Shown here: one piece after another, positions 1 to 64,000 of the stretch
Layout: each line of letters starts with the position of its first letter
Numbering within the stretch: the first letter of the stretch is position 1
Assembly (NCBI GenBank): GCA_046092585.1
Contig: JBJTDZ010000120.1
Coordinates: 6,606 to 70,605 of the forward strand
From: Pirellulales bacterium
GTDB taxonomy: Bacteria; Planctomycetota; Planctomycetia; Pirellulales; UBA1268
Direction: 5' to 3'
Length of the DNA: 64,000 bases
Position numbers and translations under genes: made by a program
Notes under the pieces: generated by a model
The model's database searches: none
What the model saw: the letters and a program-made list of their open reading frames with translations, nothing else
What the model was told of the DNA's origin: nothing

Positions 1-722
1 CGTGCCGTGGCCCGCTGTCGGCCTGCCTCGTGGCCCTGGCCTGCTGCGGCTGCGGCGGCATGGCGAAGACCGACAACGCGGAGGGCGTGAAGCTCTACCA
101 GCAGGGCAACTACCTCGGGGCGGTCAACTCGTTCCAGCAGGCGCTCGCCAAGCAGCCGGGCAATCCCGACTGCTTCTACAACCTCGGTGCCACCTACCAC
201 CAGCAGGCGAAGCTCTTCGCCCGCCCGGCTGACATGCAGACGGCGGAGCAGTATTACCACCTCTGCCTGGCGCGCAACCCCAACCACGAGGCCTGCCAGC
301 GGGCGCTGGCCGTGCTGCTCGTCGAGGAGAATCGTCGCGACGAGGCCGTGGGGGGGCTCCAGGCGTGGGCCCGCAGCCAGCCCACGAACCCCGATCCCCA
401 TGTCGAGCTGGCGCGGCTGGCCCAGGAAAGCGGCGACGTGGGCGAGGCCGAGAAGCAGCTGGTCGACGCGCTGGCAGTCGACCCCGCCAACACGCGGGCG
501 CTCGTCGCCCTCGGCAGCCTTCGCGAGACGTCGGGCGACACGATGCAGGCGCTCGCCACGTACAGCCGTGCGCTGGCGGTCGATCCCCAGCAGCCGGCCG
601 TGGCCGCCAAGGTGGCGAACCTTCAGGCCACGGTCGCACGCACGGCCGCCCTCCCGCCGCCCGCCGTACCGACGACGGTGGTCGCCCCGCCACCGGTGCC
701 GCCGGGGAACGCGGGCCGTTGA
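1..722 (+). CDS. TPR-repeat protein, probable lipoprotein (5' end cut by window edge)
   Basis: The frame of listed ORF 30..722 stays open back to position 3 (..CRGPLSACLVALACCGCGG..), so a hydrophobic lipobox-like N-terminus starts upstream of the window. The body has TPR-style helical repeats (YQQGNYLGAVNSFQQALAKQP, CFYNLGATYHQQ, YHLCLARNPNH, ALAVDPANTRALVALGSL, YSRALAVDPQQP). Confidence 0.7.
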   Translation, partial: CRGPLSACLVALACCGCGGMAKTDNAEGVKLYQQGNYLGAVNSFQQALAKQPGNPDCFYNLGATYHQQAKLFARPADMQTAEQYYHLCLARNPNHEACQRALAVLLVEENRRDEAVGGLQAWARSQPTNPDPHVELARLAQESGDVGEAEKQLVDALAVDPANTRALVALGSLRETSGDTMQALATYSRALAVDPQQPAVAAKVANLQATVARTAALPPPAVPTTVVAPPPVPPGNAGR

Positions 723-778
723 CCCTCGGCGACGCGCTCCCTATTCTGCCCCGGATTCCACGAAATTCGGGTGCCGCC

Positions 779-1876
779 ATGACGGATCGCGTCTTCAACT
801 TCTCGCCGGGTCCGGCAGTGCTCCCCGTGGAGGTGCTGGAGCAGGCCCGCGACGAGCTCGTCTCGCTGCCCGGGGTCGGCATGTCGGTGCTGGAGATCAG
901 CCACCGCAGCCCGACCTTCGACCGGATCCTGGAGGAGACGCTCGAGGGGCTGAAGCGCCTCCTGGGAGTGGGCGACTCGCACGAGATCGTCTTCCTGCAG
1001 GGGGGCGCGAGCCTGCAGTTCTCGATGGTGCCCATGAACCTGCTGCGCGGGCAGCCCGGGGCCGCCGACTACGTGATCACCGGCACCTGGGGAGCCACCG
1101 GTGCCAAGGAGGCCCGCCGCGAGGGCGCCGTGCATGTCGCGTGGGACGGCGCGGCCACTCACCACGACCGGCTGCCGACGGATCGCGAGATCGCGCCGTC
1201 GCCGAAACCGGCCTACGTTCATCTCACGAGCAACGAGACCATCCAGGGCGTGCAGTGGAAGCACGAGCCCGACCTCGGCCCCACGCCGCTGGTGTGCGAC
1301 TGCTCGAGCGACTTCCTCTCGCGGCCGATCGACGTGTCGCGGTACGGGCTGATCTACGCCTGTGCCCAGAAAAATGCCGGCATCGCGGGCGTGACCGCCG
1401 TCATCATCCGCAAGGATCTGCTCGAGCGGTCGCGGGACGACCTGCCCACGATGCTCGACTACCGCACCTACGTGAAAAACGGGTCCCGGCCCAACACGCC
1501 CCCCACGTTCGCGATCTACATCCTCAACCTCGTCATCAAGTGGATCGAGGGCCGCATGGGTGGGCTGGCGGGCATGGCGCGACACAACGCCGCCAAGGCC
1601 AAGCTGCTCTACGACGTGCTCGATCGATCTGGCGGCTTCTACGCCGGCCACGCCCGGCCGGAATGCCGGTCCGACATGAACGTGACGTTCCGCCTGCCCG
1701 ACGAGGCGACGGAGAAGGCCTTCCTGGCGGCTGCCACGAACCGCGGCCTGGTCGATCTCAAGGGACACCGCTCCGTGGGGGGCATCCGGGCCAGCATCTA
1801 CAACGCGATGCCGGTGGCCGGCGTGGAATCGCTCCGCGACTTCATGCTCGATTTCCAGCGCGAACGACAGGACTGA
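779..1876 (+). CDS. serC: phosphoserine aminotransferase
   Basis: ATG at 779 lies inside listed ORF 365..1876 in the same frame. Product is 365 aa, starting MTDRVFNFSPGPAVLPVEVLEQA, with ..SVLEISHRS.., ..FLQGGASLQF.. and C-terminal GGIRASIYNAMP, typical of SerC. It sits directly upstream of serA. Confidence 0.93.
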   Translation: MTDRVFNFSPGPAVLPVEVLEQARDELVSLPGVGMSVLEISHRSPTFDRILEETLEGLKRLLGVGDSHEIVFLQGGASLQFSMVPMNLLRGQPGAADYVITGTWGATGAKEARREGAVHVAWDGAATHHDRLPTDREIAPSPKPAYVHLTSNETIQGVQWKHEPDLGPTPLVCDCSSDFLSRPIDVSRYGLIYACAQKNAGIAGVTAVIIRKDLLERSRDDLPTMLDYRTYVKNGSRPNTPPTFAIYILNLVIKWIEGRMGGLAGMARHNAAKAKLLYDVLDRSGGFYAGHARPECRSDMNVTFRLPDEATEKAFLAAATNRGLVDLKGHRSVGGIRASIYNAMPVAGVESLRDFMLDFQRERQD

Positions 1877-1910
1877 CCCCTCCCGGCCCGCTCCGAGGAT
1901 TTTTCCCGCC

Positions 1911-3572
1911 ATGCCCTCGATCATCGTGCTCGACACGCTCAGCCCCGATGGCCTCTCCCTGCTCGACGCGGCCCGCGAGCAGGGCATCCGTTACGAGGTG
2001 CAGACGGGGCTCTCGGGCGCGGCCCTGCGGGACGCGCTGGCGAATCACGACGGCGCCATCTGCCGCAGCGGCGTGAAGATCACCGCCGACTCCCTCGCGG
2101 GCAACCAGCGGCTCAAGGCGATCGTGCGGGCCGGCGTCGGCACCGACAACATCGACAAGGACGCCGCGACCCGCCAAGGCATCGTGGTGATGAATACGCC
2201 GGCCGGCAACACCGTGAGCACGGCGGAGCACGCCTTCGCGCTGCTGCTGGCCGTGTCGCGGAACATCGCCCCTGCCGACGCGAGCCTCCGCGGCCACAAG
2301 TGGGACCGCGGCAAGTTCATGGGCGTGCAGCTCGCCGGCAAGACGCTGGGGATCGTCGGCATGGGCCGGATCGGCCAGGCGGTGGCGGAGCGGGCCCGCG
2401 CGTTCGAGATGCGTGTGCTCGGCTTCGATCCTTTCCTCTCGCCCGACCGGGCCACCGAACTCGGCGTCGAACTGGTCGACTCCGTCCGGGAGATGCTGCC
2501 CCGCCTCGACTACCTGACCGTGCACACGCCGCTCACCGACGAGACGCGGCACCTGATCGGCATGAAGGAGCTCGATCTGCTCAAGCCGGGCGTGCGGCTC
2601 GTCAACTGCGCCCGGGGCGGCATCTACGACGAGGCCGCGCTGGTGGAGGGGCTGAAGCGGGGCGTGATCGGCGGCGTGGCCCTCGACGTGTTCGAGAAGG
2701 AGCCCTGCACCGACAGCCCGCTGTTCGGCATGCCCGGCGTGGTGGTCACTCCGCACCTCGGGGCCAGCACCGAGGAGGCCCAGTCGCAGGTCGCGGTCGA
2801 GGGCGTCGGCCTGCTCGTCGACTTCCTCACGACGGGCGCGGTGCGGCATGCCGTCAACTCGTCGGCCATCGATCCGGCGGCACTCGAGGGTGTCCGCGGC
2901 TTCCTGGATCTCGCGTGGCGGCTCGGCCTGCTCCTCGCCCAGTTCGACGCCGGCCAGCCGAGGTCGTGCTCGATCGCCTACCGGGGCGAGATCGCCGCCC
3001 GCAACACGCGGCTCGTCACGGCCGCCTTCGCCGCCGGCCTGCTCGAGGGCGCGATCGAGGACGTCAACATCGTCAACGCGGAGATGCTGCTGCGCGAGCG
3101 GGGCATCGACCTCTTGGAGCAGAGCCGCACCGATCCCGGCGCCTTCAGTTCGGTGGTGGCAGTCGATCTCGTCGCTGCCGACCAGGTGCACCGTGCCGCG
3201 GGCACGCTCTTCGGGCACTCGATGCCCCGGATGGTGCAGCTCGAGGGACATCGGCTCGAGGCCTACCTCGACGGCATCCTGCTGGTGTTCACGCATCAGG
3301 ACGTGCCGGGCATCATCGGTCGCGTGGGCAACGCGTTCGGCCAGTCGGGGATCAACATCGCCCAGATGACGGTGGGCCGCTCGACGCCGGGTGGCGATGC
3401 GATCGGCGTGCTGAACCTCGACCAGGAGCCGTCGCCGGAAGCCGTCGCCGCCGTCGCCGCCTGCCCGGGCGTGCGATCGGCCCGTGTGGTCAAGTTGCCG
3501 CCGGCCGGACAACTGCCGTCGTGGCTGGCGGGTGCCTCGGCCTCCACCAGGTCCCCGGCCAAACGGAGCTGA
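1911..3572 (+). CDS. serA: D-3-phosphoglycerate dehydrogenase (long form with C-terminal regulatory region)
   Basis: 553 aa. NAD-binding GKTLGIVGMGRIGQAVA, catalytic-region motifs LVNCARGG and TPHLGASTEEAQ. A long C-terminal extension ends in an ACT-like segment (LLVFTHQDVPGIIGRVGNAFGQSGINIAQM). Confidence 0.93.
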   Translation: MPSIIVLDTLSPDGLSLLDAAREQGIRYEVQTGLSGAALRDALANHDGAICRSGVKITADSLAGNQRLKAIVRAGVGTDNIDKDAATRQGIVVMNTPAGNTVSTAEHAFALLLAVSRNIAPADASLRGHKWDRGKFMGVQLAGKTLGIVGMGRIGQAVAERARAFEMRVLGFDPFLSPDRATELGVELVDSVREMLPRLDYLTVHTPLTDETRHLIGMKELDLLKPGVRLVNCARGGIYDEAALVEGLKRGVIGGVALDVFEKEPCTDSPLFGMPGVVVTPHLGASTEEAQSQVAVEGVGLLVDFLTTGAVRHAVNSSAIDPAALEGVRGFLDLAWRLGLLLAQFDAGQPRSCSIAYRGEIAARNTRLVTAAFAAGLLEGAIEDVNIVNAEMLLRERGIDLLEQSRTDPGAFSSVVAVDLVAADQVHRAAGTLFGHSMPRMVQLEGHRLEAYLDGILLVFTHQDVPGIIGRVGNAFGQSGINIAQMTVGRSTPGGDAIGVLNLDQEPSPEAVAAVAACPGVRSARVVKLPPAGQLPSWLAGASASTRSPAKRS

Positions 3573-3620
3573 GGCCGGGGGCGATCGCCGTGTTTCGCGG
3601 CCCGGGGCCATCCGGGAATA

Positions 3621-4271
3621 ATGGGGGGCGCACCGGGTGAATCCCTGGATGCGGGGCAGGTCGCCCCGCGAGGGCACCTCGTCGGGCTTCCGGATCGGCC
3701 CCCGTTCATGCCCCCTTCCTCGGCGATCGGCGAGCAGTTCAACCGCTGGGCGGCAGAGCATGTCACGGTTCTCTACCGCGTGGCCTATCGGCTGCTCGGC
3801 GATCCGCACCACGCCGAAGACGTCCTCCAGGACACGTTTCGCTCCGCGTGGACCAGCCGGCATCTCTACGACGGCAACCGCAACGAGCGGGCGTGGCTCC
3901 TCGCGATCCTGCGTCGCCGCGTGGCCGACCACTGGCGGCATCGCGGGGGCCGCGAACTGGTCACGGCGTCCGACGCCCTGCCAACGCCCGCGATCGACGG
4001 CCGCGACCCCTTCCGCGACGAGTTCTCCGGCGCGATGCAGCGGGCGCTCGCCACGCTGCCGGAGGAGATCCGGGAGACGCTGCTCCTGGTGGTGGTCGGC
4101 GAACTTACCCACCAGGCGGCGGCCGACCTGCTCGGCATCCCGCTGGGAACCGTCCTCTCGCGGGTCAGCCGCGGCCGCAGCCGGCTGCGCGAGGCGCTGC
4201 TGCACGAGGGATGCCGCCCCGACGGCCATCACCTGAAAAACACCACGACTACGCGCGATGGCCATGCCTGA
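3621..4271 (+). CDS. ECF-type RNA polymerase sigma factor (sigma-70 family)
   Basis: Region 2-like VLYRVAYRLLGDPHHAEDVLQDTFRSAW. Region 4 HTH LPEEIRETLLLVVVGELTHQAAADLLGIPLGTVLSRVSRGRSRLREAL. The true start may be the internal ATG at 3708 (MPPSSAIGEQF..). The 3' end overlaps the next gene by 14 nt. Confidence 0.85.
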   Translation: MGGAPGESLDAGQVAPRGHLVGLPDRPPFMPPSSAIGEQFNRWAAEHVTVLYRVAYRLLGDPHHAEDVLQDTFRSAWTSRHLYDGNRNERAWLLAILRRRVADHWRHRGGRELVTASDALPTPAIDGRDPFRDEFSGAMQRALATLPEEIRETLLLVVVGELTHQAAADLLGIPLGTVLSRVSRGRSRLREALLHEGCRPDGHHLKNTTTTRDGHA

Positions 4272-6372
4272 TCACGATCCACCTCTCGACGCCGCCCTGC
4301 GGAACGTGCCTCCGCCGGCCGATGCCGCGCGGCTGGCGTCCGCCGAGACCGTCTTCTCGGACCATGCCCTCGACGCGATGCTCGCCGACATCGCGGCGCC
4401 GGCCGGACTCGTCGACCGCCTGCTGGCTGCCGTGGCGCGGCCTGACACGTCACACCGCGGCGGCGTGATCGACCTCGACCGGATCTCCAGGCCGCCACGA
4501 TCCACGGAGCGGAGGCGTTCGCGGATCCGCCGTTGGGGCATGGTCCTGACCCGCGACGGCTTCGCGGTGGCCATGGCGCTCTCGGCGGCGTGGGGGCTCT
4601 TCGCCGTCGGACACGCGCTCTCGCGGCGCCTGGCCTCGCCGGCCGACCACGACCGGGCCGTGGTGGCAACGTCGCGGCCCGCGAGGGAGCCGGAGCGATC
4701 CGTCACCGTCACGGCCCCGGAAGGCCCGGCGGCCACCGATGTGGCCAGCGTTCCGGAACCGCTGGATCCTCCCTCCGACCCTCCTCACGTCGCCCCGACG
4801 CGTTCATCGCCGACCTCCGCGTCTCCCGACGTGCACGCCGTTGCCGAGGCTTCTCGCACGGCGGCGCCGAGCGTGCGGGGCGCACCCGTCGGGGCGGCGG
4901 TGACTGCTCCATCCGCCACGGCGGGCATCTCGGCGAGCCGTCTCGGCGAGCCGCCGCGTGAGGCCTGGCGGGCCGTGCCGCGGGTGCGCGGCTTCGATCT
5001 CGCGTTCGAGATGGCGCACGGCGAACCGCCCTTCGCCGATCCGTCGATCGCGGGGCTGTCCTCCGACACTCCGCCCCTTTCGCTGGGCACCACCTCGTTC
5101 GACAGGCTCGCCGCCAGCGTTGCGTCCTGGAAGTCGCCCGTCCGCGGATTCCGCATGGAAGACGTGATCGCGGCCATTCCCCCGCCGGTCGCCCCCACGG
5201 CCATCTCGGCGGGAGACGCGATCGACCTGCGGGTGCTCGGCGTGCGCTCGCTTCGCCGGGTGGCGGGCAGAACGAGCCTGCTCGTCGAGATCGCGGCCAC
5301 CACGGGCGAACTCGCCCTCCGCCGCGGCGAGCGCGAGCCCCTCGACGTCACGCTCGTCATCGACCGGTCGGCCGGCTGCGACCCCACGGTCTGGCCCTGG
5401 CTGTGCTCATCGGTGGTCGCGGTCGCACGCGCCATGAGCCCCGATGACAGGCTTTCCATCGTGGTGGCGGGGCCGGTGCCCCGGCTCGCCATCCGCCGTG
5501 GCGATGCGGCGGCGGTCGCCGGCGCCGCGGCCGACCTCGTCCGCCTGCCGCCGACCGACGTGGCCGATCTGGATGCCGCCGTGCGGCTGGCGCCCCCGAA
5601 CGGGCCGCTCGTCGTGATGGCCCACCGCGACACGGCGGAGCGGGCCCGCGACGAGGCCCGCGCGGCACTCGCCACCTGGCACGAAACGCAGGCCGCCACC
5701 GGCGGCGAATCGCTCGCAGCCGACCGCGATCCGGCCCGGCCGCAGATCGCGTTCGTGCTCGTCGACGCAGCCGCGAACCTCGGGCAGCCGGCCGGTGAGC
5801 CGTGGTTCGGCAGCACCGCCGCCGAGCCCGCCGCGATCCGTCGCGAGGCGCTCCGCCGGGTGTTCGCGGCCGACCGGCTCGTGGCCCGGCAGTGCCGGCT
5901 GACGGTCTCCTTCGACCCGGCGTCGGTGGCCTCGTGGCGGCTCGTCGGCCACCGGCAGTCGGTCGTCGAATCGCTGTCGACCGCGGAAACGTCACCGCTC
6001 GACCTGCATGCCGGAGAGACGATTCGCTCGGTCTACGAGGTGGTGCCCCGCGGGCCGGCGGCTCCGGCGGTGGAGGCGGTGCTCCACTGGCGGGCCGCCG
6101 CCAACGACCGCGCGCGGCGGACGCGGGCGGTGCTCGATGCGGATGCGGGCGACATCACGGCCTCGCTTCCTTCGCCGCACGGCTGCGAACTGGTGCTGGC
6201 GGTGGCCGTGGCCGAGGCGGCCGGCGGTTCGGTTCATGCCGAGCCGGCGGCGACCACGGCGGCGGCCGACCTGGCCCGCCGCTGGCGCGACCGGGGCGAC
6301 GTCAGCGGCTTCGGAGCCGTGCTTGCCACCTGCCTCGAGCGGCACGCGGGGGGCCGGCGTCCACCGCGATAG
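4258..6372 (+). CDS. putative membrane anti-sigma factor with extracytoplasmic vWA-like and YfbK/DUF3520-like C-terminal region
   Basis: It overlaps the sigma gene by 14 nt (4258-4271). It has a short N-terminal cytoplasmic segment and one hydrophobic helix (GFAVAMALSAAWGLFAVGHAL). A vWA-like core follows (LDVTLVIDRSAGCD...DRLSIVVAG...). The C-terminal segment LTVSFDPASVASWRLVGHRQ...DLHAGETIRSVYEVVP resembles vWA/DUF3520 proteins. The anti-sigma role is inferred from position only; there is no zf-HC2 motif. Confidence 0.6.
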   Translation: MAMPDHDPPLDAALRNVPPPADAARLASAETVFSDHALDAMLADIAAPAGLVDRLLAAVARPDTSHRGGVIDLDRISRPPRSTERRRSRIRRWGMVLTRDGFAVAMALSAAWGLFAVGHALSRRLASPADHDRAVVATSRPAREPERSVTVTAPEGPAATDVASVPEPLDPPSDPPHVAPTRSSPTSASPDVHAVAEASRTAAPSVRGAPVGAAVTAPSATAGISASRLGEPPREAWRAVPRVRGFDLAFEMAHGEPPFADPSIAGLSSDTPPLSLGTTSFDRLAASVASWKSPVRGFRMEDVIAAIPPPVAPTAISAGDAIDLRVLGVRSLRRVAGRTSLLVEIAATTGELALRRGEREPLDVTLVIDRSAGCDPTVWPWLCSSVVAVARAMSPDDRLSIVVAGPVPRLAIRRGDAAAVAGAAADLVRLPPTDVADLDAAVRLAPPNGPLVVMAHRDTAERARDEARAALATWHETQAATGGESLAADRDPARPQIAFVLVDAAANLGQPAGEPWFGSTAAEPAAIRREALRRVFAADRLVARQCRLTVSFDPASVASWRLVGHRQSVVESLSTAETSPLDLHAGETIRSVYEVVPRGPAAPAVEAVLHWRAAANDRARRTRAVLDADAGDITASLPSPHGCELVLAVAVAEAAGGSVHAEPAATTAAADLARRWRDRGDVSGFGAVLATCLERHAGGRRPPR

Positions 6373-6405
6373 CGCCGTCGTCCGGGTCGCCCACGGCCGC
6401 CGTGT

Positions 6406-6434
6406 TTGACGGACCGCAGGCCGGCTCCCACAAT
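6406..6434 (+). promoter_or_regulatory. candidate sigma-70-type promoter (TTGACG - 17 nt - CACAAT)
   Basis: TTGACG at 6406-6411 and CACAAT at 6429-6434 with a 17-nt spacer, in the 108-bp gap between the anti-sigma gene and the 1116-aa gene (ATG 6480). AT-containing hexamers with this spacing are uncommon in such GC-rich DNA. Pattern match only. Confidence 0.3.
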
Positions 6435-6479
6435 GCACGTCTGCCCGCATCACGCCCGCACCCCTCCGCCTTCCGCACC

Positions 6480-9400
6480 ATGCGCACCGCCTTTCTCGCG
6501 TCGAGCGCCCTCGTGCTCTCGCTGGCAGCCAGTTTCGCACCTGCCGCCGAGCCCGCGTCCGAGCCCGCGTCCGAGTCCGCGTCCGAGGCGTCGACACGCT
6601 CGTTGATCGAGGGCCTCGAAGAGCGGCAGATGCCCGACGTGATGCTCTGGGTGGTCGAGCGGGCCGAAAAGAACCCGGCCACGTCGCAGACCCTGAAGGC
6701 GGAACTGCCCTTCCTCAAGGCGACGGCCCTCGTGGCGGCGAGCCGCACCGAATCCGACTCCGCGAAACGCGCCGCCATGCTCGACGAGGCGGAAAAGGCG
6801 ATCGATGCCTTCCTGGCGACCAAGCCGGCCGGCAGCCTCGCCATCGCCGCCTATTCGCAGAAGGCCAACCTGCTCGTCGAACGCGGCCGCGGCAAGGTCG
6901 AACTGGCCAAGCGACCCGGCCAGGATCCGGAGAAACTCGGCCCGGAGGCGGTGGCCTTCTTCGACAGCGCCCTCGAGACGCTCAAGAGCACGCTCCCGGC
7001 CGACCACCAGGGTGAGATCACCGACGTCACCAATGCCGAGGATGCCGTCCGCAGGGAACTTCGCCGCGTCGATGCCGAGATCGCGAAGGTGAAGGAGGAA
7101 GCGAAGGCCGCGGCGAAGGACGAGGCTCCGAAGCTCTCCCCGGCGCAGAAGGTCGTCATGGAGAAACTCGAAGCCGAACAGGAGGCGTTGCGGGCCAAAC
7201 TGCTTTCTGCGCGGCTGATGACGGCGGGCGTCTACTTCGAGAAGTCGAGGGCCTACGCGGCCGGCTCGAAGGAGGCGAACGCCGCCCTGGTCGAGTCGAC
7301 GAATCTCTTCGAGGCTCTCGCCGAGAAGTACGCGAGCAAGGGTGCCGGCATGTTCGCCCGCTATTACTGCGGCCGCAACGAGGTGCTGCTCGGCAAGCAC
7401 GAGGCGGCGGTCGAGACCCTCACGCCGGTCGTCCTCATCGACGGCCGCTCGCCGCTCGCCATCGGGCTCAAGGCCAAGGGGGTCAACACCACGCTCGAGG
7501 CGTTGCTCGCCCTCGCCGCCGCCGAGAAAGACGCCGCCAAGCTGAGCGACCTCTATGCGAAACTCGACGACGACATCCGCAAGTTCGCCCTCACGCCGGC
7601 CGAGAAACTGCCCGGCCGCAGGCTCGATGCCGAGTGGCTCGCGCTGAAATACCGTGCGGCCACGTTGCTGGAGCGGAAGGCGGCGTCGCTCGACGCCAAG
7701 GAGAAAACCCTGAGGACGACCCTGCTCCGCGATGCCAAGAAGCTCGCGACGGAGGTGACGGCGGCCAACAAGGACTTCGCCAAGGAGGCCCGCGAGTTGG
7801 CGGCCAAGCTCGGCAAGGACCTGCCGGCAGGATCCGAGGAGAAGGATTTCGCCACGCTCTGCGCCGATGCGAAGCTCGCGTTCACCGCCATGCAGGAGAA
7901 GCAGGCCAGGGCCAAGCAACTGGTGGCCGAAGGCAAGGCGAGCGAGGCGGCGGAGGTGGTCGAGCAGTCGGCGCCCGATCGCGACACCGCGATCAAACTC
8001 TTCCAGGAAGCCCTCGCCCTTCCCACCAACGGGGAGACCGACGAGGCCGCGCTCAACTCGGCCCGTTCCCTGCTCACGTTCCTGTTCTACGACGCGAAGC
8101 GGTTCGCCGAGGCGGGCGACCTTGGCAGGCTCCTCACGGAGAAGTACCCCAACGCCCCCGGCAGCCGGCAGGCGGCCAAGGTGGCCCTGGCGAGCCTGCA
8201 GAGCCTCGCCCAGCAGCGGGATGCGGCCGTTGCCAAGCCCGCGAGGGAAAAGCTGCTCGACTTCGCCGCGCTCATGGCCAAAACATGGCCGGCCGAGGCG
8301 GAGGCGGGCGACGCGCTCACGGTGATGCTCAACGCGGGCATCGAGGCCCGCAGCGGCGAGCAGATCGTCGCCCTGATCGAGAAGGTGCCGGCTGAATCGC
8401 CGCGGCGGGCGGATCTGCTGATGCGGGCAGGCACGGCCCTCCGCCGCGAGGTCCAGGACGCTCGGAAGCCGGACGCAACCACGAAGACCCCGGCGGAGAC
8501 CATCGCCCGCTGGGATGCCCTGGCGAAATCGTCGCTCGACGAGGGCCTGAACGCCATGGATGCGGCCGCCGCATTGCCGCCGGGTTCCGCGGCGAAGGTC
8601 GCGGTGTCGGCTGCCCTGACCCGCGCCCAGATGGCCCTCGCCGACGACGAGCTCGACACGGCCGACAAGCTGCTCACGAACAAGGTCTACGGCCCGTGGA
8701 TCGTCGCGACCACGAGCGAGGATCCGGCGCTCGCGCAAGGCTCGCTGGCGGAGAGCTCGCTCACCGTCGCCCTGCAGTACTTCATCGAGGCCCAGAAGTT
8801 CGACGACGCCCAGGAGGCGATGGCCGCCCTCGAGAAGGCCGCCGGCCAGGGCGAGGCGGCGTCGGCCAAACTGACCGCGATGTACCTCTCGATGGGCCGC
8901 AACCTCCAGGAGCGTCTCGAGCAGCTCGGCTCCGGCGACAAGGCCGGCTCCCCCGAGATCCGCGAGCAGGCGAGCCGGATTCTCGGTGGTTTCGAGAAGT
9001 TTCTCGAGAGCATCGCCAATCGCGACAAGAAGACCTCCTCGCAGATCTGGGTCGCCACCACGTATCTCATGCTCGGCTCCGGCAAGGGCACGGGGGCCAT
9101 CGTGGCCAAGTCGAAGGCGGAGCAGTACCTCGATCGCGCGGCCGACACCTACGCGGGGCTTCTCGAGCGGAAGGACGAGGCGGGCGTTCCCGATGCCGAG
9201 CGGCAGGATCTGGAGCGATTCGAGCCCTCGATTCGCCGCAAGTTGGTGAGCCTGTTCAAGGAACGCGGCAAGTGGGACGAGGCGCAGGAGCAGATGAACT
9301 GGCTCCTGGCCGATGCCAAGCGGCAAAACTCGCTCGACATCCAGATCGAGGCGGCCGAGCTCCTGCAGGCGGCGGGCATCGCCGCGAAGGACGCCAAGGA

Positions 9401-9830
9401 TGACACCAAGGCCGACGGCCTGCTTCGCGAGGCGGCGGCGGGCCGCAAGACACCGCCGACCGTGATCTGGGGCTGGGGTGGCATCGCCAACAAGCTTTCG
9501 CGGCAGGCATTCGCGTCCACCGACGACAAGGCGCTCAAGGCCCGGGAGCAGTTCTTCGACGCCCGCCTTCGCGTGGCCGAAAGTTTCCTCTTGCGGGCGG
9601 AGCTGCCCGGCGTCGCGGCGGATCGCGACAAGCGGCTGGAAACCGCCAAGAACGCGGTCGTGATGACCCGCAAGCTCTACCCCGATCTGGGTGGCGATGC
9701 CTCCCAGCAGCGGTTCGAGAAGATCCTCAAGCAGATCCAGAAGGCGCAGGGAGCCGCCAACCCGGGCGGCTTCAAGCAGCTCGACGAGGAGGCGGCGGCC
9801 GCCTCCCCGCCGGCCGCCGCGGCCGGCTGA
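6480..9830 (+). CDS. large secreted Ala/Glu/Lys-rich helical-repeat (TPR-like) protein, 1116 aa
   Basis: ATG at 6480 is in frame within listed ORF 5802..9830; the upstream part overlaps the anti-sigma gene and is rejected. Signal peptide MRTAFLASSALVLSLAASFAPAA. Long amphipathic helical and coiled-coil stretches follow (AKVKEEAKAAAKDEAPKLSPAQKVVMEKLEAEQEALRAKLL). No catalytic motif recognised. Confidence 0.75.
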   Translation: MRTAFLASSALVLSLAASFAPAAEPASEPASESASEASTRSLIEGLEERQMPDVMLWVVERAEKNPATSQTLKAELPFLKATALVAASRTESDSAKRAAMLDEAEKAIDAFLATKPAGSLAIAAYSQKANLLVERGRGKVELAKRPGQDPEKLGPEAVAFFDSALETLKSTLPADHQGEITDVTNAEDAVRRELRRVDAEIAKVKEEAKAAAKDEAPKLSPAQKVVMEKLEAEQEALRAKLLSARLMTAGVYFEKSRAYAAGSKEANAALVESTNLFEALAEKYASKGAGMFARYYCGRNEVLLGKHEAAVETLTPVVLIDGRSPLAIGLKAKGVNTTLEALLALAAAEKDAAKLSDLYAKLDDDIRKFALTPAEKLPGRRLDAEWLALKYRAATLLERKAASLDAKEKTLRTTLLRDAKKLATEVTAANKDFAKEARELAAKLGKDLPAGSEEKDFATLCADAKLAFTAMQEKQARAKQLVAEGKASEAAEVVEQSAPDRDTAIKLFQEALALPTNGETDEAALNSARSLLTFLFYDAKRFAEAGDLGRLLTEKYPNAPGSRQAAKVALASLQSLAQQRDAAVAKPAREKLLDFAALMAKTWPAEAEAGDALTVMLNAGIEARSGEQIVALIEKVPAESPRRADLLMRAGTALRREVQDARKPDATTKTPAETIARWDALAKSSLDEGLNAMDAAAALPPGSAAKVAVSAALTRAQMALADDELDTADKLLTNKVYGPWIVATTSEDPALAQGSLAESSLTVALQYFIEAQKFDDAQEAMAALEKAAGQGEAASAKLTAMYLSMGRNLQERLEQLGSGDKAGSPEIREQASRILGGFEKFLESIANRDKKTSSQIWVATTYLMLGSGKGTGAIVAKSKAEQYLDRAADTYAGLLERKDEAGVPDAERQDLERFEPSIRRKLVSLFKERGKWDEAQEQMNWLLADAKRQNSLDIQIEAAELLQAAGIAAKDAKDDTKADGLLREAAAGRKTPPTVIWGWGGIANKLSRQAFASTDDKALKAREQFFDARLRVAESFLLRAELPGVAADRDKRLETAKNAVVMTRKLYPDLGGDASQQRFEKILKQIQKAQGAANPGGFKQLDEEAAAASPPAAAAG
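6549..6584 (+). repeat. 12-nt tandem repeat x3 encoding (EPAS/ESAS)3 just after the signal peptide
   Basis: gagcccgcgtcc gagcccgcgtcc gagtccgcgtcc read directly in the sequence; in frame within the 6480..9830 CDS. Confidence 0.85.
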
Positions 9831-9865
9831 CCCTGCGCTCGGCCCAACCAGACGAGATCGATCCA

Positions 9866-10978
9866 ATGCCCCTCCGCCCGCCACCGTTCCGCGTGATTTC
9901 CAGCCTGCTGGCCGCATGTGCCTGTGCCTGGCTGCTGTGCGGCGATCAGGCCGTGGCCCAGACGGCCGATCGTGTGAGGCTGCGGCCGGGCTCCACGATC
10001 GCGAACGATCACGGCGGGCTGCTCCAGGGCACCGTCGTCGACGTGTCCCCGATGGGCATCACGCTCGAGGCGCGTGGCAAGGAACTCAAGGTGGCCGTCG
10101 AGGACATCGCCGACGTGGCCTTCGGCGCGGAGCCGGCGCAGCTGCGCGACGCCCGCGAGCAGCTGCGTCGCAGCAACGGCCCCGGCGCGCTCGAGCAGCT
10201 TGCCAAGGTTCCGCCTGCCGACTGGGACGGAGCCGACCCCAGGGTGGCCGCCGAGAGGGCCTTCGTGGAGGCCGGGGCCGCGGGCCGGATCGCCCTGGCC
10301 TCGGGCAAAGACCTCGCCGCCGCTCAGAAGCGCCTGGCGGAGTTCGTGAAGGCCAACTCCCGCAGCCACCATGTATTCGCGATGCAGGAGTTGCTCGGCG
10401 ACGTGCTCATGGCGATGAACCAGGTCGACGAGGCCGTCGCGGCCTACGGAGCCGTGGGCAAGGGAACCCCCGCGATGCAGGTGCGGGCCGGCGTGCTCCG
10501 TGGCAACGCCTACCTGCGAAAAAACAAGACTGCCGAGGCGGCGAAGGAGTTCGAGGCAGCCGTGCAGGTGTCCGTGCCGGCGGAGAGCGTTGCCGCCGCC
10601 GCGGAGAAGCAGGATGCCGAACTCGGGCTCGCCCGCTGCCGGATGCAGCAGGGCAAGGCGGCGGAGGCGGCCGACGTCGTGCGGAAGATCCTCGACAAGG
10701 CCAACCCCGACGATGCCGCGGGCCTCGGCCGGCTCTTCAACGTGCTCGGCGAGGCCCAGCGGGCCGCCGGCGACCGGGATCGAGACGCGATCATCGCGTT
10801 TCTCACGGTCGATCTCGTCTACAACCGCGTGCCCGAGGATCACGCCCGGGCTCTTTTCAACCTCGTGGAACTCTGGGAGAAGAACAATTTCCCCGAGCGT
10901 TCCCGGGAAAGCCGCCAGACGCTGGAAACGACGTACCCCGACAGCCCGTGGACGAAGAAACTCGCGGCGAAGTCGTGA
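9866..10978 (+). CDS. secreted TPR-like protein, 370 aa
   Basis: Signal peptide MPLRPPPFRVISSLLAACACAWLLCGDQAVAQ. A short beta-type N-domain (LLQGTVVDVSPMGITLEARGKELKVAVEDIADVAF) is followed by TPR-like helices (AMQELLGDVLMAMNQVDEAVAAYGAV, RGNAYLRKNKTAEAAKEFEAAV, LGLARCRMQQGKAAEAADVVRKIL). It starts 35 nt after the preceding gene. Confidence 0.75.
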   Translation: MPLRPPPFRVISSLLAACACAWLLCGDQAVAQTADRVRLRPGSTIANDHGGLLQGTVVDVSPMGITLEARGKELKVAVEDIADVAFGAEPAQLRDAREQLRRSNGPGALEQLAKVPPADWDGADPRVAAERAFVEAGAAGRIALASGKDLAAAQKRLAEFVKANSRSHHVFAMQELLGDVLMAMNQVDEAVAAYGAVGKGTPAMQVRAGVLRGNAYLRKNKTAEAAKEFEAAVQVSVPAESVAAAAEKQDAELGLARCRMQQGKAAEAADVVRKILDKANPDDAAGLGRLFNVLGEAQRAAGDRDRDAIIAFLTVDLVYNRVPEDHARALFNLVELWEKNNFPERSRESRQTLETTYPDSPWTKKLAAKS

Positions 10979-11078
10979 TCGCCAGCCCGTGACGGGCCGC
11001 CCTTCCGGCCTGCACCACCGCGCGGGTACGCTGTCATAGACTCCAGGACGGAATGCAACCCTTCAGTTTTTCGAGGAG

Positions 11079-11912
11079 ATGATCATGCTCGTGGGCTCGT
11101 GCGACGCTGGCCGGACCGGCCTTGGCTCGTGGCTGTCCGGCCTGCTGCCGGCGCGGATCGGCCGCCTTCTGCTCGTGGCCTGCCTGATCGGCTCGTGGGG
11201 CATCGCCTCCACGGTCGTCGCCCCCTCCATCGCCGTCGCCCAGGAAGAGGGCGAAGAAGTGGCCGACGAGGGTGAGCCCGAGGGCAAGAGTTACCTCACG
11301 TTTCTTTTCGAGGCACTCGGCATCAAGTACGTGATCATCTTCCTGCTGCTCTCGTTCGGACTCGTGGCACTGCTCGTGATGTGCTTCATGCAGTTCCGCA
11401 AGTCGGTGCTCATCCCCGAGACCCTGAGCCAACAGTTCGAGCAGCACCTGGAGAACAAGGAGTTCCAGCAGGCCTACGAACTCGCCAAGACCGACGAATC
11501 CTACCTGGGCAAGGTGCTCTCGGCCGGCATGGGCAAACTGCAGTCCGGCTACCCCGCTGCCGTCGAGTCGATGCAGGCCGCGGAGAACGAGGAGGCCATG
11601 AACCTCGAGCACAAGATCAGTTACGTGTCGCTCGTGGGCGCGTTGGCGCCGATGTTCGGCCTGCTCGGCACGGTCGACGGGATGGTGGCGGCGTTCATGC
11701 TCATCGCCCAGCGTGATACCGCCCCCAAGCCCTCGGAACTCGCCGTCGGTATTTCGCAGGCGCTCGTCACGACGCTGATCGGCCTCTGGCTGGCGATCCC
11801 CGCCATCGCCTGCTACGGCCTGTTCAAGAACTGGCTGCAGCGGTTCAACATGGAGGTCGACGACGAGGCGATGCGGCTGATGAGTCGCTTTCAGAACATG
11901 GGTAAGAAGTGA
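11079..11912 (+). CDS. exbB: MotA/TolQ/ExbB proton-channel family protein with N-terminal signal peptide and acidic periplasmic segment
   Basis: GAGGAG RBS before the ATG. C-terminal half carries the family signature (LVGALAPMFGLLGTVDGMVAAFMLIA ... ISQALVTTLIGLWLAIPAIACYGLFKN). The N-terminus has a signal-like helix then AQEEGEEVADEGEPEG. Confidence 0.88.
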   Translation: MIMLVGSCDAGRTGLGSWLSGLLPARIGRLLLVACLIGSWGIASTVVAPSIAVAQEEGEEVADEGEPEGKSYLTFLFEALGIKYVIIFLLLSFGLVALLVMCFMQFRKSVLIPETLSQQFEQHLENKEFQQAYELAKTDESYLGKVLSAGMGKLQSGYPAAVESMQAAENEEAMNLEHKISYVSLVGALAPMFGLLGTVDGMVAAFMLIAQRDTAPKPSELAVGISQALVTTLIGLWLAIPAIACYGLFKNWLQRFNMEVDDEAMRLMSRFQNMGKK

Positions 11913-11947
11913 TCCCGTCTCGTCGTCGGTGAGCGGAGCAACAGCCC

Positions 11948-12391
11948 ATGGCGCGCAAGCAGAGCGATGGCCCAGGAAAAACCGACATCGACATGACGCC
12001 GATGATCGACATGACGTTCCAGCTGATCACGTTCTTCGTGTTCACGCTGAACTTCTCCACGGCCGTGCAGGATGACCGCGTGCAGCTTCCGATGAGCCAG
12101 TTGGCGAAACCGGCTGAAGGCCCTTCGGTCGAGCCGATCACGCTCCAGTTGATGAACGACGGCAGGGTGATCTACGCCGGTGAGCCGGTCGAGATGCAGG
12201 ACATCGGCGGTTACCTCGAGAACGAAAAGCGGGTGATGATCTCGGCCAGCAAGGAGCCGAGTTCGGCGACCGTGATCGTGCGGGCCGACGGCCGATCTCG
12301 GACCGGCGACGTGCAGGAACTGATCAAGGTCTGCCAGGAAAAGGGCTTCGAAAAGTTCGTCCTGCGGGCCCAGTACGACGAAAGCAAGTGA
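11948..12391 (+). CDS. exbD: ExbD/TolR biopolymer transport protein (paralog 1)
   Basis: 147 aa. N-terminal DIDMTPMIDMTFQLITFFVFTLNF carries the conserved membrane Asp of ExbD/TolR. The periplasmic domain is of typical size. Confidence 0.88.
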   Translation: MARKQSDGPGKTDIDMTPMIDMTFQLITFFVFTLNFSTAVQDDRVQLPMSQLAKPAEGPSVEPITLQLMNDGRVIYAGEPVEMQDIGGYLENEKRVMISASKEPSSATVIVRADGRSRTGDVQELIKVCQEKGFEKFVLRAQYDESK

Positions 12392-12403
12392 CCGGAGCCT
12401 GAC

Positions 12404-12880
12404 GTGGCCGCCAAGCGGGAATCCCTTTCCGACAAGATCGCCATCGACATGACGCCGATGATCGACGTCGTGTTCCAGCTGATCACGTTCTTCATGCTGA
12501 CGTTGAAGACCGTCGTCACCGAGGGCGATTTCGACATCCGCATGCCGCTCGGCGCGAGTGCCGGCGTCGCCTCGGAGGATCTGCTGCCGCCGGTGCGGGT
12601 GAAGATGACCGCCGACCCGTCTGGCGAGCGGACGAGCCTGACGATGAACGGCCAGGCCGTGGCCGACTTCGAAGACCTCCGCCGCCGGGTTGTGGACCTG
12701 GTGGGCACCGGCCCCGGCTCCAACGCCGACAAGACCGAAGTGGAACTCGACTGCGATCCGGCCCTCAAGTACGACAACGTGATCCGGGCCGTCACGTCGG
12801 TGTCGGGCATGGTGCAGCCCGACGGCACCGTCGTGGAACTGATCAAGAAGATCAAGTTTGCCCCGCCGAAGAAGCGCTGA
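12404..12880 (+). CDS. exbD: ExbD/TolR biopolymer transport protein (paralog 2)
   Basis: 158 aa. AIDMTPMIDVVFQLITFFMLTL has the conserved Asp. It starts 12 nt after paralog 1. Confidence 0.88.
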   Translation: MAAKRESLSDKIAIDMTPMIDVVFQLITFFMLTLKTVVTEGDFDIRMPLGASAGVASEDLLPPVRVKMTADPSGERTSLTMNGQAVADFEDLRRRVVDLVGTGPGSNADKTEVELDCDPALKYDNVIRAVTSVSGMVQPDGTVVELIKKIKFAPPKKR

Positions 12881-12913
12881 CCCGCATTCGACGTTCGTCG
12901 ATCGCTCCCCTGA

Positions 12914-12939
12914 AAGCCCAATCGCGTAAGCGATGGGGA
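12914..12939 (+). repeat. 26-nt GC-rich hairpin with GUAA (GNRA) loop, identical copy at 48355-48380
   Basis: AAGCCCAATCGCGTAAGCGATGGGGA read at both loci. Stem is CCCAATCGC / GCGATGGGG (one mismatch) with loop GTAA. It lies between the convergent exbD and xerD ends. Confidence 0.65.
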
Positions 12940-13007
12940 CAACGCCCGATCTTTCGCAGCCGGAGCGCTCACGCGGTGAGGCTTCCCCGCATGAAGCCCC
13001 AACCGTA

Positions 13008-13970
13008 TCAGCGGCGCGGGTGAAACTTCTCGTGGATCGCCCGCAGGCGGCCCGAATCGACGTGGGTGTAGCGCTGCGTGGTGGCGATGCTGGCATGGCC
13101 GAGCATCTCCTGCACGTGGCGGAGGTCGACGCCGCCGGCGACGAGGTGCGTCGCGAAGCTGTGCCGCAGGGTGTGCGGGCCGATGTCGGCCGGAATGCCC
13201 GCCTGGTCGGCATGATGCCGCACGATCTCCCAGATCCGCATCCGGGAGAGGCGGTTGCCGCGGGCCGAGAGGATCGCCCATAACGGGCTGCCTCCGGTCC
13301 GGGCCGCGAACGCCTCGCGGGGCCCGTCGAACCACACCCGTACGGCCTCGACGGCCCGGCGGCCCAGCGGCACCACCCGCTCCTTGCTCCCCTTGCCCCG
13401 GCAGGTGCAGAAGGCCTCGCCGAGATGCACGTCGGAGAGCCGCAGGGTCGACACCTCGGAGGCCCGGCAGCCCGTGGCGTAGAGCAGCTCGAGCAGGGCC
13501 TTGTCGCGACGGTCCCGCGGGGAGTGGCCGGCAGGGCTCTCGAGCAGCCGATCGACCTGTGCCGGTGAGAGCGTGCCGGGGATGGTGTCGTCCCGCTTCG
13601 CCGGCATGAGCAGTTCGGCAGGGCTCTCGGCGACCACCCCCTCGAGCTGGAGAAACGCGTAGAACGTCTTCAGCGTGGCGGCCTGGCGGGCGATGCTCGC
13701 CCGGGCCAGGCCCTTCGTCGCCAGGGCGGCGAGGTAATCGCCGAGATCGCCGACACCGAGCGTTACCGGCGACCGCCCCGCCAGCCAGCCGGTAAAGTCG
13801 CGGAGGTCGCGGCGGTAGGCGACCTGGGTGTTGTCGGCCAGGCCCCGCTCATGCCGCACGTAGTCGAGGAACCGGTCGACGAGCGTCGCCGCCGCCGCCC
13901 CCTTCTCGGCGGCGACGACACCGTCGAGCAGGATCTTCCTCGTCCGCCGTGGCTTCGGGGATTCGCCCAT
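13008..13970 (-). CDS. xerD: tyrosine site-specific recombinase, XerD/XerC family
   Basis: ATG at 13970 is in frame within listed ORF 13008..14969; product 320 aa. N-terminal SAM-like core-binding region (LVDRFLDYVRHERGLADNTQVAYRRDLRDF). Catalytic residues sit in ATGCRASEV, HTLRHSFATHL and LGHASIATTQRYTHV. Confidence 0.88.
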   Translation of the reverse strand: MGESPKPRRTRKILLDGVVAAEKGAAAATLVDRFLDYVRHERGLADNTQVAYRRDLRDFTGWLAGRSPVTLGVGDLGDYLAALATKGLARASIARQAATLKTFYAFLQLEGVVAESPAELLMPAKRDDTIPGTLSPAQVDRLLESPAGHSPRDRRDKALLELLYATGCRASEVSTLRLSDVHLGEAFCTCRGKGSKERVVPLGRRAVEAVRVWFDGPREAFAARTGGSPLWAILSARGNRLSRMRIWEIVRHHADQAGIPADIGPHTLRHSFATHLVAGGVDLRHVQEMLGHASIATTQRYTHVDSGRLRAIHEKFHPRR

Positions 13971-14146
13971 GGTGTTCACCCCGAGAGCCTCGGGGAACTT
14001 CTCCGACGGGATGACCACGCCGTGGCAGGCAGCCGGGGGAAGTCGAGGCGAGCAGGCATATCCTTGCCTTCCGAAGCCGAGGCTTTCACCGGCTGCCGGC
14101 GGGGCCGATCGGGTCCGACGCCGTGAGGCGCGGGGCCGGACCGCGA

Positions 14147-17100
14147 TCACGCGTCGTAGCCGAGGTTGGGGGCGAGCCAGCGCTCGACCTCCGACACCGG
14201 CATGCCCTTGCGGGCCGCGTAGGCCTCCACCTGGTCGCGGGTGATCCGGTCCACCGCGAAATATCGGCTTTCCGGATGGGCGAAGTAGAGCCCGCTCACG
14301 CTCGCCGCCGGCATCATCGCGCAACTCTCCGTAAGCGTCATCCCCGCCGCCCGCTCGGCGTCCAAGAGGGCGAAGAGGGCACGTTTCTCGGTGTGGTCGG
14401 GGCAGGCCGGGTAGCCCGGGGCAGGCCGGATTCCACGATACCGCTCCTCGATCAGGTCCTCGGCCGAAAGGTTCTCCGCCTGGCCGTAGCCCCACTCCCG
14501 CCGCACCTTGGCATGAAGCCATTCGGCGAAGGCCTCGGCCAGCCGGTCGGCCAGGGCCTTGGCCATGATCGAGGAGTAGTCGTCGTGCTGGGCGTCGTAT
14601 CGCCGACAGATCGCGTCGCAGCCGTGGCCGGCGGTCACGGCGAAGGCCCCGAGGTAATCCTTCCGACCGCTCCCGGCGGGGGCCACGAAGTCGGCCAGGG
14701 CGTGAAACACGTCCTGCCCCTTCCGCTCCCACTGCTGGCGGAGCGTGTGCACCCGGCCCAGTTCGGCGGTGCGGCTCTCGTCCGCGAACAGCACGATGTC
14801 GTCGCCCTCCGAGTTGGCGGCGAAGAAGCCGTACACGCCCCTGGCCTCGAGAGCACCCTCCCGCGACACGTCGTCGAGCATCGCCAGGGCGTCGCGATGG
14901 AGCTTCTTGGCCTCCTCGCCCACGACCGGATCGGCGAAGATCGCGGGATACTTGCCCTTGAGTTCCCACGACATGAAGAACGGCGACCAGTCGATGAACG
15001 GAATCAGCTCCGCGAGCGGCACCCGCTCGAGCACCCGCGTGCCGAGAAACTCCGGGGTGGCGATCTCGGCCGAGGCCCAGTCGACGGTCCAGCGCTTCTC
15101 GCAGGCCTGGGCGTAGGGCACGAGCCTCGTCGTCTGCCGGGCCTTGAAGTTTTCCACGTCGCGGGCCTGGGCGGCGCGGTTGGCCCGGGAAAACTCCTCC
15201 CTGAGCGCGGGGCTCAAGAGCTTCTCGACGACGCCCGCGGCCCGCGAGGCGTCGCTCACGTGGATCACGTCGCGGGAATACTTGGGGGCGATCTTCACCG
15301 CCGTGTGCCGCGCGGAGGTCGTGGCGCCGCCGATCAGGATCGGCATCGAGAGCTTCGCATGCTCGAACTCCTGGGCCACCTGCACCATCTCCTCGAGGCT
15401 GGGCGTGATCAGCCCCGAGAGCCCCACCACGTCGGCCTCGTGGCGGATCGCCTCCTCGATGATCTTGTTGCAGGGCACCATCACGCCGAGGTCGATCACC
15501 TCGTAGCCGTTGCAGCCGAGCACCACGCCCACGATGTTCTTGCCGATGTCGTGCACGTCCCCCTTCACGGTGGCCATGAGCACCTTGCCCCGCGACTGGT
15601 TCGCGGTGCCCGCGGCGGCCTTCTCGGCCTCCATGAACGGCAGCAGGTAGGCGACAGCCCGCTTCATGACGCGGGCGCTCTTCACGACCTGCGGCAGGAA
15701 CATCTTGCCCTCGCCGAACAGATCACCCACCGTCTGCATGCCCTGCATCAGCGGCCCCTCGATGATCTGCAGGCTGGTGGCATAGAGCTGCCGGGCCTCC
15801 TCGACGTCCTGTTCGACGTGGTCGGCGACGCCCTTGATCAGCGCGTGGGCCAGCCGGTCCTCGACGCTGCGGTTTCGCCAGGTGTCGGCGGCCGCCACCT
15901 CGGCCGGATCGCGAGCCTTGAAGGTCTCGGCGAAGGCCACCAGCCGCTCGGTGGCGTCGGGCCGGCGATCGAAGAGCACGTCCTCGATGCGGGTTCTCAG
16001 CTCGGGCTCGATCTCCTCGTACACCGCCAGCTGCCCGGCGTTGACGATGCCCATCTCCATCCCGGCCTGGATCGCGTGGTAGAGGAAGCAGGCGTGCATC
16101 GCCTCCCGCACCGGCTCGTTGCCGCGGAACGAGAACGAAATATTGGACACGCCACCCGACACCTTGACCGCCGGCATCGCCTCCTTGATCAGCCGCGTGG
16201 CCTCGATGAAGTTCCTGGCGTAGGCGTTGTGCTCCTCGATGCCGGTGGCCACCGTGAGGATGTTGGGGTCGAAGATGATGTCTTCGGGAACGAAGCCGGC
16301 CTCCTCCGTGAGCAGGCGGTAGGCCCGCTTGCAGATCGCCACCCGGCGTTCGACGTCGGTCGCCTGCCCCTGCTCGTCGAAGGCCATGACCACCACCGCC
16401 GCCCCGTGGCGGCGGATCGTGCGGGCCTGCCGCAGGAACGGCTCCTCCCCTTCCTTGAGGCTGATCGAGTTGACGATCCCCTTGCCCTGGATGCACTTGA
16501 GCCCCGCCTCGAGCACCTCGAACCGCGAGGAGTCGATCATGATCGGAACCTTCGCCACCTCCGGCTCGCTGGAAAGCAGCGTGAGGAACTTCGTCATCAC
16601 CTGCACGCCGTCGAGCATCCCCTCGTCGACGTTGATGTCGATGATGTTGGCGCCGTTCTCGACCTGCTGACGGGCGACGTTGAGCGCCTCCTCGTACCGC
16701 TCCTCCTTGACCAGCCGCGCGAAGGCCCGCGACCCGGTCACGTTCGTCCGCTCGCCGACGATCGTGAAGCTCGTCTCGGGGCGGATCTCGTACATCTCGA
16801 GGCCCGAATACCGCGAGCGGCGCGGCGGCGGGGAGGGCCTCCGCGGCGGATACTTCCGCATCACCTCGGCGATGGCCTTGATGTGGGCCGGCGTGGTGCC
16901 GCAGCAGCCGCCCACGACGTTGAGCCAGCCATTCTGGGCGAACTCCTCGAGCACGCTCGCCATCATCTCGGGGGTCTCGTCGAAGCCGCCGAGGGCGTTG
17001 GGCAGGCCCGCGTTGGGATAGACGCTCACCGGAATCGGGGCGATCGCCGCCAGGTCGGCCACGTGGGTCCGGAGCTTCTCGGGGCCGAGGGCGCAGTTGA

Positions 17101-17926
17101 TGCCCACGCTCAGGAGATCGAAGTGCTCGAGGCTCGCCCAGCAGGCCTCGACCGTCTGGGCGGAGAGCGTGCGGCCCCCGTCGAAGATCGTGAACGAGGC
17201 CATCACGGGGATCCGCGCGCCCGTGTCGGCGAACACCTGCTCGATCGCGAACAGGCAGCTCTTGAGCACGAGCGTGTCGAAGGCCGTCTCGGCGAGGAGC
17301 ACGTCGACGCCCCCCTCGACGAGCGCCTCGATCTGCTCCCGATAGGCCGCCACCATCTCGTCAAAGGTCACGTCACGGTGGCCGGGATCGGCGACGTTGC
17401 CGGCGATCGAGAGCTGCTTGTTGGTCGGGCCGATCGAACCGGCCACGAACCGCGGCCGGGAGGGATCGCTCGCCTCGGCGGCCGCGGCAGCCTCGCGGGC
17501 CAGCCTGGCCGCGGCCAGGTTCAGCTCCCGGGTGTGCTTCTGGAGGCCGAAATCGGCGAGCGCCACGTGCGTGGTGCCGAAGGTGCAGGTCTCGACGATG
17601 TCGCTGCCGGCGGCGAAGTAGGCGGCGTGGATCGCGCGAATGGCGTCGGGCTGGGTGAGCGGCAGGACATCGATGCAGTTTTTCAGGTCGCGGTGGTGGC
17701 CGGCGAACCGCTCTCCCCGAAACCCGGCCTCGTCGAGGGCCAACTGGTGGACCATCGTCCCCATGGCGCCATCGAGGATCATGATCCGTTCGTCGAGGAT
17801 CGAGCGGAGCAGGTCGGAACGGCTGGAACTGCTCGGCGACGGGCTGGTGGAGGGCATCGACGATCCGGGGGTGGAAACGCGGGAGGACTGCGGAAAACGT
17901 GACGCGGAGTCACGTGCCGTGATCAT
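14147..17926 (-). CDS. metH: cobalamin-dependent methionine synthase
   Basis: 1259-aa ORF with all MetH modules: Hcy-binding ([10 protein letters not shown]..., GINCALGP), pterin-binding, B12-binding ([26 protein letters not shown]) and AdoMet activation domain. The start may be the internal ATG at 17857. Confidence 0.95.
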
Positions 17927-18086
17927 AGGCGACGTGGCGAGAGGGGCATACTATGACGCCTTTACCGCGCAGGGGACGAGGCGAGTGGGCTCTGCTGGAA
18001 AGCGGGCCGACGCCCGAGGCCGCCGTTCAAGGCTGCCGCCTCCGGCCGACGATCCTCTCGCCGGAGACCATCACCCGGGTTCTGGC

Positions 18087-18362
18087 ATGAAGGTTCTGGC
18101 CTGCATACCCCTGCTCGACTCGCCAGTGGCGCCTCCCGAGGCGGCCGCCCCCACCCCGGCGAGCACGATGGGTGCCGACACTCCACGGCCCTGCGTCCGC
18201 CGGCGGACGCAGGCCGGTCGATTTCCCCTGGCATCGGTGGCCATCCTCGCCGTGCTGGCGACCCTCGCCTGGTCGCTGGCGACCTGGAACGATGCCCGCC
18301 GTCTCCACCGCCACCGGCTTGCCAGGATGCAGCAGACCACGACCGGCACGGTGGCACGATGA
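18087..18362 (+). CDS. small single-pass membrane protein (hypothetical)
   Basis: ATG at 18087 is in frame within listed ORF 17640..18362, whose upstream part overlaps metH. One hydrophobic helix (FPLASVAILAVLATLAWSLATW). Its stop overlaps the next start (ATGA at 18359-18362). Confidence 0.4.
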   Translation: MKVLACIPLLDSPVAPPEAAAPTPASTMGADTPRPCVRRRTQAGRFPLASVAILAVLATLAWSLATWNDARRLHRHRLARMQQTTTGTVAR

Positions 18363-18994
18363 CACTCGACTTCCTGGACCGCGCGTTCCTCTCGCGGTGG
18401 GATGCCGTGCCGGCAGCCCCCGCGGCCGCCACCGCCATGCCGATGCCGGCATCCGCTGATCCTCGCCTGCCGGCGACGGCATTCGAGGCCGCCTGCCCCG
18501 CCCCGGAGGAGCCGGCCGAGCACGACGACCGCATCGACCGGCTCCTCGACTCCGCCGGCCTGCAGTGGGGCCAGGTGGCGGATGAGATCGAGGCGGCGCG
18601 GCGGCGCGGCCGGCGCGTGATCGCCTTCACGTCGAGCGACCCCGGGGCCGGCTGCACGACGCTTGTCGCCGGACTCGTGCGGCTGCTCCGCGGACGCGGA
18701 CGCGACGTCGTGGGCCGGGCCACTACAACCGATCCGACCGACGGCCCGAGTCACGACAAGCGGATCGTCCTCGTCGACGCCGGCATCTGGTTTCCACCCG
18801 GGCGGATCCACCGGCAGCGGCTGCTCCTGGCGAGCACGGGCTGCGACGCCGCGATCTTCGTTCGCAAGGCGGGCCGCCCTGCCCCGTCGTCCTGGGGCGT
18901 GGCCCTCGAGGCGATCGGCGTGGAGCCGCTCGGCGAGGTGATCTCGTGCGTCCCCGGCGATGCGGCCGTGACAGCCGAAGGAGGACTCCGATGA
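18359..18994 (+). CDS. BY-kinase/ParA-MinD-like P-loop protein with degenerate Walker A
   Basis: RVIAFTSSDPGAGCTTLVAGLVRLL aligns by eye to the xITSSxPGEGKST motif of CpsD/CapB-type tyrosine kinases, but the GK lysine is Cys. KRIVLVDAG and DAAIFVRKAG match the A' and B boxes loosely. ATGA overlaps occur at both ends. Confidence 0.55.
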   Translation: MTLDFLDRAFLSRWDAVPAAPAAATAMPMPASADPRLPATAFEAACPAPEEPAEHDDRIDRLLDSAGLQWGQVADEIEAARRRGRRVIAFTSSDPGAGCTTLVAGLVRLLRGRGRDVVGRATTTDPTDGPSHDKRIVLVDAGIWFPPGRIHRQRLLLASTGCDAAIFVRKAGRPAPSSWGVALEAIGVEPLGEVISCVPGDAAVTAEGGLR

Positions 18995-19647
18995 GCCGTC
19001 ATGCGTGTGCCCGGCTGACCCCATCGCAGGAGGCAGCCCTCGCCACGATCGCCTGCGGCGCGGTGCGGAACGGCTCGATCACGCTGCTCTGTGGTCCGCG
19101 GGGCGTGGGCAAGTCGACCGTGCTCGCCCACCTCGTCGCCTCGCCGCGGCTCGCGCCGCGGTCGATCCGCTGCCTCGACGCGGCCTCGTGGGCGGCCTCG
19201 CTCACCGCCGACCGTGGCGACCTGCCCGACATCGTGGTCGTCGACGACGCCCACCTCGGCGACGGCGATCTGCTCGCCCGCCTCGCAGCGGCCTGCCGGA
19301 ATCGGCCGGCCGGCGCCGCCCTCGTGCTCGCCGGGGAGGGCCGGCTCTTCACGCTCGTATCACGCGATCCGCGGCTCGAGCAGGCGGTGCACCTTCGCGC
19401 CAGCCTGCGGCCATGCGCCCTCGACGAGGCCCGGCCGCTGCTTGCCTCGGCACTCGGTGCCGTGGCCGCGGGGCCTGCGTTCGACGCCGCGCTGCATACG
19501 ATCCACGAGATCGCCGGCGGCATTCCGGCGGCGATGCTGCGGCTCGCCGACCTCGCCGCGGTGGTCGCCGCATCCCGGCCCGACGGATCGCTCACGCCCG
19601 CCGACGTCGAGACGATCCACCACCGCCTCTCGCCACTCGCGGCGTGA
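18991..19647 (+). CDS. ExeA-like AAA ATPase (AAA_22 / PEP-CTERM-locus-type secretion ATPase-like)
   Basis: GAAGGAGGA RBS precedes the ATG at 18991, which is in frame within listed ORF 18946..19647. Intact Walker A (ITLLCGPRGVGKST) and Walker B (DIVVVDDAH). C-terminal helical region ..IHEIAGGIPAAMLRLAD.. as in ExeA/GspA-type proteins. Confidence 0.7.
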   Translation: MSRHACARLTPSQEAALATIACGAVRNGSITLLCGPRGVGKSTVLAHLVASPRLAPRSIRCLDAASWAASLTADRGDLPDIVVVDDAHLGDGDLLARLAAACRNRPAGAALVLAGEGRLFTLVSRDPRLEQAVHLRASLRPCALDEARPLLASALGAVAAGPAFDAALHTIHEIAGGIPAAMLRLADLAAVVAASRPDGSLTPADVETIHHRLSPLAA

Positions 19648-19779
19648 CCGAGCGGTGACCGCGCTGCTCCAAGCCGTAGGCCGTGAGGCCTCGGGCCGGT
19701 CCGGGTGGCGTTGCCATCGGTGTGGTGCTGATTTCACCACCGGCCCCACGCCTTACGGCGTTGGGCTATGACAAAGCCC

Positions 19780-19973
19780 CGCCGCCGCAGGCTGACAGCC
19801 AGCCGCCGCGAGGGGCTGCCCGTGCCCAGTGGCCGGACGTTCGCTGCGCCCATCGTGGGCTTCGCTCACTCGATGCCGGCTGCGCTTCGACATCCTGTCT
19901 CCGCTGGCCGCCAACGCCGGCCACGGGGCACGGGCAGCCCCTCGCGGCGGCTGGCTGTCAGCCTGCGGCGGCG
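19780..19973. repeat. R1 palindromic intergenic element, archetype copy (48-bp perfect inverted arms + 98-bp core)
   Basis: Left arm 19780-19827 (CGCCGCCGCAGGCTGACAGCCAGCCGCCGCGAGGGGCTGCCCGTGCCC) is the exact reverse complement of 19926-19973. The core CCGGACGTTCGCTGCGCCCATCGTGGGCTTCGCTCACTCGATGCCGGCTGCGCTTCGACATCCTG.. recurs at four other loci. Confidence 0.85.
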
Positions 19974-21154
19974 CGGGCGAGCATCGCCGGCACGGAGTCG
20001 GCGTTGGGCGGACCGCAGCGACGCGCCGGGGAGAACGGCGCCGGATCGATCGCGGGCACCCGCCCCTCCACGAGATCGGCGATCATCACGGCCGTGCCGG
20101 TCGACTGGTGGAGGCCCGCGCGAAAATGGCCGGCGGCGACGAAGGCGTTCGCGGCGGCTGGAACCGCGCCGATGAACGGCAGGCCGTCGGGCGTGCCCGG
20201 TCGCAGGCCCGCCCACGCGCGTTCCGGCGCAACGTCGGCCGCACGACCGAGCAGCTCGATCGCCACGTTTCGCAGCCGGGCAATCGCCTCCTCGGTGGGC
20301 ACCGGCTCGAAGCCGATGTCCTCGAGGGTGGAGCCCACGAGCAGGTGCCCGTCGTCACGGGGCACGAGGTAGTCGAGGCCCCGGTTGACGATCCTTCCGA
20401 GCGGCGGCCCCGACGGCCGCAGCAGCACGATCTGCCCGCGGATGGGCCGCGTGTCGAGCGCGAGGCCCAGCCCGTGGGCCAGCGGGCCCGACCAGGCGCC
20501 CGCCGCCACGATGTACGCGTCGGCTCCGACACGTTCCGGCGAGCCGGTCACCACCGCTGCCAGGCACCGCACGCGGCCGCCTTCCACGTCGAGCCCGGTC
20601 ACCTCGGTGCCGCGGTCGATCCGCACGCCCCGCGCCAGGCAGGAGTGTTCGAGGGCCCGGAGGTGACGGGGGGAGCGAAACTGCTGCTCGTCGGCCAGCA
20701 GCAGGCCCCCGAGCACCTCGCCCCGCTCGACCGCGTCGGCGAGCGCCGGCTCGAGAGCACCGAGAGCGCCGGCATCGAGCAGGTCGCAACGGGCATTCCG
20801 CCTGCGCCACTCGCCGGCCTGCTCCGGGAGACGGGCCAGCGCCTCGTCGCTCGTCGCCAGGTGGAGGCCGCCGCAGCGGCGGAGTCCGTTGTCAATGCCC
20901 GTCTCCGCGAGAAGTTCCCGCGACCAGTCGGCATGCAGCCGGTCGCTCCAGGCGGTGAGCGCCTCCCCGGGCGTCATGCCGGGATGCTCTGCCGCCGGCG
21001 GAAAGATGCCGACGGCCGCCCACGAGGCGACCTGGTCACGGGGCTCGCGGGCGAGCACCCGCACCCGATGGCCGCGGCCCGCAAGCTCCCGGGCGATCGA
21101 CAGGCCCACGATGCCGCCACCGACGACGCAGCAGTCAGCCATGGATGTCGTCAC
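19958..21154 (-). CDS. FAD-dependent glycine/D-amino-acid oxidase family protein (ThiO-like)
   Basis: GTG start. N-terminal dinucleotide fold DCCVVGGGIVGLSIARELAGRGHRV. DAO-family length and C-terminal ..GLRPGTPDGLPFIG...AAGHFRAGL. The specific ThiO assignment is tentative. The stop codon lies inside the right arm of the R1 repeat. Confidence 0.72.
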   Translation of the reverse strand: MTTSMADCCVVGGGIVGLSIARELAGRGHRVRVLAREPRDQVASWAAVGIFPPAAEHPGMTPGEALTAWSDRLHADWSRELLAETGIDNGLRRCGGLHLATSDEALARLPEQAGEWRRRNARCDLLDAGALGALEPALADAVERGEVLGGLLLADEQQFRSPRHLRALEHSCLARGVRIDRGTEVTGLDVEGGRVRCLAAVVTGSPERVGADAYIVAAGAWSGPLAHGLGLALDTRPIRGQIVLLRPSGPPLGRIVNRGLDYLVPRDDGHLLVGSTLEDIGFEPVPTEEAIARLRNVAIELLGRAADVAPERAWAGLRPGTPDGLPFIGAVPAAANAFVAAGHFRAGLHQSTGTAVMIADLVEGRVPAIDPAPFSPARRCGPPNADSVPAMLARAAAG

Positions 21155-21177
21155 GGGAGAAGGGCGTCACCGGGGCG

Positions 21178-22185
21178 TCAGGCATTGGTGGCCACGTCGG
21201 GCGAGTCGGCCACGTTCACCCACACGTGCACGTGCGGGGCGCCGCGGAAATGCCAGACGAAGGCCGGGCCTTCCAGCCGCCAGTTGTCCCAGACGCCGTC
21301 GTTGCCGAGGTCTCCATCCTTGAAGAAGGCGAGCCGGCAGCGATCCAGCCCGCCCTGCCGCGACAGGCAGCCGCGAACCTCGTCGCGGTCCACCGTGCGG
21401 TAGGGCTCGAGCAGCACCCCCAGCACCCGCTCCAGGTCGGCCCGCTGGTCCGGTGCGAGATCCGACACCGGGATCCCGGCCGGCTCGGCATGCGGCTTGC
21501 GGAAGGCGATGGCGTTCTCCTTCGGCAGCGAGGCGGCGAGGGCCGCCTCCCGCTGCCGACCGTCGAGCATCGCGAACACGGCGTTGGCCGCGACCGCCTG
21601 CGGCCAGAAGACGTTGCCGGCGTGATCCTTCTCCTCGTTGAAGCCGCCGGCGTCGTGGCCGTAGAAGATCGGGCCGCCGAAGGCCACGTGCTCGGCCGAG
21701 TCGCCGTCGCAGCGGAGCGTCATGTGACGCCCCGTGAGCAGGAACTGAAATTTCCCGCTGCCGGGCTCGCCGATCAGTGCGATCGACTGGTCGTGGCCGA
21801 AGCCGCCGGTGTCGTCCTCCAACTGCCGGTCGAACCGGGCATGCCAGTCGGGCTCGATGAGCTGCTCGAAGATCTCTCGCACCAGCCGCTGCTGATCCTT
21901 CGTGAAGAAGTCACTCGCCACCGCAGGCTCGGTCGCGTTCCAGTTGTTGCCCACCCGCGTGCGCAGGAGGCCGAACTTCGGGTGGACGTAGTCCCAGGGA
22001 ACGCAGACCGCCTGCCGCTGGGCGGGCGTGAGCGAGGCATGCAGCCGACCGGCGAGCGTCTCGGCCGACTCCGCGGCGGCCTCGGCCCCGACGGTGAAGG
22101 GGTTGCGCAGCAGGGCCGCCATCGCCCCCGCCCCTGCGGCCCGGAGGACGCCTCGCCTCGTCACATCGGTCGCATGCAGATCCAT
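21178..22185 (-). CDS. Tat-signal exported protein, DUF3500-like (tentative)
   Basis: ATG at 22185 is in frame within listed ORF 21178..22668. Twin-arginine leader MDLHATDVTRRGVLRAAGAGAMAAL. The C-terminal LEGPAFVWHFRGAPHVHVWVNV resembles the His-rich end of DUF3500 proteins. Confidence 0.6.
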   Translation of the reverse strand: MDLHATDVTRRGVLRAAGAGAMAALLRNPFTVGAEAAAESAETLAGRLHASLTPAQRQAVCVPWDYVHPKFGLLRTRVGNNWNATEPAVASDFFTKDQQRLVREIFEQLIEPDWHARFDRQLEDDTGGFGHDQSIALIGEPGSGKFQFLLTGRHMTLRCDGDSAEHVAFGGPIFYGHDAGGFNEEKDHAGNVFWPQAVAANAVFAMLDGRQREAALAASLPKENAIAFRKPHAEPAGIPVSDLAPDQRADLERVLGVLLEPYRTVDRDEVRGCLSRQGGLDRCRLAFFKDGDLGNDGVWDNWRLEGPAFVWHFRGAPHVHVWVNVADSPDVATNA

Positions 22186-22289
22186 GGAATCGACCCTCGC
22201 GGAAAGACACCGGCCCCGCGGGCCGTTCTGCGACAGCCTACGCCCTTCCCTCGCCGCGTGCCACGCGCGATCGCCGCGGCGCAGCCGGC

Positions 22290-23147
22290 TCACGGCCGGC
22301 GCTGGCAGGCCGGACAGAAAAAGGTGGCCCGTTGGGCCTGCACGATTCGCAGGATCTCGCGTCCGCATGCCTGGCACGGCTCGCCTTCCCTGCCGTAGAC
22401 GCGGTGCCGCGTCTGGAACCGGCCCACGCGGTTGTCGGCGGTGCGGTAGGTTTCGTCGCCGATGGACGAGCCTTCGAGCCGCACCGCCTCCGCGAGCACG
22501 GCGCGGGCGGTGTCCGCGATCCGCTCCCAGGCGGCCCGCGGCAGGCGGCGGCACCGCGACCGCGGGTCGATGCCGCAGCGAAACAGGATCTCCGACGCGT
22601 AGATGTTGCCGATGCCGGCCACGGCCCGCTGGTCGAGGAGCGCCACCTTCACCCCGCGGGCCGAACACCCGAGCCGGGCCGCGAGATCGGCGCCGACGAC
22701 GACCAGGCCGTCGGCCCCGAGCCTGTGCGGCCCGCAGGCCGCCTCGAGTCCACGGTCGTCGAGCAGGCTGATCGTGCCGAGGCCACGGCGATCCCAGAAG
22801 GCGAACATCGCGGGGCCGGGCCGGCCGCCGGCGAGATCGACAACCATCCGCACGTGCTCGCGCGTGGGCGGATCAACCACGAGCATCAGGCCCGTCATCC
22901 GCGGCTCGATGGCAAGCCAGAGCGAACGCTCCCCGGGCGGCGGTGCCAGTTCGATCACGATCCGCTTGCCTCGGCGACCGACGCCGGCGATGACGCGACC
23001 CTTGATCCGGCGGGCGAGCGTGGCCGGACGGGGGCGGATCGTGAGCGGCCGCACGCGGCCGCGGGGAAACGCCACCGCCGTGATCCGGCGACCGACGATG
23101 CCGGCAAGGCCGCGTCGCATCGTCTCGACTTCGGGCAGTTCGGGCAT
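22290..23147 (-). CDS. mutM: formamidopyrimidine-DNA glycosylase
   Basis: Starts [14 protein letters not shown] (catalytic Pro2/Glu3). C-terminal zinc finger [27 protein letters not shown] at 23147 lies inside listed ORF 22290..23243. Confidence 0.9.
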
Positions 23148-23241
23148 CGGGCTGCGGCGGCGGATGGTGGCGGGAGGCCGGCAGGCTACAATCGCGTCGT
23201 GGCGCCGGGCAAACCGTCCGCCCACCGAGGAACCGCCCCGC

Positions 23242-24480
23242 ATGTCCGTCTCCGTGAGCCCTGCCGCCCCGCTTTCGAGCGTGCCCGACGCCTACGGTCG
23301 CTTCGGCAAGTTCGGCGGCCGCTACGTGCCCGAGACACTCTCCGCCGCGCTCGACCAGCTGGAGCGGGAGTATGCGGCGGCCGTCGCCGATCCCGCCTTC
23401 GCCGCCGAGCTCGACGGCCTGCTGGCCGCCTTCGTCGGCCGCCCCACGCCCCTGCTCTTCGCCAAGCGGCTCACGCAGCTCGCGGGCGGCGCCCAGATCT
23501 GGTTCAAGCGGGAGGATCTCAGCCACACCGGCGCCCACAAGATCAACAACACGCTCGGCCAGGGCCTGCTGGCCATGCGGATGGGCAAGCGGCGGATCAT
23601 CGCCGAGACCGGAGCCGGTCAGCACGGCGTGGCCACTGCCACGGCCTGTGCGCGGTTCGGCCTCGAATGCGTCGTCTACATGGGGGCGGAGGACGTGCGC
23701 CGCCAGGCGCCCAACGTCCGCAACATGCGGCTGATGGGAGCCGAGGTGCGGCCCGTCGAGACCGGCTCGCGCACGCTCCGCGACGCCATCAACGAGGCGA
23801 TGCGCGACTGGATGGGCTCGGTCGAGACCACGCACTACATCATCGGGTCGGTGGTGGGCCCGCATCCGTTCCCGCGGATCGTCCGCGACTTCCAGTCGGT
23901 CATCGGCCGGGAGACGATCGAGATGTCGCGGAAGCAGTTCGGGCGGCTCCCGGACACCGTCGTGGCCTGCGTGGGGGGCGGCAGCAACGCCGCGGGCATG
24001 TTCTTTCCGTTCGTCGATCATCCCGAGGTCCGCCTCGTGGGCGTCGAGGCCGGCGGCCGCTCGGGCACTCCCGGCGACCACGCCGCGAGCCTCTCCTACG
24101 GAAGCCCCGGCATCCTCCACGGCAGCCTCAGCTACGTGCTTCAGGATGACGACGGCCAGACGGCCGACGTCCACTCGGTGTCGGCCGGCCTCGACTATCC
24201 GGGCGTGGGCCCCGAGCACAGCTTCTGGCACGACATGGGCCGGGTCGACTACACGAGCGTGACCGACATGGAGGCGCTCGACGCCTTCGACACCGTGGCC
24301 CGGCGCGAGGGCATCCTGCCGGCGCTCGAAACCTCACATGCCCTCGCCTGGGCGACGCGGGAGGCGGCGCGGCGGTCGCCCGACGAGATCATCGTGGTCT
24401 GCCTGTCGGGCCGCGGCGACAAGGATGCCGCCGAGATCGCCCGACTCCGCGGTCTCGCGGCCGACGGCGGAAAGGCCTGA
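23242..24480 (+). CDS. trpB: tryptophan synthase beta chain
   Basis: ATG at 23242 is in frame within listed ORF 22603..24480. [15 protein letters not shown], the PLP-lysine motif [13 protein letters not shown], and GGGSNAAG. Confidence 0.95.
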
Positions 24481-24483
24481 CGC

Positions 24484-25341
24484 ATGGCCGGCATGTCGAG
24501 CGCATCAACCAAGGCGTCCCCATCGACCGTCACCACGGGCCTCGCCCGACTCGAGGCGATGTTCGCGGCCAATCGTGCCGCGGGTCGCAAGGCACTGGCT
24601 CCGTTCGTGACGGCGGGCGATCCCGATGCCGACACGACGGTGGCGGTGCTCGGGGCGCTCGACGCGGCCGGCGCGTCGCTCTGCGAACTCGGCGTGCCCT
24701 ACAGCGACCCGATCGCCGACGGCCCCGTGATCCAGGCCTCCTACACGCGGGCGCTCGGCAGCGGGTTCACGCTGGCGGGTGTCTTCGACGTGGCGCGGCG
24801 GGCATCCGCCTCCTGCTCGATGCCGATCCTGGCGATGGCGAGTTACTCCCTGATTTTCCGGCGCGGCATCGACCGGTTCGTCGCCGACGCCCTTGCCGCC
24901 GGCCTGGCGGGATTCGTGGTGCCCGACCTGCCGCTCGAGGAGAGCGACGATCTCGACGGTGCCTGCCGCACGGCCGGTCTCGCGCTCGTGCGGCTCGTCA
25001 CGCCGACCACGCCCCCAGAACGCGCCGAGGCGATCGCGCGAAAGTCGACGGGCTTCCTCTACTGCGTGTCCGTGGCCGGCGTGACGGGTGCCCGTACGGA
25101 ACTGCCGCCCGGCCTCGTCGACCGCGTCGCCTGGCTGCGGTCGAAGACGAACGTGCCGATTCTCGTCGGCTTCGGCATCTCGGGCCCCGATCAGGTGCGG
25201 GCCGTGGCCGCGGTCGCCGACGGGGTGATCGTCGGCTCGGCGCTCGTCCGCCGCGTGGCCGAGGCGGCCGGGCAACCGCGCCCTGCCATGCTCGCCGACG
25301 TGAGCCGCTACGCGGCCGACCTCGCCGCCGCGTGCCGCTGA
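24484..25341 (+). CDS. trpA: tryptophan synthase alpha chain
   Basis: Starts 3 nt after trpB. ALAPFVTAGDPD, ELGVPYSDPIADGPVIQ, LVGFGIS. Confidence 0.93.
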   Translation: MAGMSSASTKASPSTVTTGLARLEAMFAANRAAGRKALAPFVTAGDPDADTTVAVLGALDAAGASLCELGVPYSDPIADGPVIQASYTRALGSGFTLAGVFDVARRASASCSMPILAMASYSLIFRRGIDRFVADALAAGLAGFVVPDLPLEESDDLDGACRTAGLALVRLVTPTTPPERAEAIARKSTGFLYCVSVAGVTGARTELPPGLVDRVAWLRSKTNVPILVGFGISGPDQVRAVAAVADGVIVGSALVRRVAEAAGQPRPAMLADVSRYAADLAAACR

Positions 25342-25385
25342 GCCCGACGGCTCACGGTCTGCAGTGTGATTCCGTCCGGACGCAG

Positions 25386-25522
25386 CTCGGGGCTGCCCAT
25401 GCCCCGGGAGCCGGGCTCGGCGGCCAGCGGAGGCAGGATGCCGGAGCGCAGCCGGCGTGCAGTGAGCGAAGCCCGGGATGGGCGCAGCGAACGTCCGGCG
25501 ACGGGGCATGGGCAGCCCCGAG
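25386..25522. repeat. R1 palindromic intergenic element, complete copy (opposite orientation to 19780 copy)
   Basis: 21-nt perfect terminal inverted repeat: CTCGGGGCTGCCCATGCCCCG (25386-25406) / CGGGGCATGGGCAGCCCCGAG (25502-25522). The core is the reverse complement of the 19828-19925 core with few changes. Confidence 0.85.
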
Positions 25523-25572
25523 CGTGAGGCACCGGAGCCCGCGGCCTTACGGCCGGTCGGCTTTTTCGGGAG

Positions 25573-25691
25573 CAGGATGGCGAAGCGCAGCCGGCGTGCA
25601 GTGAGCGAAGCCCGGGATGGGCGTAGCGAACGTCCGGCGACGGGGCATGGGCGGCCCCGAGCGTGAGGCACCGGAGCCCGCGGCCTTACGC
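25573..25691. repeat. R1 element, 5'-truncated tandem second copy
   Basis: A roughly 119-nt unit starting CAGGATG at 25434 repeats from 25573 (offset 139 nt) with about five substitutions by eye. The second unit lacks a partner left arm. Its tail GCCTTACG contains the stop codon (25686-25688) of the antiporter gene. Confidence 0.8.
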
Positions 25692-27038
25692 CCGCAGGAA
25701 GCCGCGGGAGACGAGCGTCGGCTCGTGCTGGCTGCCCCGCAGCATGCGGGCGGCCAGGGGCGTGGCCATGAGCGTGGTACCGATCGCCATCAGCACCAGC
25801 ATGCAGTAGACAGCCGGCGGGATCACCCCGAGATCCATGCCCACGTTGACCACGATCAGTTCCATCAGGGCCCGCGTGTTCATGAACACGCCCACGCACG
25901 AGGCCTCGCCGGCGGGCATCCCGCCGAGCCGGGCGGCGAGGCCGCAGCCTCCCCACTTGCCGAGCACGGCCACCGCGAAGACCGCCGCGCACCAGCCGGC
26001 CGCCTCGGGCGTGCCCAGCGAGCCGACGTCGGTCCGCAGGCCGGTGAACGTGAAGAAGATCGGGAGAAAGAACACCGTGACGAAGTCGGCGAGGTGCGCG
26101 GCGACGGCCTCCCGCACCCGGGGCACTCCCGAGAGCGACGCGCCGACGAGAAAACCCCCGAAGATGGCGAAGATGCCGATCCGGCTCGTGATCCAGGCGG
26201 CCATGAGCACGACCGCGAGCACCAGCGACAGCGTGCCGAGCGGCAGCCGCGGCGGCCCGTCCGCCTCGTCCCGCACCGATCGCTCGAGCACCGGCAGCAG
26301 CAGCGGCCTCACCACGAACAGGCAGGCCACGGCGAAGGCGAGGGTGGCGGCGACCATCCAGGCGATCCGCCCCACCTCGAAGTTTCCCGCGGCGAGGGCC
26401 GACACCGCGGCCAGGAGGGTCCAGCCGACGGCGTCGTCGCACGCGGCGGCCGCGACCACCGTGGCTCCGAGCGGTGTGTGCTGCATCCCCATCTCGATGA
26501 GAATCCGGCCGAGGATCGGAATCGCGGTGATCGACATGGCAGTGCCGACGAAGAGCGCGAACGATCGCGGGTCGATGGACTCCCCCCCGAGCGCCCCCAG
26601 CCGCGGCGCCATCGCCAGCGCGAGGCCGTAGCCGAGGGCGAAGGGGGCGACGATCCCGGCCAGCGAGATCCCGGCCGCGAGCCGGCCCTGCCGGCGCACG
26701 TGGGAGAAGTCGAACTCGATCCCGATCAGGAACAGGAGCAGCACGAGGCCGATCTGGCTGAAGCTGGCGAGCGCGGCCTCGAGCGTGCCGCCTGCCGCCG
26801 CGGGTCCGCCCCGGAAGATCGCGGCGAAGACGTCGGGAAACCAGGCCCCGAGCACCGACGGCCCCAGCACGAGCCCGGCCACGATCTCGCCCACCACGCT
26901 CGGCTGCCGCAGCCACCTGGCAACGATCGCCCCCGCCCGCGCGGCGAGGATGATCACCACGAGTTGCAGCAGCAGGGGCCGGAGCATCTCCTCACGACCG
27001 GCGGCGAGGAGGATCGGGGGGGCGAAAAGCGGGGGCAT
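25686..27038 (-). CDS. monovalent cation:proton antiporter (CPA2 / Kef-NapA type)
   Basis: Multi-pass membrane protein with N-terminal LLQLVVIILAARAGAIVARWLRQPSVVGEIVAGLVLGPSVLG typical of Na+/H+ exchanger family proteins. The ATG at 27038 (MPPLFAPP..) was chosen from within listed ORF 25686..27185; start uncertain. Confidence 0.8.
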   Translation of the reverse strand: MPPLFAPPILLAAGREEMLRPLLLQLVVIILAARAGAIVARWLRQPSVVGEIVAGLVLGPSVLGAWFPDVFAAIFRGGPAAAGGTLEAALASFSQIGLVLLLFLIGIEFDFSHVRRQGRLAAGISLAGIVAPFALGYGLALAMAPRLGALGGESIDPRSFALFVGTAMSITAIPILGRILIEMGMQHTPLGATVVAAAACDDAVGWTLLAAVSALAAGNFEVGRIAWMVAATLAFAVACLFVVRPLLLPVLERSVRDEADGPPRLPLGTLSLVLAVVLMAAWITSRIGIFAIFGGFLVGASLSGVPRVREAVAAHLADFVTVFFLPIFFTFTGLRTDVGSLGTPEAAGWCAAVFAVAVLGKWGGCGLAARLGGMPAGEASCVGVFMNTRALMELIVVNVGMDLGVIPPAVYCMLVLMAIGTTLMATPLAARMLRGSQHEPTLVSRGFLRA

Positions 27039-27108
27039 GGGCAGCGGATTCCATCTGGCCGGCGCCGGGAACGAACGCCTATAACCGAACGTAGCAACAG
27101 TAGCTGGC

Positions 27109-27624
27109 GTGCCCCGTGCGTGCGAGCGAAGCATGTTTTCGGCCCACGATCCGTCCGACATCGAGCGGTTCTTCCGCGGCATCACCGAGTTCGCGTTCCA
27201 TGCGCGGCTGGGGGTGGTCGATCCGCCGTTGGTCGACTACGTCTCGGTGCTGCTGGTGCGGTTCCTGCGAAACGAGCCCGCCGTGGTGACGCCGGCCGGG
27301 GTGCCGGACACGGCCATGGTGAGCCGGCTCTTCGTGGAAGCCGCCGGTCAGCCGCATGCCGACGAGGCGCGCGAGGAATACCGCCACATCGGCGACATGA
27401 CGCTCTTCTGGAGCGGTCTCTATCCCGAGGCGCTGCGGCGCGAGGGTCGGCTCGACCGGCTCGCCGCCTATCGCGACACCGGGAAGCGGGCCTACCGCCT
27501 CGCGGCCACGCTCGAGCCCGCCGACGCCGCCGCGGAACGGCTGCTGCTCGTGCGACTGGCAGACGAATACGATCTCTGCGTGGACGGGCTCGCCGAGGTG
27601 CGGCGCATCTGGGGCGAGGAGTGA
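27109..27624 (+). CDS. hypothetical protein (no recognised domain)
   Basis: 171-aa ORF with coding-like GC3 bias, divergent from the antiporter gene. No motif recognised. An alternative start lies at MFSAHD (27133). Confidence 0.5.
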   Translation: MPRACERSMFSAHDPSDIERFFRGITEFAFHARLGVVDPPLVDYVSVLLVRFLRNEPAVVTPAGVPDTAMVSRLFVEAAGQPHADEAREEYRHIGDMTLFWSGLYPEALRREGRLDRLAAYRDTGKRAYRLAATLEPADAAAERLLLVRLADEYDLCVDGLAEVRRIWGEE

Positions 27625-27672
27625 TACGGAGCACGCGAGAGCCCTCGGGCTCTCGCCGGTGGTCGAGCCGCG

Positions 27673-28569
27673 TCAGCGGATGAGCTGCGCCGTCCACGGT
27701 GGATCGAAACCCGCCGACTCCACGGCGATGCCGGCCTGCTCGACCGCGACAACCACCTTGCCGAGCGACGGGCCCGCGGGGTCGAGCTCGAACGCCACGC
27801 GATCCAGCTCGTCGACCCGGCAGGGCCCGGCCACGCGGCCCACCACGGTCGCCGCCCGCTCCGCGGCGCCCCGGCAGACGAGCGAGCACCTCCATCGCCG
27901 CCCCCCGGCGAACGCCGCCGGCTCCGCGGGGCCGTGGGCCACGAGCCGCCCTTCGTCGAGCACGGCCACGTGGGTGAAGCAGTCCGGCACCGCCGCATCG
28001 TCGATGGCCGCGAGCACCGTCCGCCCCATGAGATGCAGGTCGCCGATCAGCCGTTCGATGTCGCGCCGCTCGACCGGGTCGAGGCTGCCGAGAGGGTCGT
28101 CGAGCAGCAGCACCTGCGGATCGTGGAGCACCGCCCGCGCGAGGAGCAGCCGCTTCGCCGGCCCCGCGGGCAGCGATTCGAGGTCGGCGTGCCCCGCGGA
28201 GCCGAGGCCCGCCAGCGCCAGCCCCTTGTCCACCGCGGCCGCCAGCGGCGCGCCGCGCAGCCCCGCCGCCACCCCGCAGAGTTCCAGGAATTCGTCGGCC
28301 CGCAGGCCGGGCCAGGCCGGCAGCCGGGCCGGCGCGTAGCCGATCAGCCGCCGCACCGCGTCGGCCTCGCGTCGCACCGAACGCCCCTCCACGACGATGT
28401 CGCCGGCATGCAGCGGCAGCGCGGTCGCGGCAGCGGCCAGGAGCGCCGTCTTCCCAGAGCCGCCACGGCCGATCAGGGCCACGGCCCGACCGGACGCGAC
28501 CTCGAGCGACACGGCCTCCACGACGACGCGGCCCGTCCGCTGCACCGTGGCCCGCTCGCAGCGAATCAT
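27673..28569 (-). CDS. ABC transporter ATP-binding protein (orphan, divergent signature motif)
   Basis: ATG at 28569 is in frame within listed ORF 27673..29973. Walker A GRGGSGKT, Walker B VLLLDDPLGSLD, H-loop-like AAIDD. The signature region reads LPAGPAKRLLLA rather than LSGGQ. An extra C-terminal domain of about 90 aa is present. No permease gene is adjacent. Confidence 0.8.
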   Translation of the reverse strand: MIRCERATVQRTGRVVVEAVSLEVASGRAVALIGRGGSGKTALLAAAATALPLHAGDIVVEGRSVRREADAVRRLIGYAPARLPAWPGLRADEFLELCGVAAGLRGAPLAAAVDKGLALAGLGSAGHADLESLPAGPAKRLLLARAVLHDPQVLLLDDPLGSLDPVERRDIERLIGDLHLMGRTVLAAIDDAAVPDCFTHVAVLDEGRLVAHGPAEPAAFAGGRRWRCSLVCRGAAERAATVVGRVAGPCRVDELDRVAFELDPAGPSLGKVVVAVEQAGIAVESAGFDPPWTAQLIR

Positions 28570-28583
28570 CGCCGGCCTCCCCG

Positions 28584-30134
28584 TCAGCCGCCGGCACGCT
28601 GGGCTGCGAGCCGGGCGCTGGTCATCTCGATCGAGACCAGCAGCCCCCGGGCCTTGTTGAGCGTCTCCTCGAACTCCTTCTCGGGGTCGCTGTCGGCCAC
28701 CACTCCCGCCCCCGACTGCACGTAGGCCCGGCCGCCCGCCACCACGATCGTCCGCAGCGCGATGCAGGTGTCCATCGAGCCCCCAAAGTCGACGTAGCCG
28801 ACGGCACCGGCATAGGGGCCGCGGCGCACCGGCTCCAGTTCGTCGATGATCTCCATCGCCCGGATCTTGGGGGCCCCCGACACGGTTCCGGCCGGCAGGC
28901 AGGCCCGCAGCGCGTCGAACGACGTGAGCCCCGCGGCAAGCCGGCCGGTGACGTTGCTCGTGATGTGCATCACGTGGCTGTAGCGCTCGATCACCATCAC
29001 GTCGGAGAGCGCCACCGAGCCGATGGCGGCGACCCGCCCCACGTCGTTGCGGCCGAGGTCGATGAGCATCACATGCTCGGCCCGCTCCTTCGGGTCGGCG
29101 AGCAGTTCCTCGGCGAGCGCCCGATCTTCCTCCGGCGTCGCCCCGCGACGACGGGTGCCCGCCAGCGGGCGAACCGTCACCGTGCCGTCGATGCACCGCA
29201 CCATGATCTCCGGCGAACTGCCGACGAGCGTGCACGACGGGGTGCGGAGATAGAACATGAAGGGGCTGGGATTGACCACGCGGAGCGTACGATAGAGCTC
29301 CAGCGGCGGGCCGGCGAAGGGCACCTCGAGCCGCCGGCTGAGCACCACCTGGAAGATGTCGCCCGCCCGGATGTAGTCGATCGCGCGCCGCACGGCCGCC
29401 AGGAAGGCGTCGCGGCCGAAGGCGGACCGGGCCGTGCCGTCGGTCAGGCAGGCCGGCTCGCGCCGCGGCCCGATGTCGGCCGGCGGCGGCCAATCGCCCG
29501 GGGCCGAGAGCCTGGCGATCGTGGCGTCGATCCGCTCGCAGGCCGCCGCATGCGCCCGCCCCACCGCCTCCGGCGACAGCTCGTCGATGCGGGCGAGCAC
29601 GACCACGTCGATCGCCTTCGTCACGTTGTCGAAGACCACCATGCGGTCGTAGAACGCGAACGAGAGGTCGGGCAGCCCGAGGTCGTCGGGCGGTGCGTCG
29701 GGCAGCCGTTCGACGTAGCGGACGGCGTCGTAGGCGGCGTAGCCCACCGCCCCGCTGGTGAACGGCGGCAGCTCGGCCAGATGCGCCGGACGGTAGGCGG
29801 CCATCCGCCGCTCCAGTTCGGCGAGGGGATCGTCGGATTGGATCCGCTCTTCGCCCTTGTCGGAGGCGATCACCACGTCGCGGCCGCGGGCCTCCAGCCG
29901 CAGAAACGGGTCGGCCGCGAGGAAGCTGTACCGGCCCACCTTCTCGCCGCCCACCACGCTCTCGAATAGGCACGCGGCATCGCCGGCATCGAGCCGGGCG
30001 AAGGCCGACAGCGGCGTCAGCCCGTCGGCGAACAGCCGGCGATAGACCGGCACGAGCCGGCAGCCGCCCGCTGCCGGTGCCGGGAGCGACGCGGCGATCT
30101 CCCCGAAACGGGTCCTGTCAGGGATATGGGGCAT
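28584..30134 (-). CDS. trpE: anthranilate synthase component I
   Basis: ATG at 30134 is in frame within listed ORF 28584..30914; product 516 aa. LFESVVGGEKVGRYSF, SPEIMVR, LIDLGRNDVGRV, PAGTVSGAPKIRAMEII, GAVGYVDFGGSMDTCIALRT. Confidence 0.93.
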   Translation of the reverse strand: MPHIPDRTRFGEIAASLPAPAAGGCRLVPVYRRLFADGLTPLSAFARLDAGDAACLFESVVGGEKVGRYSFLAADPFLRLEARGRDVVIASDKGEERIQSDDPLAELERRMAAYRPAHLAELPPFTSGAVGYAAYDAVRYVERLPDAPPDDLGLPDLSFAFYDRMVVFDNVTKAIDVVVLARIDELSPEAVGRAHAAACERIDATIARLSAPGDWPPPADIGPRREPACLTDGTARSAFGRDAFLAAVRRAIDYIRAGDIFQVVLSRRLEVPFAGPPLELYRTLRVVNPSPFMFYLRTPSCTLVGSSPEIMVRCIDGTVTVRPLAGTRRRGATPEEDRALAEELLADPKERAEHVMLIDLGRNDVGRVAAIGSVALSDVMVIERYSHVMHITSNVTGRLAAGLTSFDALRACLPAGTVSGAPKIRAMEIIDELEPVRRGPYAGAVGYVDFGGSMDTCIALRTIVVAGGRAYVQSGAGVVADSDPEKEFEETLNKARGLLVSIEMTSARLAAQRAGG

Positions 30135-30281
30135 GAAGCGACGGCCGCGCGAGGCTGCGAACAACGACTTCGCCAGAGCGTACCCCCGGCCCGGAGGCCC
30201 AACAACACGCCCCGCTGCCGACCGAGGGCGACCCATCCGGCGAGAGCCGCTATCATTGGCATGGAGGAACAGGAGCGGTCC

Positions 30282-30857
30282 ATGAAGTGTCAGCAGTGCG
30301 ACAAGCAGGCGGTTTTCCACATCACCGAACTCGAGACGGGCGACGTCCGCGAACTGCACCTCTGCGAGGATCATGCCCGGGCCTATCTCAACCAGTCGGA
30401 GGCGGCCGCCGAGGACGAGGACGAGGAGAAGCCGGCGGGAGGCCTCACCGGCCCGCTCACCGTCGCCCAGACGGCCGACGAGCTGGCGCTGCTCGACAAA
30501 AAGGCCTGCCCGATGTGCGGGATCACGTTCTTCGAGTTTCGCAACCAGGGCCGGCTCGGCTGCCCGCACGACTACGTGCACTTCGACAAGGAACTGGAGC
30601 CCCTGATCGCCAACATCCACGGCGCCACGCAGCACACCGGCATCCGACCCGTTCGGCCCGCCGGCGGATCGCTCCCGGAGGACACCGACGAACTGACCGG
30701 CGTGATCGGCCTGCGGCGGAGCATGCAGGAGGCGATTGCCTGCGAGGATTACGAGAGGGCCCGCGAGGACCGCGACGCCATCCGCGCCGTCGAGGATCGC
30801 TGGCTCGGGCCGCAGCGGCCCGACGCAACGCCCCGAAAGGGTGATCATGAAACTTGA
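30282..30857 (+). CDS. mcsA: McsA-like protein (two zinc-finger-like Cys/His clusters + UVR motif), activator of protein arginine kinase
   Basis: AGGAG lies 6 nt before the ATG at 30282, which is in frame within listed ORF 30126..30857. MKCQQCDKQAV...HLCEDH and CPMCGITF...GCPHDY clusters. C-terminal UVR-like LRRSMQEAIACEDYERAREDRDAIRAVE. It overlaps mcsB by 11 nt. Confidence 0.75.
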   Translation: MKCQQCDKQAVFHITELETGDVRELHLCEDHARAYLNQSEAAAEDEDEEKPAGGLTGPLTVAQTADELALLDKKACPMCGITFFEFRNQGRLGCPHDYVHFDKELEPLIANIHGATQHTGIRPVRPAGGSLPEDTDELTGVIGLRRSMQEAIACEDYERAREDRDAIRAVEDRWLGPQRPDATPRKGDHET

Positions 30858-31911
30858 CGCGCTCGCCGACGCCGTCGGCGAATGGCTCCGCGGCACCGGC
30901 CCGGAGTCCGACATCGTGATGAGCAGCCGCGTCCGCCTCGCGCGAAACGTGGCCCACTACCCGTTCGTGAGCCGCCTCTCCGAGCAGGATCGGACCGACG
31001 TCGAGCGGTTTCTCCGCGAGCGGATCGCGGCCGTTCCGCTCGGCCGCGGGCTGGAATACATCGACGTGGGCAGGCTGGAGGAGATCGATCGGCAGTTCCT
31101 CGTCGAACGCCAACTGATCAGCCGCGAGCATGCCGAGGCCCAGGGGGCCCGCGGCGTGGCCATCGACGGACTCGAGCAGGTGAGCCTCATGATCAACGAG
31201 GAGGACCACCTCCGCATCCAGTGCATGCACAGCGGTCTCGACCTCCGCGGCGTCTGGCAGCAGATCCGGGCCGTCGATGAGGACGTGGGGCGGGTCGTGC
31301 CCTACGCCTTCCATCCTCGGTGGGGTCATCTCACCGCCTGCCCCACGAATGTCGGCACCGGCATCCGTGTGAGCGTGATGCTGCACCTGCCGGCGCTGGT
31401 GATCACCCGCCAGATCGACAAGGTATTCCGCAGCCTGCACAAGATCTCGCTCGCGGTCCGCGGGCTGTATGGCGAGGGCTCGCAGGCGATGGGCGACTTC
31501 TACCAGATCTCCAACCAGACCACCCTCGGCAAGACCGAGGAGGAACTGGTGGAGCAGGTGGGCGACGTGGTGCCGGTGCTGATCGACTACGAGCGCCGGG
31601 CCCGCGAGTTCCTCGTTCGCGAGACGCAGCAAAACGTGCACGACCAGGTGAGCCGGGCCTACGGCATCCTCCGCACCGCGCAGACGATCACCGCCGAGGA
31701 GACGATGCAGCTCCTCTCGCGGGTGCGAATGGGGGTGCTGCTCGGGCTGATCGGCGACGTGAAGATCGCCGACATCAACTCGCTGCTCGTCCGCACGCAG
31801 CCGGCCCACCTGCAGAAGATGCGGGGCATCGAGCTCGACACGAAGGATCGCAACATCGAGCGAGCCCGCTACCTTCGCCGCCACTTCGAAGGCGGCTCAC
31901 CCCGCAACTGA
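30847..31911 (+). CDS. mcsB: protein arginine kinase (ATP:guanido phosphotransferase family)
   Basis: ATG at 30847 lies within listed ORF 30736..31911; product 354 aa. SSRVRLARN, EEDHLRIQ, and the guanido-kinase active-site motif CPTNVGTGIRVSVMLHLPAL. Confidence 0.88.
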   Translation: MKLDALADAVGEWLRGTGPESDIVMSSRVRLARNVAHYPFVSRLSEQDRTDVERFLRERIAAVPLGRGLEYIDVGRLEEIDRQFLVERQLISREHAEAQGARGVAIDGLEQVSLMINEEDHLRIQCMHSGLDLRGVWQQIRAVDEDVGRVVPYAFHPRWGHLTACPTNVGTGIRVSVMLHLPALVITRQIDKVFRSLHKISLAVRGLYGEGSQAMGDFYQISNQTTLGKTEEELVEQVGDVVPVLIDYERRAREFLVRETQQNVHDQVSRAYGILRTAQTITAEETMQLLSRVRMGVLLGLIGDVKIADINSLLVRTQPAHLQKMRGIELDTKDRNIERARYLRRHFEGGSPRN

Positions 31912-31956
31912 CGCCCGACCTGAGCGAGCGATCACGCCAGCTCAACTGGTGACGCG

Positions 31957-32096
31957 GGCTCGGGGCTGCCCATGCCCTCTCGCTGGACGTTCGCCTCGGC
32001 CTTCCGGGCCGAGGCTCTCTGCACGTGCGCTGCGCTTCGGCATCCTGCCTGCGCTTGCTTCCGTAGCCCGCTCGAAGGCACGGGCAGCCCCGAGCC
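31957..32096. repeat. R1 palindromic intergenic element, diverged copy
   Basis: Terminal inverted repeat GGCTCGGGGCTGCCCATGCC (31957-31976) / GGCACGGGCAGCCCCGAGCC (32077-32096) with one mismatch. The core keeps GGACGTTCGC...GCTGCGCTTCGGCATCCTGCC. The central hairpin is replaced by GCCTCGGCC-ttccg-GGCCGAGGC. Confidence 0.75.
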
Positions 32097-32173
32097 ACAG
32101 TCAATCGCGGGGAAAGTCGCTGTGCCCGAGGCCTCATGGCTATCGGTTCCTGCCGTGGACTCGCAGGAGGTCT

Positions 32174-32310
32174 GCGAGGGGCTGCCCATGCCCGAGAGCC
32201 GGCGTTGCTGACCAGCGAAGGCAGGATTCCGAAGCGAAGTCAGCAACGAGTGATCGAAGCCCAGGATGGGCGCACCGAACGTCCGGCGACGGGCGTGGGC
32301 AGCCCCTCGC
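32174..32310. repeat. R1 palindromic intergenic element, copy in opposite orientation to 31957 copy
   Basis: GCGAGGGGCTGCCCATGCCC (32174-32193) / GGGCGTGGGCAGCCCCTCGC (32291-32310), one mismatch. The core reverse complement reads GGACGTTCGGTGCGCCCATCCTGGGCTTCGATCACTCG...TTCGCTTCGGAATCCTGCC. Confidence 0.8.
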
Positions 32311-32328
32311 CTGCGGGCGTGAGAGGCG

Positions 32329-32829
32329 TCAGCCCGTGGCGAGCTTGGCCCGCAGGGCGGCCACCACGGGTGGCGGCACGAACCGCAGCAGGGCCTCGTC
32401 GTCGGCCAGCGGCGTGATCTGCTTGAGCAGCGACGACGAGATGTGCGAGTAGGCGGCGTCGGCCATCAGGAACACCGTCTCGACCGCAGGGTCGAGCTTG
32501 CGGTTGGCGAGGGTCATCGTGAACTCCGCCTCGATGTCGGTCAGCGACCGCACGCCCCGGAGCAGCACGTGGGCCCCCTGCTGGCGAACGAACGCCACCG
32601 ACAGCCCGCTGAACAGTTCCACCCGCACGTTGCCGAAGCCGGCCACCGCCGACTTCACCAGGTCGACCCGCTCGGAGAGCGTGAAGAGCGGCTGCTTGTC
32701 GGGATTGATGCCCACGCCGACCACGATCGTCTCGAAGATCCGGCTCGCCCTGCCGATCACGTCGAGGTGCCCGAGCGTGATCGGGTCGAACGAGCCGGTA
32801 TAGACGGCGGTGCTGCGGGCGGATGGCAT
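32329..32829 (-). CDS. coaD: phosphopantetheine adenylyltransferase
   Basis: AVYTGSFDPITLGHLDVI (T/HxGH nucleotidyltransferase motif), ISSSLLKQI near the C-terminus, about 166 aa. The ATG at 32829 was chosen within listed ORF 32329..32865. Confidence 0.9.
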   Translation of the reverse strand: MPSARSTAVYTGSFDPITLGHLDVIGRASRIFETIVVGVGINPDKQPLFTLSERVDLVKSAVAGFGNVRVELFSGLSVAFVRQQGAHVLLRGVRSLTDIEAEFTMTLANRKLDPAVETVFLMADAAYSHISSSLLKQITPLADDEALLRFVPPPVVAALRAKLATG

Positions 32830-32909
32830 CGGCGACGGTTCCATGATCACGGCTGGAAGGATCACGGCTGGAGGCCGCGGCGAGGGTATGGTATGGAATA
32901 GCCGCCGCG

Positions 32910-33131
32910 GTGGGAACCGGCGGCCAGCCTGGGAGAACTCCCCGCGTGTCGAACGTCCTGTCGCTCTCCGGCCTGATTCTCTGCGGCGTGGTGGTGATCC
33001 TCTTCGTCGCCGACCTGGCCGCGGGCTTCCCCTTCCAGCGGGCCAGTGTCCCGGCCGACATCGGCTTCATCCTCACGGGCCTGCTCGTCGGCTACCTGAG
33101 CTGGTCGATCAATCCGCGGGCCCGCGGCTGA
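32910..33131 (+). CDS. small two-helix membrane protein (hypothetical)
   Basis: 73-aa ORF with two hydrophobic segments (VLSLSGLILCGVVVILFVADLAAGF, IGFILTGLLVGYLSW). No homology recognised; the start is uncertain. Confidence 0.35.
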   Translation: MGTGGQPGRTPRVSNVLSLSGLILCGVVVILFVADLAAGFPFQRASVPADIGFILTGLLVGYLSWSINPRARG

Positions 33132-33144
33132 TCGACCACCACGA

Positions 33145-33861
33145 TCAGGCGGCGCGGAGCACGGATCCGGAGAGCGGCGGCCTCACCCCGCCGGTGATGA
33201 CGAACGGCAGCGTGGCGAGCCCCGTCACCTGCACGTTGCCGCGGGAGGCCCGGTGCCCGGCCCATTCGATCCAGCGGCCAAGCCGCGGCGTGAGAAAGCC
33301 CGTGCCCCGCGACGCAGCCGTCACGCCATCGGTGCGGAGCACGTGCAGGCTTCCGGGACGCGTGCTCGGCATGCCGCCGAGCCCCAGCCAGCCCACGATC
33401 CCGCCGGCGCGATGAGGCCGATGGAGCACCTCCCAGAGCCCCCACACCGGGTTGCGGCAGGGCCAGCCCTTCGGCGCCGGCCGCCGGCTGCCGCGGCCGT
33501 CGTCCTCGAAGGCGTCGACGAGCGCGACGCCGATGCCATGCTCCACGAGCAGGCCCCGGTGCTCGTGCGGCGTCGGCCCGCGAAGCACGACCGCCGCCAC
33601 GTCGGGCGCCTCGTCGCGGCCGCGGCGCAGGAGGTCGCGAAGCTTGGCCCGTGAACCACAGGCCGCGGGGGGAATGTCGAGCGCGACCTCGTCAGCCACA
33701 CCCGCCTGCGCGATGGACGCGGCAACGCTGCCGACCGCGTCGATCCCGGCCAGCCAGGTCACGGGCACCCGGCGATTCGAGCCGAGCCAGGCGGTCGAAT
33801 CGACCGGCCGTTGCACCGTTCCGCAGATCACGAGCGTCGCCGACCGCCTCACCGCGTTCAT
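33145..33861 (-). CDS. hypothetical protein
   Basis: ATG at 33861 is in frame within listed ORF 33145..34320; product 238 aa. Its composition is less Arg-rich and junk-like than the competing frames. No motif recognised. Confidence 0.45.
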   Translation of the reverse strand: MNAVRRSATLVICGTVQRPVDSTAWLGSNRRVPVTWLAGIDAVGSVAASIAQAGVADEVALDIPPAACGSRAKLRDLLRRGRDEAPDVAAVVLRGPTPHEHRGLLVEHGIGVALVDAFEDDGRGSRRPAPKGWPCRNPVWGLWEVLHRPHRAGGIVGWLGLGGMPSTRPGSLHVLRTDGVTAASRGTGFLTPRLGRWIEWAGHRASRGNVQVTGLATLPFVITGGVRPPLSGSVLRAA

Positions 33862-33967
33862 GCACTCCCCTCCCGCGATCGCCCCGGCCCCCGGGAGGGT
33901 GCCCAGCGGAACGCCGCCCGGTCTATCGTCGCCTGATCGGCCGCGGCTCCACCGCCGACGGGCGGAG

Positions 33968-35533
33968 TCAGTCGCGGCGCGACGGGGGAATATCCGACGG
34001 CTCCGGCGACCCTGCGGGCGGGCGAAGGTCTGCCGCATGTTCGGCCTCCCACTGCAGGATGGCCGCCACCAGGCCCTCGGCGGTCGCCTCGGCCGCCTCC
34101 ACCGTCGCGGAGCATCCCGCCCGGCCGAGGGCGGCCGACGTGACCGGGCTGATGGTCGCGATCTTCCAGTGCCGCAGCCGTCCGCCGAAGAGGTTGACCG
34201 CCGCCTCGGCGATCGACGGGCTCGTGAGCGTGATCCAATCGACCGCGGCACGGTCGACGAGGGCGACGGCCGCCGGCTCCAGCCGCTCCAGCGGCCGGCT
34301 CTCGTACGCCACGACCTCATCGACGTGGTGCCCGGCCGCTTCGAGCTCGCGGCGGAGCACGTCGCGGCCTTTGTCGGCGCGGATCAGCAGGAACCGGCCG
34401 CGCCGCGGCTCGCCCACGAGCGCGGCCGAGAGCCCCTCGGAGCAGAACTCGGCGGGCACCAGGTCGCAGTGCAGGCCTCCCTGCTCCAGCTCACGCCGCG
34501 TCGCCGGACCGATCGCGGCGAGTCGGGCGGTGCCGAGCGCACGGCCGTCGAGGCCCCTGGCCCGCAGCCTGCCGAGAAAGCCGCGCACGCCGTTGCCGCT
34601 CGCGAACACGATCCAATCATAGGTGCCCGCGCGGTCGAGGGCCTCGTCGAGCGGCTGCCAGGTGGCCGGCTCCGCGATCCGGATCACCGGCACATGGACG
34701 CAGCTCCCGCCGGCCGACTGCACGGCCGCGATCATCTCCGCCTCCTGGCCGGCCGGCCGCGTCACGAGCACGGTACGACCGGCAAGCGGGCCCATGGGCA
34801 TGGCGGCCGCAGGGCCGATCACGACGACGGCCGGAGACTGCCAGCCCTGCCGGGCGGCATCGGCGGCACACGCGGCGAGCGTGCTCGTGGCGACCCGCTG
34901 CTCGGGCCATGAGCAGCGGCTCACGACCGTCACCGTCGTCTCGCCGGAACGGCCGGCCCGGATCAGCTCCTCGGACCATTTCGACATCTGTTCCACGCCC
35001 ATGTAGACGACGAGCGTGCCGGGCAGCGCGGCGAGCTGCGCGTAGTCGACCGAGTCGGCCTTGTCGTCGGCCTCGCGACCCGTGACGATCGTGAGGCTCG
35101 AAGCCCCAACGCGGCTCGTCAACGGGAGCACCGCGGTGGCCGCCGCTGCCAGGGCCGCAGTCACCCCCGGCACGCACTCCACGCGAATGCCGGCCTGGCG
35201 GAGCGGTTCGAGCTCCTCAGCGAGTCGGGCGAAGACCGCCGGATCGCCCCCCTTGAGCCGCACCACCGTCCGCCCCTCCATGGCCAGCCGCGCGAGCAGC
35301 CTGCCGGTGGCGGTGCCCGGGTCGGGCCGGCTCGCCTCCTCCCGGGCGACCGGAATCCGTTCGGCCACCGGGTTGATGTCGTCGAGCAGTCGCATCGGCA
35401 CGAGCGCGTCGTGCACGATCACGTCGGCCGACCGCAGCCGCTCCACGGCCCGCAGCGTGAGCAGGTCGGTGGCTCCGGGGCCCGCGCCGACGAACGAGAC
35501 GACTCCGGCCGCTGGCTTCGGGGTGGACTGCAT
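33968..35533 (-). CDS. cobA: bifunctional uroporphyrinogen-III C-methyltransferase / uroporphyrinogen-III synthase (CobA-HemD fusion)
   Basis: The N-terminal half is SUMT-like (VSFVGAGPGATDLLTLRAVERLRSADVIVHD, VVRLKGGDPAVF, VPGVTAA). The C-terminal half is HemD-like (RTVLVTRPAGQ...WIVFASGNGVRGF...WITLTSPS). Confidence 0.88.
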   Translation of the reverse strand: MQSTPKPAAGVVSFVGAGPGATDLLTLRAVERLRSADVIVHDALVPMRLLDDINPVAERIPVAREEASRPDPGTATGRLLARLAMEGRTVVRLKGGDPAVFARLAEELEPLRQAGIRVECVPGVTAALAAAATAVLPLTSRVGASSLTIVTGREADDKADSVDYAQLAALPGTLVVYMGVEQMSKWSEELIRAGRSGETTVTVVSRCSWPEQRVATSTLAACAADAARQGWQSPAVVVIGPAAAMPMGPLAGRTVLVTRPAGQEAEMIAAVQSAGGSCVHVPVIRIAEPATWQPLDEALDRAGTYDWIVFASGNGVRGFLGRLRARGLDGRALGTARLAAIGPATRRELEQGGLHCDLVPAEFCSEGLSAALVGEPRRGRFLLIRADKGRDVLRRELEAAGHHVDEVVAYESRPLERLEPAAVALVDRAAVDWITLTSPSIAEAAVNLFGGRLRHWKIATISPVTSAALGRAGCSATVEAAEATAEGLVAAILQWEAEHAADLRPPAGSPEPSDIPPSRRD

Positions 35534-35635
35534 GGCGAACTGGTCTGGCTCGGGGCGACGAACGGCCGGTGTTTGTGGAGCCTGACGACGCCACTACACT
35601 CGGGAAGCCGAACGCACCCCCAATCGTCGTCCACC

Positions 35636-37072
35636 ATGCCGAACGAGTCCACTGCATCCGCTCCAGCCCCGGTCGATCCGGCCTCGGCTCCGTCGACGGC
35701 GGCCCTGTCGCCGGCCGAGCGGTCGCGGGTGATGCAGTGCTTCCACCGCGGCCAGCAGGCCCTGCAGACCAATGCCGACTATGCCGTCGACATGTTCCAG
35801 GCCTGCGTGGTGGGTGATCCCGGCAACGCGATCTTCCTGCAGTCGTTCCTGGCGGCGCTCAAGCGGAAGTTCGGCGGCAAGAAGGCGGGCAGCCTCACGT
35901 CGTTCTTCTCGGCCGGATCGCGGTCGATGCTCAAGAAACTGGCCGGGTCGGCCCAGTGGCGTGACGTGGTCAAACAGGGCATCGAGGTCGTCAAGGGCAA
36001 CCCGCAGGACCATACCTGCCTGCTGGCGATGGCCGAGGCCTGCGGCAACCTGATGTTTTTCGACGCCCAGGCGATCTACCTGCGGGCCGCCCTCGACGCC
36101 GCGCCGACCGATCCCGAGGTCAACCGGCAGTGCGCCCGTTTCGCCGCCAACCAGGGCAACTTCGACCAGGCGATCGAATGCTGGCGGCGGATCGGGCGGA
36201 CGAAGGGGCTCGCCGAGGAATCAGAGCGGGAGATCGCCCGCCTCTCGGTCGAGAAGACGATCGTGGCTGGCCAGGGCATGGTCGGCCGTCCCGCGGGCGG
36301 TGGCGGCAAGCCCGGCCCCGCGCAGGCCGACGAGCCGGCGCGGGCCGGCGGCCGCGCAGCCGAACTCAAGCAGGCCATCCAGCAGAACCCCGCCGACATC
36401 GACGCCTACCTCGAACTGGCGGATCTGCTCGAGCGCGATGCCACCGTGGAGCAGGCGGAGGCCTTGCTGGCGAAGGCCCTCGCCGCCTCGGGCAACGAAC
36501 TCAAGGTGCGGGAGCACGTGGAGGATCGCCAGATCCGCTGGGGCAAGCAGAAGGTCATGCTCGCCGAGAAGCGGCTCGCCGAGCACGACACGCCCGACAA
36601 CCGCGCGGTGGTCGAGCGGCTGCGGTCCGCTCAGCTCAAGCAGGAGATCGAGGTCTTCACGGCCCGCTGCGGCCGCTATCCCGAAAACCTCACCTGGAAG
36701 TACGAACTCGGCATGCGGCTCAAGGCGGCCGGCAACCACGCCGAGGCGATCCGGCTGTTCCAGGAGTCGATGCAGGATTCCAGGCGCCGGGGAACCGTCC
36801 TCCTGGAACTGGGCGAGTGCTTCCAGAAGATCAAGCAGTACCAGCTCGCGATGCAGAACTACCAGGCGGCGGTGGAGGCAATCACCGACCGTGAGGTGGA
36901 ACTCCGCAAGCGGGCCCTCTACCGGGCGGGCGTGCTCGCCTCGGGCCTCGACGACCTCGACAGTGCCCGGAAATACCTCTCCATGCTGGCCACGCTCGAC
37001 TTCGGATACCGGGACGTGGCCCAGCGTCTGGACAAGTTGGGGTCGCCGAAGGATAACGGTGGGGCTGGCTGA
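35636..37072 (+). CDS. TPR-repeat protein, 478 aa
   Basis: ATG at 35636 is in frame within listed ORF 35411..37072. Repeated TPR-like helices (ADIDAYLELADLLERDATVEQAEALLAKALA, YELGMRLKAAGNHAEAIRLFQESM, LLELGECFQKIKQYQLAMQNYQAAV). Confidence 0.7.
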   Translation: MPNESTASAPAPVDPASAPSTAALSPAERSRVMQCFHRGQQALQTNADYAVDMFQACVVGDPGNAIFLQSFLAALKRKFGGKKAGSLTSFFSAGSRSMLKKLAGSAQWRDVVKQGIEVVKGNPQDHTCLLAMAEACGNLMFFDAQAIYLRAALDAAPTDPEVNRQCARFAANQGNFDQAIECWRRIGRTKGLAEESEREIARLSVEKTIVAGQGMVGRPAGGGGKPGPAQADEPARAGGRAAELKQAIQQNPADIDAYLELADLLERDATVEQAEALLAKALAASGNELKVREHVEDRQIRWGKQKVMLAEKRLAEHDTPDNRAVVERLRSAQLKQEIEVFTARCGRYPENLTWKYELGMRLKAAGNHAEAIRLFQESMQDSRRRGTVLLELGECFQKIKQYQLAMQNYQAAVEAITDREVELRKRALYRAGVLASGLDDLDSARKYLSMLATLDFGYRDVAQRLDKLGSPKDNGGAG

Positions 37073-37167
37073 GCCGCCTCCGGGCCGCCCGCCTTCCCGG
37101 CCGGGCCCGTTCCCGGCGCCTTCCGCACCCTCATTCACGCAACTTTCACCCCTCCAAGGATCCCGTC

Positions 37168-37485
37168 ATGCCCCACTCCGCCAGCGCCAAGAAGCGTCAT
37201 CGTCAGAACCTCCGCGACCGCGAACGCAACCGCGTGGTGAAGTCGGAGATCAAGACGAAGATCCGCAAGGTGCTCGACGCGATCACCGCCGGCGACGTGG
37301 CCACGGCGAAGGAGCAGTTCCGCGGGATGACGAAGACCGCCGACCGGGCCGCGGCCTCGGGCACGATTCATCGCAACCGTGCCGCCCGCATCAAGTCGCG
37401 GATCTCGGCTCGCCTCAAGAACGCCGAAAAGGGAACGGCCAGTGCGCCGCCGGCCAAGGGCCGCAAGGCGTCGACCAAGGCCTGA
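37168..37485 (+). CDS. rpsT: 30S ribosomal protein S20
   Basis: MPHSASAKKRHRQNLRDRERNRVVKSEIKTKIRKV... is a typical S20 N-terminus, with IHRNRAARIKSR. It has a short basic C-terminal tail. Confidence 0.92.
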   Translation: MPHSASAKKRHRQNLRDRERNRVVKSEIKTKIRKVLDAITAGDVATAKEQFRGMTKTADRAAASGTIHRNRAARIKSRISARLKNAEKGTASAPPAKGRKASTKA

Positions 37486-37488
37486 CGA

Positions 37489-38361
37489 CTACCAGACGAT
37501 TCGCTGGGCGTCGAACACCGGCCCCTCGACGCACGTGCGGCGGTAGTCCCACTGGCCGTCGCCGTCCCTGATCGGCGCAACGCACGTGAAGCAGATGCCG
37601 ATGCCGCAGGCCATCGGCGTCTCGAGCGACACGTGGCAGGGAACGTTCCTCGCCGCCGACCACCGTGCCACCGCGGCCATCATCGGCTCCGGCCCGCAGC
37701 AGGCGACATGGCTCGTTGCGGCGTCGATGCCGTCGGCGAACAACCGGTCGAGCAGGTCGACGACCGTGCCCCTGGTGCCCGCCGAACCGTCGAGCGTCGC
37801 CTGATGGACGTCGCAACCGGCTTTTCGGAAATCGTCGACGGACGCGAACAACCCGGCGTGCCGGGCGCCCCAGCAGAATGTGACACGGTCTGCCGGCGGC
37901 ACCTCGCGAACGGGCTCGCCGTAGGCGGCTTTTCCGAGCCGCTCCCGGGCGAGGGCCAGGAGGGCCGTCTGCCCGATGCCCCCCGCCACCAGCACCACGT
38001 GCTCCGTGGCCGGCAGGTGGAAACCGTTGCCGAGCGGCCCCCACACGGCCACCTCGTCGCCGGGGCGGATCGTGGTGAGGGCCCGCGTGAACCGCCCATG
38101 GACGACGTACATGAAGTCGACGTAACGGCGTTCGATCCCGTCGGAAAACACGTCGTAGACCGCGAGCGGTCTCGCCAACAGCGGGTCGGTGCGGTCGACC
38201 AGCCGGAGCATCGCGAACTGGCCCGGAACGGCCTGGGCGGCCACCGGCGGGCAGTCGAGCCGGATCCGCCAGGTGTTTTCGGCAACCTCGTCGTGTGACA
38301 CGACCCGTGCCCGGAGCACCGCGGCATGGTCGGCATGACAGACGGCGTCGGACGCGGTCAT
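37489..38361 (-). CDS. pyrK: dihydroorotate dehydrogenase electron-transfer subunit
   Basis: FNR-like fold (PGQFAMLR, VLVAGGIGQTALLAL) and a C-terminal 2Fe-2S cluster motif MACGIGICFTC. Convergent with rpsT, with only 3 nt between the stop codons. Confidence 0.85.
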   Translation of the reverse strand: MTASDAVCHADHAAVLRARVVSHDEVAENTWRIRLDCPPVAAQAVPGQFAMLRLVDRTDPLLARPLAVYDVFSDGIERRYVDFMYVVHGRFTRALTTIRPGDEVAVWGPLGNGFHLPATEHVVLVAGGIGQTALLALARERLGKAAYGEPVREVPPADRVTFCWGARHAGLFASVDDFRKAGCDVHQATLDGSAGTRGTVVDLLDRLFADGIDAATSHVACCGPEPMMAAVARWSAARNVPCHVSLETPMACGIGICFTCVAPIRDGDGQWDYRRTCVEGPVFDAQRIVW

Positions 38362-38364
38362 CGA

Positions 38365-39522
38365 TCAGCCTCCCTCGCGGCCCGCGGGACGCGACCGCCA
38401 CTGCGATGCCTTGCCTGCCCGCCGACGGGTCCGGGGCCGCTGGCCCCCCGCGGCCCCACCCGTGGCTCCACCCGCTTCGCGCGGCGGCCTGCCCGAGGGA
38501 CGGCCGCGCGGCGCGGCACCCGGCCGACCCGCCTGTCCCGGCCGACCTCCCTGCCCCGGCCGCCGTGGCGGCCCGCCGGGACGCCGGCCGCGGGCTGGGC
38601 CGCGGGGCCGCGGCGGCTCCCGTTCGGCGTCGGGGCCGACGGCCTTGATCGCGTCCTTCCGCAGTTCCTCGATTTCGCTCCACGTGAGCTGCCGCCACTG
38701 GCCGGGCAGCAGGTTGCCCAGCGAAAGCCCTCCCACGGCGATTCGCTTGAGCTGGTGCACCTTGTGGCCGAGGCTGGCGAGCATGCGGCGGATCTCACGG
38801 TTCTTGCCCTCGTCGAGCACCATCTCCAGCACGGCGCTCTGCTTGTGCTGGGAGCGGATCGATACCCGCTTGGCATGCACTTCACCCTCGGCGAGGCGAA
38901 TGCCCCGACGCAGTTTTTCGAGCAGCTCCTCCGCGGGCACGCCTGCGACCTGCACGAGGTATTTCTTCTCGACGCCGTAGCGGGGATGGGCCAGCAGGTT
39001 CGCGAGGCCGCCGTCGTTGGTGACGAGGATCAGACCCTCGCTCATCCGGTCGAGCCGACCGATGGCGAAGAGCCGCTGGTCGCCGGGCACGAGGTCGACG
39101 ACCCGTGGTCGCCCGGTGGGATCGACGTTGGTGGTCACGACGCCCACCGGCTTGTTGAGCATGTAGACCACCCGCTTCGGATTCGGCAGCTTCTCGCCGT
39201 CGACCCGAATCTCCTGCGCGTGCGGGTCGACCCGGATGCCGAGCGTGGTGACGACCTGCCGGTCGACTTCCACACGCCCGGTCGTGATCAACTCCTCGCA
39301 GGCCCGGCGGCTGCCGAGCCCGGCCGCCGCGAGCACCTTCTGCAGCCGCTCGCGGCCGTCGTCGTCCGCCACGGGGGCGGGCCGCCCGGCGCCCGCGAAG
39401 CCGGGCCGCTCCCGGCGTGGCGGGCGACCGGGCGTGGGGCCCCGGCCGGGGCGACGACCTCCGGGAGGACCGTGGGGACCACCGCGGCGACCGCGGGGAG
39501 GCGTGGCATCGGGGGCGGGCAT
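38365..39522 (-). CDS. rluB: 23S rRNA pseudouridine synthase (RluB/RsuA family) with Arg/Gly/Pro-rich N- and C-terminal tails
   Basis: S4 domain (ERLQKVLAAAGLGSRRACEELITTGRVEVD). Catalytic motif GRLDRMSEGLILVTNDG. The tails are low-complexity RGGP/GRP repeats. It ends 3 nt before pyrK. Confidence 0.85.
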   Translation of the reverse strand: MPAPDATPPRGRRGGPHGPPGGRRPGRGPTPGRPPRRERPGFAGAGRPAPVADDDGRERLQKVLAAAGLGSRRACEELITTGRVEVDRQVVTTLGIRVDPHAQEIRVDGEKLPNPKRVVYMLNKPVGVVTTNVDPTGRPRVVDLVPGDQRLFAIGRLDRMSEGLILVTNDGGLANLLAHPRYGVEKKYLVQVAGVPAEELLEKLRRGIRLAEGEVHAKRVSIRSQHKQSAVLEMVLDEGKNREIRRMLASLGHKVHQLKRIAVGGLSLGNLLPGQWRQLTWSEIEELRKDAIKAVGPDAEREPPRPRGPARGRRPGGPPRRPGQGGRPGQAGRPGAAPRGRPSGRPPREAGGATGGAAGGQRPRTRRRAGKASQWRSRPAGREGG

Positions 39523-39651
39523 GGTGTGACTACCGAGGGCGACCGTTCGGCCGCGGCCGGTGCCACGGCGGATCGCGGTCGATCATACACGGCGTGCGCC
39601 GCGGCGGCAGGCGGCAACGTCACGCCGTTCGATGAAGTGCCACGGAGGACG

Positions 39652-39735
39652 AGGCGAGGGGGTCGGCGAACGCTCGAGGAGCCTTGGGCGTATCCTCGCC
39701 CCGGCGACGAGACTTTTGCCGCCCCCGAGCCGGTG
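39652..39735. repeat. R2 84-nt intergenic repeat, copy 1
   Basis: AGGCGAGGGGGTCGGCGAACGCTCGAGGAGCCTTGGGCGTATCCTCGCCCCGGCGACGAGACTTTTGCCGCCCCCGAGCCGGTG. It is identical by eye to 42026-42109 and near-identical to 55783-55888. Confidence 0.85.
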
Positions 39736-39757
39736 ATCGATCCATCGGGGGCACGTT

Positions 39758-40027
39758 CTACCGCAGCGGCTGCGACCACCAGCGGGAGCGCTTCACTTCG
39801 GCGACCGGCTCGGCATAGTCGCGGGGCCGCGTGCCATCGAGCGTCGTGTACTGCCGCAGGAGGCCGGGGCCGATGTCATTCTCCATGAACGGGTCGAACC
39901 GCACCGCACGACGCTGCTGGTTGCGGGCCGGGCCCGGCTGCAGCCACTCGGGCTTGCCGAGCGACGCGCAGCCCGACGACGCGACAAGCACGAGACAGGC
40001 CGACGCGACGAAACGGTGAACGGTCAT
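39758..40027 (-). CDS. small lipoprotein (hypothetical)
   Basis: ATG at 40027 is in frame within listed ORF 39758..41485; product 89 aa. Signal peptide plus lipobox MTVHRFVASACLVLVASSGC. Confidence 0.5.
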   Translation of the reverse strand: MTVHRFVASACLVLVASSGCASLGKPEWLQPGPARNQQRRAVRFDPFMENDIGPGLLRQYTTLDGTRPRDYAEPVAEVKRSRWWSQPLR

Positions 40028-40110
40028 GGGCGGCCTCACGGGGGTGGGGAGTGTAGGGCGCGACCGACACACCCCCAACCCCGGTTTCGCCCGGGCAGCA
40101 CGGAGATCGA

Positions 40111-41085
40111 TCAGGGCAACGACACGTGCAGGAGCTTCGCGGCCCGTGCTCCCGCGGCCGCGGCGGTCAGCGCCTGCCGCCCCGCCGACGCGGGCAGCAG
40201 CACACTCTGGCCGGTTCTCAGCGTGGGCAGGCCCCAGCGGGGGTCGAGGTCGATCGAGCCGGCGAGCACGGTGAGAAAGTGGCAGCCGTCGTCGCCTCCC
40301 ACGCTCCACTGCGGCCCCGGCAGCACCTCCTCGAACCGGAAGTAGTCGCAGTCGACGAGCCTCCGCACTGCCGGATCGTCCGTCGGCGCCGCGGTCACCG
40401 GATCGACCGGGCCGAGCCTCGTGGTCGCCGCCAGCCCCTGCTCGACGTGCAGCGGCCGCGGACGACCATCGGGACCCACACGGTTCCAGTCGTGCAGGCG
40501 GAAGGTGACGTCGCTCGACTGCTGGATCTCCGCCACCAGGACGCCCGCGCCGATCGCATGCACCGTGCCGGCCGGGATGAACACGCAGTCGCCTGGGGCC
40601 GGGACGAAGGCGTGCAGCACGTCGCCGCAGCGGCCGGCCCGCAGGGCCGCGGCGAAGTCGTCTCGCGACACTCCCGCCCGGAGGCCCGCGTAGATTCGGC
40701 TCCCCGGCTCGGCGGCGATCACGTACCAGGCCTCCGTCTTGCCGCGATCGGGCGGGTCGAGGGTCGCGGCCTGCGCGTCGTCGGGATGCACCTGCAGCGA
40801 CAGGTCTTTCGCGGCGTCGAGGAACTTGAAGAGCAGCGGAAACGACGCTCGCGGGGCATGACGGCCGAGCAGATCGGGTCCCCGCTGCCGCACGAGTTCG
40901 CCGAGCGTCGCGCCGGCGAGCGACCCAGTCGCGACCGTGCTCTGGTCGCCGCCGCGGTCGACGAGTTCCCACGACTCGGCGAAGTCGTCGCCCGGCGGCA
41001 GATCCCGGCCAAACACCTCGCCGAACCTGCGGCCGCCCCAGATGTAGCGGCGGTAGACGGGAGCGAAGATCAGTGGGGGCAGCAA
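40111..41085 (-). CDS. manA: mannose-6-phosphate isomerase, class I (cupin)
   Basis: YIWGG, LLFKFLDAAKDLSLQVHPDD, KTEAWYVI, PAGTVHAIGAGVLVAEIQQSSDVTFRLHDW. Confidence 0.8.
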   Translation of the reverse strand: MLPPLIFAPVYRRYIWGGRRFGEVFGRDLPPGDDFAESWELVDRGGDQSTVATGSLAGATLGELVRQRGPDLLGRHAPRASFPLLFKFLDAAKDLSLQVHPDDAQAATLDPPDRGKTEAWYVIAAEPGSRIYAGLRAGVSRDDFAAALRAGRCGDVLHAFVPAPGDCVFIPAGTVHAIGAGVLVAEIQQSSDVTFRLHDWNRVGPDGRPRPLHVEQGLAATTRLGPVDPVTAAPTDDPAVRRLVDCDYFRFEEVLPGPQWSVGGDDGCHFLTVLAGSIDLDPRWGLPTLRTGQSVLLPASAGRQALTAAAAGARAAKLLHVSLP

Positions 41086-41121
41086 GGGCGCGGGCTCCGC
41101 AGCGGCGGCCGGGAGGTCGCG

Positions 41122-41292
41122 TCACGCTCCCGCGTAGCCCTCCAGAATCCGCCCGATGGCGAAGCAGCATACCGAAAAGACGAGCATCCCGAGCATCGGC
41201 CCCGACGTGATCCGGCCGTTGAGTTCGAGCATCACGGCCAGCGCCGGCAGCGTGAGCCCCACGAGTTGACCGAGCCGTCCGATCGCCCGCAC
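41122..41292 (-). CDS. possible 56-aa two-helix membrane peptide (below ORF-track size cutoff)
   Basis: Hand translation from GTG 41292 gives VRAIGRLGQLVGLTLPALAVMLELNGRITSGPMLGMLVFSVCCFAIGRILEGYAGA, ending at stop 41122-41124. GGGAG lies 8 nt upstream of the start. GC3-rich. It sits in the 357-bp gap between manA and tpx. Confidence 0.3.
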   Translation of the reverse strand: MRAIGRLGQLVGLTLPALAVMLELNGRITSGPMLGMLVFSVCCFAIGRILEGYAGA

Positions 41293-41441
41293 AAGATTCG
41301 CTCCCGGCGCCGGGCCCCTGCCCGGCCCCCGGAAGCATAGCGGAGCGCTGCCTGGGGCGGGGAAGCGGCCGCGGGCTTGCCGCGGCCCGTGGGTCGGCGA
41401 TACTGCCCGCGTTCGTTCTCGATCCCCGAAGGAGACAGGCC

Positions 41442-41963
41442 ATGGCTCGGCACGGTGCGGTGACGTTCAAGGGCAATCCCCTCACCCTCGTCGGCGACGA
41501 GGTCGCGGTCGGCGCGGCCGCCCCCGACTTCGACCTGACCTGCTACGGCGCGGGGGGCATGGACCACATCACCAAGGCGACCGTCCTCGGCAAGCCCACG
41601 ATCATCAGCGTCGTGCCCTCGCTCGACACGCCTGTCTGCCAGGTGCAGACCAAGACGTTCAACAAGCGTCTCGCCGCCCTCGGCGACAAGGTCAACGCCC
41701 TCACGGTGAGCCTCGACCTTCCCTTCGCGATGAACCGCTTCTGCGGCGCCGAAGACATCAAGGCGATGCAGAGCGGCAGCGACTACATGGACCGCGCCTT
41801 CGGCCGCGCCTGGGGCGTGCTCATCGACGAGCTCAAGATCCTCGCCCGCGCGGTGTTCGTGCTCGACAAGGCCGGCGTCGTGCGGTACGCGCAGGTGGTG
41901 AAGGAAGTGGCCAGCGAGCCCGACTACGACGCCGCGATCTCGGCGCTCGAGTCGGTCTCCTGA
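41442..41963 (+). CDS. tpx: thiol peroxidase (atypical 2-Cys peroxiredoxin)
   Basis: GAAGGAGA RBS. AAPDFDL, and VVPSLDTPVCQVQTKTFN with the peroxidatic Cys; the resolving Cys sits in NRFCGAE. Confidence 0.92.
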   Translation: MARHGAVTFKGNPLTLVGDEVAVGAAAPDFDLTCYGAGGMDHITKATVLGKPTIISVVPSLDTPVCQVQTKTFNKRLAALGDKVNALTVSLDLPFAMNRFCGAEDIKAMQSGSDYMDRAFGRAWGVLIDELKILARAVFVLDKAGVVRYAQVVKEVASEPDYDAAISALESVS

Positions 41964-42025
41964 ACTGCGCCGGATGTCGCTCAAGCTCTCTCACCAGTTG
42001 CTGACGGCGGCACACCTGGGATCCT

Positions 42026-42109
42026 AGGCGAGGGGGTCGGCGAACGCTCGAGGAGCCTTGGGCGTATCCTCGCCCCGGCGACGAGACTTTTGCCGCCCCC
42101 GAGCCGGTG
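42026..42109. repeat. R2 84-nt intergenic repeat, copy 2
   Basis: Same 84 nt as 39652-39735. It ends 35 nt before the ATG of the pyruvyl-transferase-like gene. Confidence 0.85.
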
Positions 42110-42144
42110 CTGCACGGAGTTCGGAGCCCCTCGAGACCAGGCGC

Positions 42145-42969
42145 ATGCCGCTTCCCCGCCGCCTCGAGAAACTTCGCCGATTCCTGCGCTGGCGGTGTGC
42201 GGGCGGCGGGCGGCTGCCGCTCTTCTGGCATGTCGGGCGGCCGAACTTCGGCGACGACGTCAACCCGACGTTCTTCGAGCGGATCACGGGCAGGGGGCTG
42301 CGGTTGGCGGTGGATCGCGATCGCCCGCACCTGCTCGGCGCCGGCAGCATCCTCGAACGATCCACGGCCGCCTCGGTGATCTGCGGCTCCGGATTCCTCG
42401 AGCCCCCTGCCGGTGTCGTTCGGGCCGGACGGCTGGTGGCCGTGCGCGGCGAACGCTCGGCGGCGGCGTTTCCACGGCAGGGCGATCTGCTGCTCGGCGA
42501 TCCGCTGGTGCTCGTCGACGGCGTCGTTGAGGCCGTGCCGAAGGCTCACCGCGTCGGCCTCGTGCCCCATGTCACCTCCGTGGCCCGCTGGCGGGGCCTG
42601 AACGCCCGGCACCTCGCCATCATCGACCCGGCCGACGATCCCTGGCGTGTGATCCGGGCGATCGCCTCCTGCGAGGTGGTGCTCAGCCAGTCGCTCCACG
42701 GCCTGATCGTGGCCGACGCCCTGGGCATTCCCAACGCCTGGATCGCACCGAGCGACGCGATGCGGGGCGGCCGGTTCAAGTTCGACGACTATTTCACAAC
42801 GCTCGACGCCCCGAAGGAGATGGTTCCCGAGGGGCGTCATCTCTTCGACACCCCGGAACGCTGCCCCGTGGCCGTGGGCCGCTACCGGTTTGTGAAGGCG
42901 GCCTACCGTGCAGCGCTCGAGGCGGCTGCCGCGGCGCTGGCCGACGAGCTGGCAGCCGGCCCCGCCTGA
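42145..42969 (+). CDS. polysaccharide pyruvyl transferase family protein (tentative)
   Basis: ATG at 42145 is in frame within listed ORF 42058..42969. N-terminal GRPNFGDDVNPTFFERITG and GAGSIL, plus C-terminal VLSQSLHGLIVADALGIPNAWI, resemble WcaK/CsaB-type pyruvyl transferases. Confidence 0.65.
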   Translation: MPLPRRLEKLRRFLRWRCAGGGRLPLFWHVGRPNFGDDVNPTFFERITGRGLRLAVDRDRPHLLGAGSILERSTAASVICGSGFLEPPAGVVRAGRLVAVRGERSAAAFPRQGDLLLGDPLVLVDGVVEAVPKAHRVGLVPHVTSVARWRGLNARHLAIIDPADDPWRVIRAIASCEVVLSQSLHGLIVADALGIPNAWIAPSDAMRGGRFKFDDYFTTLDAPKEMVPEGRHLFDTPERCPVAVGRYRFVKAAYRAALEAAAAALADELAAGPA

Positions 42970-44150
42970 CCGGTGAGGCTGTGACGCCGTCCGTGCCGCA
43001 TGAGCGTCAACGCTACGCCCGGCCGCGCCCACGCGGGAAACGGATAGTCCCGGTCGTGCATGTACTGCAGCAGGTCGACGTCGTTCTCGTTGGTCCACGG
43101 CAGGAGTGAGAGCCGCAGCAACCTCAGCAGCGAATGGGTGCGTCCAGCCTCGAACGCGGCCATGTCGAAGGTTCCCGCCACAGCATCGAGTCGCCCGTCG
43201 GCCTCCGCGTGGAAGAGCACGCGGGCACACTTGAAGCAGCAGCCGCAGTTGAGGGCAGCCCGGTCGCGACGAAAGCCCCGCACGCAGACCAGCAGGTCGC
43301 CGCACAGGCGGTCGTCGCCGATCACCTCCGCCGTCTTCCGCAGCCGGCTGGTGTCGCCGCCGAAGGGCAGCCACGTCGTGCGGGTCGTGCTGAAAAGCGG
43401 CAGGAGCTGCGGCTCGAGCGTGGCGATGCCCTCGAAGCGGCTCATCGTCGGTCGGCCGCCGAGCGGCTCACTGGAGGCGTAATGAAACGCCGCGAACAGG
43501 TGGTCGACCGCCATCGAGGCGGCGACGTTGCGGGGCAGCACGCAGTGGATGAACTTCATTCCCCGGTAGGCCTCGTCGAGCCGGCAGATCGTGCCGACAA
43601 GCGGCACGCCGAGGCGGTCCGCGATCCGGCGGGCGTGAGCGAGTTGCTCCTCGAACACCGCGTCGTCCTCGCCGTGGGCCCCCACATGATGGTGCACGAG
43701 GAGCCGCACCCGCAGCGGCTCGGGCACCGCGGGATCGAGGAGCCGATGCCGCGCGAGGTGCATGCTGTCGATGCCGCCGCTCATCGCCATGGCCGCGCCC
43801 CTCGTCCAGTCGGTGTGCGTCGCCGACGGCCGGGCATCGGCCTCCACGGGCACCTGCCGCCATGCCGGGGCCATCAGCCGCAGCGTCGCCTGCACAGGAC
43901 CGCGGAGATTGCCGAGCAGCACCTCGTCGATGCCTCCCTCGACAATGAGCGGCCCGCCGCGAAGCATCGCCGGCACGAGCAGCGCCACGGCGAAGGGATC
44001 GAAAACCTCCTCCCGTCGGGCCAGGTCGGGATGATTGCCGAAGCGGCGAAGGGCGAGGCGCCGCTCGCGGCCGTCGATCGTCACGGCGGCCGAGGAGGTA
44101 AAGCCTTCGTGGTCCGCATCGGTCGCGAGATCCCGGATCACGACGGCCAT
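42903..44150 (-). CDS. PP-loop (SGGxDS) ATP pyrophosphatase superfamily protein with C-terminal Cys cluster
   Basis: ATG at 44150 is in frame within listed ORF 42903..44309; product 415 aa. AMAMSGGIDSM PP-loop at about residue 125. NCGCCFKCARV is reminiscent of the QueC-type Zn cluster. It starts 22 nt downstream of alaS. The last 67 nt overlap the convergent 42145..42969 gene. Confidence 0.6.
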   Translation of the reverse strand: MAVVIRDLATDADHEGFTSSAAVTIDGRERRLALRRFGNHPDLARREEVFDPFAVALLVPAMLRGGPLIVEGGIDEVLLGNLRGPVQATLRLMAPAWRQVPVEADARPSATHTDWTRGAAMAMSGGIDSMHLARHRLLDPAVPEPLRVRLLVHHHVGAHGEDDAVFEEQLAHARRIADRLGVPLVGTICRLDEAYRGMKFIHCVLPRNVAASMAVDHLFAAFHYASSEPLGGRPTMSRFEGIATLEPQLLPLFSTTRTTWLPFGGDTSRLRKTAEVIGDDRLCGDLLVCVRGFRRDRAALNCGCCFKCARVLFHAEADGRLDAVAGTFDMAAFEAGRTHSLLRLLRLSLLPWTNENDVDLLQYMHDRDYPFPAWARPGVALTLMRHGRRHSLTGQAGPAASSSASAAAAASSAAR

Positions 44151-44172
44151 CGGGCCACCCCCTCGCGGGACA

Positions 44173-46794
44173 TCAGGCCTGCAGCAGCCGTTCCATCGCC
44201 TCACGGGCGGCGACGAGGGCCGCCGGCAACTGGTCGACGAGCTTGCCACCGGCCTGGGCGAGGTCGGGCCGTCCGCCCCCCTTGCCTCCCACGATGGTCG
44301 CGGCGTCACGGATCCAGGAACCGGCCGACAGGCCGCGGGCCTCGAGCTCCTTCGAGATGCCCGCCACCAGCGTCACCTTGTCGCCCTCCACGCTGCCCAG
44401 CAGTACGGCGATCGGGCTCGCCTTGCGCCGCAGCTGGTCGATGCACTGGCGCATCACGCCGGCGTCGCTGCCCCTGGCGTCGGCCACCACCACCCGGGTG
44501 CCCGCCACCGAGGCCGCGGCTGCGAGCAGCTCGTCGGCCGACAGGGCCGCGGCTCCCGCCACCGGCTTCGCCTTCTTGAGTTCCCGCAGTTCCTTCACGA
44601 GGGCGGCAAGTCGGTGGGGCAGTTCGCCCACCGGCACCTTGAGCGCGCCGGCCGCCTCGGCGAGCGCCCGCTCCGCCTGGCGGAATCGATCAAGGGCTCT
44701 TGCGCCGGTCACCGCGGTGATCCGCCGCGTGCCGGCCGACACGCTCTCCTCGCCGATGATCCGCACGATGCCGATCTCGCCAGTGCTGGCCACGTGCGTG
44801 CCGCCGCAGAGTTCGCGGCTGACACCGTCCATCGTCACCATCCGGACCGTGTCGGGATACTTCTCGCCGAAGAGCATCATGGCCCCGGCATGGCGGGCTT
44901 CCGCGAGCGGCAGCAGCCGGGCTGTCACCGGCACCGCCGCCAGCACGCCGGCGTTCACCATCCCCTCGATCGCCGCCAGCGTCTCGTGGTCGATCGAGGA
45001 GGTGTGCGAGAAGTCGAAGCGGAGCAGGTCGGCGTCGACCTTCGAGCCCTGCTGCACCGCATGCGAGCCGAGGTGGTGCTGCAACGCGGCGTGCAGCAGG
45101 TGCGTGGCCGAATGCGCCCGCCGCAGGGCCGCACGCCGGTCACGATCGACAGCCGCCTGCACGGTCGAGCCGAGGTCGAGGCCTCCATTCCGCAGGTGGC
45201 CGACGTGGAGCATGAAGCCACCTTCACGGTGCGTGTCGATCACCTCGAACTCGCCCCCGGGCCAGGTGAGCCGGCCGGTGTCGCCCACCTGGCCACCCGA
45301 CTCGCCGTAGAACGGCGTGCGATCGAGCACCACGGTGACGGGCCTCGCGTGCCCCACCTCGTCGAGCCGGTCGCAGAGTGCGTCCTGGGCGATGATCCCG
45401 ATCACCTTCCCGGGCCCCTCGATGGACTCGTAGCCGATGAACTCCGACCCGTGCATCGTCTTCTTGAGGGCGTCGAGCGGCCCCGACGTGAACACCTCCA
45501 CGCGTGTGCCGGCACCGGACTTCAGGCCGTGCTCGTCCATCGCCCGCCGGAAGCCCTCCCAGTCGAAGCCGCAGTTCCGCTCGGCGGCGAGCGTCTCGAG
45601 CAACTCCGGCGGGAAGCCGTAGGTGGTGTAGAGTTCGGCCGCATCGCCGCCGGGCACCTCGGCCTTGCCCGCCGACCCAAGCGCCCGAAAGAGTTTCTCG
45701 ATCCGCTCGAGGCCGCCGTCGATCGTCGCCAGAAACGACGCCTCCTCCCGCTCGATCACGCCCGCCACACGGCCCGTGGTGTCGGCCAGTTCCGGGTAGG
45801 GCCGGCGCATCATCTCGGCCACCACGGGGGGCAGCCGGTGGAGGAAGGGCTCCCGCATGCCCATCTGCCGGCCGTCGAGCACGGCGCGGCGGAGGAGCCG
45901 CTTGACGACATACTTCTCCTCGTTGTTGCCCGGGAGCACGTTCTCGTGGATCGCGAACGTGCAGGCCCGCACGTGGTCGGCGATTCGCCTCATCCGGCGG
46001 CCGTCGTCGGTGGCGGGCTCGTACCGCCGTCCGCAGACCTCCGCCACCGCCTCGACCAGCGGCCGGAGGATGTCGATGTGGAAGTTGGAGTCGACCCCCT
46101 GGAGCATCGCGCAGGTCCGCTCCAGGCCCATGCCGGTGTCGATGTTGCGGCTGGGGAGCGGATGCAGGTTGTCGGGCGGCGGCCCCACGCGGTTGAACTG
46201 GGTGAACACGAGATTCCAGATCTCGACGTCGCTCCCGTCGGGCATGCGGTAGAAAATCTCGCTGCACGGACCGCAGACGCCGTCGGGACCCTGGCTGGGG
46301 GCGCTGGCGGGCCAGAAGTTGTCGTCCTCGCCCATCCGCGTGATCTTCGCGGCCGGCACGCCGATCTCGTCGGCCCAGATCGCGAACGCCTCGTTGTCGT
46401 CGTGGTAGACGGTGATGGAAAGCTTGTCCGGCGAAATGTGGAGCCAGTTCTTCGCGGTCAGAAACTCCCACGCCCAGTGGATCGCCTCCCGCTTGAAGTA
46501 GTCGCCGAAGGAAAAGTTGCCGAGCATCTCGAAAAACGTGTGATGGCGCGGCGTACGGCCCACGTTGTCGATATCGCCCGTCCGCAGGCACTTCTGGCAG
46601 GTGGTGGCCCGGGTGAAGTCCAGCTTGCACTTGCCGAGGAAGTGATCCTTGAACTGGTTCATCCCCGCCGGCGTGAACAGCACGGAGGGGTCCCACCGTG
46701 GCACGAGCACGTCGCTCGGGCGCCGTACGCAGCCCTTCGACTCGAAGAACGCCAGGTACGCTTCGCGGAGATCATCGGCCTTCATGGTCGCCAT
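44173..46794 (-). CDS. alaS: alanine--tRNA ligase
   Basis: 873 aa. FFESKGCVRRPS, FTPAGMNQFKD, FFEMLGNFSFGDYFK, editing-domain HSATHLLHAAL, C-terminal DHHA1-type region. Confidence 0.96.
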   Translation of the reverse strand: MATMKADDLREAYLAFFESKGCVRRPSDVLVPRWDPSVLFTPAGMNQFKDHFLGKCKLDFTRATTCQKCLRTGDIDNVGRTPRHHTFFEMLGNFSFGDYFKREAIHWAWEFLTAKNWLHISPDKLSITVYHDDNEAFAIWADEIGVPAAKITRMGEDDNFWPASAPSQGPDGVCGPCSEIFYRMPDGSDVEIWNLVFTQFNRVGPPPDNLHPLPSRNIDTGMGLERTCAMLQGVDSNFHIDILRPLVEAVAEVCGRRYEPATDDGRRMRRIADHVRACTFAIHENVLPGNNEEKYVVKRLLRRAVLDGRQMGMREPFLHRLPPVVAEMMRRPYPELADTTGRVAGVIEREEASFLATIDGGLERIEKLFRALGSAGKAEVPGGDAAELYTTYGFPPELLETLAAERNCGFDWEGFRRAMDEHGLKSGAGTRVEVFTSGPLDALKKTMHGSEFIGYESIEGPGKVIGIIAQDALCDRLDEVGHARPVTVVLDRTPFYGESGGQVGDTGRLTWPGGEFEVIDTHREGGFMLHVGHLRNGGLDLGSTVQAAVDRDRRAALRRAHSATHLLHAALQHHLGSHAVQQGSKVDADLLRFDFSHTSSIDHETLAAIEGMVNAGVLAAVPVTARLLPLAEARHAGAMMLFGEKYPDTVRMVTMDGVSRELCGGTHVASTGEIGIVRIIGEESVSAGTRRITAVTGARALDRFRQAERALAEAAGALKVPVGELPHRLAALVKELRELKKAKPVAGAAALSADELLAAAASVAGTRVVVADARGSDAGVMRQCIDQLRRKASPIAVLLGSVEGDKVTLVAGISKELEARGLSAGSWIRDAATIVGGKGGGRPDLAQAGGKLVDQLPAALVAAREAMERLLQA

Positions 46795-46975
46795 CGGCTC
46801 CCGGGGAACCGCCGAGGATGTCCGGCGGGGCCGCCACTATACCCGTGGCTGCCGCGGCGCCGCGATGCCGCCCCACCCCCCGTGAAAACGACACCGCCCA
46901 CGAGCGGCCGCTTGGGTCGGCCACACGTGGGCGGTCGGGGGGAACCGTCGTGTTCAGGGCGCGGCTGCTGCCGGC

Positions 46976-48112
<1,137 letters not shown>

Positions 48113-48354
48113 CCGACCGTTCACTCCTGCAACTGCCGTCACCATGGCGACCATCTCCCACGCTTCCCGGCACGTCGTCGGGGTGGTTGCTTCGCCACCA
48201 TGAATCGAGCGATTTGCCGCGGAACCGAACACTGAACGCGGGTATACTATCGACAGCTGACCACGCTGGCAAGCAGAATTTCTGGACGGCCGTACAGGCC
48301 TGCAGAACTACGGAAAACCGGCCCGGTTCCTCGCGCCGGACGATGCCGGAGAGG

Positions 48355-48380
48355 AAGCCCAATCGCGTAAGCGATGGGGA
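48355..48380 (+). repeat. 26-nt GNRA-loop hairpin, second identical copy
   Basis: AAGCCCAATCGCGTAAGCGATGGGGA, identical to 12914-12939. It is preceded by GATGCCGGAG, which also begins the R1 core in the 25434 unit. Confidence 0.65.
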
Positions 48381-48404
48381 TTGCGTCACCGTTACCGCAG
48401 GCTC

Positions 48405-48535
48405 GGGGGTGCCCACGCCCTGCCGCCGGACGTTCGTTCCGGCCTTCCAGGCCTGCACTCACTGCATGCTGGCTGCGCTTCGCCATCCCTGGCTCCGCTT
48501 GCCATCAAGCCCGGCGACAGGGCATGGGCACCCCC
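48405..48535. repeat. R1 palindromic intergenic element, diverged copy upstream of recA
   Basis: GGGGGTGCCCACGCCCT (48405-48421) / AGGGCATGGGCACCCCC (48519-48535), one mismatch. The core reads CCGGACGTTCGTTCCGGCCTTCCAGGCCTGCACTCACTGCATGCTGGCTGCGCTTCGCCATCCCTGGCTCCGCTTGCC. Confidence 0.75.
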
Positions 48536-48623
48536 TCGCCGGCCGGCAAGGCACATCTTGGCGTGCCAGGATGGCACCGCCCGCACGGCATGGCCCACCT
48601 TGGCTGGGCCATCGCCGTGCCAA

Positions 48624-48654
48624 GGCTGCCGGGGGCATGGATGCCCCGGCAGCC
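48624..48654 (-). terminator. GC-rich hairpin 6 nt downstream of the PfkB-kinase stop (possible terminator, no U-tract)
   Basis: GGCTGCCGGGGGCAT-gg-ATGCCCCGGCAGCC is a near-perfect 14-bp stem. It is followed on the minus strand by further hairpins (48584-48620). The sequence is related to the R1 terminal motif. Confidence 0.35.
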
Positions 48655-48660
48655 ATGTAT

Positions 48661-49563
48661 TCAGAACGACAGCATCTGCCGGTATTCGGCCACGCGGCGG
48701 TCGAGGTCGGTGCGGTCGATGCCCGCGAGCCGGTCGAGGCTGAAATCCTCCACCGTGTAGCTCGCCGTGACCACGCCGTAGGCGAGGGCCTCCTTGAGCG
48801 ACTGCGGGTCGAAGCGGTCCTTGCTCGCCAGGTGCCCCATCATGCCCCCGGCGAACGAGTCGCCCGCGCCCGTCGGATCGAGCACCTGCGGCGTCGGGTA
48901 GGCGGGCAGCACGTACATCTCGTGCTCGCTGAAGAACATCGCCCCGTGCTCACCCTTCTTGATGACCACGAACTTCGGCCCCATCTTCCGCACCGCGTGG
49001 CCGGCGCGGACGAGGTTCTCGTCTTCGGCGAGGAGTTTGGCCTCCGAGTCGTTGAGCACGAGGCCGTCGATCCGCTTGAGGAGCGATTCGAGTTCGTCCC
49101 GCTGGATGTTGATCCAGAGGTCCATCGTGTCGGCCACGGTGAGCTTCGCATCCGGCACCTGGTCGAGCACCGAGAGCTGCGTGACCGGCGAGGCATTGCC
49201 GAGAAACACGAACTTGCTGTCGCGGTGGTTCACTTGCAGCTTCGGCTTGAACTCGCCGAACACGTTGAGGTGCACCTCGAGCGTCTCGCGGTCGTTCATG
49301 TTGGGGAGATAGCGGCCCCGCCAGCGAAACGTCTTGCCGCCGGGGATCGTCTCGATGCCCGAGGTGTCGATGCCCCGCTTCTCGAGAAACGCCGTGTGCT
49401 GCTTCGGCCAATCTTCACCGACCGTGCCGATCATCTTCACCGGGGAGAAGAAACTCGCCGCATAAGAGAAGAACACGGCCGAGCCGCCGAGCACATCGTC
49501 GCGCTGGTCGGTGGGGGTCTCGACGCAATCAAGGGCGACGCTTCCGACGACGAGCAGCGGCAT
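48661..49563 (-). CDS. PfkB-family carbohydrate/nucleoside kinase
   Basis: ATG at 49563 is in frame within listed ORF 48661..50262; product 300 aa. N-terminal LLVVGSVALD and the C-terminal PfkB signature DPTGAGDSFAGGMMGHL. Confidence 0.82.
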   Translation of the reverse strand: MPLLVVGSVALDCVETPTDQRDDVLGGSAVFFSYAASFFSPVKMIGTVGEDWPKQHTAFLEKRGIDTSGIETIPGGKTFRWRGRYLPNMNDRETLEVHLNVFGEFKPKLQVNHRDSKFVFLGNASPVTQLSVLDQVPDAKLTVADTMDLWINIQRDELESLLKRIDGLVLNDSEAKLLAEDENLVRAGHAVRKMGPKFVVIKKGEHGAMFFSEHEMYVLPAYPTPQVLDPTGAGDSFAGGMMGHLASKDRFDPQSLKEALAYGVVTASYTVEDFSLDRLAGIDRTDLDRRVAEYRQMLSF

Positions 49564-49613
49564 GACGGGCTCCCGGGAGATTCGAGGCGAACGAGCCGGC
49601 GAATGTACGCGGG

Positions 49614-51221
49614 TCAGCCGCAGAGCGGAAGCGCCCGCGCGATCCGTGCGAGCGACTGCTCGCGACCGAGGATCGCCAGGCAGTCGTAGAGGCCCGGCCC
49701 CACGGTCTTGCCAGTCACGGCCACCCGGACGGCGTGGATCAGGTCGCCCACCTTCACGCCCGCCGCCTCCACCACCCGCTTGAGCGCCGCCTCGAGCTCC
49801 GCGGGCGCGAAGGGCTCGACCTTTTCCAGGGCGTTCGCATACGCCCGCAGGAGGTCGCCGGCCCCCGGCTTCGCCAGCCGCTGCGTCACCGCCGCGTCGT
49901 CCATCACGGGCTCGGCGACGAGGAAGAAATCGGCGTAGGCCAGGATGTCGCCGGCCACCTTGAGCCGGTCGCCCGAGGCCTCGACCACCTTCCGGACGGT
50001 CGCCACCGACTCGGCCGAGGGCGGATCGCCCACGAGCCCCGCCCTCGCCAGATACGGCAGCATCATCGCCAGTTTCTCGTCGCTGGAGAGGGCCGCCATG
50101 TAGTGATCCTGCACCGCCCAGAGCTTCTTCGGATCGAAACTCGCCGGGGAGGAGTTGATCCGCTCGAGCGTGAAGTGCTTCACGAGCTCGTCCCGTGAGA
50201 AGAACTCCGTCTTGTCGTCGTACGACCAGCCGAGGAGGGCGAGGTAGTTGTCGATCGCCCACGGCAGGTAGCCGACCTCGCGGTAGAAGTCGACGACCAC
50301 GGGATTGAAGGTGTCGGCCTCCGCTCGGAGCCCGACCCGCTCCGCGATCCTCAGCCCGTGCTCCATCACCTGCTTGAAGTCGGCGTTCTTGAGGTACTGG
50401 GCGAGCTTCCGCTTCGAGAGCTTCGTGCGGCTGCCCGGCTCGGCCACCAGCGGCAGGTGGGCGTAGGCCGGCAGCGGGTAGCCGAGCGACAGGGCGATGA
50501 ACGCCTGCCGCGGCGTGTTGGAGAGGTGTTCCTCGGCCCGGATCACGTGCGTGATCCCGAGGTCGTGGTCATCGACGACGCTGGCAAGATGGTAGAGGCA
50601 GGAGCCGTCGGCCCGCTGGATCACGTGGTCCTGTTCGCGCTCCCAGGCGAACTCCACCCTGCCGCGGACCGCGTCGTCGATCACGAGCGAGCCCTCCCGC
50701 GGCATCTTCAGCCGCACCACGCTCTGCCGTCCCTCGGCGGCGAATCGCTTCGCCGTCTCGTCGTCGAAGGCGGCGAACCGCCGGCTGTAGAGAAACGGCT
50801 TGCCGGCCGCCTGCGCCGCCTTCCGTTCCTCGTCGAGCTCCTCCGGCCGGGCGAAGTCGCGGTACGCATGGCCGAGGTCGAGGAGCCGCGCCGCGGCGGC
50901 CTTGTACCCCGCGGCCCGCTGCGACTGGTAATAGGGGGCGTGCGGCCCGCCCACGCCGGGCCCCTCGTCCCAGTCGATCCCCAGCCAGCGGAGGCCGTCG
51001 AGGATCGGCTGCAGCGCCGTCTCCACGTTTCGCTCGGCGTCGGTGTCGTCGATGCGGAGGATGAACTGCCCGCCGCGCTGCCGGGCGAAGAGCCAGTTGA
51101 ACAGGGCCGTGCGGACGCCCCCGATGTGGAGGTAGCCGGTGGGGCTCGGGGCGAAACGGGTGCGAACGGTCATGGCGGCGCGTGGCTCCGGCGGCGGGTT
51201 GGCGGGCGTAAGCCTACTCAC
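49614..51221 (-). CDS. gltX: glutamate--tRNA ligase
   Basis: RTRFAPSPTGYLHIGGVRTALFN (HIGH motif) and TKLSKRK (KMSKS motif). The listed start is a GTG at 51221 that overlaps the upstream stop (GTGA). The internal ATG at 51173 (MTVRTRF) is an equally plausible start. Confidence 0.93.
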   Translation of the reverse strand: MSRLTPANPPPEPRAAMTVRTRFAPSPTGYLHIGGVRTALFNWLFARQRGGQFILRIDDTDAERNVETALQPILDGLRWLGIDWDEGPGVGGPHAPYYQSQRAAGYKAAAARLLDLGHAYRDFARPEELDEERKAAQAAGKPFLYSRRFAAFDDETAKRFAAEGRQSVVRLKMPREGSLVIDDAVRGRVEFAWEREQDHVIQRADGSCLYHLASVVDDHDLGITHVIRAEEHLSNTPRQAFIALSLGYPLPAYAHLPLVAEPGSRTKLSKRKLAQYLKNADFKQVMEHGLRIAERVGLRAEADTFNPVVVDFYREVGYLPWAIDNYLALLGWSYDDKTEFFSRDELVKHFTLERINSSPASFDPKKLWAVQDHYMAALSSDEKLAMMLPYLARAGLVGDPPSAESVATVRKVVEASGDRLKVAGDILAYADFFLVAEPVMDDAAVTQRLAKPGAGDLLRAYANALEKVEPFAPAELEAALKRVVEAAGVKVGDLIHAVRVAVTGKTVGPGLYDCLAILGREQSLARIARALPLCG

Positions 51222-52279
51222 GCGGCCTGGCCATTCATCCGCGCCAGCCTGCGAAGACGCTTTCGCTCGGCCTTCGACAGGTGCCGCTCATCCTGTTCGG
51301 ACCCGTCGACAAACTCCGTGTCGTCGGCCGCGTGCAGGGGTTCGTCGTCGGACTCCTCGGAGCCGACGGGCTCGCTGCGTCCCGTCGGCCGGGCCGGCTC
51401 CGGCCGCCCCTTCCCCGAGGCCGCGGGCCGGCCGCACTGGCCGCGGACCTCGCGGATCACCGACCGGGCGGCGGCGAGCATGGCGACGAGCGCGGCCGCC
51501 GCCCCTGCCGACCAGCTCGACCGCATCAGCGACTCCATCCGCGGATCGGCCCCCCCGAGCCATGCAGCGCCGGCGGAGACGGCCCACGCGAGCAACGCGA
51601 GGCCGAGCCAGGTCGACGTCCCCAGCCGCTCGTGCAGCGGCAGCACGGCCCAGAGCGACACCGCGACCCACGCCGTGGCCGCCAGGCCGAGCCACCAACC
51701 GATGCCCGCGGGCCCGACGGCGATGCCCGTTGCATCGCTCAGCGCCGCCGCCACCACGCGGCCCACCGGCACCACCCCGGCGCAGGCGGTGACGAGCAGG
51801 ATCGCAGCCATCCATCCCCAGGCGCGAAACCGTCCCTTGTAGTCGTCGCGGCGATGGCGGCGCATGAGCCTGACGATGAGCGCCGTGGCCGCCGCGAGCG
51901 CGAGGAACACCTGCGCCAGCCAGGCCTGCAGCGACGTCGCAGCCCGCGGATCGACCACGTGCCCGAGCGCGGCGAGCGTGCGGGCGAACCGACCGCCTCC
52001 CACGAAGATCGGCCGCGCGAACACCTGGTCGCTCACGCCCACGGCGATGGCGGCCGCCGTCGGCACCAGGATCGCCGCAGCCGCGAGGGCGAGGCCGCCG
52101 ACCGTGGTCGGTAGCAGCATGGCCGGCCCACGCTGCCGCTCCGGATGGGCCTCGGGATCGTAGGCCGCCATGTGGCGAGCCGCGTCGGTCGGAGTCGATG
52201 CCGCCGACGAATCGGCCCGCTTCCAGGAAACGACCAGCCGGCGGCGCTGATCCCGCCGCTGGTTCGCCGCGAGGGACAT
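51218..52279 (-). CDS. multi-pass membrane protein with acidic C-terminal tail (hypothetical)
   Basis: ATG at 52279 is in frame within listed ORF 51218..52471. About 7 hydrophobic segments rich in Ala/Leu/Trp. Tail is SEESDDEPLHAADDTEFVDGSEQDERHLSKAERKRLRRL. No family recognised. Confidence 0.55.
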   Translation of the reverse strand: MSLAANQRRDQRRRLVVSWKRADSSAASTPTDAARHMAAYDPEAHPERQRGPAMLLPTTVGGLALAAAAILVPTAAAIAVGVSDQVFARPIFVGGGRFARTLAALGHVVDPRAATSLQAWLAQVFLALAAATALIVRLMRRHRRDDYKGRFRAWGWMAAILLVTACAGVVPVGRVVAAALSDATGIAVGPAGIGWWLGLAATAWVAVSLWAVLPLHERLGTSTWLGLALLAWAVSAGAAWLGGADPRMESLMRSSWSAGAAAALVAMLAAARSVIREVRGQCGRPAASGKGRPEPARPTGRSEPVGSEESDDEPLHAADDTEFVDGSEQDERHLSKAERKRLRRLARMNGQAA

Positions 52280-52577
52280 GACGATGCTCGAATCCGTTCG
52301 AGAATGATCCTTCCTGCCGGGCGGTCCATCGCCAGGCCACGCGGCATGCAGCCGCAGATCATCTGCTTCGACCGGCGCGGCATGGCTTGTCCACCGGCGG
52401 CATCGCCGCCATGCGAGAAAGCACGCCGTGCACCTTCCACACCGCCGGCGTTCCTCGCATCGCCGGCCCAACCGGAGCGATCGTCACGGTCGGCGAAGGC
52501 GTGGGAGATTTGCCGCCCCGCAGCAGGTCGGCTACGATCCTGCCGCCGATCACCAGCCCCCTTTTTGGAGACCTGCC

Positions 52578-53192
52578 ATGGCCTACACGCTGCCCGCCCT
52601 CCCCTACGCCTTCGACGCGCTGGAGCCCTTCATCGACGCCCGGACGATGGAGATCCACCACGACAAGCACCATGCCGCGTACGTGACCAATGTCAACAAG
52701 GCGTTGGAGGGCCACGCCAACCTGGCGGCTCTGCCGGTCGAGAAGCTCATCGCCGACCTGGAGAAGGTGCCCGAGGGGATTCGCACGGCGGTTCGCAACA
52801 ACGGCGGCGGGCATGCCAACCACACGCTCTTCTGGGAATCGCTGTCGAAGGGCAAGGGAGGCGAGCCCTCGGGCCACCTCGCCGAGGCCATTCGCTCGGT
52901 GTTCGGCGACTTCACGAAGTTCAAGGAGGCGCTCTCCGACGCGGCCATGAAGCGGTTCGGCAGCGGCTGGGCCTGGTTGTCTGCCGACAAGACCGGCAAG
53001 CTGCTCATCGAGAGCACGGCCAACCAGGACAGCCCGATCATGCACGGCAACACGCCGCTGCTGGGCATCGACGTGTGGGAGCACGCCTACTACCTGCTCT
53101 ACCAGAACCGCCGGGCTGACTACGTCTCCGCCTTCTACAACGTCGTCGATTGGGATGCCGTCGGGAAGCGGTTCGCGGCCCTGAAGAAGTAG
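52578..53192 (+). CDS. sodA: superoxide dismutase, Mn-type (Fe/Mn SOD family)
   Basis: [51 protein letters not shown] (Mn-type pattern), DVWEHAYYL. Confidence 0.9.
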
Positions 53193-53311
53193 GCCCGCGG
53201 CCCAGGCTCGCGGCCTTGCCCAGTTTCGCACCGGCTGCCGTTGACTCGTCTCCGGGCGGATCCTATTTCCCCTGCTCCAGGGTGAGCGGATTCCGTCCGG
53301 AGACAGTCGTT

Positions 53312-54304
53312 ATGTGCATGGCGTCGCGGTGGCAGAGGTTCCTGTCGGTCACGGCCGTGGTCGTGGCCCTCGCTGCGGCCGGCTGCAAGACCGGCACCTC
53401 GTGGAACGCCAAACCCTCGTGGTGGTCGTTCGGCGGCAGCGGCGAGACGGCCGAGAAACTCGCGTCCGCACCCCCCGCCTCCACCGACGTCACCAAGCCC
53501 TCCGCCACGTCGAAGCCATATCCCACGACGAGCACCCCCGAGGGCTACTCCCTCGCGGGCACGCCACCGGCCGCCGACGGCACCGGGCAGGTCGCCCTGG
53601 CCACGGCGTCCACGGCCGCGGAGCCGGCGGCCGTCACCTATGGATCGACACCCCCGGCCTCCGCCGCGACGGCGGCAGCGCCGGCAGCGCAGCAGGGAGC
53701 CACGACCCCCGCGGCGGGCGGACTCACCGGCATCTCGCCCCAGGTTGGCCCCTATCGCGGCGCCGCGGGTACGCCTGCCGATGCCCCCCTGCCCTCGGCG
53801 TCGGCGGCGGCTGCGCCGGCCTTCGCGCCCCAGACGGAGGCGACGACCGCGGCGGTGGCACCCGCGGCGGCCTTCGGAGCCACGGCCCCCACGGCCTCCC
53901 TCGATCCGCCCGCGTCATCGGCCGCCCGCGTGGCCGACGCCCGCAGTGCCGACGGCTGGTCGGCCGCGCCCACGACGCCGGGCTCGCGTTATGGCGACGC
54001 CTCGTCGAGCCGCTTCTCCGGCGCAAGCCCCGCGACGCCGGCCAGCGCCGCGCCGTTCGGCAGTGCGCCGCCGCCGCCGGCTGACATGCCGGCGCCACCT
54101 GCGACCATGCCGCCGGCGAACCTGCCCGCGGCGCCTGCCACACCCACGCGGCGTCCCGATCCGGGCTACCGACCGGGGGGCACGTCGAGCTATCGGCCAA
54201 GTCGCACGATCCTTGCCGGCGATGCCCCGGCCGATCCGTCTCCGGTGCGGCAGGTGTCGTTCGAGGCGCCCATGCCGCCGGAGTCCGCGCCGGTGATCCG
54301 CTGA
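53312..54304 (+). CDS. Ala/Pro/Thr/Ser-rich low-complexity lipoprotein (hypothetical)
   Basis: ATG at 53312 is in frame within listed ORF 53150..54304. Signal plus lipobox VVVALAAAGC. The remainder is a compositionally biased, probably disordered region. Confidence 0.55.
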   Translation: MCMASRWQRFLSVTAVVVALAAAGCKTGTSWNAKPSWWSFGGSGETAEKLASAPPASTDVTKPSATSKPYPTTSTPEGYSLAGTPPAADGTGQVALATASTAAEPAAVTYGSTPPASAATAAAPAAQQGATTPAAGGLTGISPQVGPYRGAAGTPADAPLPSASAAAAPAFAPQTEATTAAVAPAAAFGATAPTASLDPPASSAARVADARSADGWSAAPTTPGSRYGDASSSRFSGASPATPASAAPFGSAPPPPADMPAPPATMPPANLPAAPATPTRRPDPGYRPGGTSSYRPSRTILAGDAPADPSPVRQVSFEAPMPPESAPVIR

Positions 54305-54331
54305 GCGACGGGCCCTACCAGCCCATCGCGA

Positions 54332-54667
54332 CTACCAGCCCATCACCATGTTCGACTCGATCACCTTGCGGGCTCGATCGAGGTCGTCGCCGGTCTCGTG
54401 CATGTAGAGCCGGATCGCATGCACCTTGTCGCCGGCGGCTTTCGCCAGGCACTCGCGGGCCGTGCTGCATGGATTCGACCGCGAGTCGGTGAGGCCGAGC
54501 GCCGACTTGGAGATCACCCACGAATCCCGCGGCCGACGGGTGAGCCGCACGATCTTCTCGCCCGGATAGGCGTCGTGCACGACGGCCGAGGCGGCTTCCT
54601 CGTCGGGCGCCCACGAGATGATGATGTGGGCGTCGGTCTCGATCTCGAAGAGGGGCATGGGAGACAC
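54332..54667 (-). CDS. hypothetical small cytoplasmic protein (111 aa)
   Basis: ORF with a balanced, non-Arg-rich composition (MPLFEIETDAHIIISWAPDEEAASAVVHDAYPGEKIVRL...), unlike the overlapping frames. No motif recognised. Confidence 0.45.
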   Translation of the reverse strand: MSPMPLFEIETDAHIIISWAPDEEAASAVVHDAYPGEKIVRLTRRPRDSWVISKSALGLTDSRSNPCSTARECLAKAAGDKVHAIRLYMHETGDDLDRARKVIESNMVMGW

Positions 54668-54833
54668 TCCGGGTGACGACAGTGGGGAGGGTACGGCGGC
54701 TCTACCGGGGCGTCAAACCGACGCCTGGCGGCTGCACGCCCCCGCGGACGTCCACACGCTCGCGGACGTACAATCAGTGGCACGACCGCCGGGGCTGGCC
54801 GTTGCCCCGGTCACCGAGGCACGCCATCACGCC

Positions 54834-55778
54834 ATGAAGTACGACCGGCTCGGATTCCCGATCCCGCCCGAATTCACGGCCCCCGACCCACGGGCCGACC
54901 TTCCGGCGTGTGGCCCCGCCTCGCCTCCACCGCTTCCCCGGACTGTCGGCCGCGGCAAGCGACTGCTCGTGCTCGGCCTGCTGGCCGCCGTCGTGATCCC
55001 GGGGGCCATTGCCCCCGGCCTGATGCCGGCGGTGTCGGAGGTGGTCGTGCACTGGTCGCTGGAGCGGGCGGTGAGCCGCGAGGCCCGGGGCGAACTTCCC
55101 GCGGCCATCGGCCATGTCGGCCGGGCGATCGCCTGGACGCGCGGCGATCCTGAACGGCGCGGCCGGCTCCTCTGCTGGCGGGCCATGCTCCGGCTGGAAG
55201 ACGGCGATCCGCGTGGAGCCGCGGCCGACGCGGATCGGGCCGTCGAGATCGCCCCCACCATGACGCAGCCGCGGCGGGTGCGGGCGCTCGCTCACGTGAT
55301 CCTCGAGGAACGCGACCTCGCGCTGGCCGACGCGCAGGCCGCGGTCGACCTCGCCGGCCCCGGAGATCCCGAGGCCCTCAACCACCGGGCCTACATTCGC
55401 GCCCTCGTCGGCCGGGAACTCGAACCGGCGCTCGCCGACATCGACGCCGCGATCGCCGATGGCGGCGAGGCGACGCCGGAGTTTTTCGACACGAAGGCGT
55501 TCATCCTCCACCTGCTCGGCCGGCATCACGAGGCGGTCGACCTCCTCAACGTGGCGATTGACGGCGCCCAGAAGGCGAGGCGTGACCTCGCGGCGCTCGA
55601 CGGTCACGCCGATCCCGACGAACTCGCCACACGTCTGCGGGCGGCGGACCACGGCCTCGCCGTGATGCACCACCATCGAGCCCGCGCCTGCCGGGCACTC
55701 GGCCTCGAGAGGCAGGCCCGGCAGGATTACGAGACGGCCGACCGCAAGGGCTACGCGCCCGAGAAGGGGATTTTTTAA
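54834..55778 (+). CDS. membrane-anchored TPR-like protein (hypothetical)
   Basis: ATG at 54834 is in frame within listed ORF 54618..55778. One TM helix (LLVLGLLAAVVIPGAIAPGLM), then TPR-like repeats (AIGHVGRAIAWTRGDPE, ALNHRAYIRALVGRELEPALADIDAAI, HHHRARACRALGLERQARQDYETA). Confidence 0.55.
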   Translation: MKYDRLGFPIPPEFTAPDPRADLPACGPASPPPLPRTVGRGKRLLVLGLLAAVVIPGAIAPGLMPAVSEVVVHWSLERAVSREARGELPAAIGHVGRAIAWTRGDPERRGRLLCWRAMLRLEDGDPRGAAADADRAVEIAPTMTQPRRVRALAHVILEERDLALADAQAAVDLAGPGDPEALNHRAYIRALVGRELEPALADIDAAIADGGEATPEFFDTKAFILHLLGRHHEAVDLLNVAIDGAQKARRDLAALDGHADPDELATRLRAADHGLAVMHHHRARACRALGLERQARQDYETADRKGYAPEKGIF

Positions 55779-55782
55779 GGGT

Positions 55783-55888
55783 AGGCACGGGGGTCGGCGA
55801 ACGCTCGAGGAGCCTTGGGCGTATCCTCGCCCCGGCGACGATCCGAAGGAGTCGGTCCTCCGACCGACTTTTGCCGCCCCCAAGCCGG
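55783..55888. repeat. R2 intergenic repeat, copy 3 with 24-nt insertion
   Basis: Same sequence as R2 apart from a few substitutions. TCCGAAGGAGTCGGTCCTCCGACC is inserted after GGCGACGA, creating a perfect 8-bp hairpin AGTCGGTC-ctcc-GACCGACT. The copy ends 150 nt upstream of tRNA-Asp. Confidence 0.8.
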
Positions 55889-56038
55889 CGACATACCTCT
55901 CTCGAACGCGTTCTGGCGGCGGTTCCCGGTCCTTCTGGCCGCGCCGCGAAGGTTCGCTATACTCTTCGCTTCGACGACGTGGACACCCGGATCGCCGGAG
56001 TCGATCGTCCGCCGCAGGCGGGCGTGAGGCACCGACAC

Positions 56039-56112
56039 GGGGGTGTAGCTCAGTTGGTTAGAGCGCCAGCCTGTCACGTTGGAGGCCGCGGGTTCGAGTC
56101 CCGTCACCCTCG
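56039..56112 (+). tRNA. tRNA-Asp (anticodon GUC)
   Basis: Hand-folded cloverleaf. Acceptor GGGGGTG/CACCCTC (one G-U pair). D arm GCTC-AGTTGGTTA-GAGC. Anticodon arm CCAGC-CTGTCAC-GTTGG. T arm GCGGG-TTCGAGT-CCCGT. Discriminator G. CCA is not encoded. Confidence 0.95.
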
Positions 56113-56138
56113 CTCGTCCACCCGTCGACCCTCCTCTC

Positions 56139-56927
56139 ATGCCCCTCGGTACGGCCATCGTCACCGGCGCCGCCAATGGCCTGGGGCGGGCCATGGCCAA
56201 GACCCTGCTTGGCGACGGCTGGAGCGTGGCCTGCGTCGATCTGCCGGGCCCGCTCGAGGCCGCCGGCTTCCGTGACGGGACCGATCGGCTCGACGTCGCC
56301 ATGGATGTCCGCGATGCGGCCGCCTGGCAGGATCTCCACGACCGGCTGCGCGACCGCTGGCCGCACCTCGATCTCCTCGTCAACGCCGCGGGCGTCGGGG
56401 CCACCGGCGAGGTGGGCACGCTGCCGGAGTCGCAGTGGCGGCGGGTGATCGACACCAATCTCGTGGGCACGGCCCTCGGCTGCGAGACCTTCCTGCCGTG
56501 GCTGCGTGCGGGCGGCCGCCGCGCCCACGTCGTCAACGTCGCGTCGATCGCCGCGGTGCTGGCGCCGCCGTCGATGGCCGCCTACTCGGCCAGCAAGGCG
56601 GGCGTGGTGGCCCTCTCCGAGGCGATCGCCGCGGAGTCGCCCCGGCGGCGGCCCGGCGTGACGATCGTCTGCCCGGGCTTCTTCCGCTCCGGACTGCTCG
56701 ACACGTGGCACTTCACGTCGCCCATCGAGCGGCGCGAGGCCGAGCGCCGCATGGCGATCACGTGGTGGAGCAGCGAGCGGGTCGCGGCCCGCGTGCTGCG
56801 GGCGGTGCACCGCAATCGCCGCTACGTGGTGGTGGGCCTGCAGGCCCGCTGGTTGTGGCGGCTCAAGCGGCTGGCGCCGCGGGCGACCACGGCGCTGGTC
56901 CGCGCGGTCTACCGCCGCCTCCGCTGA
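56139..56927 (+). CDS. short-chain dehydrogenase/reductase (SDR)
   Basis: ATG at 56139 is in frame within listed ORF 56079..56927, whose upstream part overlaps the tRNA. TGAANGLG cofactor motif, NAAG, and the catalytic YSASK. Confidence 0.85.
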   Translation: MPLGTAIVTGAANGLGRAMAKTLLGDGWSVACVDLPGPLEAAGFRDGTDRLDVAMDVRDAAAWQDLHDRLRDRWPHLDLLVNAAGVGATGEVGTLPESQWRRVIDTNLVGTALGCETFLPWLRAGGRRAHVVNVASIAAVLAPPSMAAYSASKAGVVALSEAIAAESPRRRPGVTIVCPGFFRSGLLDTWHFTSPIERREAERRMAITWWSSERVAARVLRAVHRNRRYVVVGLQARWLWRLKRLAPRATTALVRAVYRRLR

Positions 56928-56934
56928 CGGCCCG

Positions 56935-58038
56935 TCAGTCGAGCTCCTCGAGCCAGGCCCGGATCTCGTTCTCGTACTCGCTCGCCAGGCCGCCCACGAT
57001 CAGCTGCCGGTGGAAGCTCGCGGCCCCGCCCTTCTTGAGGTCGGCATCCTCGGCGCTCGGAAACCGCTTCGCCGGGTCGGGGGCGATCAGCCCGCGGCAG
57101 AAATCCATCAGCAGCTCGTTGCAGGTCACCTCCGTGGGGAGGATCTGCGGCAGCCGGTGCACGAGCGACCGCTTCGCCTCGAGGAGGTCGCTGAACGACT
57201 GCAGCCCGGCGAACGGCGGCTGACCCGAGAGCATCTCCACGAGCACGTAGCCGAGGCTGGCGAGGTCGGATCGCGGCGTGTTCTCCTTCCCCTCGAGCAC
57301 CTCGGGGGCGGCGTAGGCCGGCGTGCAGGTCTTCGTGGGGGGCGGTTCGTCGACGGGATGCGCCGAACCGATGTCGATGATCTTCGCGTTGCCCGTCCGC
57401 TTCACCATGATGTTGGCCGTCTTGATGTCGGCGTGCACGATCCCCTCACGGTGCAGCGCGGCGAGCGCGGCGAGGCACTCCCGTACGATCGAGATCGCCA
57501 CGCCCGGCTTGAGCCGCGACTGCCTGGGGCCCGCGGTCACGATCACGTTGTTGAGGTAGCGCCAGCGATCCTCGCCCACGCTCGCCTGCGTCCGCTCGAG
57601 GAGTTCGGGAGCGAGCAGCCGCGACAGGTCGTAGCCGTCGATCCACTCCATCTCCATGATGCGGATCATCCGCTGCTCGACGAAGTTGTGGACGTCGAGG
57701 AGGTTGTCCTGCTGGATCTGGGCGACGCGGGCGGCCACGCCGGCGATGCGGTTCATCGCCTCGGCGTAGAGCGACTCGGTGCCATACCGTTCGGGCGAGA
57801 AGATCTTGAGCGCCACCGGCAGGGTGAAGTTGTCGGTGCCGCGGCGGGTGGTCAGGTAGACGACACCCTGGCCGCCGGCACCGAGCCGCCGGGAGAGCGT
57901 GTGGTATTCGGTCCAGTTGAGCCTGCCGGCACCGAGGATCTCCGAGTATTTCGCCAGGAGCTCGTCGGGGCAGCGGCTCCCCACCTCGCCGGCCGCGGTG
58001 ATCGTGGGCCGTTCCTCCTGCAGGATGGTGGTGCTCAT
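56935..58038 (-). CDS. serine/threonine protein kinase (soluble, non-RD type)
   Basis: Gly-loop GAGGQGVVY, VALKIF lysine, catalytic loop IVHADIKTANIMV (Ala in place of the RD arginine), DIGSA for DFG, and AAPEVL. No TM segment or sensor domain. The start overlaps the upstream stop (ATGA). Confidence 0.88.
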   Translation of the reverse strand: MSTTILQEERPTITAAGEVGSRCPDELLAKYSEILGAGRLNWTEYHTLSRRLGAGGQGVVYLTTRRGTDNFTLPVALKIFSPERYGTESLYAEAMNRIAGVAARVAQIQQDNLLDVHNFVEQRMIRIMEMEWIDGYDLSRLLAPELLERTQASVGEDRWRYLNNVIVTAGPRQSRLKPGVAISIVRECLAALAALHREGIVHADIKTANIMVKRTGNAKIIDIGSAHPVDEPPPTKTCTPAYAAPEVLEGKENTPRSDLASLGYVLVEMLSGQPPFAGLQSFSDLLEAKRSLVHRLPQILPTEVTCNELLMDFCRGLIAPDPAKRFPSAEDADLKKGGAASFHRQLIVGGLASEYENEIRAWLEELD

Positions 58039-59012
58039 GGTGCATCGCCCTCGGCCTGAGGCTCCGGGAAACCCAGCCGCTTGTCGACCAGGTTTCGCAG
58101 GGGCCTTCCCTCACGGTACCTTCGGAGATTGTCGCAGAAAAACGCGGTCATCGCATCGATCCGGTGTTTCGACTGGCCGCCCACGTGCGGCGTGATCAGG
58201 AGCCGCGGAGCCTGCCAGAGCCGGCTCTCGGGCCGCGGCGGCTCGTCGGGGGTGACGTCGAGCGCGGCCGAATCGAGATGGCCGCTCTCCAAGGCGTCGA
58301 CGAGGGCGTTTTCATCGACCAGCGGCCCTCGCGCCACGTTGACGAGGATCGCCCCCTTCCTCATCCGGGCGATCGCGGCGGCGTCGATCAGGTTGCGGGT
58401 GTGCTTGGTGAGCGGCGCGCAGAGGAAGAGGATGTCGATCTGCGGCAGCAGGTCGGCGAGCGTGTCGGGGGCTCCGAGAAACTCGACCGCCGCCGGCTTT
58501 CGCACCGGGAACCAGTCGGTCGCGAGGATCCGCACGCGGAAGGGCTCGAGCACCTCCACGAGCCGCCGGCCGTTGCCGCCGAGCCCCACGATCCCCACCG
58601 TGGCCCCGGTGAGGTCGACCGTGGGCCGGCGGACGAACTCGCGGCGGGCCTGCTGTTCGAGAAAGAGCGGGAAGCGGCGGGTGCAGGCGATGGCCATGCC
58701 GACCGTCTGTTCCGCGACCTGGTCGGCGAGCACCCCGGACGCGCTCGTCACGATGATGTCGGACCCGACCACCGAGGGCACGAGACAGTGGTCGAGGCCC
58801 GCCGCCGACGACTGGATCCACCGCAGGCGGCCGCGGGCGACGACCTCGTTCCACGGCACAGGCACCTTGGGGTGGCCGCAGAAGAGGTCGGCGTGGGGTA
58901 GTTCGGCGGCCACTCGCTCCTGCCCGGCATCGACGATCTCGGCCTCGGGGGCCACGGCGTGGATCTCGGCCACGTGCCGCGGCTCGACGGGATAACAGAG
59001 GACGATTCGCAT
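58035..59012 (-). CDS. D-isomer-specific 2-hydroxyacid dehydrogenase family protein
   Basis: ATG at 59012 is in frame within listed ORF 58035..60122; product 325 aa. NAD motif VGIVGLGGNGRRL, then LVNVARGPLVDE, and TPHVGG. Confidence 0.85.
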   Translation of the reverse strand: MRIVLCYPVEPRHVAEIHAVAPEAEIVDAGQERVAAELPHADLFCGHPKVPVPWNEVVARGRLRWIQSSAAGLDHCLVPSVVGSDIIVTSASGVLADQVAEQTVGMAIACTRRFPLFLEQQARREFVRRPTVDLTGATVGIVGLGGNGRRLVEVLEPFRVRILATDWFPVRKPAAVEFLGAPDTLADLLPQIDILFLCAPLTKHTRNLIDAAAIARMRKGAILVNVARGPLVDENALVDALESGHLDSAALDVTPDEPPRPESRLWQAPRLLITPHVGGQSKHRIDAMTAFFCDNLRRYREGRPLRNLVDKRLGFPEPQAEGDAP

Positions 59013-59165
59013 GCGTCGGTTTTCGCAGGGGGGCGGCCGATCGTGCAAGCGGCGGCACGCGGCGGATTCCGCCCGTGCCGAATCCGCCGCTTGCTGCCGA
59101 CGCCAATCCGGGTTCATATTGACCACCGCCGACCTCCTGCGACGTCGATCGCCTTTGGGGTTTCC

Positions 59166-60104
59166 ATGCGTCCAGCCGTTCTGACCGTCGCCGCCCTCGC
59201 GTTCCTGCGGATCGTCGTGGGCCTGCACTTCTTTCTGGAAGGCGTCTCCCACCTTCGCGACCCGGCCTGGTCGAGCGCCGGATTCCGCAAGGCGGCGGTC
59301 GGTCCGCTCGCCGACTGGTATCGGTCGGAACTGCCCGAAACAGGCCGCTGGTCGGCCACGCTCGGGGCAGCCGACGGTCGCTCGGCCGCCGATGCCTCCA
59401 AGGCCTGGCAGGACAGCGTGACGGCCGAGTGGCGGGCGCTGCTCGACACCCGAGCGAAACTGGTGCCCCTGTCGGCCGAGGCACGGCAGGCGGCCGAGGC
59501 CGCGTTCGAGGCCGCCGTGAGGAGTCTCGCCGCGTTCGCCGACGGCATCGCGGACGACCTCGTCGACTATCGGTTGCAACTCCCCCGGCTCGCGGCGATG
59601 GAGCACAAGCCCGGCGCCGCCGACATCCCCTTCGAGCGGCAGCGGGTCGCCGCGAAGCGGAAGGAACTCGCCGGCCTGGCCACCGGCTGGATGAACGAGG
59701 CCGACGCGATCGGCAAGGACCTCGTCGCCACCTGGGATGCAAGCCTCCCCGACGCCACGGCTCGCCGCCGGGCGGCGGCGGCGGCCGGCCCCTCCCCGCT
59801 CTGGAAGGCCGACCGGTTCGTGAGTTGGTCGCTCGTCACGATCGGGGCCTGCCTCGTGCTCGGCCTGCTCACGAGGTTCAACGCGATGGGGGGCGTGTTC
59901 TTTCTCGCCAGCGTGATCGCGTCGCAGCCCTTCTGGGTCGCCGGAGCGCAGTCCACCTACGACCAGTGGGTCGAACTCGCCGCCCTGCTCGTGATCGCCA
60001 CCGTGCCGCTCGGTGGCTGGAGCGGTCTCGACTACTTCCTCGAGCGGTGGTGCCCGTTTTCTCGCTGCTGCGGAACGTGTCGATCGGGCCAGCCTCGCTC
60101 CTGA
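59166..60104 (+). CDS. DoxX-family membrane protein with about 170-aa insertion between TM1 and TM2
   Basis: ATG at 59166 is in frame within listed ORF 58959..60104. DoxX-like N-terminus (AFLRIVVGLHFFLEGVSHL) and C-terminal helices (CLVLGLLTRFNAMGGVFFLASVI). A soluble Ala/Arg/Glu-rich insert sits between them. Cys-rich tail CPFSRCCGTC. Confidence 0.6.
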   Translation: MRPAVLTVAALAFLRIVVGLHFFLEGVSHLRDPAWSSAGFRKAAVGPLADWYRSELPETGRWSATLGAADGRSAADASKAWQDSVTAEWRALLDTRAKLVPLSAEARQAAEAAFEAAVRSLAAFADGIADDLVDYRLQLPRLAAMEHKPGAADIPFERQRVAAKRKELAGLATGWMNEADAIGKDLVATWDASLPDATARRRAAAAAGPSPLWKADRFVSWSLVTIGACLVLGLLTRFNAMGGVFFLASVIASQPFWVAGAQSTYDQWVELAALLVIATVPLGGWSGLDYFLERWCPFSRCCGTCRSGQPRS

Positions 60105-60151
60105 CGTCGGCCGCCAAACCATCTCCGTCGATTTTCCCCGAGGTGCCTTCG

Positions 60152-61846
60152 ATGAACCTGACCGAACAGCAGAAGTGGATCGGAAAGGAAAACTTCAACG
60201 ACGCGGTGGCGATCACCCGCCGTGACTTCCTCGGCGGGGCCGTGGCGGCGGGGATCGCCAGCGGCGCGGGCCTCGGCTCCATCTACTTCGGCTATGGCAA
60301 GAGCGTCGGCGACCCGCTCCGCGTGGGCGTGCTGGGCACCGGCGACGAGGGGAGCGTGCTGATCGGGGCCCACAATCCCGCCTACCTCAACATCGTCGCG
60401 ATCGCCGACATCCGGCCCTACAACCAGTTTCGCGCCTTCCACGGCGACGTGTCGAGCGCGAGCGCCAACCAGGCCCGCCCCGGCCTGATGGCGAAGTACC
60501 AGTGGTCGACGGAAGACGCAGCCCGCGCCAAGGTGAAGGTCTACGCCGCCTACGAGGAGTTGCTGGCCGACAAGGACGTGGAGGCCGTGATCATCGCCCT
60601 CCCGCTCCACCTCCACGCCGAGGCCTCGATCAAGGCGATGCGGGCCGGCAAGCACGTGCTCACCGAGAAGCTCATGGGGCACAGCATCCACGAGTGCAAG
60701 GAGATGGGCCGCGTTTCGCGGGAGACCGGCAAGATCCTCGCCACGGGCCACCAGCGGCACTACAGCATCCTCTACGACAACGCCGTGTACACGATCGGCA
60801 CCGCCCGGCTGATCGGCGATCTGCATTCCATCCGGGCCCAGTGGCACCGCGGCAACCTGCCCGGGAAGGACTCGTGGAAGCCGCCGCTGCCCGACGACGC
60901 CTCGCTCGCCAAGCAGGTGGCCGGCTGGAAAAAAGAACTCGATGCGGCCGCCCCCTCCGCGATCGATGGCCTGAGAAAGAAGATTGCGCAGTGGGAGGCG
61001 CAGATTGCCGACCAGGCGATCGACGCCGCGAACTACGGCTACTTGCAGGGCACGGCTCCCGACGGCACGCCGCGCACGCCCATGGAGGAACTGATTCGCT
61101 GGCGGCTCTGGAACCGCACTGGCGGCGGCCTGATGGCCGAGCTCGGCAGCCACCAGCTCGACGCCGCCGGCATCTTCGTGTCGGCGATGCACGGCGCGGG
61201 CAAGAAGGTGAGGCCGCTGACGGTCACCGCCGTGGGCAACCGCAGCCTCTTCCCCGCCGATCGTGAGATCGACGACCACGTCTACTGCATGTACGAGTAC
61301 CCCGCCCCGGGCTACTTCGGCGACGACGGCACGATCGCCGACCCCAACAAGAAGATCGTGGTCACCTACTCGTCGATCAACGGCAACGGCTTCGGTGGCT
61401 ACGGCGAGGTGGTGCTGGGCACGAAGGGCACGCTCGTGCTGGAGCAGGAGCGCGACGTGATGCTCTACAAGGACTCCTCGAAGGACACCCGCGTGACGGT
61501 CGCGAAGGCCAAGGACGGCTCCCCGACGCTCGATACCACCGAGACCGGCGGCGGCCCGGTGGCGGCCGGCAAGGCGGGGGCCGAGGCGGCTCCCTCGCGC
61601 GGCTACACCGAGGAGATGGAGCACTGGGCGTGGTGCATCCGCAACCCGTCGCCCGAGAACCAGCCGCGGTGCAAGCCCGAAGTGGCGATCGCCGACGCCG
61701 TGATCGCCCTGGTGAGCAACGTCGCACTGGCCAACCCCACGACGCAGTCGCGAATCGACTTCAAGCCCGAGTGGTTCGACATCGCCAGCGACGAGACGCC
61801 CGAGGGCGTGAAGCCCGACGTCATGCGGTCGAACTACGGCGCCTGA
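60152..61846 (+). CDS. Tat-exported Gfo/Idh/MocA-family oxidoreductase
   Basis: ATG at 60152 is in frame within listed ORF 59429..61846. Twin-arginine leader AITRRDFLGGAVAAGIASGAG. Rossmann LRVGVLGTGDEG, plus EAVIIALPLHLHAEASIKAMRAGKHVLTEKL typical of the family. A long insertion follows GHQRHY. Confidence 0.85.
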   Translation: MNLTEQQKWIGKENFNDAVAITRRDFLGGAVAAGIASGAGLGSIYFGYGKSVGDPLRVGVLGTGDEGSVLIGAHNPAYLNIVAIADIRPYNQFRAFHGDVSSASANQARPGLMAKYQWSTEDAARAKVKVYAAYEELLADKDVEAVIIALPLHLHAEASIKAMRAGKHVLTEKLMGHSIHECKEMGRVSRETGKILATGHQRHYSILYDNAVYTIGTARLIGDLHSIRAQWHRGNLPGKDSWKPPLPDDASLAKQVAGWKKELDAAAPSAIDGLRKKIAQWEAQIADQAIDAANYGYLQGTAPDGTPRTPMEELIRWRLWNRTGGGLMAELGSHQLDAAGIFVSAMHGAGKKVRPLTVTAVGNRSLFPADREIDDHVYCMYEYPAPGYFGDDGTIADPNKKIVVTYSSINGNGFGGYGEVVLGTKGTLVLEQERDVMLYKDSSKDTRVTVAKAKDGSPTLDTTETGGGPVAAGKAGAEAAPSRGYTEEMEHWAWCIRNPSPENQPRCKPEVAIADAVIALVSNVALANPTTQSRIDFKPEWFDIASDETPEGVKPDVMRSNYGA

Positions 61847-64000
61847 CGGGGCCCACGAGCTTCGCCAGTTCCACCACGCTCACGGGCACGAGCGAGAGAG
61901 CGATCACGAACGGCCAGTCGCGGCCCGGGGTCACGCCCACTTCGAGGAACGAACGCGCCGGCGGCACCATCACCACCGCCACCTGCAGGAGCGCCGACAG
62001 CGCCACGGCCACCAGCAGCGCGGGGTTGGCACGGACCCCCAGCCCGAACGCCGTGCGGCGGTCGCTGCGGCAGCCGATGGCGAAGAGGAGTTGCGAGAAC
62101 GCCGCCACGCAGAAGGCCACGGTGCGGGCGTGCGGCAGACGCTCGGGATCGCCCCGCCAGGTGAACCAGAAGGCCGCCACGGCCACGGCGGCGACGATCG
62201 CCCCATGGGCCAGGATCTCGAGTCCACGCCGCCGGGGGATCACCGGCTCGCGTGGCGGCCGCGGCGGCCGCTGCATGATGTCGGGCTCGGGCGGTTCGAG
62301 CCCGAGCGCCAGCGCGGGCAGGCCATCGGTCACGAGGTTGAGCCAGAGGATCTGGATCGCCGCCAGCGGCGCGGGCCAGCCCGCCACGGCGGCCACGAGC
62401 ATGAGCAGCACTTCACCGGCGTTGCAGGCCAGCAGGTAGTGCATGAACTTCTGGATGTTGTCGTAGATGCCCCGTCCTTCCTCGACCGCGGCCACGATGG
62501 AGGCGAAGTTGTCGTCGGTGAGCACCATGTCGGCCGCCTCCCGGGTCACATCCGTGCCGGTGATGCCCATGGCGATCCCGATGTCGGCCGCCTTCACCGC
62601 CGGCGCGTCGTTGACGCCATCGCCCGTCATGGCGACCACCTGCCCGAGCCCCTGCAGCGCCCGCACGATCCGGAGCTTGTGCTCCGCCGACACGCGGGCG
62701 TAGATCGCGGTGTCGACCGCGATCCGCTCGAGCGCCGCGTCGTCGACCTCGTCGAGCATCGCACCGGTCACGGCCCGCGGGGCATCGCCGTCCACCAGCC
62801 CGAGTTCCCGGCCGATGGCCAGGGCCGTGGCGGGATGGTCGCCCGTGATCATCACCGGCCGGATGCCCGCCGACCGGCAGCGGGCCACGGCCACCCGGGC
62901 CTCGTCGCGCGGCGGGTCGATCATGCCCACGAGGCCGACGTGCACGAGCCCGCGCTCCGTGCGGGCCGGATCGGCGTCGAGCGGCTCGGCGGCGTGCAGA
63001 TCCCGCCAGGCGAGCGACAGCACCCGCAGCGCGTCGCGGGCGAGCCCGTCGGCGACGGCAAGGATTTCCCGCCGGCGTTCGCCGCTGAGCGGCACGACCT
63101 GCCCCTCCCGCTGCTCGGCGACGCAGCACTCGAGCACCGCCTCGGGAGCCCCCTTCGTGGCCAGCCGGCGGCCGCCAGGCGTCGTCACCACCACGCTCAT
63201 CCGCTTGCGGGTGGAATCGAAGGGGATCTCGAAGATCACCGGCTCGGCGGGGTCGGTCGCCGGGATGCCCGCCTTGGCCGCGGCCACCACCAGCGCGGCC
63301 TCGGTGGGATCGCCGACGGCCTGCCAGCCGCCGCCGTCCACCGGCGGCTGAAGCGACGCGGTGCTGCAGCGGGCGGCGATGCCGAGCAGGGCGTGGAGGT
63401 CGGGATCGCCACTCGACGCGGGACCGCCGGCGGCGGTGAGAAAGCCGCCCCGCGGCTCGTAGCCGGCTCCGGTCACCCGCACGTCGGCCGCCGCGGTGAC
63501 GATGCGCCGCACGGTCATCTCGTTGCGGGTGAGCGTGCCGGTCTTGTCGGAGCAGATCACCGTGACCGCGCCGAGCGTCTCCACGCTCGGCAGCCGGCGG
63601 ACGAGCGCGTTTCGGGCCACCATCCGCTGCAGCCCGAGCGCGAGCACGAGCGTGACGACGGCCGGCAGCCCCTCGGGCACGGCGGCCACTGCCAGGCTCA
63701 CCGCCCGCAGGAGCAGGTCGGTGAGGCCGCCCGTCTGCCACAGCCGGGCCAGCCCGCCGCCACGGATCACCTCGAACAGGAAGATGGCCGCGACCACCAC
63801 GAGGCAGACGGCGATCAGGATCCTGCCGAGCCCCGCGAGCCGCCGCTGGAGCGGCGTCGGTTCCGGTGGCGCGTGCTCGAGCATCCCGGCGATGCGGCCG
63901 ACCTCCGTCGCCATGCCGGTGGCCACGACGACGGCCATGCCACTGCCGGCGGCGACCACCGTGCCGGCATGCACCATCGAGCGGCGATCTCCGAGGGGCG
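61821..64000 (-). CDS. cation-transporting P-type ATPase (type II, Ca2+/Mg2+-like), N-terminus beyond window
   Basis: ICSDKTGTLTRNEM phosphorylation site, MITGDHPATA, VAMTGDGVNDAPAVKAADIGIAMG. The frame remains open to position 64000. The 3' end overlaps the convergent oxidoreductase gene by 26 nt. Confidence 0.92.
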   Translation of the reverse strand, partial: PLGDRRSMVHAGTVVAAGSGMAVVVATGMATEVGRIAGMLEHAPPEPTPLQRRLAGLGRILIAVCLVVVAAIFLFEVIRGGGLARLWQTGGLTDLLLRAVSLAVAAVPEGLPAVVTLVLALGLQRMVARNALVRRLPSVETLGAVTVICSDKTGTLTRNEMTVRRIVTAAADVRVTGAGYEPRGGFLTAAGGPASSGDPDLHALLGIAARCSTASLQPPVDGGGWQAVGDPTEAALVVAAAKAGIPATDPAEPVIFEIPFDSTRKRMSVVVTTPGGRRLATKGAPEAVLECCVAEQREGQVVPLSGERRREILAVADGLARDALRVLSLAWRDLHAAEPLDADPARTERGLVHVGLVGMIDPPRDEARVAVARCRSAGIRPVMITGDHPATALAIGRELGLVDGDAPRAVTGAMLDEVDDAALERIAVDTAIYARVSAEHKLRIVRALQGLGQVVAMTGDGVNDAPAVKAADIGIAMGITGTDVTREAADMVLTDDNFASIVAAVEEGRGIYDNIQKFMHYLLACNAGEVLLMLVAAVAGWPAPLAAIQILWLNLVTDGLPALALGLEPPEPDIMQRPPRPPREPVIPRRRGLEILAHGAIVAAVAVAAFWFTWRGDPERLPHARTVAFCVAAFSQLLFAIGCRSDRRTAFGLGVRANPALLVAVALSALLQVAVVMVPPARSFLEVGVTPGRDWPFVIALSLVPVSVVELAKLVGPVRRRSSTA

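Follow-up and report, generated by a model that had tools for sequence, protein, structure and literature searches.

What is the long palindrome that encloses the stop codon of a thiO-like gene in this planctomycete contig, and is it a singular structure or one member of a repeat family? In the stretch of DNA analyzed here (64,000 nucleotides, referred to as the window, with a base composition of about 70% GC throughout), an inverted repeat occupies positions 19777 to 19976, and its two arms of 60 nt (19777 to 19836 and 19917 to 19976) are 97% complementary. The complementarity is perfect over 48 nt (19780 to 19827 versus 19926 to 19973), and the thiO stop codon (19958 to 19960) lies within the right arm, both as stated in a preliminary description of this DNA. 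The inner 17 nt of each arm, together with about 95 nt of sequence between the arms, are repeated at other sites in the window. We propose, with a probability of roughly 70%, that the repeated part is a nonautonomous mobile repeat resembling REP, REPIN, and ERIC elements that is maintained as a folded single strand, and that the additional arm length at 19780 was produced by a local template switch. This proposal is based on a repeat family, a fold with covariation, an asymmetry between the strands, presence/absence polymorphism, and the lack of both a target-site duplication and a neighboring gene for a mobilizing enzyme.

A covariance model of the unit identified five full copies (125 to 132 bits) and one truncated copy (46 bits) in the window, and no other credible match in the 64 kb. 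In the following, the F strand is the strand reading GGGGCTGCCC…GGACGTTCG, and the R strand is its complement. Copy 1 is located at positions 19808 to 19945 on the plus strand (model match at 19804 to 19949, 128 bits, and also alignments and structure counts), where its F strand leads from a GCGA foot through GGGGCTGCCC to GGGCAGCCCC and a TCGC foot. Copy 2 lies on the minus strand at 25385 to 25523 (match at 25381 to 25527, 125 bits, and alignment), copy 3 on the plus strand at 31958 to 32095 (match at 31954 to 32099), copy 4 on the minus strand at 32174 to 32310 (match at 32170 to 32314), and copy 5 on the plus strand at 48401 to 48539 (match at 48397 to 48543, and alignment), the last with a compensatory change (GGGGG.../...CCCCC) in its terminal stem. 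The five sites at which the preliminary description had placed a recurring core are therefore the five full matches to the model. Its separate truncated copy near 25573 is also present, as the 5′ two-thirds of a unit on the minus strand (25571 to 25662), but it does not stand alone: it is contained in a tandem duplication with a period of 139 nt (25428 to 25555 versus 25567 to 25694, 95% identity). The terminal motif GGGGSTGCCCRYGCCC occurs 11 times in the window, compared with 0.16 occurrences expected by chance. The genes around the copies are ordinary housekeeping genes. Four of the five full copies are indeed in gaps between convergent genes, as had been claimed: one between genes for an AAA-ATPase and ThiO, one between genes for TrpA and a Na-H exchanger, and two between genes for a guanido-kinase and a cytidylyltransferase. 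Copy 5 is located upstream of recA and downstream of gltX, with both genes on the minus strand.

The unit, of about 140 nt, is predicted to adopt a Y-shaped fold, in which a terminal stem of 18 bp is continued by an extension of 5 bp and carries two hairpin arms; in copy 1, these elements are the terminal stem P1, the extension P1b, hairpin A, and a stem B placed around a hairpin C. The extension reads GCCGG/CCGGC. Hairpin A occurs in several variants (among them GGGCATCCTGCCC, GGATGCCATCGTGGCATCC, and CCTCGGCC…GGCCGAGG), stem B is, for instance, GCTGAC/GTCAGC or GATGCCGCC/GGCGGCAT, and in hairpin C GGCATCCTGCC alternates with GCCATCCTGGC, while the unpaired linkers ACGTTCG and GCTCACT (F strand) are nearly invariant. 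The structure was derived by hand and is backed by counts, since the automatic consensus of RNAalifold, which mispaired the inner part of the terminal stem, was rejected.

In the main alignment, which contains 74 full copies with 8-nt flanks, the 49-pair structure has 90.3% of its cells paired, and 23 pairs have changes on both sides. Compensatory cells number 308 in this alignment, compared with 108 ± 9 in shuffled alignments and 33 to 52 when the partners were slid by 1 to 3 columns, although such cell counts overstate the number of independent events because the copies share descent. A second set of 109 metagenome copies, whose alignment was fitted to the model and hence leans toward it, gave 89.8% paired cells, 39 pairs with changes on both sides, and 456 compensatory cells versus 150 in shuffles. 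Compensatory cells are thus about three times as frequent as in shuffles in both alignments, and the central hairpin, described earlier as changing in sequence while staying pairable, behaves in this way in the alignments of 74 and 109 copies. The terminal inverted repeats are likewise present in both sets as the conserved 18-bp stem. As the variation in this stem pairs from arm to arm and not inside one arm (for example, pairs 13-143, 19-137, and 20-136), the long stem is the constrained structure.

The two strands of the unit are not equivalent. Among the helix mismatches as read on the F strand, there are 84 A·C versus 38 G·T and 235 pyrimidine·pyrimidine versus 28 purine·purine oppositions, and on the R strand the same mismatches take the form of G·A pairs and of G·U or G·T wobbles. 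At its base, the stem of most copies reads GCGA-GGGG…CCCC-GAGC on the R strand, which amounts to tandem G·A pairs, and the alternative forms are fully paired; the foot takes the form GYGA on the R strand, which begins with GYGA-GGGG, and GNTC on its complement. The R strand is purine rich (42% G and 18% A), and its fold is the more stable one in 70 of 74 copies (mean difference, 8 kcal/mol); the folding z-scores range from −6 to −9. The asymmetry in mismatches and folding therefore indicates that one strand, in single-stranded form, is either selected or mutating while exposed. The assignment of that strand is not clean. Thermodynamics and mismatch types favor the R strand, and other counts point to the F strand: the nearest gene stop is in the F sense for 35 copies versus the R sense for 19, and small hairpins located within 120 nt of the unit are co-oriented with the F strand in 23 cases versus 3.

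The unit is by no means confined to the window. When one genome of each species was scanned for the terminal motif with GGACGTTCG after it, at least 119 loci in at least 54 assemblies (counted by accession prefix) matched. All of the matches listed are MAGs of 64 to 74% GC and of Planctomycetota type, and nearly all of those listed are labeled Planctomycetota, Pirellulales, or Planctomycetaceae and come from lakes. A few of the matched MAGs are labeled “Kuenenia” or “Chitinophagaceae,” and these labels are at odds with their base composition. The identical pattern matched at least 120 contigs (62 to 74% GC) from lake metagenomes in the JGI collection, and a search of viral contigs, plasmids, and phages gave no match. 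With at least 54 MAG assemblies and at least 120 metagenome contigs carrying the unit, it is a dispersed family instead of the product of local duplication, as the preliminary description had supposed. Several of the scanned loci are syntenic with the window at 74 to 87% DNA identity, and, apart from one identical short contig, the best ThiO homologue has an identity of 80%, which places the source of the window among the uncultured members of this freshwater clade. In 643 kb of loci from the genome scan, the model found about 120 copies on the forward strand, of which about 20 are in addition to the one per locus selected by the scan; together with the density in the window (about five, or five to six, copies per 64 kb), this suggests, by extrapolation, a copy number on the order of hundreds per genome. 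Searching the window against Rfam 15 at the gathering threshold, including its ribozymes and dispersed RNA motifs, we recovered a single tRNA; in E-value mode the sole match was MIR918 (52 bits versus a threshold of 268), a spurious match of the generic long-hairpin kind. By eye, no hammerhead-like core could be recognized on either strand, in agreement with Rfam. As neither Rfam nor the literature searched contains a match, the family, which the first reading had been unable to name, is apparently undescribed. Its hosts are uncultured, high-GC Planctomycetota of freshwater.

Differences between orthologous sites indicate that the copies come and go. In the gap between thiO and the AAA-ATPase gene, the window has one copy abutting the thiO stop codon; locus L121 contains a copy that belongs to another subfamily, is located about 75 nt downstream, and has the opposite orientation; locus L120 has no copy within the 154 nt present; and locus L123, whose flanking genes are 89 to 90% identical to those of L121, has none. 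The copy at 31958 is absent from the orthologous site of L101. For the copy at 32174, L101 has a counterpart in the same place and orientation that belongs to an entirely different stem-B subfamily, which suggests replacement or independent arrival. Conversely, L080 has a repeat cluster at the site equivalent to 22065 to 22288, where the window has none. The presence/absence polymorphism that the preliminary description had proposed to look for is thus found among orthologous sites of the window, L101, L121, and L123. A clean pair of empty and filled sites was sought in the near-identical locus pairs L052/L075, L070/L079, and L121/L123 and was not found, as the DNA 3′ of the stop codon is unrelated within these pairs, even where the genes of a pair are 92 to 97% identical. 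Since relatives differ completely in the intergenic DNA around the copies, the ends of the mobile unit are defined by the consensus only.

The unit is extragenic, is present in high copy number, and occurs in mosaic clusters with other repeats. In some copies, a nested palindrome of about 35 nt (CGACCAATCCGC-NNNN-GCGGATCGGTGCCCG) is present in either orientation, as an exact replacement of the loop of hairpin C or inside hairpin A or stem B. A version of hairpin A with an insert of about 85 nt is shared by three MAGs, one of which has it at two loci, and composite versions therefore multiply as well. Among the roughly 58 copies for which both neighboring genes were called, 26 are in convergent gaps, 24 to 26 in co-directional gaps, and 4 to 6 in divergent gaps. 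Taken with the orientations relative to the nearest stop codon, these counts show that the unit is enriched 3′ of genes, yet not locked to the direction of transcription.

How the unit enters its sites was addressed with the boundaries of the 74 copies, on which both target-site duplication and a palindromic target were tested and rejected. No direct repeat of 3 nt or more was found at boundary offsets of 0 to 6 in any of them, which answers in the negative the search for target-site duplications proposed earlier; the “TC” common to the flanks belongs to the consensus sequence itself, in which GA is its alternative. In 73 of the 74 copies, the flanks cease to be complementary 4 nt outside the GGGG/CCCC edge. 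Farther out than this, they form 2.9 pairs per 12 positions, compared with 3.2 in controls, which is the level expected by chance. Hence, the unit does not insert into existing palindromes, and the earlier idea that it might enter preexisting hairpins is not borne out.

Three other explanations must be weighed against these observations. An ordinary MITE, that is, a deletion derivative of an IS that retains the same terminal inverted repeats and is moved by a DDE transposase, would likewise be small, noncoding, multicopy, and dispersed, with terminal inverted repeats such as the 18 to 23 bp found here. The lack of a target-site duplication of at least 3 nt at any offset leaves this explanation unsupported, and no transposase is located beside the copies. 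Moreover, no longer element bearing the ends of the unit (GGGGCTGCCCRYGCCC termini) was found among about 250 left ends; the candidate long pairs are spurious, and three long elements apparently bounded by the terminal motif (L028, L032, and L033) are chance matches in GC-rich DNA. An enzyme of the DDE type that reads the termini would require neither covariation in internal helices nor an asymmetry between strands, and we therefore regard an ordinary MITE as quite improbable. The preliminary description had offered “MITE- or REP/BIME-like” as a single category; the habit it captured, a dispersed and covarying repeat of REP, BIME, or MITE type, stands, but the ordinary MITE is not supported. 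Still less probable, to the point of being hardly credible, is a bidirectional intrinsic terminator between convergent genes, which had also been considered earlier. The very stable, GC-rich stem and the convergent position of four of the five copies in the window and of 26 of the approximately 58 classified copies are what such a terminator would lead one to expect. This reading is weak, however, because the stem is followed by TCGC or TCAC and not by a T/U run on either strand, and because co-directional gaps are nearly as frequent as convergent ones and some gaps are divergent. In addition, one gap contains two copies in succession, the unit is missing from many orthologous gene ends, and termination has no need for a three-way junction of 140 nt with invariant loops.

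A more serious competitor, though in our judgment an unlikely one, is a structured RNA module that acts in transcripts (as a 3′-untranslated-region stabilizer, an RNase site, or a protein-binding RNA), is selected by the host, and has spread by duplication or recombination. Strong covariation in all helices, the low folding z-scores, the preference for positions 3′ of genes, and the properties of the purine-rich strand, which tolerates G·U and G·A and folds better by 8 kcal/mol, would all be expected of such an RNA, and a host function would likewise be consistent with a core that is nearly invariant in many species. However, the strand that faces the nearest gene may be one or the other (35 versus 19), and the unit is found in co-directional and divergent gaps too; five to six copies per 64 kb lie behind unrelated housekeeping genes; presence or absence varies between close relatives; derivatives with nested insertions multiply; and no Rfam family, ribozymes included, matches. 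We therefore return to the mobile repeat as the preferred reading, under which the unit would spread through a folded single-stranded intermediate recognized in trans, with an HUH-Y1 transposase that is RAYT-like and perhaps of “class 3” as the best candidate enzyme, and mRNA 3′ ends would be affected, if at all, only incidentally.

A gene for such an enzyme was sought around the copies. No recurrent protein family was found beside them, either among 948 open reading frames (ORFs) of the first set or, once the set had been enlarged, among the 530 ORFs lying no more than 600 nt away, and the largest clusters of nearby ORFs are generic (ABC ATPases, kinases, and short-chain dehydrogenases). No homologue of Y1, RAYT, or IS200 proteins was detected by tblastn in the window or in about 1.65 Mb around some 250 copies, with seeds that comprised 11 to 15 RAYT, TIRYT, and IS200 sequences from a paper supplement plus database matches and included no class 3 member, nor did a regular expression for HUH…Y motifs find anything in the window or at about 245 loci. 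The search for a cognate transposase recommended in the preliminary description thus returned neither a neighboring transposase nor a homologue in that span. With hundreds of copies per genome, it is not improbable that the enzyme gene was missed in about 1.65 Mb. The TIRYT of R. baltica was used as a query for planctomycete homologues, and the two homologues of highest GC content are from genomes of 60 to 62% GC and are bounded by AAAAGGGGTCAGGACTC, consistent with the published GGGGWSAS motif (PMC3733652). TIRYT was rejected as a partner, as the planctomycete homologues inspected are flanked by another repeat (GGGGTCAGGAC) and the unit is not nearby.

The literature offers one candidate, the class 3 TnpA-Y1 proteins. 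They are found mainly in Planctomycetes and Acidobacteria, where their “REPtron-like” hairpins reach high copy number, and their genes are flanked by these atypical REP-like hairpins, which have GNRA loops and a foot of the form CnGA at the 5′ end, as in CACGAGCCGGAAGCGTGAGCGACGGGT from Planctopirus (PMC6006769; Quentin et al. 2018). Small hairpins with GNRA loops, such as AAGCCCGGAGCGCAAGCGATGGG and AAGCCCAATCGCGTAAGCGATGGGG, adjoin the Y-shaped unit and are very similar to the Planctopirus example; if R is the active strand, their orientation is opposite to it, an arrangement known from BIME arrays. The unit itself shares with class 3 hairpins a planctomycete host and a high copy number, and its R strand starts with GYGA-G, which resembles their CnGA foot (PMC6006769), in the form of ACGAG or CCGAG. 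However, those hairpins are only about 26 to 30 nt, the Y-shaped unit is five times longer with a foot that differs at the first base, and its body differs as well, such that the adjoining small hairpins fit the class far better. It is possible, but we doubt, that the unit is the substrate of an uncharacterized single-strand mobilization system (candidate, a class 3 HUH-Y1 enzyme reading the three-way junction) or else a new kind of self-spreading structured RNA. Either, if true, would explain why unpaired motifs are nearly invariant across many species.

Among known bacterial repeats, several have parallels with the unit. ERIC (IRU) elements are imperfect palindromes of about 127 bp in enterobacteria that are intergenic, cotranscribed, and conserved in sequence across species, with longer variants that arise from insertions at fixed internal sites; to our knowledge, the agent that mobilizes them has not been identified. 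Their size, intergenic location, cross-species conservation, and internal-insertion variants parallel those of the unit, but the likeness is one of habit only, as they occur in another phylum, there is no detected sequence relation, and the unit has clearer covariation over multiple helices and a higher local density. Target-site duplications are made by Correia (NEMIS) elements (TA in this case), by RUP, and by other MITEs of bacteria. They resemble the unit in length (100 to 160 nt), terminal inverted repeats, intergenic location, and cotranscription with their neighbors, and they differ in that the unit is without such a duplication.

The closest parallel in behavior is with REPINs and REP-BIME arrays and their RAYT (TnpA-REP, HUH-Y1) transposases: these repeats are also noncoding, extragenic, and of high copy number, with inverted ends that pair into a long hairpin (PMC3733652, PMC6006769). 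They likewise lack a target-site duplication and lie 3′ of genes, and the strand asymmetry of the unit fits a single-stranded substrate such as theirs. As in BIMEs, the unit forms mosaic arrays together with small palindromes, most of which are oriented opposite to it, and as in REPINs, the whole unit is the repeated entity, with arm-to-arm pairing backed by covariation. In contrast, the unit is about 140 nt with a structured three-way-junction core, whereas a REPIN is a pair of REPs, each of 20 to 40 nt, with a loose spacer; its foot is GYGA/GNTC rather than GTAG or CGTC; its covariation supports pairing between the arms and not a hairpin within each arm; and no RAYT gene flanked by the unit was found in about 1.65 Mb around copies. 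The unit is REPIN-like in its working and lacks defining features of a REP, of a classical MITE, and of an intrinsic terminator.

These results provide a well-defined repeat family, with a covariance model and a predicted fold, for a phylum in which small mobile DNA has received very little attention, and the unit is a candidate natural substrate with which the role of class 3 HUH-Y1 enzymes could be explored. They further indicate that intergenic DNA 3′ of genes turns over fully between lake genomes whose genes are 90 to 97% identical, and that the unit seeds misannotated ORFs and can reshape gene ends.

The long arms at 19780 themselves are a secondary, local one-off event. Extended complementary flanks occur in only 1 of the 74 copies, namely, copy 1, and the outer 31 nt of the arms, singled out early on as particular to this copy, have no other occurrence in the window or among the first 119 loci retrieved. 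The right outer arm (19946 to 19976, minus strand) comprises the last six or so codons of thiO (…ARAAAG), the stop codon at 19958 to 19960, and 12 nt downstream of it (19946 to 19957). The left outer arm (19777 to 19807, plus strand) is the inverted copy of this 3′ end, with its perfect part beginning at 19780. The right arm is ancestral and the left arm is the copy, because the C terminus of ThiO (…MLARAAAG) is retained in homologues (…MLARAATS, …MLARAASA, and …MLARAAAE…). The left foot of copy 1 has the minority GCGA form, which is the exact complement of TCGC, the right foot of most copies; a fold-back of synthesis within the stem, followed by outward copying, would be expected to leave this form. 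Quasi-palindrome template switching is a process in which short or imperfect inverted repeats become longer and perfect through fold-back copying. The perfect 48-nt arms and the converted foot of copy 1 resemble its products, although here about 31 nt of new inverted sequence are needed. Judging from the product, the left outer arm was probably made by fold-back template switching, in which a nascent strand would have folded back on the hairpin of the unit and copied outward. Copy 1 would thus illustrate cleanly, in natural DNA, how a hairpin can nucleate an inverted duplication that enters a coding sequence.

Assembly behavior bears on the same structure. K-mer assemblers break at perfect palindromes, and repeats at the density found here will break assemblies, as is seen in an independent contig that terminates within the palindrome. 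This Logan contig, from another run, contains the identical thiO end and arm, followed by the left-arm variant, at which point it stops; this independent assembly is modest evidence that the arm structure is real.

Hairpins of the Y-shaped element, the dispersed ~140-nt non-coding repeat built from a terminal stem, hairpin A and a stem B capped by hairpin C, host other repeats in loci fetched from Planctomycetota MAGs and metagenome contigs (L-numbers; coordinates local to each locus). A palindrome of ~35 nt, CGACCAATCCGC-NNNN-GCGGATCGGTGCCCG, lies nested within the element in both orientations; it either takes the place of the ATCC loop in hairpin C or is located within hairpin A or within stem B, on the 3' strand (L014:104-277, L051:3956-4128, L066:336-468, L071:7323-7495, L099:991-1164, L050:7556-7731, L057:3101-3274, and L039:2266-2466). 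This nesting suggests that the hairpin loops serve as insertion targets. The loop of hairpin A also carries an ~85-nt insert, TGCGGCTTTCGCGCTGTCGCC…GGGCAAAGCCCGGCTTAGGGATT, at two loci in one MAG (L027:139-357 and 6440-6659) and in two other MAGs (L060:7382-7603 and L022:3609-3831); this version may be a composite subfamily that propagates as such, or else another nested element.

Pieces of the element are also tandemly repeated. Its first ~39 nt, from the terminal motif to GGACGTTCG, form arrays at L007:1307-1420, L021:3554-3625, L059:2181-2340, L109:5890-6100, and L158:1618-1825, the repeated unit in some of them being this 5' piece plus a small hairpin, and such arrays suggest that the 5' part of the unit undergoes slippage or recurrent abortive events. 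In the window, a 128-nt tandem duplication (25428-25555 versus 25567-25694; 95% identity, period of 139 nt) spans part of the element and one small GNRA hairpin; as we read the sequence, the Na/H-exchanger gene has its stop codon (about 25686-25688) inside the duplicated hairpin unit.

These small hairpins, which have GNRA loops and, at the 5' end, a foot reading ..AAG (e.g., AAGCCCAATCGCGTAAGCGATGGGG and AAGCCGACCGGCCGTAAGGCCGCGGGC), constitute a second repeat family, found in the window on the plus strand at 12914-12938, 19671-19696, and 48355-48379 and on the minus strand at 19743-19768 and 25537-25563, as well as in many fetched loci (89 regular-expression matches in 855 kb). In Planctopirus limnophila, very similar REP-like hairpins have been reported beside genes for class 3 TnpA-Y1, an HUH-Y1 transposase type. 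Relative to the nearest gene stop, they showed no orientation bias (29 versus 28); those adjoining the Y-shaped element share the orientation of its reference (F) strand in 23 cases versus 3.

Canonical REP sequences of the GTAG type (GTAGCACAGGTTTTCAACCTGTGC) occur in the right flank of the Y-shaped element in L036, L095, L097, and L017 and at L080:~2030-2060. As they share intergenic clusters with the element, the lineage hosting it carries classical REPs too. Planctomycete genes for TIRYT (Y1_Tnp) are flanked by inverted repeats of the AAAAGGGGTCAGGACTC / GGGGTTCTGATCCCCTTTT type (L126:2900-3000 and 3703-3760; L128:2960-3000 and 3691-3705), which fit the published GGGGWSAS motif (PMC3733652) and are unrelated to the Y-shaped element.

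DNA downstream of genes turns over very fast. In the pairs L052/L075, L070/L079, and L121/L123, the genes are 90 to 97% identical and the intergenic DNA directly past the stop codon is wholly unrelated, filled with differing repeat units that include, in L052, tandem arrays of CCCATACAAGCCCGGAGCGCAAGCGATGGGATAGG.

The Y-shaped repeat also breaks short-read assemblies, as exemplified by an independently assembled contig that carries an identical thiO gene (L249:1200-1302; Logan SRR29270205). This contig stops within the palindrome, 42 nt beyond the thiO stop codon, having changed from the inner variant of the right arm to that of the left arm. Several repeat-carrying MAGs of 64 to 70% GC are recorded as Kuenenia stuttgartiensis (“Candidatus Kuenenia” label: L009, L017, L022, L038, L041, L061, L067, L077, L084, and L095) or Chitinophagaceae (L001, L019, and L119); mislabelling or bin contamination is the probable explanation.

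An 84-nt repeat of the window (AGGCGAGGGGGTCGGCGAACGCTCGAGGAGCC…; 39652-39735, 42026-42109, and 55783-55866) is unrelated to the Y-shaped element. Two copies are identical and the third is 75% identical; all three apparently lie upstream of genes, and the repeat may represent a shared leader or promoter region.
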